From contig JAJRZD010000091.1 of assembly GCA_024275415.1 (NCBI GenBank), forward strand, positions 87,470 to 119,469: a DNA stretch of 32,000 nucleotides. Reading direction: 5' to 3'. This stretch comes from an archaeon. GTDB lineage: Archaea > Asgardarchaeota > Thorarchaeia > Thorarchaeales > Thorarchaeaceae. How positions within the stretch are numbered: the first letter of the stretch is position 1; every line of letters starts with the position of its first letter. Below the pieces are notes generated by a model, which made no database searches, was not told the DNA's origin, and saw only the letters and a list, made by a program, of their open reading frames with translations. Shown here piece by piece: positions 1 to 32,000 of the stretch. Position numbers and translations under genes: made by a program.

Positions 1-2
1 AG

Positions 3-1007
3 AAAGCAGGAATCAAGCCACTTGCGCTGCAGGCAAAGGAAGGTGTGGCCCTCATCAACGGCACTCAACCAATGACCGCGATTGCAGTGCTTACAGTCCA
101 TGATTCCATGCGACTTGTGCGGAACGCTTTAATTGGCGCTGCTATGTCTCTGGAGGCGCTCAAAGGAACCAGGGCCGCATTCGATAAGAGGATTCATGAC
201 CTCCGTCCCCATGAGGGACAGAATGACATTGCTGATGCCATGCTCAGCCTTCTTCAAGACAGCGAGATCAACCGTTCACATGTCGATTGTGGAAAGGTTC
301 AGGATGCCTATTCACTTCGGTGCATACCTCAAGTCCTCGGTGCATCTCTAGATACGATTCGTTATGTGCGGAGTGTCATCGAAACCGAGATTAACTCTGC
401 CACCGACAACCCGTTAGTCTTTCCCGATGATTATGATGTCATCTCAGGGGGCAATTTTCACGGCCAGCCAATTGCGCTTGTCATGGACTTCCTTGGCATC
501 GCCCTTTCGGAGATAGCGAACGTTTCTGAAAGAAGAATCAACAGATTGGTGAATCCTGATCTGAGTGGTCTTCCGGCGTTCCTTATCGAGGATAGCGGGC
601 TCCGTTCAGGTATGATGATCGTTCAGTACACAGCCGCTGCATTAGTTTCTGAGAACAAGGTGTTAGCCCATCCCGCGAGTGTTGATTCGATACCTACTAG
701 TGCTGACCAAGAAGATCATGTCAGCATGGGAACTATCGCAGCAAGAAAGGCACGGAAGATTCTCGAAAATGTAACAAATGTCATTGCCATTGAGATTCTC
801 TGTGCGGCGCAAGGTATTGACCTCCTCTCTCCTCTCAAACCCTCTGAACCTCTGCAGAATGTGTTAGAAACGATACGAAGCAATGTTACGAAGTTAGAGG
901 AGGATCGGGCACTGCACAAAGACATAGCACAGATTCGGAATATGATTCTCTCAAACATGCTTGTGGATGGAGTGGAAGAAGCAGGAATAGTCCTGTTAGA
1001 GGAGTAA
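3..1007 (+). CDS. hutH: Histidine ammonia-lyase, 5'-truncated by the window edge
   Basis: Frame is open from base 3 (KAGIKPLALQAKEGVALINGT). Motifs QDAYSLRCIPQVLG, NSATDNP, GGNFHGQP and QEDHVSMG are present. The MIO-forming ASG lies upstream of the window. Confidence 0.95.
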   Translation, partial: KAGIKPLALQAKEGVALINGTQPMTAIAVLTVHDSMRLVRNALIGAAMSLEALKGTRAAFDKRIHDLRPHEGQNDIADAMLSLLQDSEINRSHVDCGKVQDAYSLRCIPQVLGASLDTIRYVRSVIETEINSATDNPLVFPDDYDVISGGNFHGQPIALVMDFLGIALSEIANVSERRINRLVNPDLSGLPAFLIEDSGLRSGMMIVQYTAAALVSENKVLAHPASVDSIPTSADQEDHVSMGTIAARKARKILENVTNVIAIEILCAAQGIDLLSPLKPSEPLQNVLETIRSNVTKLEEDRALHKDIAQIRNMILSNMLVDGVEEAGIVLLEE

Positions 1008-1104
1008 TGCCTGGAAAACATCATATTCCCTGATGATGCTAGGAGATAACCCTGATTGTTTCTTTTATTGATGGGCACAATCTCACATGTAATCCAGTGC
1101 CAAT

Positions 1105-1120
1105 CGTGAAAGTTTATGTA
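1105..1120 (+). promoter_or_regulatory. Putative BRE (CGTGAAAG) plus TATA box (TTTATGTA) of the DtxR-family gene
   Basis: Purine-rich BRE lies directly 5' of a TATA-like box, about 60 nt upstream of the TTG start; SD AGGTGA sits at 1166-1171. Confidence 0.55.
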
Positions 1121-1139
1121 GGCCTGAGATAACGAATTG

Positions 1140-1153
1140 TTAGACATGTCTAA
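1140..1153. promoter_or_regulatory. Perfect 14-bp palindrome TTAGACATGTCTAA, putative DtxR/SirR-type operator
   Basis: Exact inverted repeat with TTAG-N6-CTAA geometry, as in the staphylococcal Sir box TTAGGTTAACCTAA. It overlaps the expected transcription start of the regulator gene. Confidence 0.7.
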
Positions 1154-1177
1154 AAAATAGAAGTCAGGTGACAGCGT

Positions 1178-1612
1178 TTGGCAGATCTATCGAAGGCTAT
1201 GGAGCAATATTTGGAAACAATCCACAGGATTGAACGTGAGGGTGGGACTGCAAGTGTTTCTGACATTGCAGAAGTGATGGGCGTTAAAGCTCCAAGTGTG
1301 ACTTATGTGATGCAAAAGTTGTCACAGCCCGAATATGGATTGGTCAATTACGAAAAATACAATCGTGCGGTTTCACTGACCGAAAAAGGGCGTAGTATCG
1401 CTATGCGATTGGAAAATATCCATTCAACTCTTCGATGGTTCTTTGAGATGATCGGACTAGACCCTCAAATTGCGGATACAGATGCCTGCGAGATTGAACA
1501 TTTTATGCATCCTGAAACTGTGGCGAAATTGCTAGAATTTGTCGAATGGGTGCGAGATGAGCCGGAGGCAGGTGAAATGCTTCTGAGCTTCAGGGAAGCA
1601 AAGTATGGCTGA
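1178..1612 (+). CDS. DtxR/MntR-family metal-dependent transcriptional regulator
   Basis: EQYLETI, HTH SVSDIAEVMGVKAPSVT, wing SLTEKG and metal-binding DACEIEH; no FeoA-like C-terminal domain; TTG start. Confidence 0.92.
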   Translation: MADLSKAMEQYLETIHRIEREGGTASVSDIAEVMGVKAPSVTYVMQKLSQPEYGLVNYEKYNRAVSLTEKGRSIAMRLENIHSTLRWFFEMIGLDPQIADTDACEIEHFMHPETVAKLLEFVEWVRDEPEAGEMLLSFREAKYG

Positions 1613-1620
1613 ATGGACTA

Positions 1621-2892
1621 TTAGGTTCCGAACCTAGTATGTACTACCTGTCCGTTCACAATGACTGTATGGACAAGATTCATCCCGAACCTGTATGCGA
1701 GGTATTCTGGATTCGGGCAATCTAAGATTATTATATCAGCGCGTTTTCCTACTTCTATGCTTCCCAATCTATCGGCCTTGTCAATCGCATGTGCCGCATT
1801 GATTGTCAGGGCTGAGATGACTTCTCTGGGATGCATCTTCATCTTATAACAAGCCAATGCGGTCGTGAAGAATAGTGACTCGTTCGCACAATTTGGGTTG
1901 AAGTCGGTTGCGAGTGCCACTGGTAGCTCCATCTCTATCATCTCTCTTGCCCGAGCATACTCGGTGTCTAAGCTAAAGGCTGTGCCAGGGAGCAATGTGG
2001 CTATCGTCCCTGCCTTCCTCATCGCTTCCAGCCCATCATCAGAGGCCATCAATAGATGATCTGCAGAAACCGCCCCGACCTCCGCGGCCAGCTCAGCACC
2101 TCCCAGCTGGACTATCTCATCAGCATGTACCTTGAGTTTCATCCCGTGTTCTTTTCCCTTGAGGAGAATCCTTCTGGACTGCTCCACGTCAAAAACTCCC
2201 TTCTCACAGAATACATCGCAGAACTCGGCTGTACCACTCCTAGCTACTGCAGGAATCATCTCTTCCACGATCACATCAACATAGTCCTCTGTGCGCCCCT
2301 CATACTCGGGAGGCACTGCATGTGCTCCCAAAAAAGTCGAGGTTATCTCTGTAGGCAGCATGTCCCGTAGGTCATTGATAGCCTGTAGCATCTTGATTTC
2401 GTTCTTCGTGTCAAGACCATATCCACTCTTGGCTTCGATTGCCGTAGTTCCCTCTTGGATCATCCTCTGGGCAAAACCAAATGCATTGCCTGTCAGAGTC
2501 ATTTGGCTGGCATCTCTGGTTGCACGAAGCGTATTGAGTATGCCACCGCCCGCATTGAGGATCTCCATGTATGACATTCCATCCAATTTCATGGCAAAGT
2601 CCTGTTCACGAGATCCCGCAAACAGAAGATGGGTGTGACTATCAACGAACCCTGGCAAGACCAGCATACTTGGAAGATCCATCTGTGAAAATGTATCGCT
2701 CTCGATATCACTCAAGACATCTTTTGTTGTGCCCACAGCTGTAATGATTCCGTTGCTTATCGCTATGGCTCCATCTTCGATTATCGAGAGCTCCTTCATA
2801 TCTGCCCCTGTCTTGGGACTATCACTATATCCCGCCAGTGTGGCAACCTGCTTGATATTTGTGAGCACAAGATTCGGACTCATGACAATCAC
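1621..2892 (-). CDS. hutI: Imidazolonepropionase
   Basis: PGFVDSHTHLLFAGSR, EAKSGYGL, FLGAHAVP, DVFCE, KVHADE, SADHL and ALATDFNP motifs. Start may be the ATG at 2883. Confidence 0.95.
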   Translation of the reverse strand: MIVMSPNLVLTNIKQVATLAGYSDSPKTGADMKELSIIEDGAIAISNGIITAVGTTKDVLSDIESDTFSQMDLPSMLVLPGFVDSHTHLLFAGSREQDFAMKLDGMSYMEILNAGGGILNTLRATRDASQMTLTGNAFGFAQRMIQEGTTAIEAKSGYGLDTKNEIKMLQAINDLRDMLPTEITSTFLGAHAVPPEYEGRTEDYVDVIVEEMIPAVARSGTAEFCDVFCEKGVFDVEQSRRILLKGKEHGMKLKVHADEIVQLGGAELAAEVGAVSADHLLMASDDGLEAMRKAGTIATLLPGTAFSLDTEYARAREMIEMELPVALATDFNPNCANESLFFTTALACYKMKMHPREVISALTINAAHAIDKADRLGSIEVGKRADIIILDCPNPEYLAYRFGMNLVHTVIVNGQVVHTRFGT

Positions 2893-2987
2893 ATTGTGGT
2901 ACTCATATGAGACCTGTATATTTATGATACCATTTGGGTGGGATTAATTAGGGAGTGCGATGAGCACCCAGCAAATCACACAGGCAG

Positions 2988-3578
2988 TTGCAACAAATGG
3001 AGTATCTCATTCTCAGTTGGGACGACGTCTACAACCTGACCCTACAGCTCTCCGAGCGGATCGTTGAGAGCGGGTTTGTGCCAGATCTTATAGTCGGTAT
3101 AGCTCGAGGAGGCTGGATTCCAGCACGTATCTTGTCTGATGTCCTGTATGCCCATGCTATGTTCAATGTGCGTATCGAGTATTATACAGACTTGGGAATA
3201 CATGGCAGGGAGCCTAAGATAACTCAACCATTGTCCGTCCCTATCGAGGGCAAGAATGTGTTGATAATAGATGAAGTCGCTGACTCGGGTGAGAGCTTGC
3301 ATCATGCCATCGAGTATATCCAGAGTCTGGGAGTCAAGGAAGTAAGGAGTGCCGTGCTTCATCTCAAGCCGACTTCTCGGGTTGTCCCTGACTTCTACAT
3401 GCAATGTGTGACCAGCTGGACTGTGTATCCGTGGGAGCTCCGCGAGTCCATCATCGCACTCGTACAGAAGTTCAAGGATGAAGACCCTACTATGGATATG
3501 AAGGCAATTCGAAACAAGTTGGTTTTCGAAGTGGGATTCGATCCGACTGTGGCTGATTACTTTATTAAACGTCTTTGA
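2988..3578 (+). CDS. Type I phosphoribosyltransferase, archaeal xanthine/hypoxanthine-guanine PRT-like
   Basis: IVGIARGGWIPA, PRPP-binding VLIIDEVADSGESL and WTVYPWE. Confidence 0.88.
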   Translation: MQQMEYLILSWDDVYNLTLQLSERIVESGFVPDLIVGIARGGWIPARILSDVLYAHAMFNVRIEYYTDLGIHGREPKITQPLSVPIEGKNVLIIDEVADSGESLHHAIEYIQSLGVKEVRSAVLHLKPTSRVVPDFYMQCVTSWTVYPWELRESIIALVQKFKDEDPTMDMKAIRNKLVFEVGFDPTVADYFIKRL

Positions 3579-3597
3579 ATCAAACTGAGGGAATGAC

Positions 3598-4179
3598 TTG
3601 CTAGTAGACCGTTTAATTGCTCCCGAAGGCCCGTTATTCGTAGGGGTTTCAGAGCTTGAGAATGAAAAGAACCTTACAAAAGACGAATTGATTGCTATTG
3701 CTGTGAACAATGCCTGCGATGTGCTGGCGATGCAGCTGTTCGACTCATCTCTCATTGTTGACGCGCACCACCTTGTTGTTGCCGCTCAGAATGCCGTCAA
3801 TGCATGGTACGGGAAATATGCTCAGGCAAGGTCTCTCGACGTAGAGATTGCCATCTTTGCATCGGGGCAAAATCAGATTGGGAAAGCACTCGATACCTTT
3901 GGAGTGAAAGATAATCTGAAGCAAATCGCAGTGGTGATAATTAGTAATGATAAGGATGTAATTAGGAGATGCCTGATCAATCTACAGGAAAAAGTTGGTT
4001 CTCCTCTTCAAGTCCAGTTTGCATCTGACCTGTGTCGTTTCAAATCTATCATGCGTGTATTTGACATCAATGAGCAGGAACTTGAAGCAATCTCTGAGGG
4101 GGTAGGAGCCATCAGCACTCGAGAAGCATTGTTGCGGTGCGTCGCAAGTCGAGTCAGTACTGTCGCTTTAGAAGCATAG
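3598..4179 (+). CDS. cgi121: KEOPS complex subunit Cgi121
   Basis: QLFDSSLIVDAHHLVVAAQNAVNA and ARSLDVEIAIFASGQNQIGKALDTFG match the Cgi121 pattern; TTG start after GAGGGA. Confidence 0.85.
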   Translation: MLVDRLIAPEGPLFVGVSELENEKNLTKDELIAIAVNNACDVLAMQLFDSSLIVDAHHLVVAAQNAVNAWYGKYAQARSLDVEIAIFASGQNQIGKALDTFGVKDNLKQIAVVIISNDKDVIRRCLINLQEKVGSPLQVQFASDLCRFKSIMRVFDINEQELEAISEGVGAISTREALLRCVASRVSTVALEA

Positions 4180-4189
4180 CACACTTCTC

Positions 4190-4729
4190 TCAATACATAT
4201 CGTCACGCATTGCCATAATTGAAAGGATATCCTCCCTCGGGTCGAGCACAGAGATTCCTGTTAAGGTTCCCACGATTTCAATCCAGACTGTCTTGTCAGG
4301 ATTATCCAAGTCGACGCTTCTGGGGATGACTGATGCCACAGCCTTTACCACATCCATATGCTCAAGGTCGGTATGTCTTCTCCGTACAGTGACCCTGAAC
4401 GTTTCATTAGTCCCTATCTTTTCGCGCAGCCTTTCAGCCGATCGTACGATATCTTCGATATTTGATGGGACACACACCTCCAGCGGAGTGAATCGTATTG
4501 CATATCTGAACTGATATGCATTTTCCAACGCCATCTCCCTAAGTTGACCCAGCACCTCGAATGGATCCAAGCTCGTCATGCAGGTTATCATGCCCACAAT
4601 ATGAGTCCGATTGACCTTTAGGTTCTCATCACCAAGAAGATCTTTTATGAAATACCTGACCTCTGAGATCGCTGCTTGCTCTCTTTCTCTAGGGCATCCT
4701 ATTAGGATATTGAACTCCTGCAGAATCAA
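4190..4729 (-). CDS. Stand-alone THUMP-domain RNA-binding protein
   Basis: FRYAIRFTPLE, ETFRVTVRRR and VDLDNPDKTVWIEIVG. The TTG at 4729, after GTGAGG, is preferred to the track start at 4789, which lies inside tsaC. Confidence 0.85.
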   Translation of the reverse strand: MILQEFNILIGCPREREQAAISEVRYFIKDLLGDENLKVNRTHIVGMITCMTSLDPFEVLGQLREMALENAYQFRYAIRFTPLEVCVPSNIEDIVRSAERLREKIGTNETFRVTVRRRHTDLEHMDVVKAVASVIPRSVDLDNPDKTVWIEIVGTLTGISVLDPREDILSIMAMRDDMY

Positions 4730-4733
4730 TCCC

Positions 4734-5435
4734 TCACATGTCCGCATAGATGATTCGGTTAGTCCAGAATCGTAGTGCTTCAGTATCAAACTTCAAGCCC
4801 TCTGTAAGGGTTTCAATGGGCAGCGCTCCTTCCCTGTACACCTTGATGCTTGAGAACCCATCAGAGTCATCATCAACTCCAATTATCGTTGAGTTCTTGT
4901 TGGTGCGGGATGGGCCGCCATCAATGTAAAGATCCACACGATCTCCCAGCTGCTCTAGTGCCACCGAAAGATCGAATGGGCTTGCCCCTCCCGATAGGTT
5001 GGCACTGGTTCCTGAGATTGGGGTTCCGAGCAGGTCAGCAATGGTTCTTGGGATTGGATGATCTGGAACACGAATAGCGATACTATTCTTGATACTTATC
5101 AAGTGCTCTGGTACTCCTTCCTTTGCAGAAACGATTAATGTCAAGGCGCCTGGCCAGAATAGTCTTGCAATGGCAAGTTCAAGCCCACTGAAGTCATGGT
5201 ATTCCCGACACTGCTTGCTATTAGCGAAAAGAAGTGGCAATCCGGACGAACGCTCTCTTTGCTTGACATCGAAAAGATTCTCGAATGCATCAGGGATCCT
5301 AGGGTCACATGCCAGTCCATAGCTTGTATCGGTTGGATACACTACGAGGCCTCCTTCTGAAAGAGTCTGTACTGCCTCGTCAATTGCGACCTTCGTGTCC
5401 TCTTGATCTGTGATTGTTATGATTTTGGCTGTCAC
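4734..5435 (-). CDS. tsaC: L-threonylcarbamoyladenylate synthase, single-domain TsaC/YrdC type
   Basis: YPTDTSYGLACD, KxR motif (KQR), FWPGALTLI, IAIRVPDHP and GTSANLSG; no C-terminal SUA5 domain. Start is GTG 5435 or ATG 5459. Confidence 0.9.
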   Translation of the reverse strand: MTAKIITITDQEDTKVAIDEAVQTLSEGGLVVYPTDTSYGLACDPRIPDAFENLFDVKQRERSSGLPLLFANSKQCREYHDFSGLELAIARLFWPGALTLIVSAKEGVPEHLISIKNSIAIRVPDHPIPRTIADLLGTPISGTSANLSGGASPFDLSVALEQLGDRVDLYIDGGPSRTNKNSTIIGVDDDSDGFSSIKVYREGALPIETLTEGLKFDTEALRFWTNRIIYADM

Positions 5436-5498
5436 ACTCTTACAATGAAAAACATCCATAAGAAGCTTTTATTCCTCTATGTTTTCGGAGGAATCCTC

Positions 5499-6494
5499 AT
5501 TCACGCTGTAATTCTTGCCGCCGGCGAAGGCACCCGACTAGGTGATTTGTCGCATCGCGTTCCCAAGGCACTACTACCTTGTCTAGATCGGACACTGATC
5601 GAGCATCTGGTGGACTCGCTATTCGCAGCAGGGATTGAACGAATATCAATTGGTGTTGGCTGGAAACGAGATGCAGTCATGAATCTCATAGAAACAAGAT
5701 ATCACAACCGTCCTGTGGAATGCATCCAAGTTTCTTCGTTCGCCATCGGCCCCTTGCAGACTCTTGCCACGGCATCAGATAATATCACACAAGAGGTCTT
5801 GATATGTCCCGTTGATCTCGTCACGTTTCCATCTACCATCTCCAAGTTCGTTAGCGGATTCAATTTACAGCACCCCTTTGATCTCGTTATGGCAGTTGAT
5901 CCCACTTCTTCAGCAGGCACTTTGGTTTCATATGACCGTATGCTTCGAGTGCATAGCCTCGGGGAAGGCAATGCATCCTCCGCAATGATGCTGATTGCCA
6001 CATCATCTTTTTTGGAATTCTGTCGGAGTGCTCTGTCTGATGGTGCTACAAGGGTTTCTGAAGCGATTGAACGTACTATTTCTGCAGGCGGAGAAGTCTT
6101 TGCCCGTGAGATACATGGGACATGGTATGACATCGACACATTGTCAGATCTGCTGAATACCAATATCACGCTCTTGAATACTCTACCGATGAGAAGTAAT
6201 GCTTTATTCATCCCTTCTGGAGATACTGTCGAAATAGGAGAATCTATCTCTCCCAGTGCGCGCGTAAATGCCGAAGCAGGCGTCACCTTTAGAGGTCCGG
6301 TATTGATATCTGGTACGGCAAGAATTGGAAAGAATGCCCGCATCGGTCCGAACGTCTGTATACAGGGTATATGTACTGTTGGTGATAACTGCATGGTGTC
6401 GGAATCTCTTATCTTTGGAAATTCGAATATCAATGCACACACAAGGCTCTCGCATTGTGTCATGCATGACTCTAATCTCTACATGGTGGGATGA
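5499..6494 (+). CDS. Sugar-phosphate nucleotidyltransferase with C-terminal left-handed beta-helix (GlmU/Mpg1-like)
   Basis: HAVILAAGEGTRLGDLSHRVPKALLP, WYDIDT and hexapeptide repeats (RIGKNARIGPNVCI). Start is uncertain: ATT 5499 after GGAGGA, or ATG 5445. Confidence 0.8.
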   Translation: MHAVILAAGEGTRLGDLSHRVPKALLPCLDRTLIEHLVDSLFAAGIERISIGVGWKRDAVMNLIETRYHNRPVECIQVSSFAIGPLQTLATASDNITQEVLICPVDLVTFPSTISKFVSGFNLQHPFDLVMAVDPTSSAGTLVSYDRMLRVHSLGEGNASSAMMLIATSSFLEFCRSALSDGATRVSEAIERTISAGGEVFAREIHGTWYDIDTLSDLLNTNITLLNTLPMRSNALFIPSGDTVEIGESISPSARVNAEAGVTFRGPVLISGTARIGKNARIGPNVCIQGICTVGDNCMVSESLIFGNSNINAHTRLSHCVMHDSNLYMVG

Positions 6495-6497
6495 TAT

Positions 6498-7106
6498 ATG
6501 TCACCAAGCAAGTTCAGACTCAGGCGGGTCTTCCGTATTCCTGTCCTCAAAGCAGCCGCTCCTTTCATCAAATATGGCGTGCATCCTAATACGATTACCT
6601 ATCTTTCACTCCTCATTGCTTTTGCTGGTTTCCTCATCTTGGGCATAACACAGAACCAATTGGTATATGGTGTATTCGTCTTTCTTGTAGGGTTCTTTGA
6701 TGGGGTTGATGGTGCTGTCGCTCGCGGGTCTGGCAAGGCATCTACAAAAGGGGCATTCACCGACTCGTTCATCGATAAGGTTTCTGAGGCAGTACTCCTT
6801 TTTTCAATTCCCATCTCCTTCCCGACTGGAGAAATCTTTGGGCTCTCACTAGATGCATGGGCGTATCTATGTTTCACCGGATGGTTGTTGACAAGCTACT
6901 CACGAGCACGAGCTGAATCCATAGGGCTCTCTGACTTAGATGTTGGACTGGGTGCACGCTCCGAGAGACTGTTTATCCTCAGCATTCTCTCTATCCTCTC
7001 TCTCGTTGAAGTCGGTCTTGTTGTGGTGACGGCCATCGGCATAGGCACTGCTGTATATCGCTTCATCTACTATCAAAGACTGATACCCGATGTCACCTCT
7101 AAATGA
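6498..7106 (+). CDS. pgsA: CDP-alcohol phosphatidyltransferase, archaetidylinositol-phosphate synthase-like
   Basis: Signature FDGVDGAVARGSGKASTKGAFTDSFID, plus GVHPNTIT, SYSRARAE, GLGARSER and several TM segments. Confidence 0.88.
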   Translation: MSPSKFRLRRVFRIPVLKAAAPFIKYGVHPNTITYLSLLIAFAGFLILGITQNQLVYGVFVFLVGFFDGVDGAVARGSGKASTKGAFTDSFIDKVSEAVLLFSIPISFPTGEIFGLSLDAWAYLCFTGWLLTSYSRARAESIGLSDLDVGLGARSERLFILSILSILSLVEVGLVVVTAIGIGTAVYRFIYYQRLIPDVTSK

Positions 7107-7189
7107 ATTTCCCTAATACCAATGCACCATTATACTTAAGTGCAAAACCAATCAGGCCGCATCAATTCATCCAATGGAGCAATCTAGCC

Positions 7190-7609
7190 ATGGCGATATT
7201 CAGGGCTGACCACTATCTTATTGCAGAATTTGAGAACGTTGATGACGTGAAAGGCACTGGCGAGAAGATTCTTGAGGCATTAAATGAGGTAAGCGAGTTG
7301 AAAGACCTTGCCATCGTTTCAAAACGTCTTGAGGGAAAACAGTGGGTAGAGATTCTAGGGCGCATCGACGTACCAGAAGGCTCGAAGGCATTCTGGGCCA
7401 TGGTGAAGAAGGAGGTCACTGATCGTGAGCCTTACAACCTCTTCGTTCGACTAGATCGGAACGCAGAGGGCACTGATATAGAGGATGCACGAGCCGCCGT
7501 GAAGAAATGGGCTGAAGACACTATTGTTCCGAGGATTCAGGATAAAACAAAGGTGAAAACGATCAAAGTCTTACAAGCCATCGAGCTATATATGCCAGAC
7601 CTCAAATGA
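7190..7609 (+). CDS. Hypothetical soluble protein, about 139 aa
   Basis: Protein-like composition; ATG 7190 preceded by GGAG. No motif recognised. Confidence 0.65.
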   Translation: MAIFRADHYLIAEFENVDDVKGTGEKILEALNEVSELKDLAIVSKRLEGKQWVEILGRIDVPEGSKAFWAMVKKEVTDREPYNLFVRLDRNAEGTDIEDARAAVKKWAEDTIVPRIQDKTKVKTIKVLQAIELYMPDLK

Positions 7610-7622
7610 ACCATCAACACCA

Positions 7623-8636
7623 TTACTCAGACTCTATTGCAACAAAGAAAAGCTTGTTTCCTACCGCCTGAACTATCTCCTTGTTGCCATCGCCCGACAG
7701 GTCGCCATATGCGACCAACGAGTCAGCGCTTTTGCTTGCTGTCTTGATAGATGCATCTTCGAAGAACTCTCGCCCTTCAACGCTCAGCATTGAGAGCTTT
7801 GAGTTGGCCAGACTGACAAGAACCTGACCCTGTGACCTGGCCCCATCAATCAGCATCTCGCCGACCTTCATTGACGAGATGCTCCCGGGGGCTCGGATCC
7901 TTGCGCGAGTGCTGACTGACTTCTGTTCCACCTCGAACAGGGTGATTGTCTTCTCACTGCTGGCTATCACTACATCATCCGATCTTCTACCTGTCACACG
8001 TCCTGTTGCGACCAAGTTGACCTCCCCACTTACCTTCGCATTGGCGATTTCATGCAGGCGGTCGTCAGCATATTGATAGATATATAGGGTTTCGGAGTCA
8101 TCGCCAAAGACAAACCTCGTGTAGGATGTTCCCTCACTCCTCAGAGGTTTCATTGAGAAGACAGGTCGCTTAACGACCTTGTGTGCAAGCTTGTCGAGGA
8201 AAGTATCATACCATCCATAGCACCTGAGAGCATTGTCATTGGTTGCTACGACAACTTCCTCTTTCCCATCATTGAGAACATTTGCCACAACCAACGAGAT
8301 TGGAAGGTTTCCTAACATCGCATTGGACTTGACCTCGAGCGATTTCTTGCCGATGCTTACCACTCTCAGGGTATTATCAAGCCCTCCTACGACAAAATCA
8401 GGTGTACCATTTCCAGTGACATCTCCAATCCCAAATGACGAGATAGGGACAAGGTCTGTCATCCTGAACAGTTCCTTGACGACATTGTTGCCACCGACAT
8501 AATCGTAGACTCTCAGGCTCCCACTGACCGTAGCAAGCACTATGTTGTCCTTGCCATCTCCTGTCACATCCATCACCTCAAGGTTCGTGACCATTTCCTT
8601 GAGCGAATGGCTTGTTATCAGGTTCATCGATGGCAT
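7623..8636 (-). CDS. FG-GAP/VCBS-type repeat beta-propeller without signal peptide
   Basis: About seven repeats of roughly 45 aa: DVTGDGKDNIV, GDVTGNGTPDFVV, NVLNDGKEEVVV, GRVTGRRSDDVV, GDLSGDGNKEIV. No hydrophobic N-terminus. Confidence 0.8.
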   Translation of the reverse strand: MPSMNLITSHSLKEMVTNLEVMDVTGDGKDNIVLATVSGSLRVYDYVGGNNVVKELFRMTDLVPISSFGIGDVTGNGTPDFVVGGLDNTLRVVSIGKKSLEVKSNAMLGNLPISLVVANVLNDGKEEVVVATNDNALRCYGWYDTFLDKLAHKVVKRPVFSMKPLRSEGTSYTRFVFGDDSETLYIYQYADDRLHEIANAKVSGEVNLVATGRVTGRRSDDVVIASSEKTITLFEVEQKSVSTRARIRAPGSISSMKVGEMLIDGARSQGQVLVSLANSKLSMLSVEGREFFEDASIKTASKSADSLVAYGDLSGDGNKEIVQAVGNKLFFVAIESE

Positions 8637-8862
8637 TTCAGAAAGACCCTCACATCGAGCATGAAAGGTTTGTGATGGTTCGTTAATTGAATAGGGGATT
8701 TAAGATTTGCCGGTCTGGAATGCCTTCAAAAAAAGAAAGATACGTTCATAGGAACGAGTTCGTGATCTGGCCCTATACTATTTCTGCTCCTATGGTGTTT
8801 ATGACTGGCTGCACAAATAGTTTCGTCCAATTCCTCAAGTTACTCCGAACTACGTTTATGCC

Positions 8863-10113
8863 TCATGGCGATTCAGGCATTAGTAGCCATTTCCATAGTG
8901 GAATATATCTTATTGAACTCCCGTTTTTCTTGTTTAATCCTTCATAATCCCATGTTATTATCTGCAAATCATTACAATCAAGTTCCTGAGAAGCTCTAAT
9001 GAGCGAACGTTCTTCTCTATTACGTGTCTTCTGGTCACTTATATCATAACTCACCTGTATGAGTTGTTCAAAGCCCCTTTGCCCTCGAACTAGAAAATCA
9101 ACTTCGTGTCCAGATTGCGATTGCCAGTAGAAAATCTCTCCACCATTTAGCAAGACCTGTTTATAGAGATTGATGGCAACAATTGATTCAACGCGACGTG
9201 TGATTGATTGCGATAATGGTGAGTATGGCTGAAATAGTCCAACATCGGTAGGATACACCTTTTTTGGCATCTGGGTGATTCCTCTGGGTGATTTTGAAAA
9301 CCGTGGAATTGTGAAGACCAGGAATGCTTCCTCAAAGTAGCCAAGCCACTCTGAAAGAGACCTCTTGCTCTTTCTTACTCCGATGCTCTTGAAGAATTTC
9401 TCTGCCTTCGATAACGAAAGTGCATTACCAAGATTTCTAATGATGAGGTTTCTGAATATTCGTGCTCCTTCTATATCACGTATTCCAAAACGCTCCACAA
9501 CGTCTCTAAAGAATATCGTGTCGAGATAGATACTCAAGAGTTCCATCTTTTCTGAAGACTGATTGACACGAGGAAATCCTCCCCACTCAAGATATCTATT
9601 TAGAAGCGCCTTTGCTTTGTTCCTGCGCCCTCCTTCATAATCAAAAAATTCTTTGAAGCTGAGAGGAAATACGATGCGCGTTATGCTTCTCCCTCTTAAC
9701 TCGGATGCAATCTCCTGAGCCAATAGCCTAGAACTTGAACCACTCACAAAAATATGAAACTTTCCCATATTATGGAGTCCCCTCAGCCATGATGACCAAT
9801 CATCAATGGACTGCACCTCATCAAGAAAAAGGACTCCTTTGTCAGGAATGAGTTCTTCAAGCAAATCTACGAGTTCTGTATATGTTACATTGCTCAACGG
9901 ATCCTCAAAGTCGATATAGACCATATTCTTTTTTCCAAACCTTTCTGCAAGAGTGTCAGCAATCTGATACATGAAATATGTCTTTCCCGCTCTCCTAGGG
10001 CCAATGATTGTGGTAATCTCTTTGGTGATTGCGAATGGAATCAACCTCTCAATAATCTTGAATTCTGTCTCTCTCCACTCAAATATCTTCTTTCTTAACT
10101 CCTGTTTACCCAT
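8863..10113 (-). CDS. AAA_14 + DUF4143 ATPase (COG1373-like)
   Basis: Walker A GPRRAGKT, Walker B LFLDEVQ, VSGSS, YLEWGGFP and C-terminal nuclease-like EVDFL...IQV. Visibly more AT-rich than its flanks. Confidence 0.88.
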   Translation of the reverse strand: MGKQELRKKIFEWRETEFKIIERLIPFAITKEITTIIGPRRAGKTYFMYQIADTLAERFGKKNMVYIDFEDPLSNVTYTELVDLLEELIPDKGVLFLDEVQSIDDWSSWLRGLHNMGKFHIFVSGSSSRLLAQEIASELRGRSITRIVFPLSFKEFFDYEGGRRNKAKALLNRYLEWGGFPRVNQSSEKMELLSIYLDTIFFRDVVERFGIRDIEGARIFRNLIIRNLGNALSLSKAEKFFKSIGVRKSKRSLSEWLGYFEEAFLVFTIPRFSKSPRGITQMPKKVYPTDVGLFQPYSPLSQSITRRVESIVAINLYKQVLLNGGEIFYWQSQSGHEVDFLVRGQRGFEQLIQVSYDISDQKTRNREERSLIRASQELDCNDLQIITWDYEGLNKKNGSSIRYIPLWKWLLMPESP

Positions 10114-10429
10114 GCCCGTATGGTAAACAAAAACAACATAAAAGTGTTTACAACTTCGCTGAGACCTGAGTGAATATCTCTGTCGCCATTTAATCCATGA
10201 CCATTCAAAACAAGTTCCACGAGTTGAAGCATTTTGTCATTCTTGTGGATTCTAAAGCCATGCTTCAGATAGACTCAGAATAACCTGAGATTTTTTTATG
10301 CTCTCGCAAAGGTTTCAATTACCAGTAATTCCCGATCAGACAGTAATTCATCTGCGATGAATTTCAGGTAATGATTGATGTTATCCATCTTTAAGAGTCA
10401 AAATACCATTACTATTACGTGGCGATATT

Positions 10430-10966
10430 ATGGTTTCTGAGCGAAACGAACCACGCCTCACATCAGAGCAGTGGAATTGTGATTCTCTGGTCTTGAGTAA
10501 AGAGCTCAGGTCGTTCGTCGAAGAGTTTGGTTCTTTCACACCTGATTGGTTTGTGGAGGTAAAATACCATCTTTTGAAAGGTGCAGGTTTCGATCGGACG
10601 ACCCGCGATGAACTGTGTTCTGTTTCCATTTACTCGCACACGTGTGACAAGTGTGACCATTTGTACATGTCAAAGAACTGTCTGTTGTGGTATCACCTTT
10701 TCAAGCTAATCACCTGGAAAACCGTCGGACGTGCCCCTCCTTGCATCAAGGCCGCCTACAGGAACAAGAGCATAAAGACTGTTGCTAACTTCCTGAAGCG
10801 TGCCAACCTTGTTTCTCCTCCCTACTACCTGTCCCGCGGTGTGCCTCTCTGTAGGAATATGCAAGACTGGGACTATTGCTCGCCTGATGAATACTGCAAG
10901 CAGATGAGGACTGGACGATTGCTTGCCTATAATGCGGTACGCGAACAGGTGAAGATCAATCGTTGA
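10430..10966 (+). CDS. Cys-rich protein resembling the primase large subunit (PriL) C-terminal Fe-S domain
   Basis: APPCIK...VANFLK...VPLCRNMQDWDYCSPDEYCKQMR..LLAY follows the PriL-CTD PPC...P-C-x8-C-x5-C...Y pattern. There is an extra N-terminal C-x8-C-x2-C-x8-C group. TATA-like CTTTAAG lies near 10389. Confidence 0.6.
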   Translation: MVSERNEPRLTSEQWNCDSLVLSKELRSFVEEFGSFTPDWFVEVKYHLLKGAGFDRTTRDELCSVSIYSHTCDKCDHLYMSKNCLLWYHLFKLITWKTVGRAPPCIKAAYRNKSIKTVANFLKRANLVSPPYYLSRGVPLCRNMQDWDYCSPDEYCKQMRTGRLLAYNAVREQVKINR

Positions 10967-11019
10967 TGGTATGACATCTTATATGTGGGGAAGCCTTTCT
11001 CTTGTCTGGTGACTAGTGG

Positions 11020-12528
11020 TTGTTAGCTGAACCTGATGTGGAAATCACGAATCTTATCCGTCTCACAGGCTTTCGTGAGCAATTCATTAGTGATGCAAGA
11101 ACCGAAGGGAGTGATGATTGGGAGGATATCTGCAGCATTGTGCGGGAACATCAACGAATTCTAGCGCTCGGTGAGAAGCACACACGGCAAAAGGCAATCC
11201 AAGATCCCGTTCATGGTGCGATACTTCTTGAGCCTTGGGAACTCGACATAATCTCTGCTTGGGAAATGCTTAGGCTTCGTTACATCAGACAGTTGGGCCC
11301 TGCTCATATTGTATATCCTGGGGCAACACATACTAGGTTTGAGCACTGCATCGGGACCAATTTCCTAGCCCAAAAATGCATCCGTGTCGTGAACTACTGT
11401 GAGGATCTTGAGAACCCGCAGTTTGTGCCACTGTCGCAACTCCTTGATGCATATCATGAACGGGTGTTCCGTGCTGCTGCCCTCCTTCATGATGTTGGGC
11501 ATCCCCCTACTTCGCATACCATTGAGTTCGCATTGGAGAATTGGGCGGGTCTCTCCCATACTGATCTAGGCATGTTCCTCATCTTGCACAGTGACATCGC
11601 AGACATTCTGGAACAGAATGACATCTCCCCCTCTTCTATCGTGGATGTCCTCAAGAGACGGTCTGACGACCCTATCATGCAGCTCCTTTCAGAGTTCCTT
11701 GACAGTCCGCTGGACATCGATAAGACAGACTACCTGATTCGTGACGCACATTTCAGTGGTGTCGAGCTTGGCATCTTCCCTGCAGAGAGGGTGCTGCTTA
11801 CTAATCGAGTCGTCAGGGATTCCGAAGGACAATATCATCGCGCTTTCATGCTAAAAGCCCTCCACTCCCTTGAAGCCCTCATCCTTAGTAGGGCCTGGAT
11901 GTTCTCCGATCTGTATTTGCACCATGCTGTTAGAGTAGCAGAAGCCATGACTTCCAAGGCGACCTATTTACGTCTGAAAGAGGATGCATTCTCAAAGAAC
12001 GAATGCATAGCGTTCTTCACCCGGATGACGGATGGTGATCTCTTCAGATGGCTGGAGCGTTCGGAAGTCCCTTTTGTCCGGGAATATGCGGCACGGATCC
12101 GCTACCGGCGTCTCTTCAAGGTCATCACAGCGAAACCACTTTCCTCGTTCACCGAAGATGCCCGCTACCGGCTTCTACGCTTCGTGGATGACGTTGGAGC
12201 CCTTATCGAGGCAGAGCTGGATCTCCTGGAAGAGCCCGGTCAAGTCTTAATCGATGTCGTCAACCCCGTCTTGGGAGAACATTTCTTGAGTCAGATACCA
12301 ATTCTCATCGGTGGCAGTAATGGCTTTGATCTGGTTCCGCTGAACGAAACTCCTGAAGGGAAACCTTTGATGGAAACGTTAGTGCAACAACAACGAACTA
12401 TCCCTGCGGTGCGAGTGTATTCGGACTTGAAACATGCAGACGTGGTACGAAAGAGATTCGACAAGATGTTCCATGCACAACACATCAAGGCTCACCGTGA
12501 TGATGACCCCGAGTTCATCGAGTACTAG
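11020..12528 (+). CDS. HD-domain phosphohydrolase, SAMHD1/COG1078-type dNTP triphosphohydrolase family
   Basis: DPVHG, RLRYIRQLG, YPGATHTRFEH, LLHDVGHPPTSH, DIDKTDYLIRD and LYLHH; about 55 aa of N-terminal extension; TTG start after GGTGA. Confidence 0.9.
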   Translation: MLAEPDVEITNLIRLTGFREQFISDARTEGSDDWEDICSIVREHQRILALGEKHTRQKAIQDPVHGAILLEPWELDIISAWEMLRLRYIRQLGPAHIVYPGATHTRFEHCIGTNFLAQKCIRVVNYCEDLENPQFVPLSQLLDAYHERVFRAAALLHDVGHPPTSHTIEFALENWAGLSHTDLGMFLILHSDIADILEQNDISPSSIVDVLKRRSDDPIMQLLSEFLDSPLDIDKTDYLIRDAHFSGVELGIFPAERVLLTNRVVRDSEGQYHRAFMLKALHSLEALILSRAWMFSDLYLHHAVRVAEAMTSKATYLRLKEDAFSKNECIAFFTRMTDGDLFRWLERSEVPFVREYAARIRYRRLFKVITAKPLSSFTEDARYRLLRFVDDVGALIEAELDLLEEPGQVLIDVVNPVLGEHFLSQIPILIGGSNGFDLVPLNETPEGKPLMETLVQQQRTIPAVRVYSDLKHADVVRKRFDKMFHAQHIKAHRDDDPEFIEY

Positions 12529-13208
12529 ACGAGGTGCACGACCAAGTCCAGCACCTTGCGAAACCCTATCTCGATATAAATCACACCAAAGAGTGCCTCG
12601 ACGAGTGTACCCTTGATGTGTTCCATCTCTGACTTTGTGGGTGTCGGAGGATCGAAATGAATCCGGTTCTCGTAAAGCCCCCACTCGTCACATTTCTTTG
12701 ATAGGTGTTCGTTACTCACTAATCCCGAGCGCCTTTCTGTGAGATATCCCACATCAGATGCACGTGGTTTCCATATATGGTGAAGGATAGCCATGTCTAT
12801 TGCAGCATCGCCCAGCAGTGCCAGCATTTTCGCTGTTTCACTCAATGAGATCATGTCAGGGAAATACTTGCATTCTTGAAGGATGGTTTCTTGGTCACAA
12901 TAGTGTGTTTCCAGTTCGAGAAACAGATTCTTTGTGCTTGGCTGGAACAACAGGACCGTGAACAGTCCTTTCTCGTTAAGGGCGAAGTCAAACAACTTTT
13001 CAAGCTTGGGTGCTAACACCTCTTCGGCGTAGACTACCCGTCGGATAATGTAGTTGAGCTCTTTTAGCCAGCGCTCCATCTTCCTGCGGGTCCGTGCATT
13101 TCTCTGCGGAATCTTTTTCAGGTCTTGTTCGACAAGATCCTTTATCTTTACCAGATTCTCTTTCAGATAGAGTCTATGCCAGTCCAGCACTGAGTCACCA
13201 AGCGTCAT
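12525..13208 (-). CDS. RNase III-family protein lacking a dsRBD (Mini-III-like catalytic pattern)
   Basis: LEKLFDFALNEKGLFTVLLFQPS resembles the RNase III N-helix; LALLGDAA, LVSNEHL and GTLVEALFGVIYIE follow. Strong SD GGGAGG. Confidence 0.8.
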   Translation of the reverse strand: MTLGDSVLDWHRLYLKENLVKIKDLVEQDLKKIPQRNARTRRKMERWLKELNYIIRRVVYAEEVLAPKLEKLFDFALNEKGLFTVLLFQPSTKNLFLELETHYCDQETILQECKYFPDMISLSETAKMLALLGDAAIDMAILHHIWKPRASDVGYLTERRSGLVSNEHLSKKCDEWGLYENRIHFDPPTPTKSEMEHIKGTLVEALFGVIYIEIGFRKVLDLVVHLV

Positions 13209-14025
13209 TTACATCCTCCCTTGGATAGTATTGGATAACTGTCGCTCGTTCATCCTCATAGTTGTCCACATGGATTGCTGTGAGCGAATACTCCCCTGCA
13301 AGCCTGACCATCGCAAGGGTTGTGAGTGGTGTACCTATCGAGAGGTCGAGAATGACGTTATGAGTCGGGATTACCTTAATCACCTCGTCACGCATGAACT
13401 CATATACCGCTTTGAGGTTCCCTTTCTGAATATCTTCGTGTGATGTTGTTATCTCTATTGGGATGTCAAACCATTCTGTTTCGATGTCCATTTTTCCACG
13501 CGAGTCCCCCGTCATGAACCTGTCCAGACTTCGAAGAGTCTGACGTTTCCATATCCGTTCCTCTGTGAACAGAAGGAGTCTGCGTGGTTTGAACCGTTTA
13601 CTTCTCCGTAACCAGATAGCGAAGGGCCTCTGGTCGTCAGGTTGTCTGATCGATGCCACATATGCGATGGGACGGGCAACCTCCATCAATCCCATCTCCC
13701 TGAGAGCTTTCCTTACAGGATGATACGCTTTTGTACACAGTTCAAAGACGCGCTCACGGGACTCCCTCCTGCTCTTGATAATCCCCATCTTCTCAAGATG
13801 GGATGTGTTATGATAGAGCTTTGGGTCAGTGACCACGACTTTTTTCTCTCTCGCAGTTCTTTTTCCTTTCTGCTCGATGAGCGCAGCTGCCATGTCTTTC
13901 CTGATGCTCTCACGGAGTTCTGTCCCTGTCTTAGGACCTCCTTCGAGCTGATCAAGGATGACCCTCCGTGCACGGACGCTCTCGATTTCACGTCTTATTA
14001 TCTCGTCCGCAGTCTGTCCTAACAT
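13195..14025 (-). CDS. Winged-HTH (N-terminal) plus CARF-like Rossmann domain (C-terminal) transcriptional regulator
   Basis: Residues 18-100 are PadR/ArsR-like (ILDQLEGGPKTGTEL...LYHNTSHLEKMGII). Residues 119-256 have CARF topology: IAYVAS, RRLLLFTE, EWFDIP, NVILDLSIGTPLTTLAMVRLA, AIHV. Overlaps the downstream gene by 14 nt. Confidence 0.65.
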   Translation of the reverse strand: MLGQTADEIIRREIESVRARRVILDQLEGGPKTGTELRESIRKDMAAALIEQKGKRTAREKKVVVTDPKLYHNTSHLEKMGIIKSRRESRERVFELCTKAYHPVRKALREMGLMEVARPIAYVASIRQPDDQRPFAIWLRRSKRFKPRRLLLFTEERIWKRQTLRSLDRFMTGDSRGKMDIETEWFDIPIEITTSHEDIQKGNLKAVYEFMRDEVIKVIPTHNVILDLSIGTPLTTLAMVRLAGEYSLTAIHVDNYEDERATVIQYYPREDVNDAW

Positions 14026-14053
14026 CTGCTATCACACTCCTTTCTCAAATATG

Positions 14054-14230
14054 ACATATATATGTTTTGTATTCATCTATTATATCAAAAGACATCGAAG
14101 TTTTCTGAGCTCATCCCTCATTGTCTAAAACTCATGAAAGTGCTGAAAACAGCCACAAATTACGTTTTCGACACATACAGACAAAACCACGCTTGTCCAA
14201 TAACATATACATATATATCATATTCATCTA
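14054..14230. repeat. Two copies of a bipartite motif ACATATATAT...TATTCATCTA (14054-14079 and 14209-14230)
   Basis: Both 10-mers recur exactly, with 6-nt and 2-nt spacers. Copy 1 contains the perfect palindrome ACATATATATGT (14054-14065). Confidence 0.7.
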
Positions 14231-14250
14231 ATAAAAAGAGCTAAATCCGG

Positions 14251-14264
14251 TAAAGGCTTAAATA
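14251..14264 (+). promoter_or_regulatory. Putative BRE/TATA (TAAAGG-CTTAAATA) for actin
   Basis: Canonical arrangement about 95 nt upstream of the actin ATG; SD GAGGA at 14348-14352. Confidence 0.55.
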
Positions 14265-14359
14265 GAAAATCGCCCCTCATATGTTAGCACAGAGTTTGGG
14301 AAGTCTTCTTTCCAGTGCAAACTCTCTGTCTTTTCAAATGAGAAAACGAGGACCGAAAA

Positions 14360-15496
14360 ATGGAAGATGAATATCTTGCTGCTAAGCCCATTGTCATTGA
14401 CAACGGCACTGGTCTTAGCAAAAATGGCTACGCGGGTGAAGACCAACCCCGCAGCGTCTGGCCGACTTTGATAGGATACCCACGATACGAGTCGATCATG
14501 ACGGACGTTGACCACTATACACGCGACTATTACATCGGCGAAGAAGCGATTAACCTTCGCGGTGTCCTACGACTTGTCTACCCCATCACACATGGTGTGG
14601 TCGAGGACTGGGATGCCATCGAGAAGATCTGGAGCTACACCTTCTACAACGACCTGAAGGTGGATCCAAGTGAGAACCCCGTGTTACTTACAGAGGCACC
14701 CTTCAACCCACGAGAGAACCGTGAACGCATGGCAAGCGTGATGTTCGACAACTTCGGTGTTCCTGCAGTCTATGTCGCAACTCAGGCTGTGCTCTCGCTG
14801 TATGCATCAGGTAGGACAACAGGTCTGGTCATTGACTCTGGTGATGGTGTCACACACATCGTCCCTGTGTACGAAGGATTCTCCATCAACCACGCGATTA
14901 GGAGGATCGATCTTGCAGGACGTGATGTCACCGAGTACTTGCGCAGACTACTCAGGCAAAGAGGCTACTCCTTCGTGAGCGGTGCTGAGAAAGAAATCGT
15001 CCGTGATGTCAAGGAGAAGCTCTGCTACGTTGCTCTTGACCCAGAACGAGAACGGACTGTCGCTGACAAGGCAGGTGTCGATAAGCCCTACATGCTCCCC
15101 GACGGCGAGGTCATCACTGTGGGCGCAGAACGCTTCCAGGCACCAGAACTGTTCTTCAACCCGAGCGCGATTGGTCTTGATACATTGCCTCTCGATGAAC
15201 ACATTGTCGAGTCCATCAAGGCTTGTGACGTTGACCTGCGACGTGACCTCTACGCCAACATCGTACTCTCAGGCGGCTCTACTATGTTCCCCGGACTCAA
15301 GGAACGACTCCACAAGGAGATTACCGAACTTGTCCCCGAGAACATCGAGGTTCGCATCATCGCTCCACCCGAGAGACAATACTCCGTCTGGATTGGCGGG
15401 AGCATACTTGCCTCGCTCAAAACTTTCCAGAAGATGTGGGTTTCCCGCAAGGAATTCGAGGAACAGGGCCCCGAAGTCATCCACCGTTGCATCTAG
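14360..15496 (+). CDS. Actin (Asgard actin of the eukaryote-like, Lokiactin type)
   Basis: [83 protein letters not shown] and C-terminal GPEVIHRCI. Strong C-ending codon bias. Confidence 0.98.
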
Positions 15497-15513
15497 GCGT
15501 ACTACTAGTACAG

Positions 15514-15550
15514 GAAGGAAAGACGCACCTCTTTCCTTCACGCTTTTTTT
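15514..15550 (+). terminator. Hairpin plus T-tract terminator after actin
   Basis: Perfect 10-bp stem GAAGGAAAGA/TCTTTCCTTC with loop CGCACC, followed by T7 at 15544-15550. Confidence 0.75.
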
Positions 15551-16043
15551 CCCCCTCCCGAATGTTAACAAAATTCTACCCGAGTCATAGACATTGGTGG
15601 GAAATGAGGGATTTCAGCATGTCGCATGTCCGCAGTAATGGCATCCCCTCGTCCAACCTGTTAAGACAATTTTATTATCGGTGGTTGAGCCAAGAAGCAG
15701 TCTAATTCAAAACAAATACAAAATTGCTATACGAAACGTTGCTGACAACGACAAGATATGACATGGTTCCGACAATGGGACTTCATGATACGAGGCCTTG
15801 TGTTTTGTTGTCAGAAGCCAACTGTAGCTTTCTCCATCTTGTGGAACCTATTGCCTTTCCATCGGGATACCTTAGCAAGTGATCCACCAGTATATCTAGG
15901 CATATATACTAGCTTCGGAGGAGTGATGGCACAGCCCTCCTTCATCTTTTTTCTTTTTGGTAGTTTCAATTGATTTCCAAATACCTTATTTTGCCAGAAT
16001 ACCTCCTGGACTCGTATCAGTGATTCCAAGATTACTGAGGTAG

Positions 16044-16517
16044 ATGCATGTGACGTACACTAAGAAGGAATTGAAGAAATACCTGAAAGGTCTGTTGAAG
16101 GAGAACGATAGACTTGCGAGCTTTTCATTCGAGTACAAATCTGGTCATACCGCATATCATACTCGACTCCGGATTATTCTGACCTCTGATAAAATCATAC
16201 ACTGGAAGATACCAAGGGGAACGCCAACCGATGTTTCTGAAGAGGACAAGGTCGTACGAAAACGAGAGATTAGTTTCTCTGTTGAAAAGATGTTCATATT
16301 CGTCCAAGAGATAGTGAAGAGAAAAATATGGGATCTGGAGAATTGCACGGAAAGAGCGCTCCCTGATGATGCCATGCTCACGTTCCTGATCAAAGATGGG
16401 CAAGAAACATTGTTTGAGCGGAATGTATGGGAGATTTGTAGGAATGACGATAAGCGGACAAAAGAACTGATCAGAGCCATCGCCGCCCACATTCCATCAG
16501 ATTGGACTCCCCCATAG
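16044..16517 (+). CDS. Hypothetical protein, 157 aa
   Basis: Clean ORF with SD TGAGGT and globular alpha/beta composition; no firm family. Confidence 0.7.
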   Translation: MHVTYTKKELKKYLKGLLKENDRLASFSFEYKSGHTAYHTRLRIILTSDKIIHWKIPRGTPTDVSEEDKVVRKREISFSVEKMFIFVQEIVKRKIWDLENCTERALPDDAMLTFLIKDGQETLFERNVWEICRNDDKRTKELIRAIAAHIPSDWTPP

Positions 16518-16638
16518 ACTGATCTTGAATAGGTGGAGGCAATTATCCTATCAGAATTGATTTTTCGCCAGTATGTCGAATGTTTCTATTTAGAGGGGCT
16601 GTCTGAGAGGCATTTTAGATACCTTTCATCGAGATTAA

Positions 16639-17076
16639 CATATTGATTACCAGTCCCATCACTCTGATCTTGATATATTCTTTACCCGCATTCGTGACAA
16701 AGGAATATCATTGATTTTTGTGTCTTCGTCCGGTATTGTGCTAGTTTCTCTAGAACAGATGCTTCTTGCATTGCTTGAGAATGCTTGCAAACACAACACC
16801 CGCGAGCACAAGATCATCTGGTTGCATGCAACAGACACTCATGACGCGTACTCTGTGGTGATTAGCGACAATGGCCCTGGCATCCCTGAGCAGGCCAAGC
16901 TGAACCATCTGAATATTGTGCAACGTAAGGGAGGTCTCGGTCTTCACCTATGTAGGCTGATTTCAGATAAATACGGTGCAACTATCAATCTCCTCAATAG
17001 AGTTGATGGGCATCCCGAACTGTGAACACGCGTTGAAATCTTATTCCCAAAGCCTTTACTTGCAAGGTTCTCATAA
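16639..17076 (+). pseudogene. Histidine-kinase HATPase_c remnant
   Basis: N-box LLENACKH, G1 DNGPGIP and G2 GGLGLHL are present. A TGA at 17023 stands where the G of GTRVEILFP is expected, and the frame continues to TAA 17076. No H-box and no credible start. Confidence 0.75.
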
Positions 17077-17346
17077 TCTCTGAATGAAGGGATTGGTTGC
17101 AAGCGCCGAAGTCCCCATGCCTTCATCCTTTCCATCCAAATCAGTGAACACTCCCCCAGCCTCTGAAATGATTGTTTCTCTGATGAACTCCTCTGTCCCC
17201 TTATCGGCGATAGTACCCGGAGTGTTGTCCGCCTTCCGTTCCCCCCCTTGAATATTCCCGAACTACTCTAGCGTGATTTTCCCTGCCTCAATTGCGGTCT
17301 TCCTTGCGAAGTCCAAGAAACATTGTTTTTCTTTGTTGGAACTCAT
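17071..17346 (-). pseudogene. Inositol monophosphatase/HisN-family pseudogene with a large internal deletion
   Basis: Manual translation from ATG 17346 gives FLDFARKTAIEAGKITLE*FG..ERKADNTPGTIADKGTEEFIRETI, joined directly to ISEAGGVFTDLDG...SALATN. TAG at 17263-17265; GEE, DPIDGT and WD motifs are absent. Confidence 0.8.
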
Positions 17347-17359
17347 ATCGTTTCAATCC

Positions 17360-17722
17360 CTAGAATGTGATAACTTGGTCTGATGTGGACACCATTCCAA
17401 TAAGTATGCTCATAGTCCCAATCTCGACATTGGGGTGGAGTAGATCTTTGCCTATCCCTCTTGATTTCGTGCATGTGCCACAGCAAACTACCCGACCTCC
17501 AAGTTCAATAATGTCACTAATCAACTCATAGTGATTTGTCATTTGATCAGGATTCTGCCCGTACAATGCACAAAACACCCCGCCTTGAACGAGAAAGACC
17601 TCGATAGAATGTCCTTCATTTAGTGCTGTCCGTGCAAACTTCAGGCCCGTGAAGGCGCTTTCATCCGAGTATGGCTCTGATTTGACTATAACTGTAGTTC
17701 TTGTCATCGTCTTCCCGTCCAC
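17360..17722 (-). CDS. DsrE/DsrF (TusD)-like sulfur-relay protein
   Basis: SEPYSDESAFTGLKFA, VFLVQGGV and CCGTCTKSRGI. The ATG at 17707 is a likely start. Confidence 0.85.
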   Translation of the reverse strand: MDGKTMTRTTVIVKSEPYSDESAFTGLKFARTALNEGHSIEVFLVQGGVFCALYGQNPDQMTNHYELISDIIELGGRVVCCGTCTKSRGIGKDLLHPNVEIGTMSILIGMVSTSDQVITF

Positions 17723-17876
17723 TGTGAGTGATGGGAATCCATGATATACGTCAGAAAAACCTTTGCAGCAAAGCAGTTGTAACTATGGCTTGTTCTGAGT
17801 TTGACTCGCTTTCTTTTTCTCTTGGGAGAGTTTTTAATATCTCGTGATTGACTCCCGTTTCGTTGGAGATAACCCT

Positions 17877-18491
17877 ATGAATCAAGATAGTCTGTCTGTT
17901 GCCGTTCTCGCTGGAGGTGATTCTACTCGATTTGGTTCGCCTAAGGCGCTGGCACTTTTTCACGGACAGCCATTGATATCTCATATGATATCTGTTGCCA
18001 CCGCTCTCAGTTCTAGAATCATAGTCGTTGTGTCGAACTCCGAACAAGAAGATATCATTCGACCACTGGCACCCGATGCAGAGATTGTATCGGATCCAGT
18101 GAATTCCACAAGATCCGCTCTCAATGGGGCACTTACAGCATTTGAATATGCTAGCACAAGGCATACCTTATTGCTACCGGTTGATACGCCACTTGTCAGC
18201 AAGGGACTTCTACAGACGCTCATACAGCTTCGTGACGAACATGGGGCGATTATTCCCTGTTGGCCCAATGGTTATATCGAGCCGCTTCATGGCGTCTATC
18301 TCACAGAGCATGCCTACGCAAGGGGGCTTGATGTCATGAATTCCGAAAAACGACGGATGAAGGATCTACTGGATGCCCTCACCAATGTCCTTTACGTTTC
18401 TACAGAGGTGTTGAAAAGGTTCGATTCAGATCTGAATTCATTCATTAATGTCAATTCACCATCCGACCTCAATCGCTTGGAACAGCTATAG
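17877..18491 (+). CDS. mobA: Molybdenum cofactor guanylyltransferase
   Basis: VLAGGDSTRFGSPKAL, LLLPVDTPLV, IEPLHGVY and FINVNSPSDL; ATG 17877 after GGAG. Confidence 0.9.
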   Translation: MNQDSLSVAVLAGGDSTRFGSPKALALFHGQPLISHMISVATALSSRIIVVVSNSEQEDIIRPLAPDAEIVSDPVNSTRSALNGALTAFEYASTRHTLLLPVDTPLVSKGLLQTLIQLRDEHGAIIPCWPNGYIEPLHGVYLTEHAYARGLDVMNSEKRRMKDLLDALTNVLYVSTEVLKRFDSDLNSFINVNSPSDLNRLEQL

Positions 18492-19568
18492 TCCTCCGCT
18501 CTCATGCCTGATACGACATGTCCCCTCATGCCCAACCATGCAAGGGCCGTAGGGGTCTTCTGGGGTACATCTCTTTCCGAACAGTGAACATTCTGTTGGG
18601 TCTATCATTCCTAGAATTACCTCGTGACATCTACATCCTGGAAGGATATCAACCGACTCTATCGGTGGGAACTCGAATTTCTTACGGGCATCGAACTGAC
18701 TGAATTCAGGTCTGATGAATAGCCCAGAATCAGGGATGACACCAAGCCCTCTCCATGGCGCATCCCCAATTTTGAAGGCATCCGCAATCATCTTTTGAGC
18801 AGCCAAGTTTCCCTCTGGACGGACTACTCTCTTGTACTCGTTCTCAGACTCGCTTCTTCCCTCGTTCATTTGGATTAATAGCATCCTTATCGCCTCAAGC
18901 ACATCTAGAGGCTCGAATCCTGCTGCGACACAGGGGATATTGTGTTTCTGTGCTAAGGGTGTGAATGCATCAGTCCCTATTATAGCGCTCACATGACCTG
19001 GTGTTATAAAACCGTCCACTTCGAGCCCCTCCAGATTAACGAGGATTTCCATGGCAGGTGGGATTACCTTGAGAGATGTAAGGATGGAGAAATTCTCCGG
19101 AGGTCCCCTGATAATTTCCACTGCCATCGTAGGTGCAGTAGTTTCAAAGCCGGCTCCGATGAATACCACCTCACGATGTGGGTTCTTCCGTGCAATCTCC
19201 ACTGCGTCATGCGCACCATAGACAACACGGACATCTGCACCTTTAGCACGTTCCTTTTCGAGGGACGATGATGTAGAAGGTACGCTGATCATATCGCCAA
19301 AAGAAGTTATGATATGTCCCTGTCTAGCCAGCTCGATGCCCATGTCTACATCTATAGCTGCGCATACACAGACCGGACACCCTGGTCCGGCAATCAGCGT
19401 GATTTCCTCGGGTAGGAGTGTCCGCAATCCATGGCTACTAATCGTGTCTTCGTGTGTTCCACACACATGCACGATTCGCGCTTTTCGTTCGGCTGATAGT
19501 TTCCGAATTTCTTGCACTAGCACCTTGGCATATCGTGAGCTGCGAAAATCGTGTTGCTCCAAGGTCAT
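18486..19568 (-). CDS. hypD: [NiFe]-hydrogenase maturation protein HypD
   Basis: HVCGTHE, GPGCPVC, SFGDM, GFETT, PGHVSAIIG, GFEP, C-terminal CRC...C...C cluster motif and PCMV. Confidence 0.95.
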   Translation of the reverse strand: MTLEQHDFRSSRYAKVLVQEIRKLSAERKARIVHVCGTHEDTISSHGLRTLLPEEITLIAGPGCPVCVCAAIDVDMGIELARQGHIITSFGDMISVPSTSSSLEKERAKGADVRVVYGAHDAVEIARKNPHREVVFIGAGFETTAPTMAVEIIRGPPENFSILTSLKVIPPAMEILVNLEGLEVDGFITPGHVSAIIGTDAFTPLAQKHNIPCVAAGFEPLDVLEAIRMLLIQMNEGRSESENEYKRVVRPEGNLAAQKMIADAFKIGDAPWRGLGVIPDSGLFIRPEFSQFDARKKFEFPPIESVDILPGCRCHEVILGMIDPTECSLFGKRCTPEDPYGPCMVGHEGTCRIRHESGGL

Positions 19569-19626
19569 TCCTCTAGGTAGTGATAATCTAGGCATCGAAT
19601 AAAGCTAATTATGCGACGTAGGCTGT

Positions 19627-19842
19627 TCACTTCTTCCCATACGAGTCGAGGATGACCAATGCCTCTCCCAGTGAGATCGACAACATACTGGCAAGCTCCC
19701 TTGGTGAGATATCAGGATTTTCTGGGATGATTTTTTCGTGTGCATATCCCATCAATCCTGCATATAGCGGACTTCTCCTTGTAGTTTCAACAAGGATTGG
19801 CCACAGTGGGCTGGTCTTGAACTTTGAGAGGTCAATATCCAT
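19627..19842 (-). CDS. Small hypothetical protein with C-terminal HTH-like motif
   Basis: NPDISPRELASMLSISLGEALVIL. ATG 19842 is preferred; the upstream part of the track ORF does not look protein-like. Confidence 0.6.
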   Translation of the reverse strand: MDIDLSKFKTSPLWPILVETTRRSPLYAGLMGYAHEKIIPENPDISPRELASMLSISLGEALVILDSYGKK

Positions 19843-20153
19843 AAGTCGTGTTGATGTACTCTCTCTCCGACGTATTGAACTACTTTTCACAATTGGAGGA
19901 TTTTGTGGCTGTTTGTTTAGTCTAGCTTGTTTCAATAGGCGTCCCATCCATGAATTCCAGGCTGGTCTCGATTGTCGCCAATCACTGACCACGCATGTGT
20001 TGCCAGAACATGATTATAAGCATTGGGGGAATATTTTGTAACTCCGTCGGATACTTTTGCGAGAACAACCAACTTATCTAACGCATTTTATACCAATCAG
20101 TAAGCTTTAACAATGAATTCTCTACCTCCCACACTCGAAGAAATGCAGGCCAT

Positions 20154-20477
20154 ATGGCCGTTGTGGGGTTTGAGATAAAATTGCCGCATGGCATTCGAAG
20201 AATTGTATTAGACGTTTTGAAACCGCACACTCCTCGACTTACTGATCTTGCTTTGATGATATCCCAAGATGAGCGAGTCGACGGTGTGAACATATCGTTG
20301 AAAGAAGTCGACCAGAACACAGAGTCAATCACTGTGACTCTCGAAGGAAACAATATCAAATTCGAGAGCATAAAGGAGATACTTCAGGAGGCCGGGGCTG
20401 TCATCCACTCAATCGATCAGGTCGTTGCCGGTAAAGTATTGATTGAGGAGGTCACCTTACAGCCCGAAAATTCGTAG
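20154..20477 (+). CDS. DUF211-family protein
   Basis: [25 protein letters not shown] and [13 protein letters not shown]. True start may be about 9 codons later (TTG 20181). Confidence 0.85.
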
Positions 20478-21092
20478 TCATTTTCCACGAAGCTGGTTCA
20501 ACAATCTCTTGCTTTCCTCGTCAATCATACGTTGGACTAGAGTTTGCAGCTCTTGTTCGAAAGCGACTGGGACAATATTGACAATATTGCAGAGTCTATC
20601 GACGATTTTCTGAGCCAAGGTAAACGGCGAAACCATGGAGTTTGACACCACACTTCTTACCACCTCTTCGCCGACACTACCTCTGACTACGGAGGAAATC
20701 ACACTCGAGATAGTCCCTTGAGGGTCTACGAAAAATGGTAGATGGTTTCTGTCATGGAGCACCAAGAATCCGAGCTTCTCCACGATGCTATCAGTGTACC
20801 ATTCGAGGCTCGACTCTTTCATCCTCAATTTCATAGCGAACTCGGTCTTGGTCAAGGGATTCGGGTAGCTCCAAGGATGCCTTGTCACCATGTATAATGC
20901 TGCTCCGAAGAAAGGATCTGGCTCTCGCGGTGCTCCTTCCTGTGAGATATACCTCCTGATGAGATCCAGGGCCATGACTTGGTAGTTATCATCGATTCGG
21001 TTCTCAATGAAAAATTGATGGGCATCCCGTATCATGGTGACTACAACTTTAGAACTGACGTTCATCTCGCTTGACCCATATCGATACTCCAT
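20478..21092 (-). CDS. Protein with a single TFIIB/cyclin-like repeat and an unknown C-terminal domain
   Basis: ALDLIRRY..REPDPFFGAALYMVTR..LTKTEFAMKLRMKESSLEWYTDSIVEKLG parallels the TFB repeat-2 consensus. No Zn ribbon. Confidence 0.55.
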   Translation of the reverse strand: MEYRYGSSEMNVSSKVVVTMIRDAHQFFIENRIDDNYQVMALDLIRRYISQEGAPREPDPFFGAALYMVTRHPWSYPNPLTKTEFAMKLRMKESSLEWYTDSIVEKLGFLVLHDRNHLPFFVDPQGTISSVISSVVRGSVGEEVVRSVVSNSMVSPFTLAQKIVDRLCNIVNIVPVAFEQELQTLVQRMIDEESKRLLNQLRGK

Positions 21093-21200
21093 CTTTTCTT
21101 CACTCGGATCTCTTTGTGTATCCTATGAACATTCACACTCCCTTAAAACTCCATAGGAAACAGAGGTCGATTTGGCTCCTATTGGGCGCCTTCTGACAAT

Positions 21201-21779
21201 CTATTTCGCACTATATGTTTTTTCCAGAGACCACCTGAGTGATCGTTCGATCTCTTTCAATCTTGCTTCAGATCTATAGTTCCGGATGACAATCTCTTCT
21301 AGGATGCCATCCTCGGCCTTGACCTCGAAATCAAATGCGTCTTCCCAAGTCAGGCTTCCCTCTTCTACCTTGGTTCGATCCTCTTTCTGGAATTTCCCAA
21401 GGATCCGCTCGACAAAAAACCTTGCAAATGCACCCTTCTTGATGTCATAGGATGCTCGTTCAGATGGGATAGCACGAATCTCGTTTTTCGTAATATCCAG
21501 GGTTGCCAATACCAACTTTCTGCTGTAGTCATATAACATCACACTACGTGATTCAGGAATCGTAGTGCGTTCAGGCTTGGTAGGAACCGACTCGGTAGGA
21601 TCTGTTTCACTGAGAGATGCGTCGGCAGTGGCAAAACTTTTCGAGATAATGATTGCAGTCAATGCCTCTATGAATCCCTCAATTTGCTGGATTCGATGCC
21701 TGAGGTCTTCGAGTTCTTCCTCGAGATTCTTCTTCAATTCTAGTAGTACTGGTATTCTCGAGTCTGCCATAATCGCCAC
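21201..21779 (-). CDS. Conserved-looking hypothetical protein with N-terminal coiled coil
   Basis: Heptad LKKNLEEELEDLRHRIQQIE, a flexible linker, then an alpha/beta domain ending IVIRNYRSEARLKEI. Confidence 0.75.
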   Translation of the reverse strand: MAIMADSRIPVLLELKKNLEEELEDLRHRIQQIEGFIEALTAIIISKSFATADASLSETDPTESVPTKPERTTIPESRSVMLYDYSRKLVLATLDITKNEIRAIPSERASYDIKKGAFARFFVERILGKFQKEDRTKVEEGSLTWEDAFDFEVKAEDGILEEIVIRNYRSEARLKEIERSLRWSLEKTYSAK

Positions 21780-21891
21780 CTAGGTATCAATGGGCATTCA
21801 TATTGTGTCTTCTAATCTATTTTATCATGTGTGTTATGATTTAACGTCGTATGCATGTTACCAACTCATTCGTATCACGTAATGCTGCTCC

Positions 21892-22113
21892 TTATTTCCG
21901 CTCGATAACCTTGATTGCGAAGTCTGGGCAATGCATTTCACACCTGTGACACACTGTACATGCATCGAGATTCTCAACTTCAGGAAGGAAGAACCCCCTA
22001 TTGTCCACCCGTTCGGTTTGTTTCAGGACAGAATGAGGACATACGGCTATGCAAATATGACAGCCCTTGCATAGACGGGGATTGACAACTATTTCCTTTG
22101 CCTTCCTAGCCAT
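21892..22113 (-). CDS. 2x[4Fe-4S] ferredoxin (2-oxoacid:ferredoxin oxidoreductase delta-subunit-like)
   Basis: CKGCHICIAVCP and CTVCHRCEMHCPDFAI. Confidence 0.9.
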   Translation of the reverse strand: MARKAKEIVVNPRLCKGCHICIAVCPHSVLKQTERVDNRGFFLPEVENLDACTVCHRCEMHCPDFAIKVIERK

Positions 22114-22234
22114 CTATTGATGACCTCCAAGCTCGGCAGCCATCTTTAAGTTATAACAATATTCATCTGGTAACCCATTCGAGCAGATTATATTGGGAAC
22201 GACATACTTCCTAGTTGAGGTCGGTGAGCACTCG

Positions 22235-22945
22235 TTGAGCAGTTTCTTTGTTTTCATGTGTCCCAAATGCCGAAATTTCACTAATGCTCCCGTCGGGCAA
22301 AAACGACGAAGATGCAGTTATTGCGGAAGCATCATCGATATCACCAAGGCCGCAGTAGTTTTGGTTGACAGCCCTGAAGCTGCTTCTACTGCTGTGAAGA
22401 TATACAATGCATCTCGCGGTGGGGATGAGTTTGAGAAAGCTGTCGAACGTTCACGTGAACGGGTGAAGTCCTTGGTTCCCGCAGAAAGAATCTCCTCGTC
22501 TGGGCTGACACTGGAAGAGGATGTTCCTCCCACAGGGAAACGGGCACGGTTGTTGTCTATACTTGAGGAACGAGCTGCGACCAATCCTATCTCTCTTACA
22601 GAGCTGGAAAAGCTTTGTAACGCCAGCAAGTTAAGCTGGACTTGGGTTGAAAAACAACTTACTGCCATGGGGAATAGTGGGATGCTCATATTTCCGAAAC
22701 CTTGGACAGTGAAACTTGTACGGGACATTGGAAAGGCTGAAGAGCCTCAAGCGGTAATTGTTGATGTTAGCGATGACATCCTTGGGTTACTTAACCAAGA
22801 GAAAAAGCCTCTCCGCATTGATGCCATCATAGGTCATTTTGATAAACGATCCATCTCATCTGCATCTGTCATCGCTTCATTGGAGAAGCTGATGAGTGCA
22901 GGTGAAATCTACGAGCCCCGTCAGGGACATGTTTCCATCGTCTGA
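22235..22945 (+). CDS. DUF1922-like Zn-ribbon protein with two C-terminal winged helices
   Basis: CPKC...CSYC, followed by wHTH units ending LIFPKPWTVKLV and GEIYEPRQGHVSIV; TTG 22235 after GGTGAG. Confidence 0.7.
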   Translation: MSSFFVFMCPKCRNFTNAPVGQKRRRCSYCGSIIDITKAAVVLVDSPEAASTAVKIYNASRGGDEFEKAVERSRERVKSLVPAERISSSGLTLEEDVPPTGKRARLLSILEERAATNPISLTELEKLCNASKLSWTWVEKQLTAMGNSGMLIFPKPWTVKLVRDIGKAEEPQAVIVDVSDDILGLLNQEKKPLRIDAIIGHFDKRSISSASVIASLEKLMSAGEIYEPRQGHVSIV

Positions 22946-22988
22946 CGTTGTTCCGAACGATTCAATAGGGCTCGATGAGTCTTAGAAT

Positions 22989-23387
22989 GTGAGTTTCATG
23001 CCCATTGTCGAGCTAGTTGCGAAGAAGACATTGAAGAGGAATCCGACCCTCGGGGTGTCAGTCATCGACCTTATCGTTCTGCTCTGGCTTTTTTCTAACC
23101 CTTATTACAGTAAGAGACGGCAAGTCAGCTCGATTCGTAACGTTCTCAAGATGACCGAAACTCTCCAGACCCCTGGGAAGGGTATCGAGCTTACCGATGA
23201 TGAAGTGACACAAATCGTGCTTGGGAGCCTTGACACCCTCCAGAAGAAAGGACTGGTCTATCTACGATCCGCGGGAATTCATTTCATCAAGGGGACTCTT
23301 ACAGAGGCAGGGTTGAGCCTAATAGAGAGATCTGTTGACTCTCCTTCACTGCGTCGTGTGACTGCCGAGTTCGGGAACAACCCCTGA
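22989..23387 (+). CDS. Hypothetical winged-helix protein
   Basis: LGSLDTLQKKGLVY...GTLTEAGLSLIE is a MarR/PadR-like wing. Confidence 0.65.
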   Translation: MSFMPIVELVAKKTLKRNPTLGVSVIDLIVLLWLFSNPYYSKRRQVSSIRNVLKMTETLQTPGKGIELTDDEVTQIVLGSLDTLQKKGLVYLRSAGIHFIKGTLTEAGLSLIERSVDSPSLRRVTAEFGNNP

Positions 23388-23560
23388 ATTTGGGTGATCT
23401 TTCGGTTCTATGGAGTAAGTCGAGCGAAGAAATAAAAGATCACATCCGAACATTGGAATAAATGTGAAAGATTTGATGCCCTGAAGGAAGTCGACTCGTG
23501 AATTACCACTCTCAATATCAGATCATGGACTTATTCCACAGGGGCTGGTCTTTCATAATA

Positions 23561-23568
23561 CTTTTAAG
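23561..23568 (+). promoter_or_regulatory. Putative TATA box (CTTTTAAG) of the ribosomal operon
   Basis: Best TATA-like box in the 390-nt gap; it implies a leader of about 190 nt. Confidence 0.45.
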
Positions 23569-23591
23569 GACACTCTGATGCGCTGTCCTCT

Positions 23592-23780
23592 GTCGCTCTC
23601 TGAAAATAGTTGTTTCAGAACGGAAGGAAGCAGTGCAAGCATCTTTGTTCTGCTCGCGAGAACCGCTTGCATACGTGTGCCGAAAGTTCTGGGGTGACTG
23701 TTGAGATCGATAGATGAACCTACAGTTGCCCTGCTTGAGCAAGGCGATTTGAGTAAAAAATAACGCACCGGAAGTGAGGC
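23592..23780 (+). ncRNA. Putative structured 5' leader of the uL22-uS5 operon
   Basis: Three consecutive stems: 23599-23619 (7 bp), 23634-23671 (7+5 bp) and 23692-23731 (10 bp with 2 G-U). Confidence 0.45.
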
Positions 23781-24248
23781 ATGATGCCATCTTATCGATA
23801 TTCCATAATAGGCATTGATCCAGACAGGACTGCTATTTCCAGCGGACGCAATATGAGATGCTCTCCAAAGCATTGTAGAGAGGTATGCAATGCCATCAGG
23901 GGAATGATGCTGGATAAGGCAATCGAGCTCCTTGAGAGTGTTGTCGAGGAAAAGGCTTGGATTCCTTATCGTCGGCATAAGAAAAAGCGAGGACACCATC
24001 CTGGCATGAAAAAATGGGGACCAGGTGGTCATCCAGTCAAAGCATCTCAGCACATTCTAAAAGTCCTGAAGAATGCTGAAGCGAATGCCGACAACAAGGG
24101 CTTGGACATCGACAGGCTCAAAGTAGTTCATGCTGCTGCACAAAGAGGACGTACCTACAAGAAGTACATCGAACGTGCCTTCGGTCGAAGCACTCCGTAC
24201 TTTGAGAACACTTCCCATGTTGAGATTGTATTAGAAGAGGTGGCGTGA
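23781..24248 (+). CDS. rpl22p: 50S ribosomal protein uL22
   Basis: SPKHCREVCNAIRGM, GHPVKAS, YIERAFGRSTP, SHVEIVL. Confidence 0.96.
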   Translation: MMPSYRYSIIGIDPDRTAISSGRNMRCSPKHCREVCNAIRGMMLDKAIELLESVVEEKAWIPYRRHKKKRGHHPGMKKWGPGGHPVKASQHILKVLKNAEANADNKGLDIDRLKVVHAAAQRGRTYKKYIERAFGRSTPYFENTSHVEIVLEEVA

Positions 24249-25168
24249 TGTCTGCTATCAAGTACTTCATTGAGCAAAACATAAGGAAACTCACGATTGA
24301 TGAATTCCTTGGATACGAGCTGAATTCTGCTGGATATGGTGGTGTTGAGATCCGGAAGATGCCGATGAGAACAGAGGTTGTGATTCACGCGTCCCGTCCT
24401 GGTGTCGTCATTGGACGACGTGGTTCAAAGATCAGAGAACTCACAGATATATTAGAGCATGACTTCGGAATCGAGAACGTTCAAGTCGAGGTTTCAGAGA
24501 TAGAGAATCCTTGGCTGAATGCCCAAGTGATGGCTTCACGTCTTGCCAGACAACTCGAACGAGGAGTCCGTTTCAGGAGAATGGCTTATTGGATCCTTCG
24601 AAGGGTCATGCGTGCCGGTGCGATTGGTTGTGAGATTATTGTTAAGGGGAAGCTGTCCAGCAGACGTGCTCGATACCAGAAGTTCAGGCAAGGCACTATC
24701 GCTAAGACTGGAGAACCAGCGACCCTTTTTGTTGATGAAGCTGATGACAAGGCAATCCTGAAGCCTGGAGTGATTGGTGTTAAGGTTCGAATTATGCGTC
24801 CTGATGCCAAGCTGCCTGGTGTTGTCACTGTCAAGAAACCGAAAGCGAAGAAGAAGAAAAGGATTCCCGTGGCCGCAGAGGAACTGGAAACTGTTGAGGA
24901 AGTGGCGGAAGATGTTGTTGAAAAAGGACTCGAGGGAATCACTGACATTGACGAACTCCGGGAACTTGAGGAATTGGACGGACTGGAGTTGGTCGGAGAT
25001 GCTGAGACCGAAGACACTTCTAGCGAGCCCGACAAACCCGTTGCTATTGAACCAGAGAGCAAAGAAGAGCCAGTTCCCGAATCAGAAGAAGCTCCATCTG
25101 AAATTGACGAGGACGCCCTAAAGGAGCTAGAGGAACTGGATATCCTTGATGAAGGAGGCGAAGAGTAA
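24248..25168 (+). CDS. rps3p: 30S ribosomal protein uS3 with an acidic tail of about 95 aa
   Basis: AGYGGVEI, RPGVVIGRRG, GCEIIVKGKL, GVIGVKVRIM; TGATG coupling to uL22. Confidence 0.96.
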   Translation: MSAIKYFIEQNIRKLTIDEFLGYELNSAGYGGVEIRKMPMRTEVVIHASRPGVVIGRRGSKIRELTDILEHDFGIENVQVEVSEIENPWLNAQVMASRLARQLERGVRFRRMAYWILRRVMRAGAIGCEIIVKGKLSSRRARYQKFRQGTIAKTGEPATLFVDEADDKAILKPGVIGVKVRIMRPDAKLPGVVTVKKPKAKKKKRIPVAAEELETVEEVAEDVVEKGLEGITDIDELRELEELDGLELVGDAETEDTSSEPDKPVAIEPESKEEPVPESEEAPSEIDEDALKELEELDILDEGGEE

Positions 25169-25380
25169 TGCCGCAACTTACTGCTAAAGACATTCGGAAG
25201 TTGACCCCGGCAGAGCGTCAGAAGAAGCTACGAGAACTCTATGACGAACTCTCATCTATTAGAGTTGATCTTGCTACCGGTGGTGGGACAGAGAATCCCT
25301 ACAAGATACGTGCCGTGAAGAAGGCGATTGCACGCATTCTCACTGTGGAACGAGAAGAGGAGTTGAAAGTGTCAGAATGA
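25168..25380 (+). CDS. rpl29p: 50S ribosomal protein uL29
   Basis: ENPYKIRAVKKAIARILT. Confidence 0.95.
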   Translation: MPQLTAKDIRKLTPAERQKKLRELYDELSSIRVDLATGGGTENPYKIRAVKKAIARILTVEREEELKVSE

Positions 25381-25664
25381 GCGAGATAAGCCCATTGAAT
25401 ATTCTTAATCATGAACTCATCGGCCTTGAAACTCATGTAGTGGGTTCTAAAGATCCAACTCATGTTTCGAGAAAGGGTATTGTTGTGGCCGAAACAAAGG
25501 ATATGATACAACTGGAAACAGCGCAGGGTAATATACTACTCCCAAAGGATGTCTGCGTTTTCCACATCAAGCTTCCTGATGGCACAACCGTTCAAGTCGA
25601 TGGTAATCTCCTTCGGGGTCGTCCTGAGGATCGGTTGAAGAAGCGCCACAAGAGGAGATGGTAG
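25377..25664 (+). CDS. rnp1: Ribonuclease P subunit Rpp29/POP4
   Basis: HELIGLET, GIVVAETK, LPKDVCVF, GRPEDRLK; conserved position in the operon. Confidence 0.92.
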   Translation: MSEISPLNILNHELIGLETHVVGSKDPTHVSRKGIVVAETKDMIQLETAQGNILLPKDVCVFHIKLPDGTTVQVDGNLLRGRPEDRLKKRHKRRW

Positions 25665-25665
25665 A

Positions 25666-26031
25666 ATGGCTAAGAGTAAGACCAAGGTTCGGAATGTTGG
25701 AATTCCTAATGTAGAACCTCCTGAGAAAACATGTGATGATAAAAACTGCCCCTTCCATGGGAACCTCTCCCTTCGTGGAAGAGTCATGGAGGGGAAGGTG
25801 ACGAGCGTGAAGATGCACAAGGCTATCACCTTCCAGACAGACTACCTGAGCCTTGTCAAGAAATACCTCCGGTATGAGCGTCGGCGGTCAAAGAAGCATG
25901 CGTATCTACCAGCCTGCATCGAAGTAAATGTTGGAGATACAGTCAAAGTTGCAGAATGCAGGCCTTTGAGCAAGACAATCTCATTCGCTGTTGTGTCTGT
26001 CACGAAGCGAGGAGGAGTAAAGGAGGACTAA
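25666..26031 (+). CDS. rps17p: 30S ribosomal protein uS17
   Basis: CDDKNCPFHGNLSLRG, YERRRSK, ECRPLSKT. Confidence 0.96.
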   Translation: MAKSKTKVRNVGIPNVEPPEKTCDDKNCPFHGNLSLRGRVMEGKVTSVKMHKAITFQTDYLSLVKKYLRYERRRSKKHAYLPACIEVNVGDTVKVAECRPLSKTISFAVVSVTKRGGVKED

Positions 26032-26034
26032 GCC

Positions 26035-26457
26035 ATGTCACGAAAAGTCGGTAGAGGTATTCGAAAGTTCATCCCTCGCATCGCGAGAGGTCTCCCCATT
26101 GGTGCAAAAATACTATGCGCTGATAACTCTGGCGCAAAGGAATTGCAAGTGATCACCGTGTTTGGCTACAAGGGGAAGCTAAGGAAACTCGGAAAAGCTG
26201 GTATCGGTGACAGGGTGAATGTTGCGGTGACTAAGGGCAAGCAAGAGTTGCGAAAACAGGTCTTGCAGGCTGTTATTGTACGGCAACGTAAGCCCTTCAG
26301 ACGACCCGATGGCACCTGGATGCAGTTCGAGGATAACGCAGCTGTCTTGATTAAACCCGGAGGCGAACCGCAAGGATCCGAACTGAGAGGTCCTATGGCT
26401 CGTGAGGTGACTCTAATGTGGCCCCGAGTCGCAGCCATCGCATCCAAAATAGTGTGA
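26035..26457 (+). CDS. rpl14p: 50S ribosomal protein uL14
   Basis: CADNSGAKEL, AVIVRQRK, FEDNAAVLI. Confidence 0.97.
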   Translation: MSRKVGRGIRKFIPRIARGLPIGAKILCADNSGAKELQVITVFGYKGKLRKLGKAGIGDRVNVAVTKGKQELRKQVLQAVIVRQRKPFRRPDGTWMQFEDNAAVLIKPGGEPQGSELRGPMAREVTLMWPRVAAIASKIV

Positions 26458-26470
26458 GGTGTTAGCTAAA

Positions 26471-26857
26471 ATGGTAAAGAAAGTAAGTCCCAAATCCCCT
26501 CGAAAACAGCGACGCATGATATACAAATCACCTATCCACTCACACAAGAACATGCTCAAGTGTAGATTGGACGAATTCTTGCGTGAAGAGTACTCGATGC
26601 GATCACTCGTTCCTAAGAAAGGCGATCTGGTACGGATCATGCGAGGCCAGTTCCGTGAAACTGAAGGTAAGATTGTCCGAATCGACTACACTAAGATTCG
26701 AATCTATGTTGATAGTGCAACAACCACTAAATCGGACGGCAAAGAGGTACAGGTTCCGTTGCATCCATCAAATCTCATGCTAGTAAAACTTGAGCTGAAT
26801 GATGAGCGTAAGGCGCTTTTGGAGCGTAAGACCGTCCAAATCGCGGAGAGTGAGTAA
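26471..26857 (+). CDS. rpl24p: 50S ribosomal protein uL24
   Basis: PRKQRR, GDLVRIMRGQF, PLHPSNLMLVKL. Confidence 0.95.
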   Translation: MVKKVSPKSPRKQRRMIYKSPIHSHKNMLKCRLDEFLREEYSMRSLVPKKGDLVRIMRGQFRETEGKIVRIDYTKIRIYVDSATTTKSDGKEVQVPLHPSNLMLVKLELNDERKALLERKTVQIAESE

Positions 26858-27613
26858 ATGGCAAGAAGAGGTCAAAAGAAACATCTGAAGCGGCTACCCG
26901 CTCCAAAGCATTGGCCAATCAAACGCAAACATGGCAAATTCACTACAAAACCCCTTCCAGGCCCCCACGCCAAGGAGGAGTGTCTTACTCTGACAATACT
27001 CTTGCGAGAGATGATGGGACGTGCGGAGAACATGCGCGAAGTGAAAGCAATTCTCTCCTCGGGAGTGGTCCTCGTTGATGGCAGACCCCGCAAAAATCCC
27101 CGCTTCCCCGTGGGGCTCATGGATGTCATTGAGATAACATCATCAAACGACAGATATAGACTATTACCCAAGACTCGGGGTGGTTTCCGTCTAGTGTCAA
27201 TTGATGAAGATGAAAGCAAGTTCAAGCTGGCACGAATCCAGCGAAAGATGATGGCCCCTGGTGGCAAGTGTCAATTGACTCTCCACGACGGCCGCAACAT
27301 TCTACTTCCTGAGAATATGAATCCATCCGACTTTCGAACGCTAGACACTCTTGTCATTTCTATTCCCGAACAGGATCTGCTTGAGAATATCAAGATGGAA
27401 CCTGGTGCACAGGCTATTGTTACGAAGGGTCGGAATGTTGGTATGGAAGGAACGATTGTTGAAATCGAGAAACGAATTGGCACGCATGCCAGCACAGTCA
27501 CAGTACAAGACCCTGAAGGAAATAGGTTCCAGACTGCTCTGGAATATGTATTTGTCTTGGGCAAAGACCAACCCAAGATCAATCTTGGTATGTCAGGAGG
27601 GAGTGTTGAATGA
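26858..27613 (+). CDS. rps4e: 30S ribosomal protein eS4
   Basis: HLKRLPAPKHWPI, PGPH, FPVGLMDVI, LHDGRNI, YVFVLG. Confidence 0.97.
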   Translation: MARRGQKKHLKRLPAPKHWPIKRKHGKFTTKPLPGPHAKEECLTLTILLREMMGRAENMREVKAILSSGVVLVDGRPRKNPRFPVGLMDVIEITSSNDRYRLLPKTRGGFRLVSIDEDESKFKLARIQRKMMAPGGKCQLTLHDGRNILLPENMNPSDFRTLDTLVISIPEQDLLENIKMEPGAQAIVTKGRNVGMEGTIVEIEKRIGTHASTVTVQDPEGNRFQTALEYVFVLGKDQPKINLGMSGGSVE

Positions 27614-28194
27614 GTGATGTAGAACTACCCAATGAACACCTGTATCTAGAGGACTGGGAAGCATATCCAATGCGTCGTCCTTTCATATCGAAAGTTGTTG
27701 TCGATATGTGTACTGGCGGTGGTGATCCCTTGAACCGTGCGGCGCTAATCCTTGAGGAAATAACTGGCCAAAGCCCAGTTCAATCGCGGGCAAAACAGAC
27801 TGTCCGTGATTTTGGTATCCGCAGAAGAGAAGCCATCGCCGTTCGAGTCACATTACGCCATGAACGAGGAAAGGAGTTTCTCTCACGGGCACTGAAAGCA
27901 AAGGAAAATGTCCTCCTGATCAAGAATTGGGATGAGGACGGGAATTTTGCCTTTGGCATAACAGAGCACATCGATATCCCCGATGTCAAGTACGACCCAC
28001 AAAAGGGAATCCAGGGAATGAATATCACTGTGTGCTTGGAACGTCCTGGATACAGGGTGAAGCGTCGAAGGAAACAGAGGGCGAAGGTGCCCTACAGACA
28101 CCGTTTGACTCCTGAAGAAAGCATGGTCTTCATGAAGAACGAGTTCGGTGTTGAGATACTGGAAAAGGAGCGTGAGCGGACGTATCTGTTCTGA
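27610..28194 (+). CDS. rpl5p: 50S ribosomal protein uL5
   Basis: AKQTVRDFGIR, GNFAFGITEHIDIP, GMNITVCLERPG. Confidence 0.96.
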   Translation: MSDVELPNEHLYLEDWEAYPMRRPFISKVVVDMCTGGGDPLNRAALILEEITGQSPVQSRAKQTVRDFGIRRREAIAVRVTLRHERGKEFLSRALKAKENVLLIKNWDEDGNFAFGITEHIDIPDVKYDPQKGIQGMNITVCLERPGYRVKRRRKQRAKVPYRHRLTPEESMVFMKNEFGVEILEKERERTYLF

Positions 28195-28202
28195 GGTGAG
28201 CT

Positions 28203-28376
28203 ATGATGAGTAGTAGAAAAGAACAAGGAAAGCGACGGAAAAAGATGGGTAAAGGCAGCCGAACTTGCATCCGCTGCGGGACACATCAAGCAATAATCCG
28301 CTCTTACGGTCTTAATATGTGCCGACGCTGTTTTAGAGAAACGGCAGTTAAGCTCGGTTTCAAGAAAATGAGCTAG
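28203..28376 (+). CDS. rps14p: 30S ribosomal protein uS14, Zn-binding form (57 aa, missed by the ORF track)
   Basis: Manual translation: [57 protein letters not shown]. Confidence 0.95.
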
Positions 28377-28392
28377 GGAGGTTGACAATAAG

Positions 28393-28785
28393 ATGACTAT
28401 GTTAGACCCATTGGCTGATGCGATGGCCAGTATTTACAATTGCGAAATTGTCGGAAAACCCGAGGTAGTTGTAGCTCCCGCTTCAAGTCTAATCGAGCGA
28501 GTGCTGCAGGTTATGCAGTCGCAGGGATACATCGGAGAATTCGAACGAATAGATGATGGTCGAGCAGGCAGGTTCAGGATCCAATTGATGGGGCGAACCA
28601 ACAAGTGTGGAGTTATCAAACCCAGATTCCCAGTCAAGCGTGATGGATTCGAGAGGTTTGAGAAGCAATTCCTTCCTGCTTACAATTATGGGATACTGAT
28701 AGTCACCACACCTGAAGGTGTGATGACTCATACCGAGGCGAAGAACCGCGGAATTGGCGGGAGACTTCTAGCCTATGTTTACTAA
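28393..28785 (+). CDS. rps8p: 30S ribosomal protein uS8
   Basis: [30 protein letters not shown]. Confidence 0.97.
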
Positions 28786-28798
28786 GGAGATTTGAAAG

Positions 28799-29359
28799 AT
28801 GTCAGGAGCAGCTTATGAAAAGCGAATGGAAATCCCCAGTGATTGCCAAGTGACACTTGATGGTAAGACCATCACTGTTAGTGGAGCAAAGGGAACACTG
28901 ACAAGGACATTCCACGAACCTCGCCTCAATCTTACTATTGAAGGAAATGAGGTCGTAGCATCAACAAACATCTCCAGAAAGAAGACCCGCGCACTGGTCG
29001 GAACCGCCTTGGCGCATATCCGGAATATGTGTACTGGGGTGCAGCATGGTTACGAGTACACCATGAAGATTGTCTATTCACACTTTCCCATTACTGTAGA
29101 AGTAAAAGGCGACACTGTCCATATCAAGAACTTCATCGGCGAGAGAGGAATCAGGACTGCACGACTTATTGGTGATGTTCAGGTTCGGACTACCGAAGAT
29201 GAGGTAATCATCAGTGGGATCAATATCGAACATGTGTCCCAGAGTGCCGCCAATATCCAACTTGCTACAAAGATTCGCGATAAGGACAGGCGTGTCTTCT
29301 TGGATGGGATCTATGTCATTCGCAAGCGAAAGGGCGAGGAAGTAAAATCAATAGTATAA
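28799..29359 (+). CDS. rpl6p: 50S ribosomal protein uL6
   Basis: YSHFPI, KNFIGER, VSQSAANIQ, DRRVFLDGIY. Confidence 0.96.
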   Translation: MSGAAYEKRMEIPSDCQVTLDGKTITVSGAKGTLTRTFHEPRLNLTIEGNEVVASTNISRKKTRALVGTALAHIRNMCTGVQHGYEYTMKIVYSHFPITVEVKGDTVHIKNFIGERGIRTARLIGDVQVRTTEDEVIISGINIEHVSQSAANIQLATKIRDKDRRVFLDGIYVIRKRKGEEVKSIV

Positions 29360-29371
29360 GGAGGCTTGAAG

Positions 29372-30244
29372 ATGTCGAAGAGATTACCACTTACTGAAGT
29401 ATCAGGAGTCGGTCCTGCAATGGAGGAGAAGCTCCGTGCTGCGGGAATCAAGACTGCATACTCGCTGTCCAAGGCAGACCCAGAGAAGCTTGCACAAAAG
29501 GTCGCTGGGCTTAGCGTAAAAGGCGCAGAGAAGATTATTGCAGCAGCCACGGAACTGATGCCAAAGGACACACCTCCAAAAGTAGAGAAAAAGGCTCCCA
29601 AACCAAAGGACGAACCCAAGGCAAAAGAACCAAAGACGAAGAAGGTCACAAAGCCTCCAAAGAAAGAGGTTGAAGAAAAGAAAGAACCTCCTAAGAAAAC
29701 AGAGGCGCCTAAAAAGAAACCGGCAAAGAAGCCCAAGCAAAAGGAAGAGAAAGCGAAGGCACCAAAGAAGAAAGAAGAACCTGTTGAGGTTTACGGGCCT
29801 ACTGTTGACCAGCGGTTGTTTAGGATTGGAGAGAAGAAGAAAAAGCGCAAACCAAAGTTCAGACATGAACAAGCACACCGGTGGATACGAGTGAGCGACC
29901 GCTGGAGGAAAGTACGGGGTATTGATAGTGCAACCCGTGAGAAACGTAAAGGTCGCATTGCAATGGTCAGTGTGGGTTATAGAAGCCCGAAGGCAGTCCG
30001 AGGATTACATCCCTCTGGCTACGTCGAGGCTTTGGTCTATAACACTGGCGACCTAGACAAACTGGATCCTGATGTCCATGCTGTACGGATTGCAGGGACA
30101 GTTGGAATGAGAAAGCGTCAGGACATCCTTGACAAGGCCGAGTCGAAGATGTTTCGGATACTCAATCCAGGGATTTCTGAGAGTGTTGTCGAGGACGAAC
30201 TATTCGAAGAACTTGAAGGCCTTGACGACTTGGAGGTGGATTAA
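29372..30244 (+). CDS. rpl32e: 50S ribosomal protein eL32 with N-terminal HhH domain, K/P/E-rich linker and acidic tail
   Basis: HhH LTEVSGVGPAMEEKL; core KPKFRHEQ, WRKVRGID, GYRSPKAVRGLHPSG. Confidence 0.93.
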   Translation: MSKRLPLTEVSGVGPAMEEKLRAAGIKTAYSLSKADPEKLAQKVAGLSVKGAEKIIAAATELMPKDTPPKVEKKAPKPKDEPKAKEPKTKKVTKPPKKEVEEKKEPPKKTEAPKKKPAKKPKQKEEKAKAPKKKEEPVEVYGPTVDQRLFRIGEKKKKRKPKFRHEQAHRWIRVSDRWRKVRGIDSATREKRKGRIAMVSVGYRSPKAVRGLHPSGYVEALVYNTGDLDKLDPDVHAVRIAGTVGMRKRQDILDKAESKMFRILNPGISESVVEDELFEELEGLDDLEVD

Positions 30245-30246
30245 GG

Positions 30247-30699
30247 ATGAAGCTCACTACCCAAAAACGACTTGCGGCTGATGTGATGAAGGTCGGCATG
30301 TCTCGTGTCTGGATTGACCCTGACTTTCAGGATGAGGTTAGTCTGGCCATCACTAAAGATGACATTAGACGGCTCGTAGATGAAGGAGCCATCCAAAAGA
30401 AACAGGTCATCGGGGTCAGCAGAGGCCGCGCTCGTCATGTAATGGCACAGAAACGAAAGGGGCAACGCAAGGGCCCCGGCCACAAAAAAGGGAAGGCTAC
30501 TGCGAAGCTATCAAAGAAGCATAGATGGATGCGTAAGATACGCCCTCTCAGGCGTGAGCTGAGCCGTCTTCGTGATGAAGGAAAGATTACACGTAAGGTC
30601 TATCGCGAGCTATATCTGAAAGCGAAAGGAAATGCATTCAGAAATACAGCGCATCTTAGAACCTATATAGCAGAACAGAAACTAGAGGTGTCCAAGTAA
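30247..30699 (+). CDS. rpl19e: 50S ribosomal protein eL19
   Basis: QKRLAADVMKVG, RVWIDP, GPGHKKG, LYLKAKGNAF. Confidence 0.97.
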   Translation: MKLTTQKRLAADVMKVGMSRVWIDPDFQDEVSLAITKDDIRRLVDEGAIQKKQVIGVSRGRARHVMAQKRKGQRKGPGHKKGKATAKLSKKHRWMRKIRPLRRELSRLRDEGKITRKVYRELYLKAKGNAFRNTAHLRTYIAEQKLEVSK

Positions 30700-31457
30700 T
30701 GGCACAGGGACCAACATATAGAGTAAAGTTTCGTCGCCGCAGAGAAGGAAAGACAGACTATTATCGTCGTCGTCGATTGCTGCTCTCAAGGAAACCAAGA
30801 CTGGTCATTCGCAAGACCAATACCAGGATAATCGTGCAAGTCATCAGCGCAAAGGTGGTGGGTGATATAACCCATGCTTCAGCTATCTCTACAGAACTTG
30901 ACAAGTTCGGCTGGATGGCTGGTAAGAAGAGCCTACCAGCAGCTTATCTCACAGGACTTCTTGCAGGGTTAAGAGCCAAGAACAGAGGCATCGATAACGC
31001 TATACTCGATATCGGTCTGAACCCTCCTGTCAAGGGGTCTCGAATCTATGCAGCACTAAAGGGTGTCATTGATGCCGGAATTAGTGTTCCCCATGATCCT
31101 GAAGTACTTCCTGATGAGGATCGTTTGGCAGGGAATCACATTGTTGCGGCCTACAATCACTTCACAGGACAGGAATCCCCAATGTTCTCTCGTCTTGGGA
31201 AGAAAAAGACGACAATCACAGGGATCCCGAAAGCATTCAATGCAGTAAAAAGATCGATTCTTGACATTCCAGCAGCAGAACTCAAGAAAACAAAGAAGAA
31301 GAAGGCTACAAAGCCAGCTGCTGCGAAAGCCAAGCCCGCTAAGAAGGAAAAGAAAGAGAAACCCGCACAGAAACCTCCACGTGCCGTTCCTAGAAAACCC
31401 AAGCCTAAGAAGCTGATAGCCCGTGGCAAAGGGAAGAAGGGCAAGAGGAAGAAGTAG
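30699..31457 (+). CDS. rpl18p: 50S ribosomal protein uL18 with a Lys-rich tail of about 60 aa
   Basis: RRRREGKTDY, PRLVIR, AAYLTGLLAG, LKGVIDAG. Confidence 0.96.
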   Translation: MAQGPTYRVKFRRRREGKTDYYRRRRLLLSRKPRLVIRKTNTRIIVQVISAKVVGDITHASAISTELDKFGWMAGKKSLPAAYLTGLLAGLRAKNRGIDNAILDIGLNPPVKGSRIYAALKGVIDAGISVPHDPEVLPDEDRLAGNHIVAAYNHFTGQESPMFSRLGKKKTTITGIPKAFNAVKRSILDIPAAELKKTKKKKATKPAAAKAKPAKKEKKEKPAQKPPRAVPRKPKPKKLIARGKGKKGKRKK

Positions 31458-31467
31458 GTGATTATGA

Positions 31468-31998
31468 ATGAGTAGACAACGAAGACGCAGGCAGCCCCGC
31501 CAAGAAGTTGATCCCCTCCAAGATTGGGTTCCTAAGACACACCTTGGACGCCTAGTAAAAGAGGGACATATCAACACAATCCAGGAGATATTCGAGAACA
31601 ACTATATCATCCGGGAACCTGAGATTGTGACGATGCTCTTTCCTGACCTCAGGCAGGAAGTGGTCGATGTGACCATGGTACAACGCCAGTCTGATAGTGG
31701 ACAACAGAAGAGCTTTCGTGTCACAGTCGTTGTGGGGAATGGCGAAGGCGTTATCGGTATTGGTGTGGGAAAGGCCCCCGAGTTTGTCCCAGCAGTACGT
31801 GCGGCTGAAACCCGTGCGAAAATGAACATCACTGTAATTCGGAGGGGCTGTGGCTCATGGGAGTGCAGATGCCATGACCCGCACAGCATCCCATTCACCA
31901 CAAATGGCAAATCTGGTTCTGTTAGGGTTTCATTGCGTCCTGCCCCCAAAGGCACAGGGCTCGTAACGGCTGATGTAGGGAAAATTGTTCTCAGGATT
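31468..31998 (+). CDS. rps5p: 30S ribosomal protein uS5, 3'-truncated by the window edge
   Basis: Manual translation: MSRQRRR..WVPKTHLGRLVKEG..EPEIV..GCGSWEC..PHSIPF..LRPAPKGTGL. Confidence 0.96.
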   Translation, partial: MSRQRRRRQPRQEVDPLQDWVPKTHLGRLVKEGHINTIQEIFENNYIIREPEIVTMLFPDLRQEVVDVTMVQRQSDSGQQKSFRVTVVVGNGEGVIGIGVGKAPEFVPAVRAAETRAKMNITVIRRGCGSWECRCHDPHSIPFTTNGKSGSVRVSLRPAPKGTGLVTADVGKIVLRI

Positions 31999-32000
31999 GC

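What the first reader, a model, noticed from the sequence alone, without database searches (positions are those of the whole stretch)
10430..14025. Candidate nucleotide-sensing or antiviral module: PriL-like Fe-S protein, SAMHD1-like dNTPase, Mini-RNase III-like protein and HTH-CARF regulator
Seen: four packed genes form two convergent pairs. HD and RNase III overlap at a shared CTAG, HTH-CARF overlaps the RNase III gene by 14 nt, and an AAA_14/DUF4143 ATPase sits just upstream. Known: SAMHD1 and bacterial dGTPases restrict viruses by depleting dNTPs, CARF domains sense cyclic oligonucleotides, and RNase III enzymes cut dsRNA. Inference: a ligand-gated regulator controls a dsRNA nuclease beside a dNTP-depleting enzyme, giving a CRISPR-independent immunity or nucleotide-stress circuit with echoes of eukaryotic innate immunity. 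I do not know this combination as a described system. Caveat: COG1078 HD proteins are common, often housekeeping, archaeal genes.
Basis: partly seen in the sequence, partly recalled or inferred. Interest (0 to 1): 0.8.

Follow-up and report, generated by a model that had tools for sequence, protein, structure and literature searches.

The report
Thorarchaeal core genes beside actin
The four genes are real and mostly correctly named, but they are inherited core genes of Thorarchaeota rather than an antiviral module, and the only pairing that lasts across Asgard archaea is the CARF-sensor regulator sitting next to the actin gene.

Summary
Observation confirmed: coordinates, strands, the CTAG stop overlap, the 14-nt overlap and the upstream AAA_14/DUF4143 gene are all as described. 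Three domain calls hold: an HD/SAMHD1-family protein, an RNase III domain without a dsRBD, and a wHTH plus CARF fold. The PriL-like call gets moderate support from a profile-profile match and a shape match to the PriL C-terminal Fe-S region.

The immunity-module reading does not hold. The block from CDP-alcohol transferase through beta-propeller, Cys protein, HD, RNase III and HTH-CARF to actin is single-copy and syntenic in essentially every Thorarchaeota genome searched. It lies among housekeeping genes. Outside Thorarchaeota each gene has its own distribution and its own neighbours. HD has been deleted at least three times while the other genes stayed. The AAA_14 gene is an insertion not seen at this site in any other fetched locus. 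Cas10 was found in only 11 of 61 Thorarchaeota genomes.

One linkage survives deep divergence. The wHTH-CARF gene lies next to actin in nine Asgard families, usually divergent and once in tandem. Its more distant relatives sit in cas loci. The best reading is a CRISPR-derived sensor regulator recruited to the actin locus.

The scan reached the same reading earlier on other genomes (e1-5396726, e1-4517464).

The parts
6498..7106 (+). CDP-alcohol phosphatidyltransferase, the far end of the conserved syntenic block
   Evidence: Pfam CDP-OH_P_transf 2e-13. Syntenic in Thorarchaeota. Also within a few kb of HTH-CARF in Hermod-, Jord/Frey- and Baldr-type loci.
7103..7609 (+). Conserved 168-aa ORF of unknown family in the syntenic block
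   Evidence: No Pfam hit. Orthologues hold the same position in Thorarchaeota loci and lie near HTH-CARF in L078/L079.
7623..8636 (-). FG-GAP beta-propeller protein in the syntenic block
   Evidence: Pfam FG-GAP_3 1e-11, with weak BBS7/BBS2 propeller hits. Syntenic in Thorarchaeota. Lies next to HTH-CARF in the same-order genome, L064.
8863..10113 (-). AAA_14/DUF4143 ATPase. Not part of the conserved block: an insertion seen only in this genome
   Evidence: Pfam AAA_14 1e-31 and DUF4143 4e-16. PADLOC candidate PDC-S01 3e-94. In every other fetched locus that spans this site the beta-propeller and the Cys protein are direct neighbours. Single copy in the own genome.
10430..10966 (+). 178-aa Cys-rich protein with eight invariant Cys. 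Its C-terminal half resembles the 4Fe-4S part of the primase large subunit C-terminal domain
   Evidence: Alignment A3. hhalign vs 13 Asgard PriL C-terminal regions: probability 71%, E 3.7e-5, residues 94-173, with C105, C141, C150 and C156 aligned to the PriL cysteines. Controls score 17 or less. Atlas shape search top row is PF04104, 80 aa aligned, rmsd 3.3. A true PriL gene lies elsewhere in the genome.
11020..12528 (+). HD phosphohydrolase of the SAMHD1/EF1143 family; a Thorarchaeota-specific 502-aa paralogue
   Evidence: Pfam HD and HD_assoc_2. PDB 2hek 1e-32, EF1143 4e-29, SAMHD1 1e-19, with the H...HD...D motifs aligned. Orthologues of 56-75% identity occur only in Thorarchaeota, alongside one or two paralogues of about 435 aa per genome. 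Deleted or degraded in G021, G017, G203 and L090.
12525..13208 (-). RNase III-domain protein without a dsRBD, with an N-terminal extension of about 75-120 aa. Probably co-transcribed downstream of HTH-CARF
   Evidence: Pfam Ribonuclease_3 2e-14. Invariant G133-D134, N166, E204 and T201; E167 nearly invariant. PDB profile hits to RNase III, Drosha and Dicer domains at about 30 bits per domain; Mini-III only E 0.08. Found in 58 of 59 Thorarchaeota genomes and patchily elsewhere.
13195..14025 (-). wHTH (N-terminal) plus CARF (C-terminal) protein, the actin-linked regulator candidate
   Evidence: PADLOC CARF_m5 6e-20. AF2 pLDDT 85.7. Foldseek Csm6 1e-5, Cam1, Card1, Can2, Sso2081, plus TubR, ArsR and PadR wHTH proteins. 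Next to actin across Asgard families.
14026..14359 (.). Divergent intergenic region shared by HTH-CARF and actin
   Evidence: 300-590 nt in all lineages. In Thorarchaeota a conserved TATTTAAG box lies about 95 nt upstream of the actin ATG, with a conserved GAGGACCGA leader. Candidate operator repeats are not statistically established.
14360..15496 (+). Asgard actin
   Evidence: Pfam Actin 1.5e-133. Orthologues of 70-99% identity lie next to HTH-CARF in other genomes.

Best explanation
The locus is a vertically inherited core segment of a Thorarchaeota chromosome, not a mobile or defence module.

Shown. The order CDP-alcohol transferase, orf168, FG-GAP propeller, PriL-CTD-like Fe-S protein, HD paralogue, RNase III-domain protein, wHTH-CARF, actin is kept, single-copy, across at least 16 genera of the family. 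The AAA_14 ATPase is an insertion seen only in this genome. Outside the family the four genes have different distributions and different neighbours. The one association that survives class-level divergence is wHTH-CARF next to actin.

Inferred. The wHTH-CARF protein is a transcription factor that evolved from CRISPR-associated CARF regulators. It binds the 300-600 bp region it shares with actin. In response to a small ligand that is not, in general, a Cas10-made cyclic oligoadenylate, it tunes actin and its own transcription unit. In Thorarchaeota that unit has also captured the RNase III-domain gene. The RNase III-domain protein is most likely a housekeeping dsRNA-processing nuclease. The HD paralogue is most likely a dispensable (d)NTP triphosphohydrolase. 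The Cys protein is a small Fe-S protein derived from the PriL C-terminal domain, with an unknown role.
For: Synteny and single copy in Thorarchaeota. RNase III was found in 58/59, HTH-CARF in 57/59 and the Cys protein in 56/59 genomes. HD orthologues were found in all but a few. Gene order is identical in the 20 loci. It is the same in the Thorarchaeota loci, apart from those that have lost HD.

Housekeeping surroundings: Sua5, nucleotidyl transferases, HypD, and the uL22/uS3 ribosomal operon about 10 kb away.

Independence outside Thorarchaeota: RNase III; Cys protein; HD. hmmsearch finds no HTH-CARF or Cys protein near remote RNase III genes.

HD loss with neighbours retained: L029/L100, L090, L024/L118, and G203.

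Actin linkage. It holds in 34 of 34 evaluable Thorarchaeota loci and 15 of 18 evaluable non-Thorarchaeota loci, labelled Hermod-, Jord/Frey- and Baldr-archaeota. It also holds in GTDB families f2, f3, f8, f12, f13, f15, f19 and f21. Flanking genes differ between these lineages. One lineage has the pair in tandem (L154).

Origin. The family is small, 121 clusters among 1.84 billion representatives. The Asgard clade is split with 100/98 support from a group that holds cas-locus members P0026 and P0027.

Fold.

Independence from Cas10.

Established knowledge, from my own recall and not checked in a paper here: conserved divergently transcribed pairs that include a transcription factor usually mark regulator-target pairs.
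Against: No experiment or expression data bears on regulation. No RNA runs were listed.

No statistically supported shared operator was found across lineages.

One Jordarchaeales-type family (f7) and f28 have the regulator without actin beside it. Families f5, f9, f14 and f24 have actin without it, so the regulator is not required for actin expression.

In Thorarchaeota the basic residue of the CARF [DN]x[ST]xxx[RK] motif is lost, so ligand sensing there is uncertain.

The tight packing in Thorarchaeota (overlapping genes, three family-specific genes inserted at one site) could still reflect a lineage-specific functional unit.
Confidence: 0.6

Rival explanations
1. One reading: a CRISPR-independent antiviral or abortive-infection module. 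A ligand-gated HTH-CARF switches on a dsRNA nuclease beside a dNTP-depleting HD enzyme, with the AAA_14 ATPase and the Fe-S protein as accessories.
For: The CARF fold, the RNase III domain and the SAMHD1-family HD domain all belong to families that include defence proteins. The genes overlap. AAA_14/DUF4143 matches PADLOC candidate PDC-S01. More distant relatives of the HTH-CARF sit in cas loci.
Against: The genes are near-universal, single-copy and syntenic across a whole family, within a housekeeping region. None of the four genes is linked to another outside that family. HD was lost repeatedly without loss of the others. AAA_14 is an insertion seen only in this genome. The anti-phage dGTPase models score 15-20 bits against cut-offs of about 400. 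No PADLOC system model covers the RNase III or Cys proteins.
Confidence: 0.07
2. A Thorarchaeota-specific, non-defence functional unit. The three genes added in the Thorarchaeota ancestor (Fe-S PriL-CTD-like protein, HD dNTPase paralogue, RNase III) work with HTH-CARF in nucleotide, replication or RNA homeostasis. HTH-CARF controls the RNase III gene in its own operon.
For: All three genes were inserted at the same site, between HTH-CARF and the propeller gene. Compare L064, L078 and the Baldr-type loci with the Thorarchaeota loci. HTH-CARF and RNase III overlap or lie within about 60 nt of each other on one strand throughout the family. The Cys protein and HD are co-directional, 53 nt apart. 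Thorarchaeota HTH-CARF carries a lineage-specific insertion and an altered CARF motif that coincide with the arrival of RNase III. A PriL-CTD-like domain and a dNTPase both relate to nucleotide or replication chemistry.
Against: Unrelated flanking genes (lipid transferase, propeller, actin) are conserved in order just as strictly, so synteny alone does not single out these four. HD is dispensable. No co-occurrence of any pair outside the family.
Confidence: 0.18
3. Pure historical synteny. None of the adjacencies, including HTH-CARF with actin, reflects a functional relationship. The regulator acts elsewhere, or only on itself.
For: No operator motif is shared beyond chance across lineages. 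Some lineages have the regulator away from actin, or actin without it.
Against: Adjacency is kept in nine families, with HTH-CARF identity down to 22-28%, while the surrounding genes are reshuffled. It persists even after re-orientation to tandem. That is hard to explain without selection.
Confidence: 0.12

Closest known systems
Csa3 (Csa3a/Csa3b), the CRISPR-associated CARF-wHTH transcription factors of Sulfolobales
   Same: A CARF sensor domain fused to a winged helix in a small protein. Weak PADLOC Csa3 hits (E 0.01). More distant relatives of the window protein lie in cas loci.
   Different: Domain order is reversed: wHTH first, CARF second. There is no cas linkage, and Cas10 was not found in most host genomes searched. 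The protein is linked to actin instead. The Thorarchaeota members lack the basic residue of the CARF motif.
PADLOC profile 'CARF_m5--CARF', a minor CARF clade among CRISPR-ancillary proteins
   Same: Near full-length match, E 5.8e-20, residues 17-255.
   Different: The Asgard clade is a separate branch (100/98 support) from the cas-linked relatives. I could not read the paper that I recall (unchecked) as defining this clade, so its published definition was not checked.
Bacterial Mini-III (MrnC/YazC, PDB 4oun and 6tnn)
   Same: A single RNase III catalytic domain without a dsRBD. The aspartate and glutamate equivalent to D44 and E110 of Aquifex aeolicus RNase III are kept, while the other two acidic positions are replaced (A130, T201). 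The residue equivalences are my reading from recalled canonical RNase III sequences, not a structural alignment.
   Different: Sequence similarity to Mini-III is marginal (E 0.08, 15.8 bits). Canonical RNase III, Drosha and Dicer domains score about 30 bits each. It has a family-specific N-terminal extension and an invariant RIHFDP insert. It is restricted to Asgard archaea in the search made.
SAMHD1, EF1143 and other COG1078 HD triphosphohydrolases
   Same: HD plus HD_assoc_2 architecture with the H...HD...D metal-site motifs aligned.
   Different: A family-specific 502-aa paralogue that exists alongside the widespread form of about 435 aa. It falls far below the curated dGTPase and anti-phage dGTPase cut-offs. 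Activity and allosteric regulation are untested.
Primase large subunit C-terminal 4Fe-4S domain (PriL-CTD/p58C) and its stand-alone derivative PriX of Sulfolobales
   Same: Profile-profile match over about 80 residues with the four cluster cysteines aligned, and a shape match. Like PriX, it is a small separate protein while the true PriL is encoded elsewhere. The PriX comparison is from my own knowledge.
   Different: It is much shorter than PriL-CTD, with compressed Cys spacing. It has four additional invariant Cys in the N-terminal half. It shows no linkage to primase genes.

Membership tests
CARF superfamily | Rossmann-like CARF fold | tested here: met
   AF2 model pLDDT 85.7. Foldseek probability 1.0 to Csm6, Cam1, Card1, Can2, Cdn1, Sso2081 and Cad1 CARF domains, E 1e-5 to 1e-3. 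PADLOC CARF_m5 6e-20.
CARF superfamily | Ligand-site motif [DN]x[ST]xxx[RK] after strand 4 | tested here: not met
   The window protein and other Thorarchaeota members read D-L-S-x-G-x-P or similar, without the basic residue. Non-Thorarchaeota members of the clade keep it (DVTDGTR, DLTCGSR).
CARF superfamily (type III CRISPR signalling) | Co-occurrence with a cyclic-oligoadenylate synthase (Cas10) | tested here: not met
   The Cas10 palm domain PF22335 was found in 11 of 61 Thorarchaeota genomes and in 2 of 5 complete HTH-CARF-bearing genomes. The own genome does carry Cas10-like genes on other contigs.
CARF superfamily | Binding of a cyclic oligonucleotide or other nucleotide ligand | not testable with these tools
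   Needs biochemistry.
Csa3 family | N-terminal CARF followed by C-terminal wHTH, encoded in a cas locus | tested here: not met
   The order is wHTH then CARF. None of the window ORFs scanned with Pfam is a cas gene.
RNase III family | RNase III catalytic domain with the signature GD and EA(L/I)xG motifs | tested here: met
   Pfam PF00636 2e-14, above its cut-off. G133, D134, E204 and G208 are invariant.
RNase III family (canonical class 1) | Four acidic metal ligands plus a C-terminal dsRBD | tested here: not met
   The positions equivalent to E40 and D107 of Aquifex aeolicus RNase III are A130 and T201 (equivalence is my reading). No dsRBD family hit. TIGR02191 scores 36.6 bits against a cut-off of 166.
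Mini-III (class 4 RNase III) | Specific sequence relationship to MrnC | tested here: inconclusive
   4oun E 0.081 and 6tnn E 0.33 with the family profile. Architecture and catalytic pattern are alike, but homology is no closer than to other RNase III domains.
SAMHD1/COG1078 HD triphosphohydrolases | HD metal-site motifs and the HD-associated C-terminal region | tested here: met
   Pfam HD and HD_assoc_2, both above cut-off. The alignment to 2hek shows the H, HD and D motifs conserved.
Anti-phage dGTPase (NF041026, PADLOC dGTPase) | Score above the curated family cut-off | tested here: not met
   15.5 bits against a cut-off of 400. PADLOC dGTPase E 9e-5, over about 70 residues only.
PriL C-terminal Fe-S domain | Homology to PF04104, with the four cluster cysteines | tested here: inconclusive
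   For: hhalign probability 71%, E 3.7e-5, with the four Cys aligned, and clean controls; Atlas shape search top row is PF04104. Against: no Pfam or PDB sequence hit. PriL did not appear in the Foldseek or VIA lists, which mostly covered residues 11-85.
Anti-virus defence system or island | Patchy, horizontally mobile distribution; co-transfer of components; location among other defence genes | tested here: not met
   Near-universal, syntenic and single-copy within the family, with components unlinked elsewhere and housekeeping neighbours.

The most novel reading that the evidence does not exclude
A CARF-domain transcription factor, taken over from CRISPR second-messenger signalling, acts as a ligand-controlled switch of actin gene expression in many Asgard archaea. 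In Thorarchaeota it has been extended into an operon with an RNase III-type nuclease. This would be a prokaryotic case of signal-regulated cytoskeleton expression in the closest archaeal relatives of eukaryotes.
Probability: 0.3. Interest if true: 0.8.

Novelty: new variant of a known kind. Interest (0 to 1): 0.5.

Why it matters
For the finding as posed, the result is deflationary. Domains with a defence flavour (CARF, RNase III, SAMHD1-like HD, AAA_14) packed together are not enough to call an immune system. Distribution and synteny show an inherited core block.

What remains interesting is narrower. A small clade of wHTH-CARF proteins, whose more distant relatives are encoded in cas loci, is kept beside the eukaryote-like actin gene across several Asgard classes. 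That gives a concrete, testable candidate for how Asgard archaea regulate their actin. It is also an example of a CRISPR-signalling sensor domain reused for cell biology.

Three side products deserve biochemical tests:
- an Asgard-restricted RNase III-domain family without a dsRBD;
- a minimised, stand-alone PriL-CTD-like Fe-S protein;
- a Thorarchaeota-specific SAMHD1-family paralogue.

Tried and rejected
- Homodimer prediction for HTH-CARF: no verdict. Not used as evidence either way.
- Public RNA runs for 12525-15496: no RNA holder was listed.
- Actin 5'UTR hairpin as a possible RNase III substrate. Single-sequence folds show hairpins, but RNAalifold on 16 Thorarchaeota leaders gave no consensus pairs. 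Dropped.
- Shared operator across lineages. GATATCATC occurs in three of five lineage representatives. In an omnibus k-mer test, 246 of 500 Markov shuffles reach the same level of sharing. Lineage-specific inverted or tandem repeats upstream of the actin TATA box remain leads only.
- ATATATGT-like elements in Thorarchaeota intergenic regions: probably TATA boxes or AT-rich background.
- Cys protein. Pfam on all 18 members, a PDB profile search and the Atlas feature search gave nothing. Foldseek against PDB gave nothing at E below 3. VIA gave only weak winged-helix-like matches for residues 15-73, Z 5 or less. The afdb_clusters library was unavailable.
- Apparent special similarity of the RNase III domain to Drosha (E 9e-14). 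This is the sum of two domains at about 30 and 21 bits, no better per domain than bacterial RNase III (32 bits).
- Alignment of the AAA_14 insertion borders with the sibling genome: no clear target duplication seen.
- The paper I recall (unchecked) as the CARF classification, tried by DOI and PMC id, is not held. Full-text searches found no paper linking Asgard actin to a CARF or HTH regulator. This covers the held library only.

Full report
OBSERVATION.
The window holds the four ORFs exactly as described: 10430-10966(+), 11020-12528(+), 12525-13208(-) and 13195-14025(-). These are two co-directional pairs that converge. HD and the RNase III gene share CTAG at 12525-12528. HTH-CARF overlaps the RNase III gene by 14 nt. 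An AAA_14/DUF4143 ATPase lies at 8863-10113(-). Directly beyond HTH-CARF, across a 334-nt divergent spacer, lies an actin gene (Pfam Actin 1.5e-133). NCBI record titles of orthologous loci name the lineage as Thorarchaeota.

WHAT EACH GENE IS.
HD. It has Pfam HD and HD_assoc_2. The nearest solved structures are Aquifex 2hek (1e-32), the dNTPase EF1143 (4e-29) and SAMHD1 (about 1e-19), with the H, HD and D motifs aligned. Curated dGTPase and anti-phage dGTPase models are far below cut-off.

RNase III. The Pfam Ribonuclease_3 match covers residues 129-213 and there is no dsRBD. In 21 orthologues G133-D134, N166, E204 and T201 are invariant and E167 is nearly so. An FQPSTxN box and an RIHFDP insert are family-specific. 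The family profile hits canonical RNase III, Drosha and Dicer domains at about 30 bits per domain, but Mini-III only at E 0.08. It therefore resembles Mini-III in architecture and catalytic pattern, not by specific descent.

HTH-CARF. It has no Pfam hit, but PADLOC CARF_m5 scores 6e-20. An AF2 model built from 37 sequences has pLDDT 85.7. Its C-terminal domain matches the CARF domains of Csm6, Cam1, Card1, Can2, Cdn1 and Sso2081. Its N-terminal domain matches wHTH proteins.

Cys protein. Eight cysteines are invariant. Sequence libraries and PDB fold searches gave nothing useful. The ESM Atlas shape search, however, put the archaeal/eukaryotic primase large-subunit C-terminal domain first: 80 residues aligned, query 97-178, rmsd 3.3. 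I then aligned 13 Asgard PriL C-terminal regions and ran hhalign against the family. The result was probability 71%, E 3.7e-5, query 94-173, with PPC105, C141, C150 and C156 on the four PriL cysteines. A reversed alignment, 20 column-shuffled alignments and unrelated alignments all scored 17 or less. The genome has a normal PriL elsewhere. The 'PriL-like Fe-S' call is therefore moderately supported.

IS IT A MODULE?
A search of 40 relatives with the RNase III protein found one copy in 23 of 24 genomes of the same family. In 20 loci fetched around it, the order is the same: CDP-alcohol transferase, orf168, FG-GAP propeller, Cys protein, HD, RNase III, HTH-CARF, actin. The order recurs in 37 named Thorarchaeota loci.

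Profile searches over 251 genomes of the phylum gave these counts for Thorarchaeota:
- RNase III 58/59;
- HTH-CARF 57/59;
- Cys protein 56/59;
- the 502-aa HD orthologue in all but a few.

The AAA_14 gene is missing from this position in every other fetched locus that spans it; there the propeller and the Cys gene are direct neighbours. The wider window is housekeeping: Sua5, nucleotidyl transferases, HypD and the uL22/uS3 ribosomal operon. This pattern is vertical inheritance of core genes. Because unrelated flanking genes are conserved in order just as strictly, synteny within the family cannot by itself show that the four genes work together.

OUTSIDE THE FAMILY THE GENES PART COMPANY.
Full-length RNase III orthologues (31-35% identity) occur patchily in families f5, f9, f14, f22 and f24. 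There they sit beside thiolase/MFS, a Vps4-like AAA plus a Schlafen-domain giant, DUF2400, Cdc6 or FeoB. No HTH-CARF or Cys protein is nearby.

HTH-CARF homologues occur in f2, f3, f6, f7, f8, f12, f13, f15, f19, f21 and f28. These are largely the families without the RNase III orthologue.

Cys-protein homologues occur in f7, f8 and f19 at unlinked sites, next to FAD-dependent oxidoreductases, a helicase or coiled-coil proteins.

The HD gene is a Thorarchaeota-specific paralogue. The best match outside is 34% identical, and each Thorarchaeota genome also has the common form of about 435 aa. HD was cleanly deleted in L029/L100, in L090 and in G203, and was degraded in L024/L118, while the Cys gene, RNase III and HTH-CARF stayed. 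The Cas10 palm domain was found in 11 of 61 Thorarchaeota genomes.

THE LINKAGE THAT DOES SURVIVE.
In loci around non-Thorarchaeota HTH-CARF homologues (22-30% identity), actin is the divergent neighbour in families f2, f3, f8, f12, f13, f15, f19 and f21. The same holds in 15 of 18 evaluable named loci labelled Hermod-, Jord/Frey- and Baldr-archaeota. All 34 evaluable Thorarchaeota loci show it.

The genes on the other side differ between lineages. In Baldr-type loci the lipid transferase is adjacent, elsewhere it is 3-5 kb away, and in Thorarchaeota five genes intervene. One further lineage has the two genes adjacent in tandem, with Roadblock/LC7 and histone genes nearby (L154).

There are exceptions. 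Family f7 and f28 have the regulator without actin beside it. Families f5, f9, f14 and f24 have no such gene upstream of actin.

The family is small: 121 clusters at E 1e-3 or better among 1.84 billion representatives. In a maximum-likelihood tree the Asgard clade is separated with 100/98 support from a group that includes proteins encoded next to Cas1/Cas4/RAMP and Cas6/Cas4 genes.

Non-Thorarchaeota members keep the CARF [DN]x[ST]xxx[RK] motif. Thorarchaeota members have lost the basic residue and gained an insertion of about 30 aa.

MECHANISM (INFERRED).
A dimeric wHTH-CARF transcription factor binds in the shared promoter region. It adjusts actin and its own operon in response to a ligand that cannot generally be a Cas10 product.

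I looked for an operator. Each lineage has an inverted or tandem repeat 20-50 bp upstream of the presumed actin TATA box. Cross-lineage sharing of words is not beyond chance. I also found no conserved leader hairpin. The dimer prediction gave no verdict, and no RNA runs were listed; both are recorded only as attempts.

VERDICT.
The domain calls are largely right. The immunity-module interpretation is not supported. The scan's earlier follow-ups on other genomes (e1-4517464, e1-5396726, seen after my own analysis) reached the same reading. What I add here:
- the independent phyletic patterns of all four genes;
- the repeated loss of HD;
- the Cas10 census;
- the split between cas-linked and actin-linked clades;
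- the tandem-orientation variant;
- the profile evidence for a PriL-CTD-like Fe-S protein.

Noticed in passing
window 8637-10429: The AAA_14/DUF4143 ATPase (PADLOC candidate PDC-S01, E 3e-94) is an insertion of about 1.6 kb between the propeller and Cys genes, seen only in this genome. It is single-copy in the genome. No clear target duplication was seen.
   Followed up: partly
window 7623-8636: An FG-GAP beta-propeller with weak BBS7/BBS2/ITFG2-type propeller hits is part of the conserved block. In the same-order genome (L064) it lies directly beside HTH-CARF.
   Followed up: no
L154:345-6134: In one metagenome-assembled lineage HTH-CARF and actin are adjacent in tandem rather than divergent. 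A Roadblock/LC7 protein, an AAA ATPase and a histone gene flank them.
   Followed up: no
L132, L127 (about 187-217), L135, L137 (about 80-110), L121, L124 (about 148-175) of the actin/HTH-CARF intergenic regions: Lineage-specific repeats lie upstream of the presumed actin TATA box. Jord/Frey has a tandem TATCATC-GA-TATCATC. Baldr has an 11-bp inverted repeat around CGATATCA. Hermod has CTCTATCA-N10-TGATAGAG. These are candidate operators, not statistically established.
   Followed up: partly
window 14260-14359 and Thorarchaeota orthologous leaders: The actin leader has a conserved TAGCACAGAGTT box about 25-30 nt downstream of the TATTTAAG box, and an invariant GAGGACCGA just before the ATG. 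This implies an actin 5'UTR of about 65-70 nt in Thorarchaeota.
   Followed up: partly
L158, L160, L161 (Cys-protein homologues outside Thorarchaeota): In three of the four non-Thorarchaeota loci whose neighbours were scanned, the Cys-rich PriL-CTD-like protein lies next to an FAD-dependent oxidoreductase. This is a possible redox partner.
   Followed up: no
G000 contigs C83:21757-23166 and C37:22486-22920: The own genome carries two Cas10/Cmr2-like genes, so type III CRISPR signalling may exist in this particular organism. Most relatives searched did not show it.
   Followed up: no
L050:8722-12870: In one non-Thorarchaeota Asgard genome the RNase III orthologue is followed by a 1383-aa protein with a Schlafen AlbA_2 domain and preceded by a Vps4-like MIT-AAA ATPase.
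   Followed up: no

Follow-up and report, generated by a model that had tools for sequence, protein, structure and literature searches.

The 178-residue protein P0001, encoded in a window of 32,000 nucleotides of thorarchaeal DNA (the whole stretch that was analysed), very probably carries in its C-terminal half a truncated homologue of the C-terminal domain (CTD) of PriL, the primase large subunit. The first-pass annotation had read the gene as a stand-alone, shortened PriL/p58C Fe-S domain, and this reading is supported by a profile-profile match found with hhalign, by the ranking obtained in a fold search, albeit at low Z scores, and by the invariance of the cysteine ligands. The N-terminal half is a separate module with four cysteines of its own, which also occurs at the N-terminus of SF3-like helicases. 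Since PriL-CTD homology and a module found on SF3-like helicases both point towards DNA replication, we suggest that P0001 is probably an undescribed replication accessory factor. A term search of two 2025 studies of the Asgard primase and replisome (PMC12770985, PMC12680538) brought up no such protein.

The gene, its product and its family

The coordinates of the reading frame, the layout of the PPC, cysteine and LAY motifs and the N-terminal group of four cysteines were all, on inspection of the sequence, as first described (Table 1). The start methionine coincides with that of the homologues in the alignment. In the C-terminal half, P103-P104-C105 is followed after 35 residues by C141-x8-C150-x5-C156 and then by L165-A166-Y167. 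The N-terminal group has the arrangement C63-x8-C72-x2-C75-x8-C84 and is, judging by the sequence, a candidate metal site for either zinc or a second Fe-S cluster. A fifth N-terminal cysteine, C17, is not conserved.

Table 1. Features of the P0001 locus, with positions counted from the first nucleotide of the window.
Feature	Position	Strand	Basis or remark
Conserved TATA-like element CTTTAAGAG	10389..10397	+	about 33-41 nt upstream of the P0001 ATG
CDS of the 178-aa protein P0001	10430..10966	+	ATG start; stop TGA at 10964-10966
N-terminal module (~residues 7-86), helical, weakly winged-helix-like	10448..10687	+	family-profile matches to helicases
N-terminal Cys4 site C63/C72/C75/C84	10616..10681	+	invariant in alignments
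C-terminal module (residues 93-178), truncated PriL-CTD-like Fe-S domain	10706..10963	+	hhalign, AlphaFold model
PPC motif P103-P104-C105, proposed first cluster ligand	10736..10744	+	aligned to PriL FPPC by BLASTP/hhalign
C141-x8-C150-x5-C156, proposed ligands 2-4, C..M...G.C as in PriL	10850..10897	+	hhalign, Cys for Cys
L165-A166-Y167 (family consensus LEY)	10922..10930	+	aligned to PriL PL.Y/F-Y after the last Cys
Box CTTATATG of the downstream HD gene (context)	10978..10985	+	in the spacer after the P0001 stop
HD + HD_assoc_2 protein (dGTPase/SAMHD1-like phosphohydrolase)	11020..12528	+	Pfam PF01966, PF19276

A word-indexed search returned 22 other proteins of 178-209 aa with 47-67% identity to P0001, all of them without annotation or called 'hypothetical'; those with a named source come from Thorarchaeota. 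Among 23 homologues of this thorarchaeal type (45-67% identity), no variation is seen at C63, C72, C75, C84, C105, C141, C150 and C156, in the motifs RAPPCI and W..C.P or at Y167. When distant members were added (25 sequences in all, reaching down to 22-34% identity), seven of the eight cysteines remained invariant and C156 was present in at least 90% of the sequences; P103 and C105 were likewise unchanged, while P104 differs in three distant members. The eight cysteines are thus kept across the homologues, and the extra N-terminal group noticed in the first-pass annotation is real and conserved in both the thorarchaeal and the wider alignment.

The family is a narrow one, since its profile matched only 16 of 1.84 billion representative proteins. 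One of the profile matches, the 908-aa repeat protein P0029, looks like a low-complexity artefact and was set aside. At the level of genomes, the profile matched 87 of 301 Asgard assemblies. In the host's own GTDB family, 73 of 76 genomes have the gene as a single copy, and those without a match are three genomes that are 77-87% complete. It was also found in three other Asgard families (5/5, 1/1 and 6/6 genomes). Three other well-sampled Asgard families gave no match (0/28, 0/19 and 0/21 genomes), and a fourth gave one weak fragment in 68 genomes. According to the names of their clusters, the distant members belong to Freyarchaeota and Jordarchaeaceae. The gene is therefore nearly a single-copy core gene, and near-core in two Asgard classes.

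Standard family models do not recognize the protein. A Pfam scan of P0001, with PF04104 (DNA_primase_lrg, the profile proposed in the first-pass annotation as a check) and the PriCT models included, returned no family at E <= 1, and NCBIfam and PHROG scans gave no match. No relative was found among IMG/VR viral contigs scanned with the family alignment, and ESM Atlas look-ups of the two protein halves returned nothing usable.

The C-terminal half and the primase large subunit

Comparison of residues 92-178 with the CTDs of compact Asgard PriLs by hhalign gave a P value of 2.3e-7 (probability 93.5%, score 45.9), which is somewhat optimistic because the compact subset was picked after the shared spacing had been seen. 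The PPC motif, the helix that follows it, the 'FL' helix, all four cysteines and the L.Y motif were in register, with the family's LEY placed at the PriL PL.Y/F-Y motif with an offset of two residues. The strength of the match depended on the set of PriLs, ranging from P 2.3e-7 to 9e-3. Full-length compact PriLs without the host sequence gave 1.7e-5 to 6.8e-5, again with the four cysteines, PPC and the FL helix in register, and the whole set of Asgard PriL-CTDs gave 1.4e-4. Thorarchaeal PriLs taken by themselves, in which six extra residues are inserted between Cys3 and Cys4, gave a weak match (P 0.0027-0.009, probability 4.5-11%).

In 200 column shuffles of the query that retained its cysteine content, the mean score was 11.3 (sd 2.6) and the maximum 28.6, compared to the observed 45.9. 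Control scores were 11.3 for the reversed query and 17.8 for the N-terminal half; the N-terminal module gave P 0.032 against PriL-CTD, with no significant extension of the match into this half of the protein. HMM-to-sequence searches between the family and PriL gave matches of 20-25 bits in both directions, and when P0001 was compared with the host PriL by BLASTP, the best local match lay precisely at PPC. A family-profile search of PDB sequences yielded no chain at E <= 10.

The spacing of the cysteines links P0001 to one type of PriL in particular. Compact Asgard PriLs have the layout PPC-x71/72-C-x8-C-x5/6-C, with a C..M...G.C pattern that they have in common with the P0001 family. The C-x8-C-x5-C spacing of P0001 recurs in the compact PriLs encoded at eight Asgard loci; four of these lie in genomes of two families (f7 and f19) that also carry a P0001-family gene. 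Across the Asgard PriL-CTDs compared (L030-L059), three spacing classes were seen: x71-72/x8/x5-6 in the compact type, x71/x8/x11 in the thorarchaeal type and x80/x8/x45-50 in the Heimdall type, some of the last having an extra CxxC-like cysteine. These classes agree with the two primase groups described in PMC12770985.

The main difference lies between Cys1 and Cys2, where P0001 has only 35 residues, compact PriLs have 71-72 and those of the Heimdall type 80. Relative to PriL, about 36-45 residues are missing here, in two deletions placed by hhalign, and they include the H..R-bearing segment and, as seen in the alignment of archaeal PriLs, the YQVEHI-type one. The PriL 'H..RF' segment contains the arginine of initiation, R306 in the human and R355 in the yeast protein. 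This segment falls in an alignment gap, with the conserved basic residues K113 and K116 of P0001 nearby in a different register. R306 of human PriL is essential for initiation (PMC5700102). With the initiation-arginine segment in a gap and the YQVEHI-type segment absent, NTP binding of the PriL kind is doubtful for P0001.

We also compared predicted structures. The AlphaFold model of the whole protein had a pLDDT of 72.6; residues 88-178 were modelled from 26 family sequences with zero PriL rows in the alignment (pLDDT 76.5, pTM 0.64). In a search of the latter model against 48,161 PDB representatives, 26 chains reached Z >= 2. The first three were the human p58C 5dqo_A (Z 4.3, 86 residues aligned, rmsd 4.9), the yeast PriL-CTD 6di2_A (Z 3.9, 84 aligned) and the human PRIM2 chain 8d0k_E (Z 3.6, 84 aligned), whereas rank 4 reached only Z 2.6 over half of the model. 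The three PriL-CTDs span 84-86 of the 91 residues, with low Z scores (3.6-4.3) and an rmsd of 4.3-4.9 Å. At such Z scores the fold ranking does not suffice by itself, yet all three top ranks belong to one domain family, in agreement with the sequence result. Foldseek searches of the PDB with either model (whole or C-terminal), and of BFVD with the whole model, gave nothing significant.

The resemblance to PriL-CTD might instead be convergent or due to chance, P0001 being an unrelated small cysteine-rich protein that binds zinc or an Fe-S cluster. Such a reading could account for the missing PF04104 and PDB sequence matches, the low structural Z scores and the weak score against thorarchaeal PriLs. 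It is hard to square with the shuffles, none of which came near the observed score even though they kept the cysteines, or with the non-cysteine positions that also match in register (PPCI, the FL helix, C..M...G.C and L.Y..R). Nor would it lead one to expect PriL-CTDs at each of the first three ranks among 48,161 chains, aligned over nearly the entire model. We thus consider a chance resemblance very improbable, and homology to PriL-CTD remains by far the better account of the C-terminal half.

The first-pass annotation had asked whether the host PriL might lack its CTD, in which case P0001 could compensate for a defective subunit. This is not supported: the host has one full PriL and one PriS, and its PriL (P0040, 373 aa as recorded) is full length with an intact CTD of its own, PPC-x71-C-x8-C-x11-C, so the idea of a host PriL without this domain was rejected. 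PriL was present in 61/61 Asgard genomes sampled. Since the host PriL is complete, the P0001 gene is no replacement for a missing domain. It is not linked to either primase gene, priS being on contig C47 and priL on contig C16.

The N-terminal module and the genomic context

In the search of 1.84 billion representative proteins, the family profile also matched four larger metagenome proteins, P0035-P0038 (712-746 aa), over residues 4-86 only, with E values of 2.9e-8 to 1.5e-4. One of them comes from a Thorarchaeota MAG. These proteins have a Walker-A motif and weak similarity to VapE-like proteins, to DUF5906 and, in their helicase part, to the PHROG 'DNA primase' family; on these sequence features, we class them with the SF3-type helicases that mobile elements carry. 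A reverse search with P0035 found members of the P0001 family at E 1e-8 to 1e-11, with 30-43% identity over about 75 residues; of 81 thorarchaeal genomes, 70 yielded the family gene in this way. The pattern W...F..EF..F.P..F.E..FHL is retained in the alignment of the family with the helicases, and the columns of C63, C72 and C75 are shared. The helicases have their fourth cysteine seven residues after the third, and the alignment does not put it in the column of the family's fourth cysteine.

A relative of these helicases without the N-terminal module was seen in another genome (G131, locus L066, 9629-11827). It lies 3.5 kb from a tyrosine integrase gene (15333-16475), consistent with a mobile element, and has a PIN-domain gene nearby; it is probably located within an integrated element.

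Residues 11-76 of the whole-protein model gave winged-helix domains as their best matches (ArgR, FapR, the sigma-54 RpoN domain and SSV1 F-112), at Z scores of 4-5 that are within the background for small helical domains (Z about 5). The winged-helix nature of the N-terminal module is therefore a lead from a predicted model. It raises the possibility that P0001 is a DNA-binding Fe-S regulator of the redox or stress response, in which a winged-helix-like module would sit on DNA, one or two Cys4 clusters would act as sensors of oxidants or iron, and the PriL-CTD remnant would serve as a mere cluster scaffold with no role in priming. Fe-S proteins of the Rrf2/IscR and WhiB types are sensors of this sort, responding to oxidants or iron. 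The deleted or unalignable state of the PriL-CTD parts linked to NTP binding would suit such a regulator, as would the gene's own promoter box and its lack of replication neighbours. Set against this are the background level of the Z scores, the absence of any regulator match in Pfam or NCBIfam, and the absence of a conserved target gene across lineages. Moreover, replication is favoured over transcription because the N-terminal module is otherwise known only from the N-terminus of SF3-like helicases. We regard a regulatory role, and equally the reduction of the PriL-CTD remnant to a scaffold, as unlikely, and continue with a role in replication.

The own TATA-like box that was ascribed to the gene in the first-pass annotation stands as a conserved element, since CTTAAG(A) occurs at the same distance upstream in the 16 other thorarchaeal loci compared; as a promoter it is putative, judged on sequence. 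In most thorarchaeal loci, the spacer that follows the stop codon of the family gene contains a conserved box, CTTAAATA or CTTATATA. The downstream HD gene thus has a canonical CTTAAATA/CTTATATA box and the Fe-S gene a CTTAAGAG-type box, both conserved across genera (L002-L020), and the two may be examples of strong and weak thorarchaeal promoter boxes. As each gene has its own conserved box, the P0001 and HD genes are probably transcribed separately, and an operon of the two is unsupported. A scan for sigma-70 promoters, a model not relevant to archaea, gave background numbers.

The neighbourhood is stable within the thorarchaeal lineage and different outside it. The HD gene adjoins the family gene on its downstream side in 18 of 19 other thorarchaeal loci, the exception (L015) keeping the family gene without the HD gene, and an FG-GAP repeat gene (7623-8636 in the window) flanks it in 17 of the 19, including all four loci of the same genus. 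In Freyarchaeota, Jordarchaeaceae and the single genome of a further family (f8), the neighbours are unrelated: an FAD-dependent oxidoreductase with purine-synthesis genes, a GH2 glycosidase and a DEAD/MrfA-type helicase. The HD gene was not found beside the family gene in the Freyarchaeota and Jordarchaeaceae loci examined, and no replication gene recurs as a neighbour in any of these lineages. Because neighbours differ between lineages and the boxes are separate, the context says little about function.

Several other features of these loci were noted. A gene for an AAA_14 + DUF4143 ATPase (8863-10113, minus strand) lies between the FG-GAP gene and the P0001 gene in this genome only, and looks like a recent insertion. 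The HD gene (plus strand) and an RNase III-like gene (minus strand) converge with an overlap of 4 nt (12525-12528), and the RNase III-like gene and a gene for a 276-aa protein overlap by 14 nt (13195-13208); of the RNase III-like protein, only the catalytic domain was matched (PF00636, residues 129-213). In the f8 genome (L022), the family gene (3962-4648, minus strand) is directly upstream of a DEAD/DEAH helicase gene in the same direction (1282-3885, minus strand). The product of the latter, of 868 aa, has the MrfA Zn-binding domain PF09369 and is the sole DNA-metabolism neighbour seen, in one genome.

The first-pass annotation had drawn attention to the neighbouring dNTPase. The adjacency itself holds in nearly all thorarchaeal loci; the link to the HD gene is a weak one, as the two have separate promoter boxes and are paired only in Thorarchaeota. 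One could nevertheless imagine a nucleotide-pool or antiviral module, made up of P0001, the HD protein (SAMHD1/dGTPase-like) and perhaps the products of the RNase III-like and 276-aa genes, in which P0001 would regulate the dNTPase by sensing nucleotides or the ends of nucleic acids. The HD and HD_assoc_2 domains, with weak matches to dGTPase families of NCBIfam, and the ATPase gene just upstream would fit this picture. The adjacency is not specific to the HD gene, though, since synteny extends over the entire block, FG-GAP gene included; one thorarchaeal locus does without the HD gene, the more distant lineages have other neighbours, and the ATPase gene is an insertion unique to this genome. 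The near-universal, single-copy distribution of the family is also unlike that of patchy defence genes. We judge the module as a whole, and with it a sensing role towards the dNTPase, to be improbable, and we retain replication as the preferred setting for P0001.

Proposed role and comparison with known systems

We propose, with about an even chance of being right, that P0001 is a two-module Fe-S protein accessory to replication or priming, similar to PriX in its logic. C105, C141, C150 and C156 would most likely hold one [4Fe-4S] cluster that clamps together three helices, those of PPC, of 'FL' and of the C-terminus. Of PriL-CTD's larger helical subdomain roughly half is deleted, namely the stretch with the YQVEHI-type helix. 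Residues ~7-86 would form a small helical module with a Cys4 metal site of its own, of the kind also present on SF3-like helicases with mobile-element relatives. This module could bind DNA or a replisome partner, either primase or helicase, so that the Fe-S module would be supplied in trans, next to an intact host PriL-CTD that P0001 would not replace. Since the region of the NTP site is reduced, P0001 may not act in dinucleotide formation as PriL or PriX do; docking, DNA-end binding or a redox role at the fork are equally possible.

A bolder version, to which we attach a small probability, would make P0001 a third primosome subunit of Thor- and Jordarchaeia. It would be the mirror image of PriX, a [4Fe-4S] core released from the nucleotide-binding helices and joined to a docking module, which mobile-element helicases would have copied in order to attach to the host replisome. 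At the fork, it would link primase with helicase or act as a redox sensor. The role of the [4Fe-4S] cluster in the large subunit of eukaryotic and archaeal primases is still debated, and if the bolder version were true, the family would provide a natural separation-of-function system for this question. The PriX of Sulfolobus showed that the initiation function is possible without a cluster (PMC5700102). The P0001 family appears to be the opposite case, a free cluster core with a reduced NTP-site region alongside a normal PriL. That SF3-like helicases also carry the N-terminal module is a hint of an element for docking or DNA binding common to host and mobile elements. If P0001 does bind primase or helicase, it would be an extra subunit of the Asgard replisome; otherwise, it would clearly exemplify a primase domain put to a different use.

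Among known proteins, the VapE/D5-like (DUF5906) SF3 helicases have in common with P0001 the N-terminal Cys4 module of about 85 aa. They have no PriL-CTD-like part, and P0001 has no P-loop helicase domain.

The CTD of PriL/p58 (PF04104; 5dqo, 6di2, 8d0k) is the best fold match and has the same order of four cysteines, with the PPC ... C-x8-C-x5-C spacing in compact Asgard PriLs. Also shared are the helix following PPC, the 'FL' helix, the C..M...G.C loop and, beyond the last cysteine, the L.Y motif. P0001, at 178 aa, differs from PriL in having no N-terminal PriS-binding domain and in its extra N-terminal Cys4 module. Its H..R and YQVEHI-type segments are missing or unalignable, and it falls below the Pfam threshold.

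The helix-bundle domains PriCT-1 and PriCT-2 and the PriL-like domain of PolpTN2 (PMC5862659) belong to the same broad set of PriL-CTD-related helical modules and occur in replication proteins of mobile elements. They are fused to AEP primase domains, whereas P0001 is free-standing and chromosomal, and the broader survey of PriL-CTD/PriX/PriCT relatives likewise concerns domains fused to AEPs of mobile elements. PriCT domains mostly do not have the four cysteines; P0001 keeps all four and has no Pfam PriCT match.

A parallel in logic is the PriX of Sulfolobales (PDB 5OF3; PMC5700102), a third primase subunit which, like P0001, is a free protein derived from or related to PriL-CTD beside a complete PriL, and which sets a precedent for a PriL-CTD-like subunit acting in trans. 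The two come from different lineages, Sulfolobales and Asgard archaea, and no sequence match to PriX was detected, the family-profile search of PDB sequences having returned no chain at E <= 10. PriX has lost the Fe-S cluster and kept the NTP-binding site (D70/R72/R74) (PMC5700102). P0001 is the reverse, with its cluster ligands kept and its NTP-site region reduced.

Follow-up and report, generated by a model that had tools for sequence, protein, structure and literature searches.

A wHTH-CARF protein encoded head-to-head with actin in Thorarchaeia and other Asgard archaea is a candidate actin regulator

The wHTH-CARF gene, its protein and its RNase III-domain neighbor

In the 32-kb window (the whole stretch of DNA that was analyzed), a gene encoding a winged helix-turn-helix (wHTH) domain and a CARF domain lies between an RNase III-domain gene on the same strand and a divergently oriented actin gene (Table 1). 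In the AF2 model of the 276-residue protein (pLDDT 83.5, pTM 0.81), helices 6-16, 18-28, 34-52, and 70-79 build an N-terminal wHTH together with a beta wing (83-96) and a linker helix (98-110), and residues 120-267 form a beta/alpha Rossmann-like domain behind it. This is the domain order that the first-pass annotation had described, with the wHTH ahead of the Rossmann domain and the order of Csa3 reversed, and it is borne out by both the model and the VIA matches.

Table 1. Features of the wHTH-CARF/actin locus (positions are those of the window)
Feature	Position	Strand	Description
RNase III-domain gene, downstream of the CARF gene	12525..13208	-	227 aa, no dsRBD; PF00636 E 2.4e-14
CARF stop/RNase III start overlap	13195..13208	-	14 nt
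wHTH-CARF gene	13195..14025	-	276 aa, ATG start; Thorarchaeal member by CARF_m5 profile match
C-terminal CARF domain, residues 117-270	13216..13677	-	VIA and Foldseek matches to CARF structures
Post-strand-4 signature D227-L-S-I-G-T-P233	13327..13347	-	Pro replaces the usual K/R
N-terminal winged HTH, residues 1-110	13696..14025	-	VIA Z 8-9.3; recognition helix ~70-79, KLYHNTSHLE
Basic insertion in the wHTH, residues ~41-65	13831..13905	-	Thor-specific; pLDDT ~60
CARF-actin divergent spacer	14026..14359	.	334 nt, holds conserved blocks
Box copy 1, beside the CARF start	14042..14082	+	12-bp palindrome ACATATATATGT (14054-14065) and ATTCATCTATTA (14071-14082)
Box copy 2	14193..14233	+	ACATATACATATAT and ATTCATCTAATA (14222-14233); ends 19 nt upstream of the actin BRE/TATA
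Actin BRE/TATA-like element	14253..14266	+	AAAGGCTTAAATAG; putative promoter element
Actin gene, divergent partner	14360..15496	+	378 aa; PF00022 E 1.5e-133

The N-terminal domain has the winged HTH fold of the ArsR/SmtB-PadR type, with a recognition helix and a beta wing, and in the VIA comparison residues 1-110 match repressors of this type (CzrA, Z 9.3; RosR, 8.9; Phr, 8.9; BigR and SmtB, 8.2; PadR was also matched). The sequence hints for this domain are weak (NCBIfam BigR, 0.0041; Pfam PadR, 2.2e-5 in a non-Thor relative and below its cut-off), and a Pfam scan gave no model matching the wHTH-CARF protein. The wHTH is nevertheless the best conserved part of the protein: residues R20, Y71, N73, and R105 are invariant in the whole family, as is L77, which lies with Y71 and N73 in the recognition helix. 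Other recognition-helix residues of the Thor proteins differ from those of the other lineages. The basic insertion at residues ~41-65, also recorded in the first pass, is confirmed as a feature of the Thor clade alone: residues roughly 44-62 are missing from the non-Thor relatives in our alignment of diverse members (A2). In total, the Thor branch carries ~40 additional residues, in two insertions.

The C-terminal domain had been called CARF-like, with a comparison to solved CARF structures proposed as the check, and that comparison upholds the call. Residues 117-276 align with VC1899 at Z 12.8 (VIA-align wide; 134 aligned residues, rmsd 3.0), followed by Cdn1 (Z 12.6), Can2 (12.0), Csm6 (11.8), Card1 (11.5), and Csa3 (10.9), and the top 15 VIA rows are CARF proteins throughout. 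Foldseek matches this domain to Csm6 at E 1.3e-5, and the AF2 model has the Rossmann-like six-stranded core fold of solved CARF domains. A sequence search of the solved structures with the family profile found no match. The two-copy complex prediction of the protein (score 0.37, mark 0.42) counts neither way on a dimer.

CARF domains carry the signature [DN]x[ST]xxx[RK] directly after strand 4 and a polar S/T at the end of strand 1 (PMC4012209). The segment VILDLSIGT, which had been compared with a CARF motif, adjoins the C-terminal end of strand 4 (DSSP strand 223-227), which is the position of this signature. That reading holds for the position and for D227 and S229; it does not hold for the basic residue at D+6, which is Pro233, and the full signature is absent from the window protein. 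K/R at D+6 is found in 0/25 Thor sequences versus 16/16 sequences of the other lineages of the family, one family (f2) excepted. The K/R is likewise missing from the RtcR and Rv2818 CARF families, which may bind distinct ligands, and a different ligand has been predicted for RtcR (PMC4012209), so that Pro233 bears on the prediction of the ligand and not on membership of the fold. Motif I, at the end of strand 1, is less divergent than had been claimed: strand 1 (120-125) ends at Ser125, the expected S/T position, and 22 of the 25 Thor sequences have Ser there. The suggestion that the protein binds a different ligand therefore loses its original argument, since the Ser is kept, and gains another one. 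Because the K/R usually contacts nucleotide ligands, ligand sensing may be altered or lost in Thor, and from the sequences a changed ligand in the Thor form is plausible through the loss of K/R.

The tight coupling that had been noted between this gene and the RNase III-domain gene is evident from the sequence. The TGA stop of the CARF gene (13197-13195) lies inside the RNase III gene, whose ATG is at 13208-13206 and is preceded, 6 nt upstream, by GGAGG (13219-13215). With the RNase III gene translationally coupled downstream, the regulator and the RNase would be on one transcript. In other Thor loci the two genes also abut, either overlapping or separated by no more than a few tens of nucleotides by tblastn coordinates; the RNase III gene is present in 80/86 genomes of the source family and adjoins the CARF gene wherever one contig has both. 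The coupling is confined to Thor, as no other CARF-bearing family has this RNase III gene. The closest solved structures by sequence are the RNase III domains of Drosha (E 2.5e-6), but the RNase III signature here is MLALLGD, with Ala at the position of Drosha's Glu, which makes RNase activity uncertain. RNase III homologues occur patchily in Loki-type lineages, and these gave no functional lead, as they have no CARF neighbor and their contexts vary.

A core gene of the CARF_m5 clade, independent of CRISPR

The wHTH-CARF gene is present in 79/86 genomes of its family (78 of 85 sister genomes and the window's genome), with one match each, or two in three assemblies. In contrast, Cas10 (profile TIGR02577) was found in only 8/86 of these genomes. 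Cas10 searches of two gene-carrying Asgard genomes (G002 and G007, one closed and one in 20 contigs) and of a single-contig Thor assembly (G320, 86% complete) gave no match. The wHTH-CARF gene is thus a core gene that is independent of CRISPR, as the first-pass annotation had proposed, and is not a defense gene. Its further remark that no CRISPR locus lies nearby is true for the locus, not for the genome. There is no tandem or CRISPR array in the 32-kb window, and a Pfam scan of 16 window open reading frames (~5.4-21 kb) gave no cas-family match, with 4 of them matching nothing. However, the window's genome has a Cas10 gene (Cmr2-type, a 642-aa frame on contig C83) and two Cas1 genes, all on other contigs. 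The cyclase search that had been recommended for the genome thus found Cas10 but no SMODS cyclase. We also considered a defense island made up of a CARF sensor and an RNase effector, and dropped this reading because both the CARF and the RNase III genes are core, single-copy, and positionally fixed.

We collected 54 homologues of the window's wHTH-CARF protein, and the named ones are almost all labelled Thorarchaeota. In a library of 1.84 billion proteins, the family has only 131 representatives at E<=1e-3, and the named members are all labelled Asgard (Thor, Freyr/Jord, Hermod, Baldr, Hod, and Loki). The Loki-type families that were sampled mostly do not have it, and no Asgard archaeon in culture is known to us to carry it. 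The PADLOC profile CARF_m5 (PDLC01987, 'CARF_m5--CARF') matches the window protein at E 5.8e-20 over residues 17-255 and profile positions 9-188 of 195, so that wHTH and CARF domain are both covered. It also matches 24/24 diverse members in alignment A2, with the best E value (2.4e-80) from a non-Thor relative. Several members of A2 additionally match the CARF4, Csx1, and CARF3 profiles, the best match other than CARF_m5 being CARF4 at E 8.8e-10. By these profile matches the wHTH-CARF protein is not new as a family; it falls within CARF_m5, a minor CARF clade of its own that had been catalogued before and whose name we take to come from the CARF classification of Makarova et al. 2020. A full-text search of the searchable literature for 'CARF_m5' returned no paper, and we found no description there of its linkage to actin or of any function. 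Within CARF_m5 the Thor proteins are the most divergent members: they carry the insertions, lack the K/R that follows strand 4, differ in the recognition helix, and are encoded with a coupled RNase III gene. The Thor form of the regulator is derived.

The earlier view of the protein as a permuted Csa3 does not survive these comparisons. The Csa3 proteins of Sulfolobales (Csa3a/Csa3b) are CARF-wHTH transcription factors that bind cA4 (PMC8699464; PDB 6WXQ). The window protein resembles them in being a small one-component regulator built from a CARF sensor and a winged HTH, and the CARF domains superpose at Z 10.9 over 127 aligned residues (rmsd 3.0). However, Csa3 has its CARF domain first and its wHTH second, the reverse of the window protein (wHTH, 1-110; CARF, 117-270). 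Csa3 belongs to CRISPR-cas loci and responds to cA4 made by Cas10, whereas the window gene lies away from cas genes and occurs without Cas10. The basic pocket residue is missing from the Thor form, and the window CARF domain is no nearer to Csa3 than to Card1, Can2, or Csm6. We conclude that the protein is not a permuted Csa3 and that CARF4/Card1/Can2 and Csx1 are no more distant from its CARF domain than Csa3 is. The best structural matches of this domain are in the CARF4 clade (VC1899, Card1, Can2, and Cdn1; Z 12.8-11.3), but those proteins are effectors with a C-terminal PD-D/ExK nuclease in cOA-triggered defense, while the chain of the window protein starts with a DNA-binding domain and includes no nuclease domain. 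RtcR joins a divergent CARF domain to an AAA+ sigma54 activator that controls the RNA repair operon rtcBA. It sets a precedent for housekeeping regulation by a CARF protein apart from CRISPR and is, to our knowledge, the only one known for a CARF domain outside CRISPR defense. It differs from the window protein in being an AAA+ ATPase and bacterial enhancer-binding protein with other targets and another taxonomic range, and we saw no sequence match between the two.

Pairing with actin and conserved elements of the shared spacer

The defining context of the gene, which is missing from the earlier claims, is its conserved head-to-head pairing with actin. The actin itself is 92-99% identical within the source family and 65-89% identical to those of other Asgard families. 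The CARF gene is head-to-head with actin in 27/30 Thor loci, and the other 3 end short of actin. The pairing is also found in at least 8 further Asgard families, in which the identity of the regulator is 22-30%. When 20 non-Thor loci were chosen by their CARF match alone, 12 were head-to-head with actin, 1 had actin 3.3 kb away, and 1 was cut by the contig end. A further 15 loci, selected for having CARF and actin on one contig, included 13 head-to-head and 2 tandem arrangements. CARF and actin are the only genes common to the neighborhoods (+-5-7 kb) of all nine families compared. An NTP-transferase, a CDP-alcohol phosphatidyltransferase, and an FG-GAP propeller protein recur close to the pair in several families; since wider synteny is partly kept, part of the linkage to actin could be inherited gene order. 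CARF and actin are unlinked in one family (f15) and in part of the genomes of families f17-f19.

The divergent spacer is 314-507 nt long in the 27 of 30 Thor loci that hold both gene starts. In the window it contains a direct repeat (D1) of two 41-nt box copies that are 73% identical, one per promoter, copy 1 lying 17-57 nt upstream of the regulator's own ATG. Both words of copy 1, ACATATATATGT and ATTCATCTATTA, are unique to the spacer in the 3.5-Mb assembly, and the 12-mer ATTCATCTAWTA of the boxes occurs twice in the assembly, both times in this spacer. Across Thor genera, ATACATA/ACATATA words cluster at -150 to -177 from the actin ATG; in other Thor genera such words are ~10-fold over shuffles and mostly at the two box places, with 5/27 spacers having none. 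The most conserved block of the spacer across 26 Thor loci is the BRE/TATA-like element, which we infer to be the promoter element of actin. The boxes in the window are operator candidates and, on this reading, the operator of Thor would differ from that of the other lineages; being AT-rich, they could instead be promoter elements. The words ATGAC/GTCAT were ruled out as a Thor operator, as they are inconsistent between genera.

In the non-Thor lineages, a ~20-bp palindrome centered on GATATC precedes the actin TATA box by ~15-25 nt and forms the conserved island within families. In leave-one-family-out PWM scans, the best match of the 8- to 13.5-kb locus is the spacer in 6/8 families, the test failing in f4 and f5. 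Family f15 has its regulator gene unlinked from actin, yet its actin locus still scores best (15.3-17.2) at 113-139 nt upstream of actin. For 20 actin loci from families without the protein, the best upstream score is <=11.7, and it is <=3.9 in 14 of the 20. The palindrome thus tracks the protein phyletically and is missing in the lineages without the regulator, although it could instead be the binding site of another factor. With one mismatch allowed, the pattern occurs solely at the actin spacer in G007, and at the actin spacer plus one and two other sites in G117 and G304, respectively; genome-wide, it is no more frequent than its reversed control, which gives no hint of a large regulon. 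On the Thor loci, the pan-Asgard PWM has its top match in the spacer for only 6/27, and the best score in the window's spacer is 3.2. We therefore abandoned the idea that the window carries the same palindromic operator.

A proposed regulator of actin and the alternatives to it

Our preferred reading, which we rate somewhat above even, is that the gene is the Thorarchaeal orthologue of an Asgard-wide one-component wHTH + CARF regulator that controls actin, its own operon, or both. Its most likely targets are the operator boxes in the spacer shared with actin, where it would bind, probably as a dimer, and control transcription of actin, of its own operon, or of both. The CARF domain would set the activity of the regulator through a small ligand, probably derived from a nucleotide and produced by something other than a type III CRISPR system. 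In Thor this arrangement would have been rewired, with the basic residue of the pocket replaced by Pro and the recognition helix and the operator changed. Binding to the boxes, the direction of regulation, gating by a ligand, and a physical link to RNase III are our proposals.

One alternative is that the protein is purely an autoregulatory repressor of the wHTH-CARF and RNase III operon, with the adjacency of actin being inherited order of no regulatory meaning. Many ArsR/PadR-type regulators autoregulate, one box lies just ahead of the regulator's own ATG, and some wider synteny is kept around the pair. However, we think this explanation rather unlikely, as CARF and actin alone survive in all nine families compared, the second box of the window ends close to the actin BRE/TATA, and the non-Thor palindrome lies just upstream of the actin TATA and in f15 stays with actin instead of with the unlinked regulator gene. 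Alternatively, the Thor protein could mainly partner RNase III in RNA processing, its CARF domain either sensing an RNA end or RNA-derived ligand and so controlling the RNase or only dimerizing, with DNA binding secondary. The 14-nt overlap here and the abutting genes of the other Thor loci, the presence of the RNase III gene in 80/86 genomes and always beside CARF where a contig has both, and the loss of K/R as in the RtcR and Rv2818 families (PMC4012209) are all consistent with such a role, for which RtcR, whose divergent CARF domain is reported to sense an RNA end or RNA-derived ligand, offers an analogy. We consider it unlikely, since the wHTH with its invariant R20, Y71, N73, and R105 is the best conserved part of the protein, all other lineages have the regulator without the RNase III gene, the Loki-type RNase III homologues have no CARF neighbor, and Ala in place of Drosha's Glu makes the activity of the RNase uncertain.

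Far less probable is a Csa3-like accessory of type III CRISPR, that is, a transcription factor that answers cyclic oligoadenylates made by Cas10 and is encoded apart from the cas genes. The CARF fold does match that of Csa3 and other proteins that bind cA4 or cA6, the complete [DN]x[ST]xxx[RK] signature is retained in the non-Thor members, and the window's genome has Cas10 and two Cas1 genes. Against this stand the presence of Cas10 in 8/86 genomes versus the gene in 79/86, the negative Cas10 searches of G002, G007, and G320, a window without a cas gene or array, a fixed chromosomal place beside actin and not in a defense island, and the loss of the basic pocket residue in Thor, so that we regard this explanation as very improbable.

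More tentatively, the proposed regulator of actin can be extended to a wider reading that we hold to be possible but doubtful: expression of Asgard actin would be under a dedicated CARF regulator gated by a small molecule, an unknown housekeeping nucleotide signal, and Thor would have rewired it, tying RNA processing to control of a cytoskeletal gene. In that reading, the CARF sensor of the actin regulator would be either borrowed from CRISPR signaling or ancestral to it.

Actin stands foremost among the eukaryotic signature proteins of Asgard archaea, and in the searchable literature we found nothing published on the control of its expression. A candidate ligand-sensing regulator encoded beside actin, together with a matching promoter palindrome, is a concrete and testable hypothesis for that control. 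The Thor form amounts to a natural experiment, in which the same regulator has lost a pocket residue and gained an RNase III partner. If the hypothesis is true, CARF signaling would extend past antiviral defense to housekeeping regulation.

Domain architecture and family of the regulator

Pfam has no model for the protein encoded divergently from actin, and its match to the PADLOC-DB profile CARF_m5--CARF (E = 5.8e-20) aligns residues 17 to 255 with profile positions 9 to 188 of 195, so the profile takes in both halves of the protein. An AlphaFold2 model made with 25 homologues as input (mean pLDDT 83.5, pTM 0.81) contains two domains. In an exhaustive structural comparison, CARF proteins fill all of the top 15 rows, aligned to residues 117 to 276. 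They include VC1899 (Z 12.8, 134 residues aligned, rmsd 3.0), Cdn1 (Z 12.6, 139, rmsd 3.1), Can2 (Z 12.0, 126, rmsd 2.8), Csm6 (Z 11.8, 134, rmsd 2.5), Card1 (Z 11.5, 134, rmsd 3.2), and Csa3 (Z 10.9, 127, rmsd 3.0). For the N-terminal domain, the matches are to ArsR/SmtB/PadR-type repressors (Z 8 to 9.3). Foldseek, which the first-pass annotation had proposed with AlphaFold as a check of the C-terminal fold, agrees on CARF (Csm6, E = 1.3e-5), and the claimed order, wHTH and then CARF, is right in the model and the structural comparison. The assignment of this protein as a wHTH-CARF one-component regulator, the Thorarchaeota (Thor) branch of CARF_m5, is secure.

Features of the actin/wHTH-CARF locus (window positions unless residues are stated)
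Feature	Position	Strand	Details
NTP-transferase/hexapeptide and CDP-alcohol phosphatidyltransferase genes	5403-7106	+	
FG-GAP beta-propeller gene	7623-8636	-	
AAA_14 + DUF4143 ATPase gene	8863-10113	-	
Cys-rich ORF	10430-10966		178 aa
HD + HD_assoc_2 gene	11020-12528	+	SAMHD1/dGTPase-like
RNase III-domain gene	12525-13208	-	PF00636, E 2.4e-14; no dsRBD
wHTH-CARF ORF	13195-14025	-	276 aa
Winged helix-turn-helix	residues 1-110		helices 6-16, 18-28, 34-52, 70-79; wing 83-96; linker helix 98-110 (AlphaFold2 model)
Alternating beta/alpha domain	residues 120-267		AlphaFold2 model
Box 1	14042-14082		41 nt; 17-57 nt from regulator ATG
Box 2	14193-14233		41 nt; ends 19 nt upstream of actin BRE/TATA AAAGGCTTAAATAG
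Actin 5' leader	14267-14359		~90 nt
Inverted repeat in leader	14288-14298 with 14318-14328		
Actin gene	14360-15496		head-to-head with wHTH-CARF; PF00022, E 1.5e-133

Two CARF features described by Makarova et al. (2014; PMC4012209) are an S/T that closes strand 1 and a [DN]x[ST]xxx[RK] motif directly after strand 4, the basic residue of which is in the ligand pocket. In the Thor protein, Ser125 closes strand 1 (residues 120 to 125), and strand 4 (223 to 227) leads into D227-L-S-I-G-T-P233. The VILDLSIGT motif that had been likened to Csa3 is therefore at the true signature position, with the basic residue replaced by proline. This D+6 residue is P in 22, T in 2, and S in 1 of 25 Thor sequences, which is a clade-wide trait; it is R or K in 16/16 members of other Asgard families and Ile in the sister family f2 (a single genome). 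The RtcR and Rv2818 CARF families likewise lack the basic residue after strand 4, and other ligands are possible for them (PMC4012209). Ligand gating of the Thor protein is less certain. The basic insertion noticed in the wHTH (approximately residues 44 to 62) is indeed Thorarchaeota specific, as is another one located in the CARF domain, and the recognition helix reads KLY[HF]NT[SK]HLE in Thor versus LYFNLQxLE in other lineages.

When 400 genomes of the phylum were searched with a profile, the gene was found in 78 of 85 sister genomes and in its own genome, with one match per assembly except in three assemblies. At least 13 other families hold weaker full-length relatives (220 to 270 aa); these are few in family f22 (10/135), and the search found none in f8 (0/31), f11 (0/22), or f13 (0/12). 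Among 1.84 billion representative proteins there were only 131 matches at E ≤ 1e-3, 17 of them below 1e-30. Almost every homologue with a name carries the label Thorarchaeota, and the labels of named family members are Thor-, Freyr-/Jord-, Hermod-, Baldr-, Hod-, and Lokiarchaeia. CARF_m5 matches each of the 24 diverse members (best E, 2.4e-80), and many of these also match the CARF4, Csx1, and CARF3 profiles. Based on the CARF_m5 matches, the few library hits, and the Asgard-only labels, we conclude that this is a catalogued, small, and apparently Asgard-restricted family.

Linkage to actin and to an RNase III-domain gene

The actin gene of the window already indicates its Asgard origin. The order actin/wHTH-CARF, RNase III/HD is found in all 30 Thor loci compared, as far as the contigs reach. 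In 20 non-Thor loci picked by CARF match alone, actin is head-to-head with the regulator in 12 (88 to 560 nt between them), 3.3 kb away in 1, and absent in 6; the remaining locus is cut by a contig end. Fifteen additional loci were picked because regulator and actin share a contig, and 13 of these are head-to-head, while in 2, both from family f17, the two genes share a strand and the regulator comes first. In these f17 loci (L078 and L079, from genomes G123 and G124), the genes are 230 to 340 nt apart, and a TCATC/CTATC-rich box precedes the actin TATA. When the surrounding 5 to 7 kb on each side were compared, regulator and actin were the only gene families common to all nine families, the next best being present in four. 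Families without wHTH-CARF have unrelated genes beside actin. We found no description of this linkage in the literature searched.

Some wider synteny remains, since the NTP-transferase and CDP-alcohol phosphatidyltransferase genes abut the regulator in family f6 and the regulator of f2 is followed by an FG-GAP propeller. Part of the regulator-actin linkage is therefore probably inherited gene order. The recurrence of these gene types near the pair in f2, f4, f6, and f16 suggests an older, larger conserved block, later interrupted by Thor-specific genes. The FG-GAP propeller of the window has weak BBS2/BBS7/ITFG2 Pfam matches.

The suspected translational coupling of the regulator to the RNase III-like gene is supported: the regulator stop is inside the next gene, the ATG of which is preceded by GGAGG and is 14 nt upstream of that stop. 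The RNase III-domain gene is fixed in its own family (80/86 genomes), and in all examined loci with both genes on the contig it immediately follows the CARF gene. It is absent from every other regulator-bearing family, and in those families the regulator is monocistronic. Loki-type families have patchy full-length RNase III homologues (31 to 38% identity) without a CARF neighbour. Among solved structures, its best sequence matches are the eukaryotic Drosha/Dicer RNase III domains (Drosha, E = 2.5e-6), not bacterial RNase III. The signature Glu of Drosha is Ala in the Thor protein (MLALLGD), so its catalytic competence is uncertain. The HD gene is convergent with its RNase III neighbour and has the same place in most Thor loci; in two it is replaced by the Cys-rich ORF. 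Between that ORF and the FG-GAP gene of the window is the AAA_14 + DUF4143 ATPase; ATPases of this type frequently occur in mobile or defence settings. GC falls to 0.42 to 0.43 at 9 to 11 kb.

Relation to CRISPR

No repeat array is present in the window, and none of the 16 ORFs between ~5.4 and 21 kb that were compared with Pfam has a cas-family match. Four have no match at all, and the others include the AAA_14 ATPase, the HD/SAMHD1-like protein, actin, the FG-GAP propeller, NTP-transferases, HypD, and DsrE. The search for Cas10 or other cyclases suggested by the first-pass annotation found in this genome a Cmr2-type Cas10 outside the window (contig C83, 21757-23544, a 642-aa frame above the TIGR02577 cut-off) and no SMODS cyclase. 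Two Cas1 genes are on contigs C113 and C26, and cross-talk with CRISPR may occur in this genome specifically. Across the family, Cas10 (Cmr2 profile) is present in 8 of 86 genomes, this one among them, versus 79 of 86 for wHTH-CARF, and three carriers have no Cas10 match (the closed G002, the 20-contig G007, and the single-contig Thor genome G320, which is 86% complete). The proposed independence from CRISPR is thus supported at the family level, and a defence or Csa3-like role is unlikely.

Candidate operators in the shared spacer

Non-Thor spacers contain a GATATC-centred palindrome of ~20 bp, ~15 to 25 nt upstream of the actin TATA-like box, which is a conserved island within families, the rest of the spacer having diverged. 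When a palindromic weight matrix was scanned over loci of 8 to 13.5 kb, leaving one family out at a time, the top match was in the spacer for 6 of 8 families (scores of 12.9 to 22.0), and the test failed in f4 and f5. In f15, which has its regulator on another contig, the top match of the 4-kb actin locus is 113 to 139 nt upstream of actin (15.3 to 17.2), and no comparable match is found upstream of the unlinked regulator gene. In families that lack the protein, none of 20 actin loci has a match scoring above 11.7 in the 400 nt upstream, and for 14 of them the maximum is 3.9 or less. Because these scans find the palindrome with the protein, f15 included, and low scores where the protein is absent, the two co-occur across lineages, a pattern from which comparative studies usually argue that a site and a regulator are cognate. 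Genome-wide, with one mismatch allowed, the pattern occurs at the actin spacer only in G007 and at the actin spacer plus one and two other sites in G117 and G304, respectively. In archaea, a position upstream of BRE/TATA would be consistent with an activator site, but the direction of regulation is an inference.

In Thor loci, this pan-Asgard matrix has its top match in the spacer in only 6 of 27, with a best score of 3.2 in the spacer of the window, and this, together with the differing recognition helix, leads us to expect a changed operator. The two boxes of the window are 73% identical, one at each promoter of the shared spacer. In the whole 3.5-Mb assembly, their 12-mer ATTCATCTAWTA has only two occurrences, each of them in this spacer, and the palindrome ACATATATATGT is also found only here. 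In Thor genera, ATACATA/ACATATA words are enriched ~10-fold over shuffled spacers and ~30-fold over flanks and, where present, mostly occupy two places, one near the regulator start and the other at -150 to -177 relative to the ATG of actin; 5 of 27 Thor spacers have none. These boxes and words are candidate operators. Given their AT-richness, they could also be promoter elements. The actin leader is conserved across Thor genera and carries AGCACAGAGTT, then GAGGACCGA right before the ATG; given its inverted repeat, a structured leader is possible.

The most likely function of the wHTH-CARF protein, which we favor with somewhat better than even confidence, is local control: from the shared spacer, it would regulate actin and/or its own operon.
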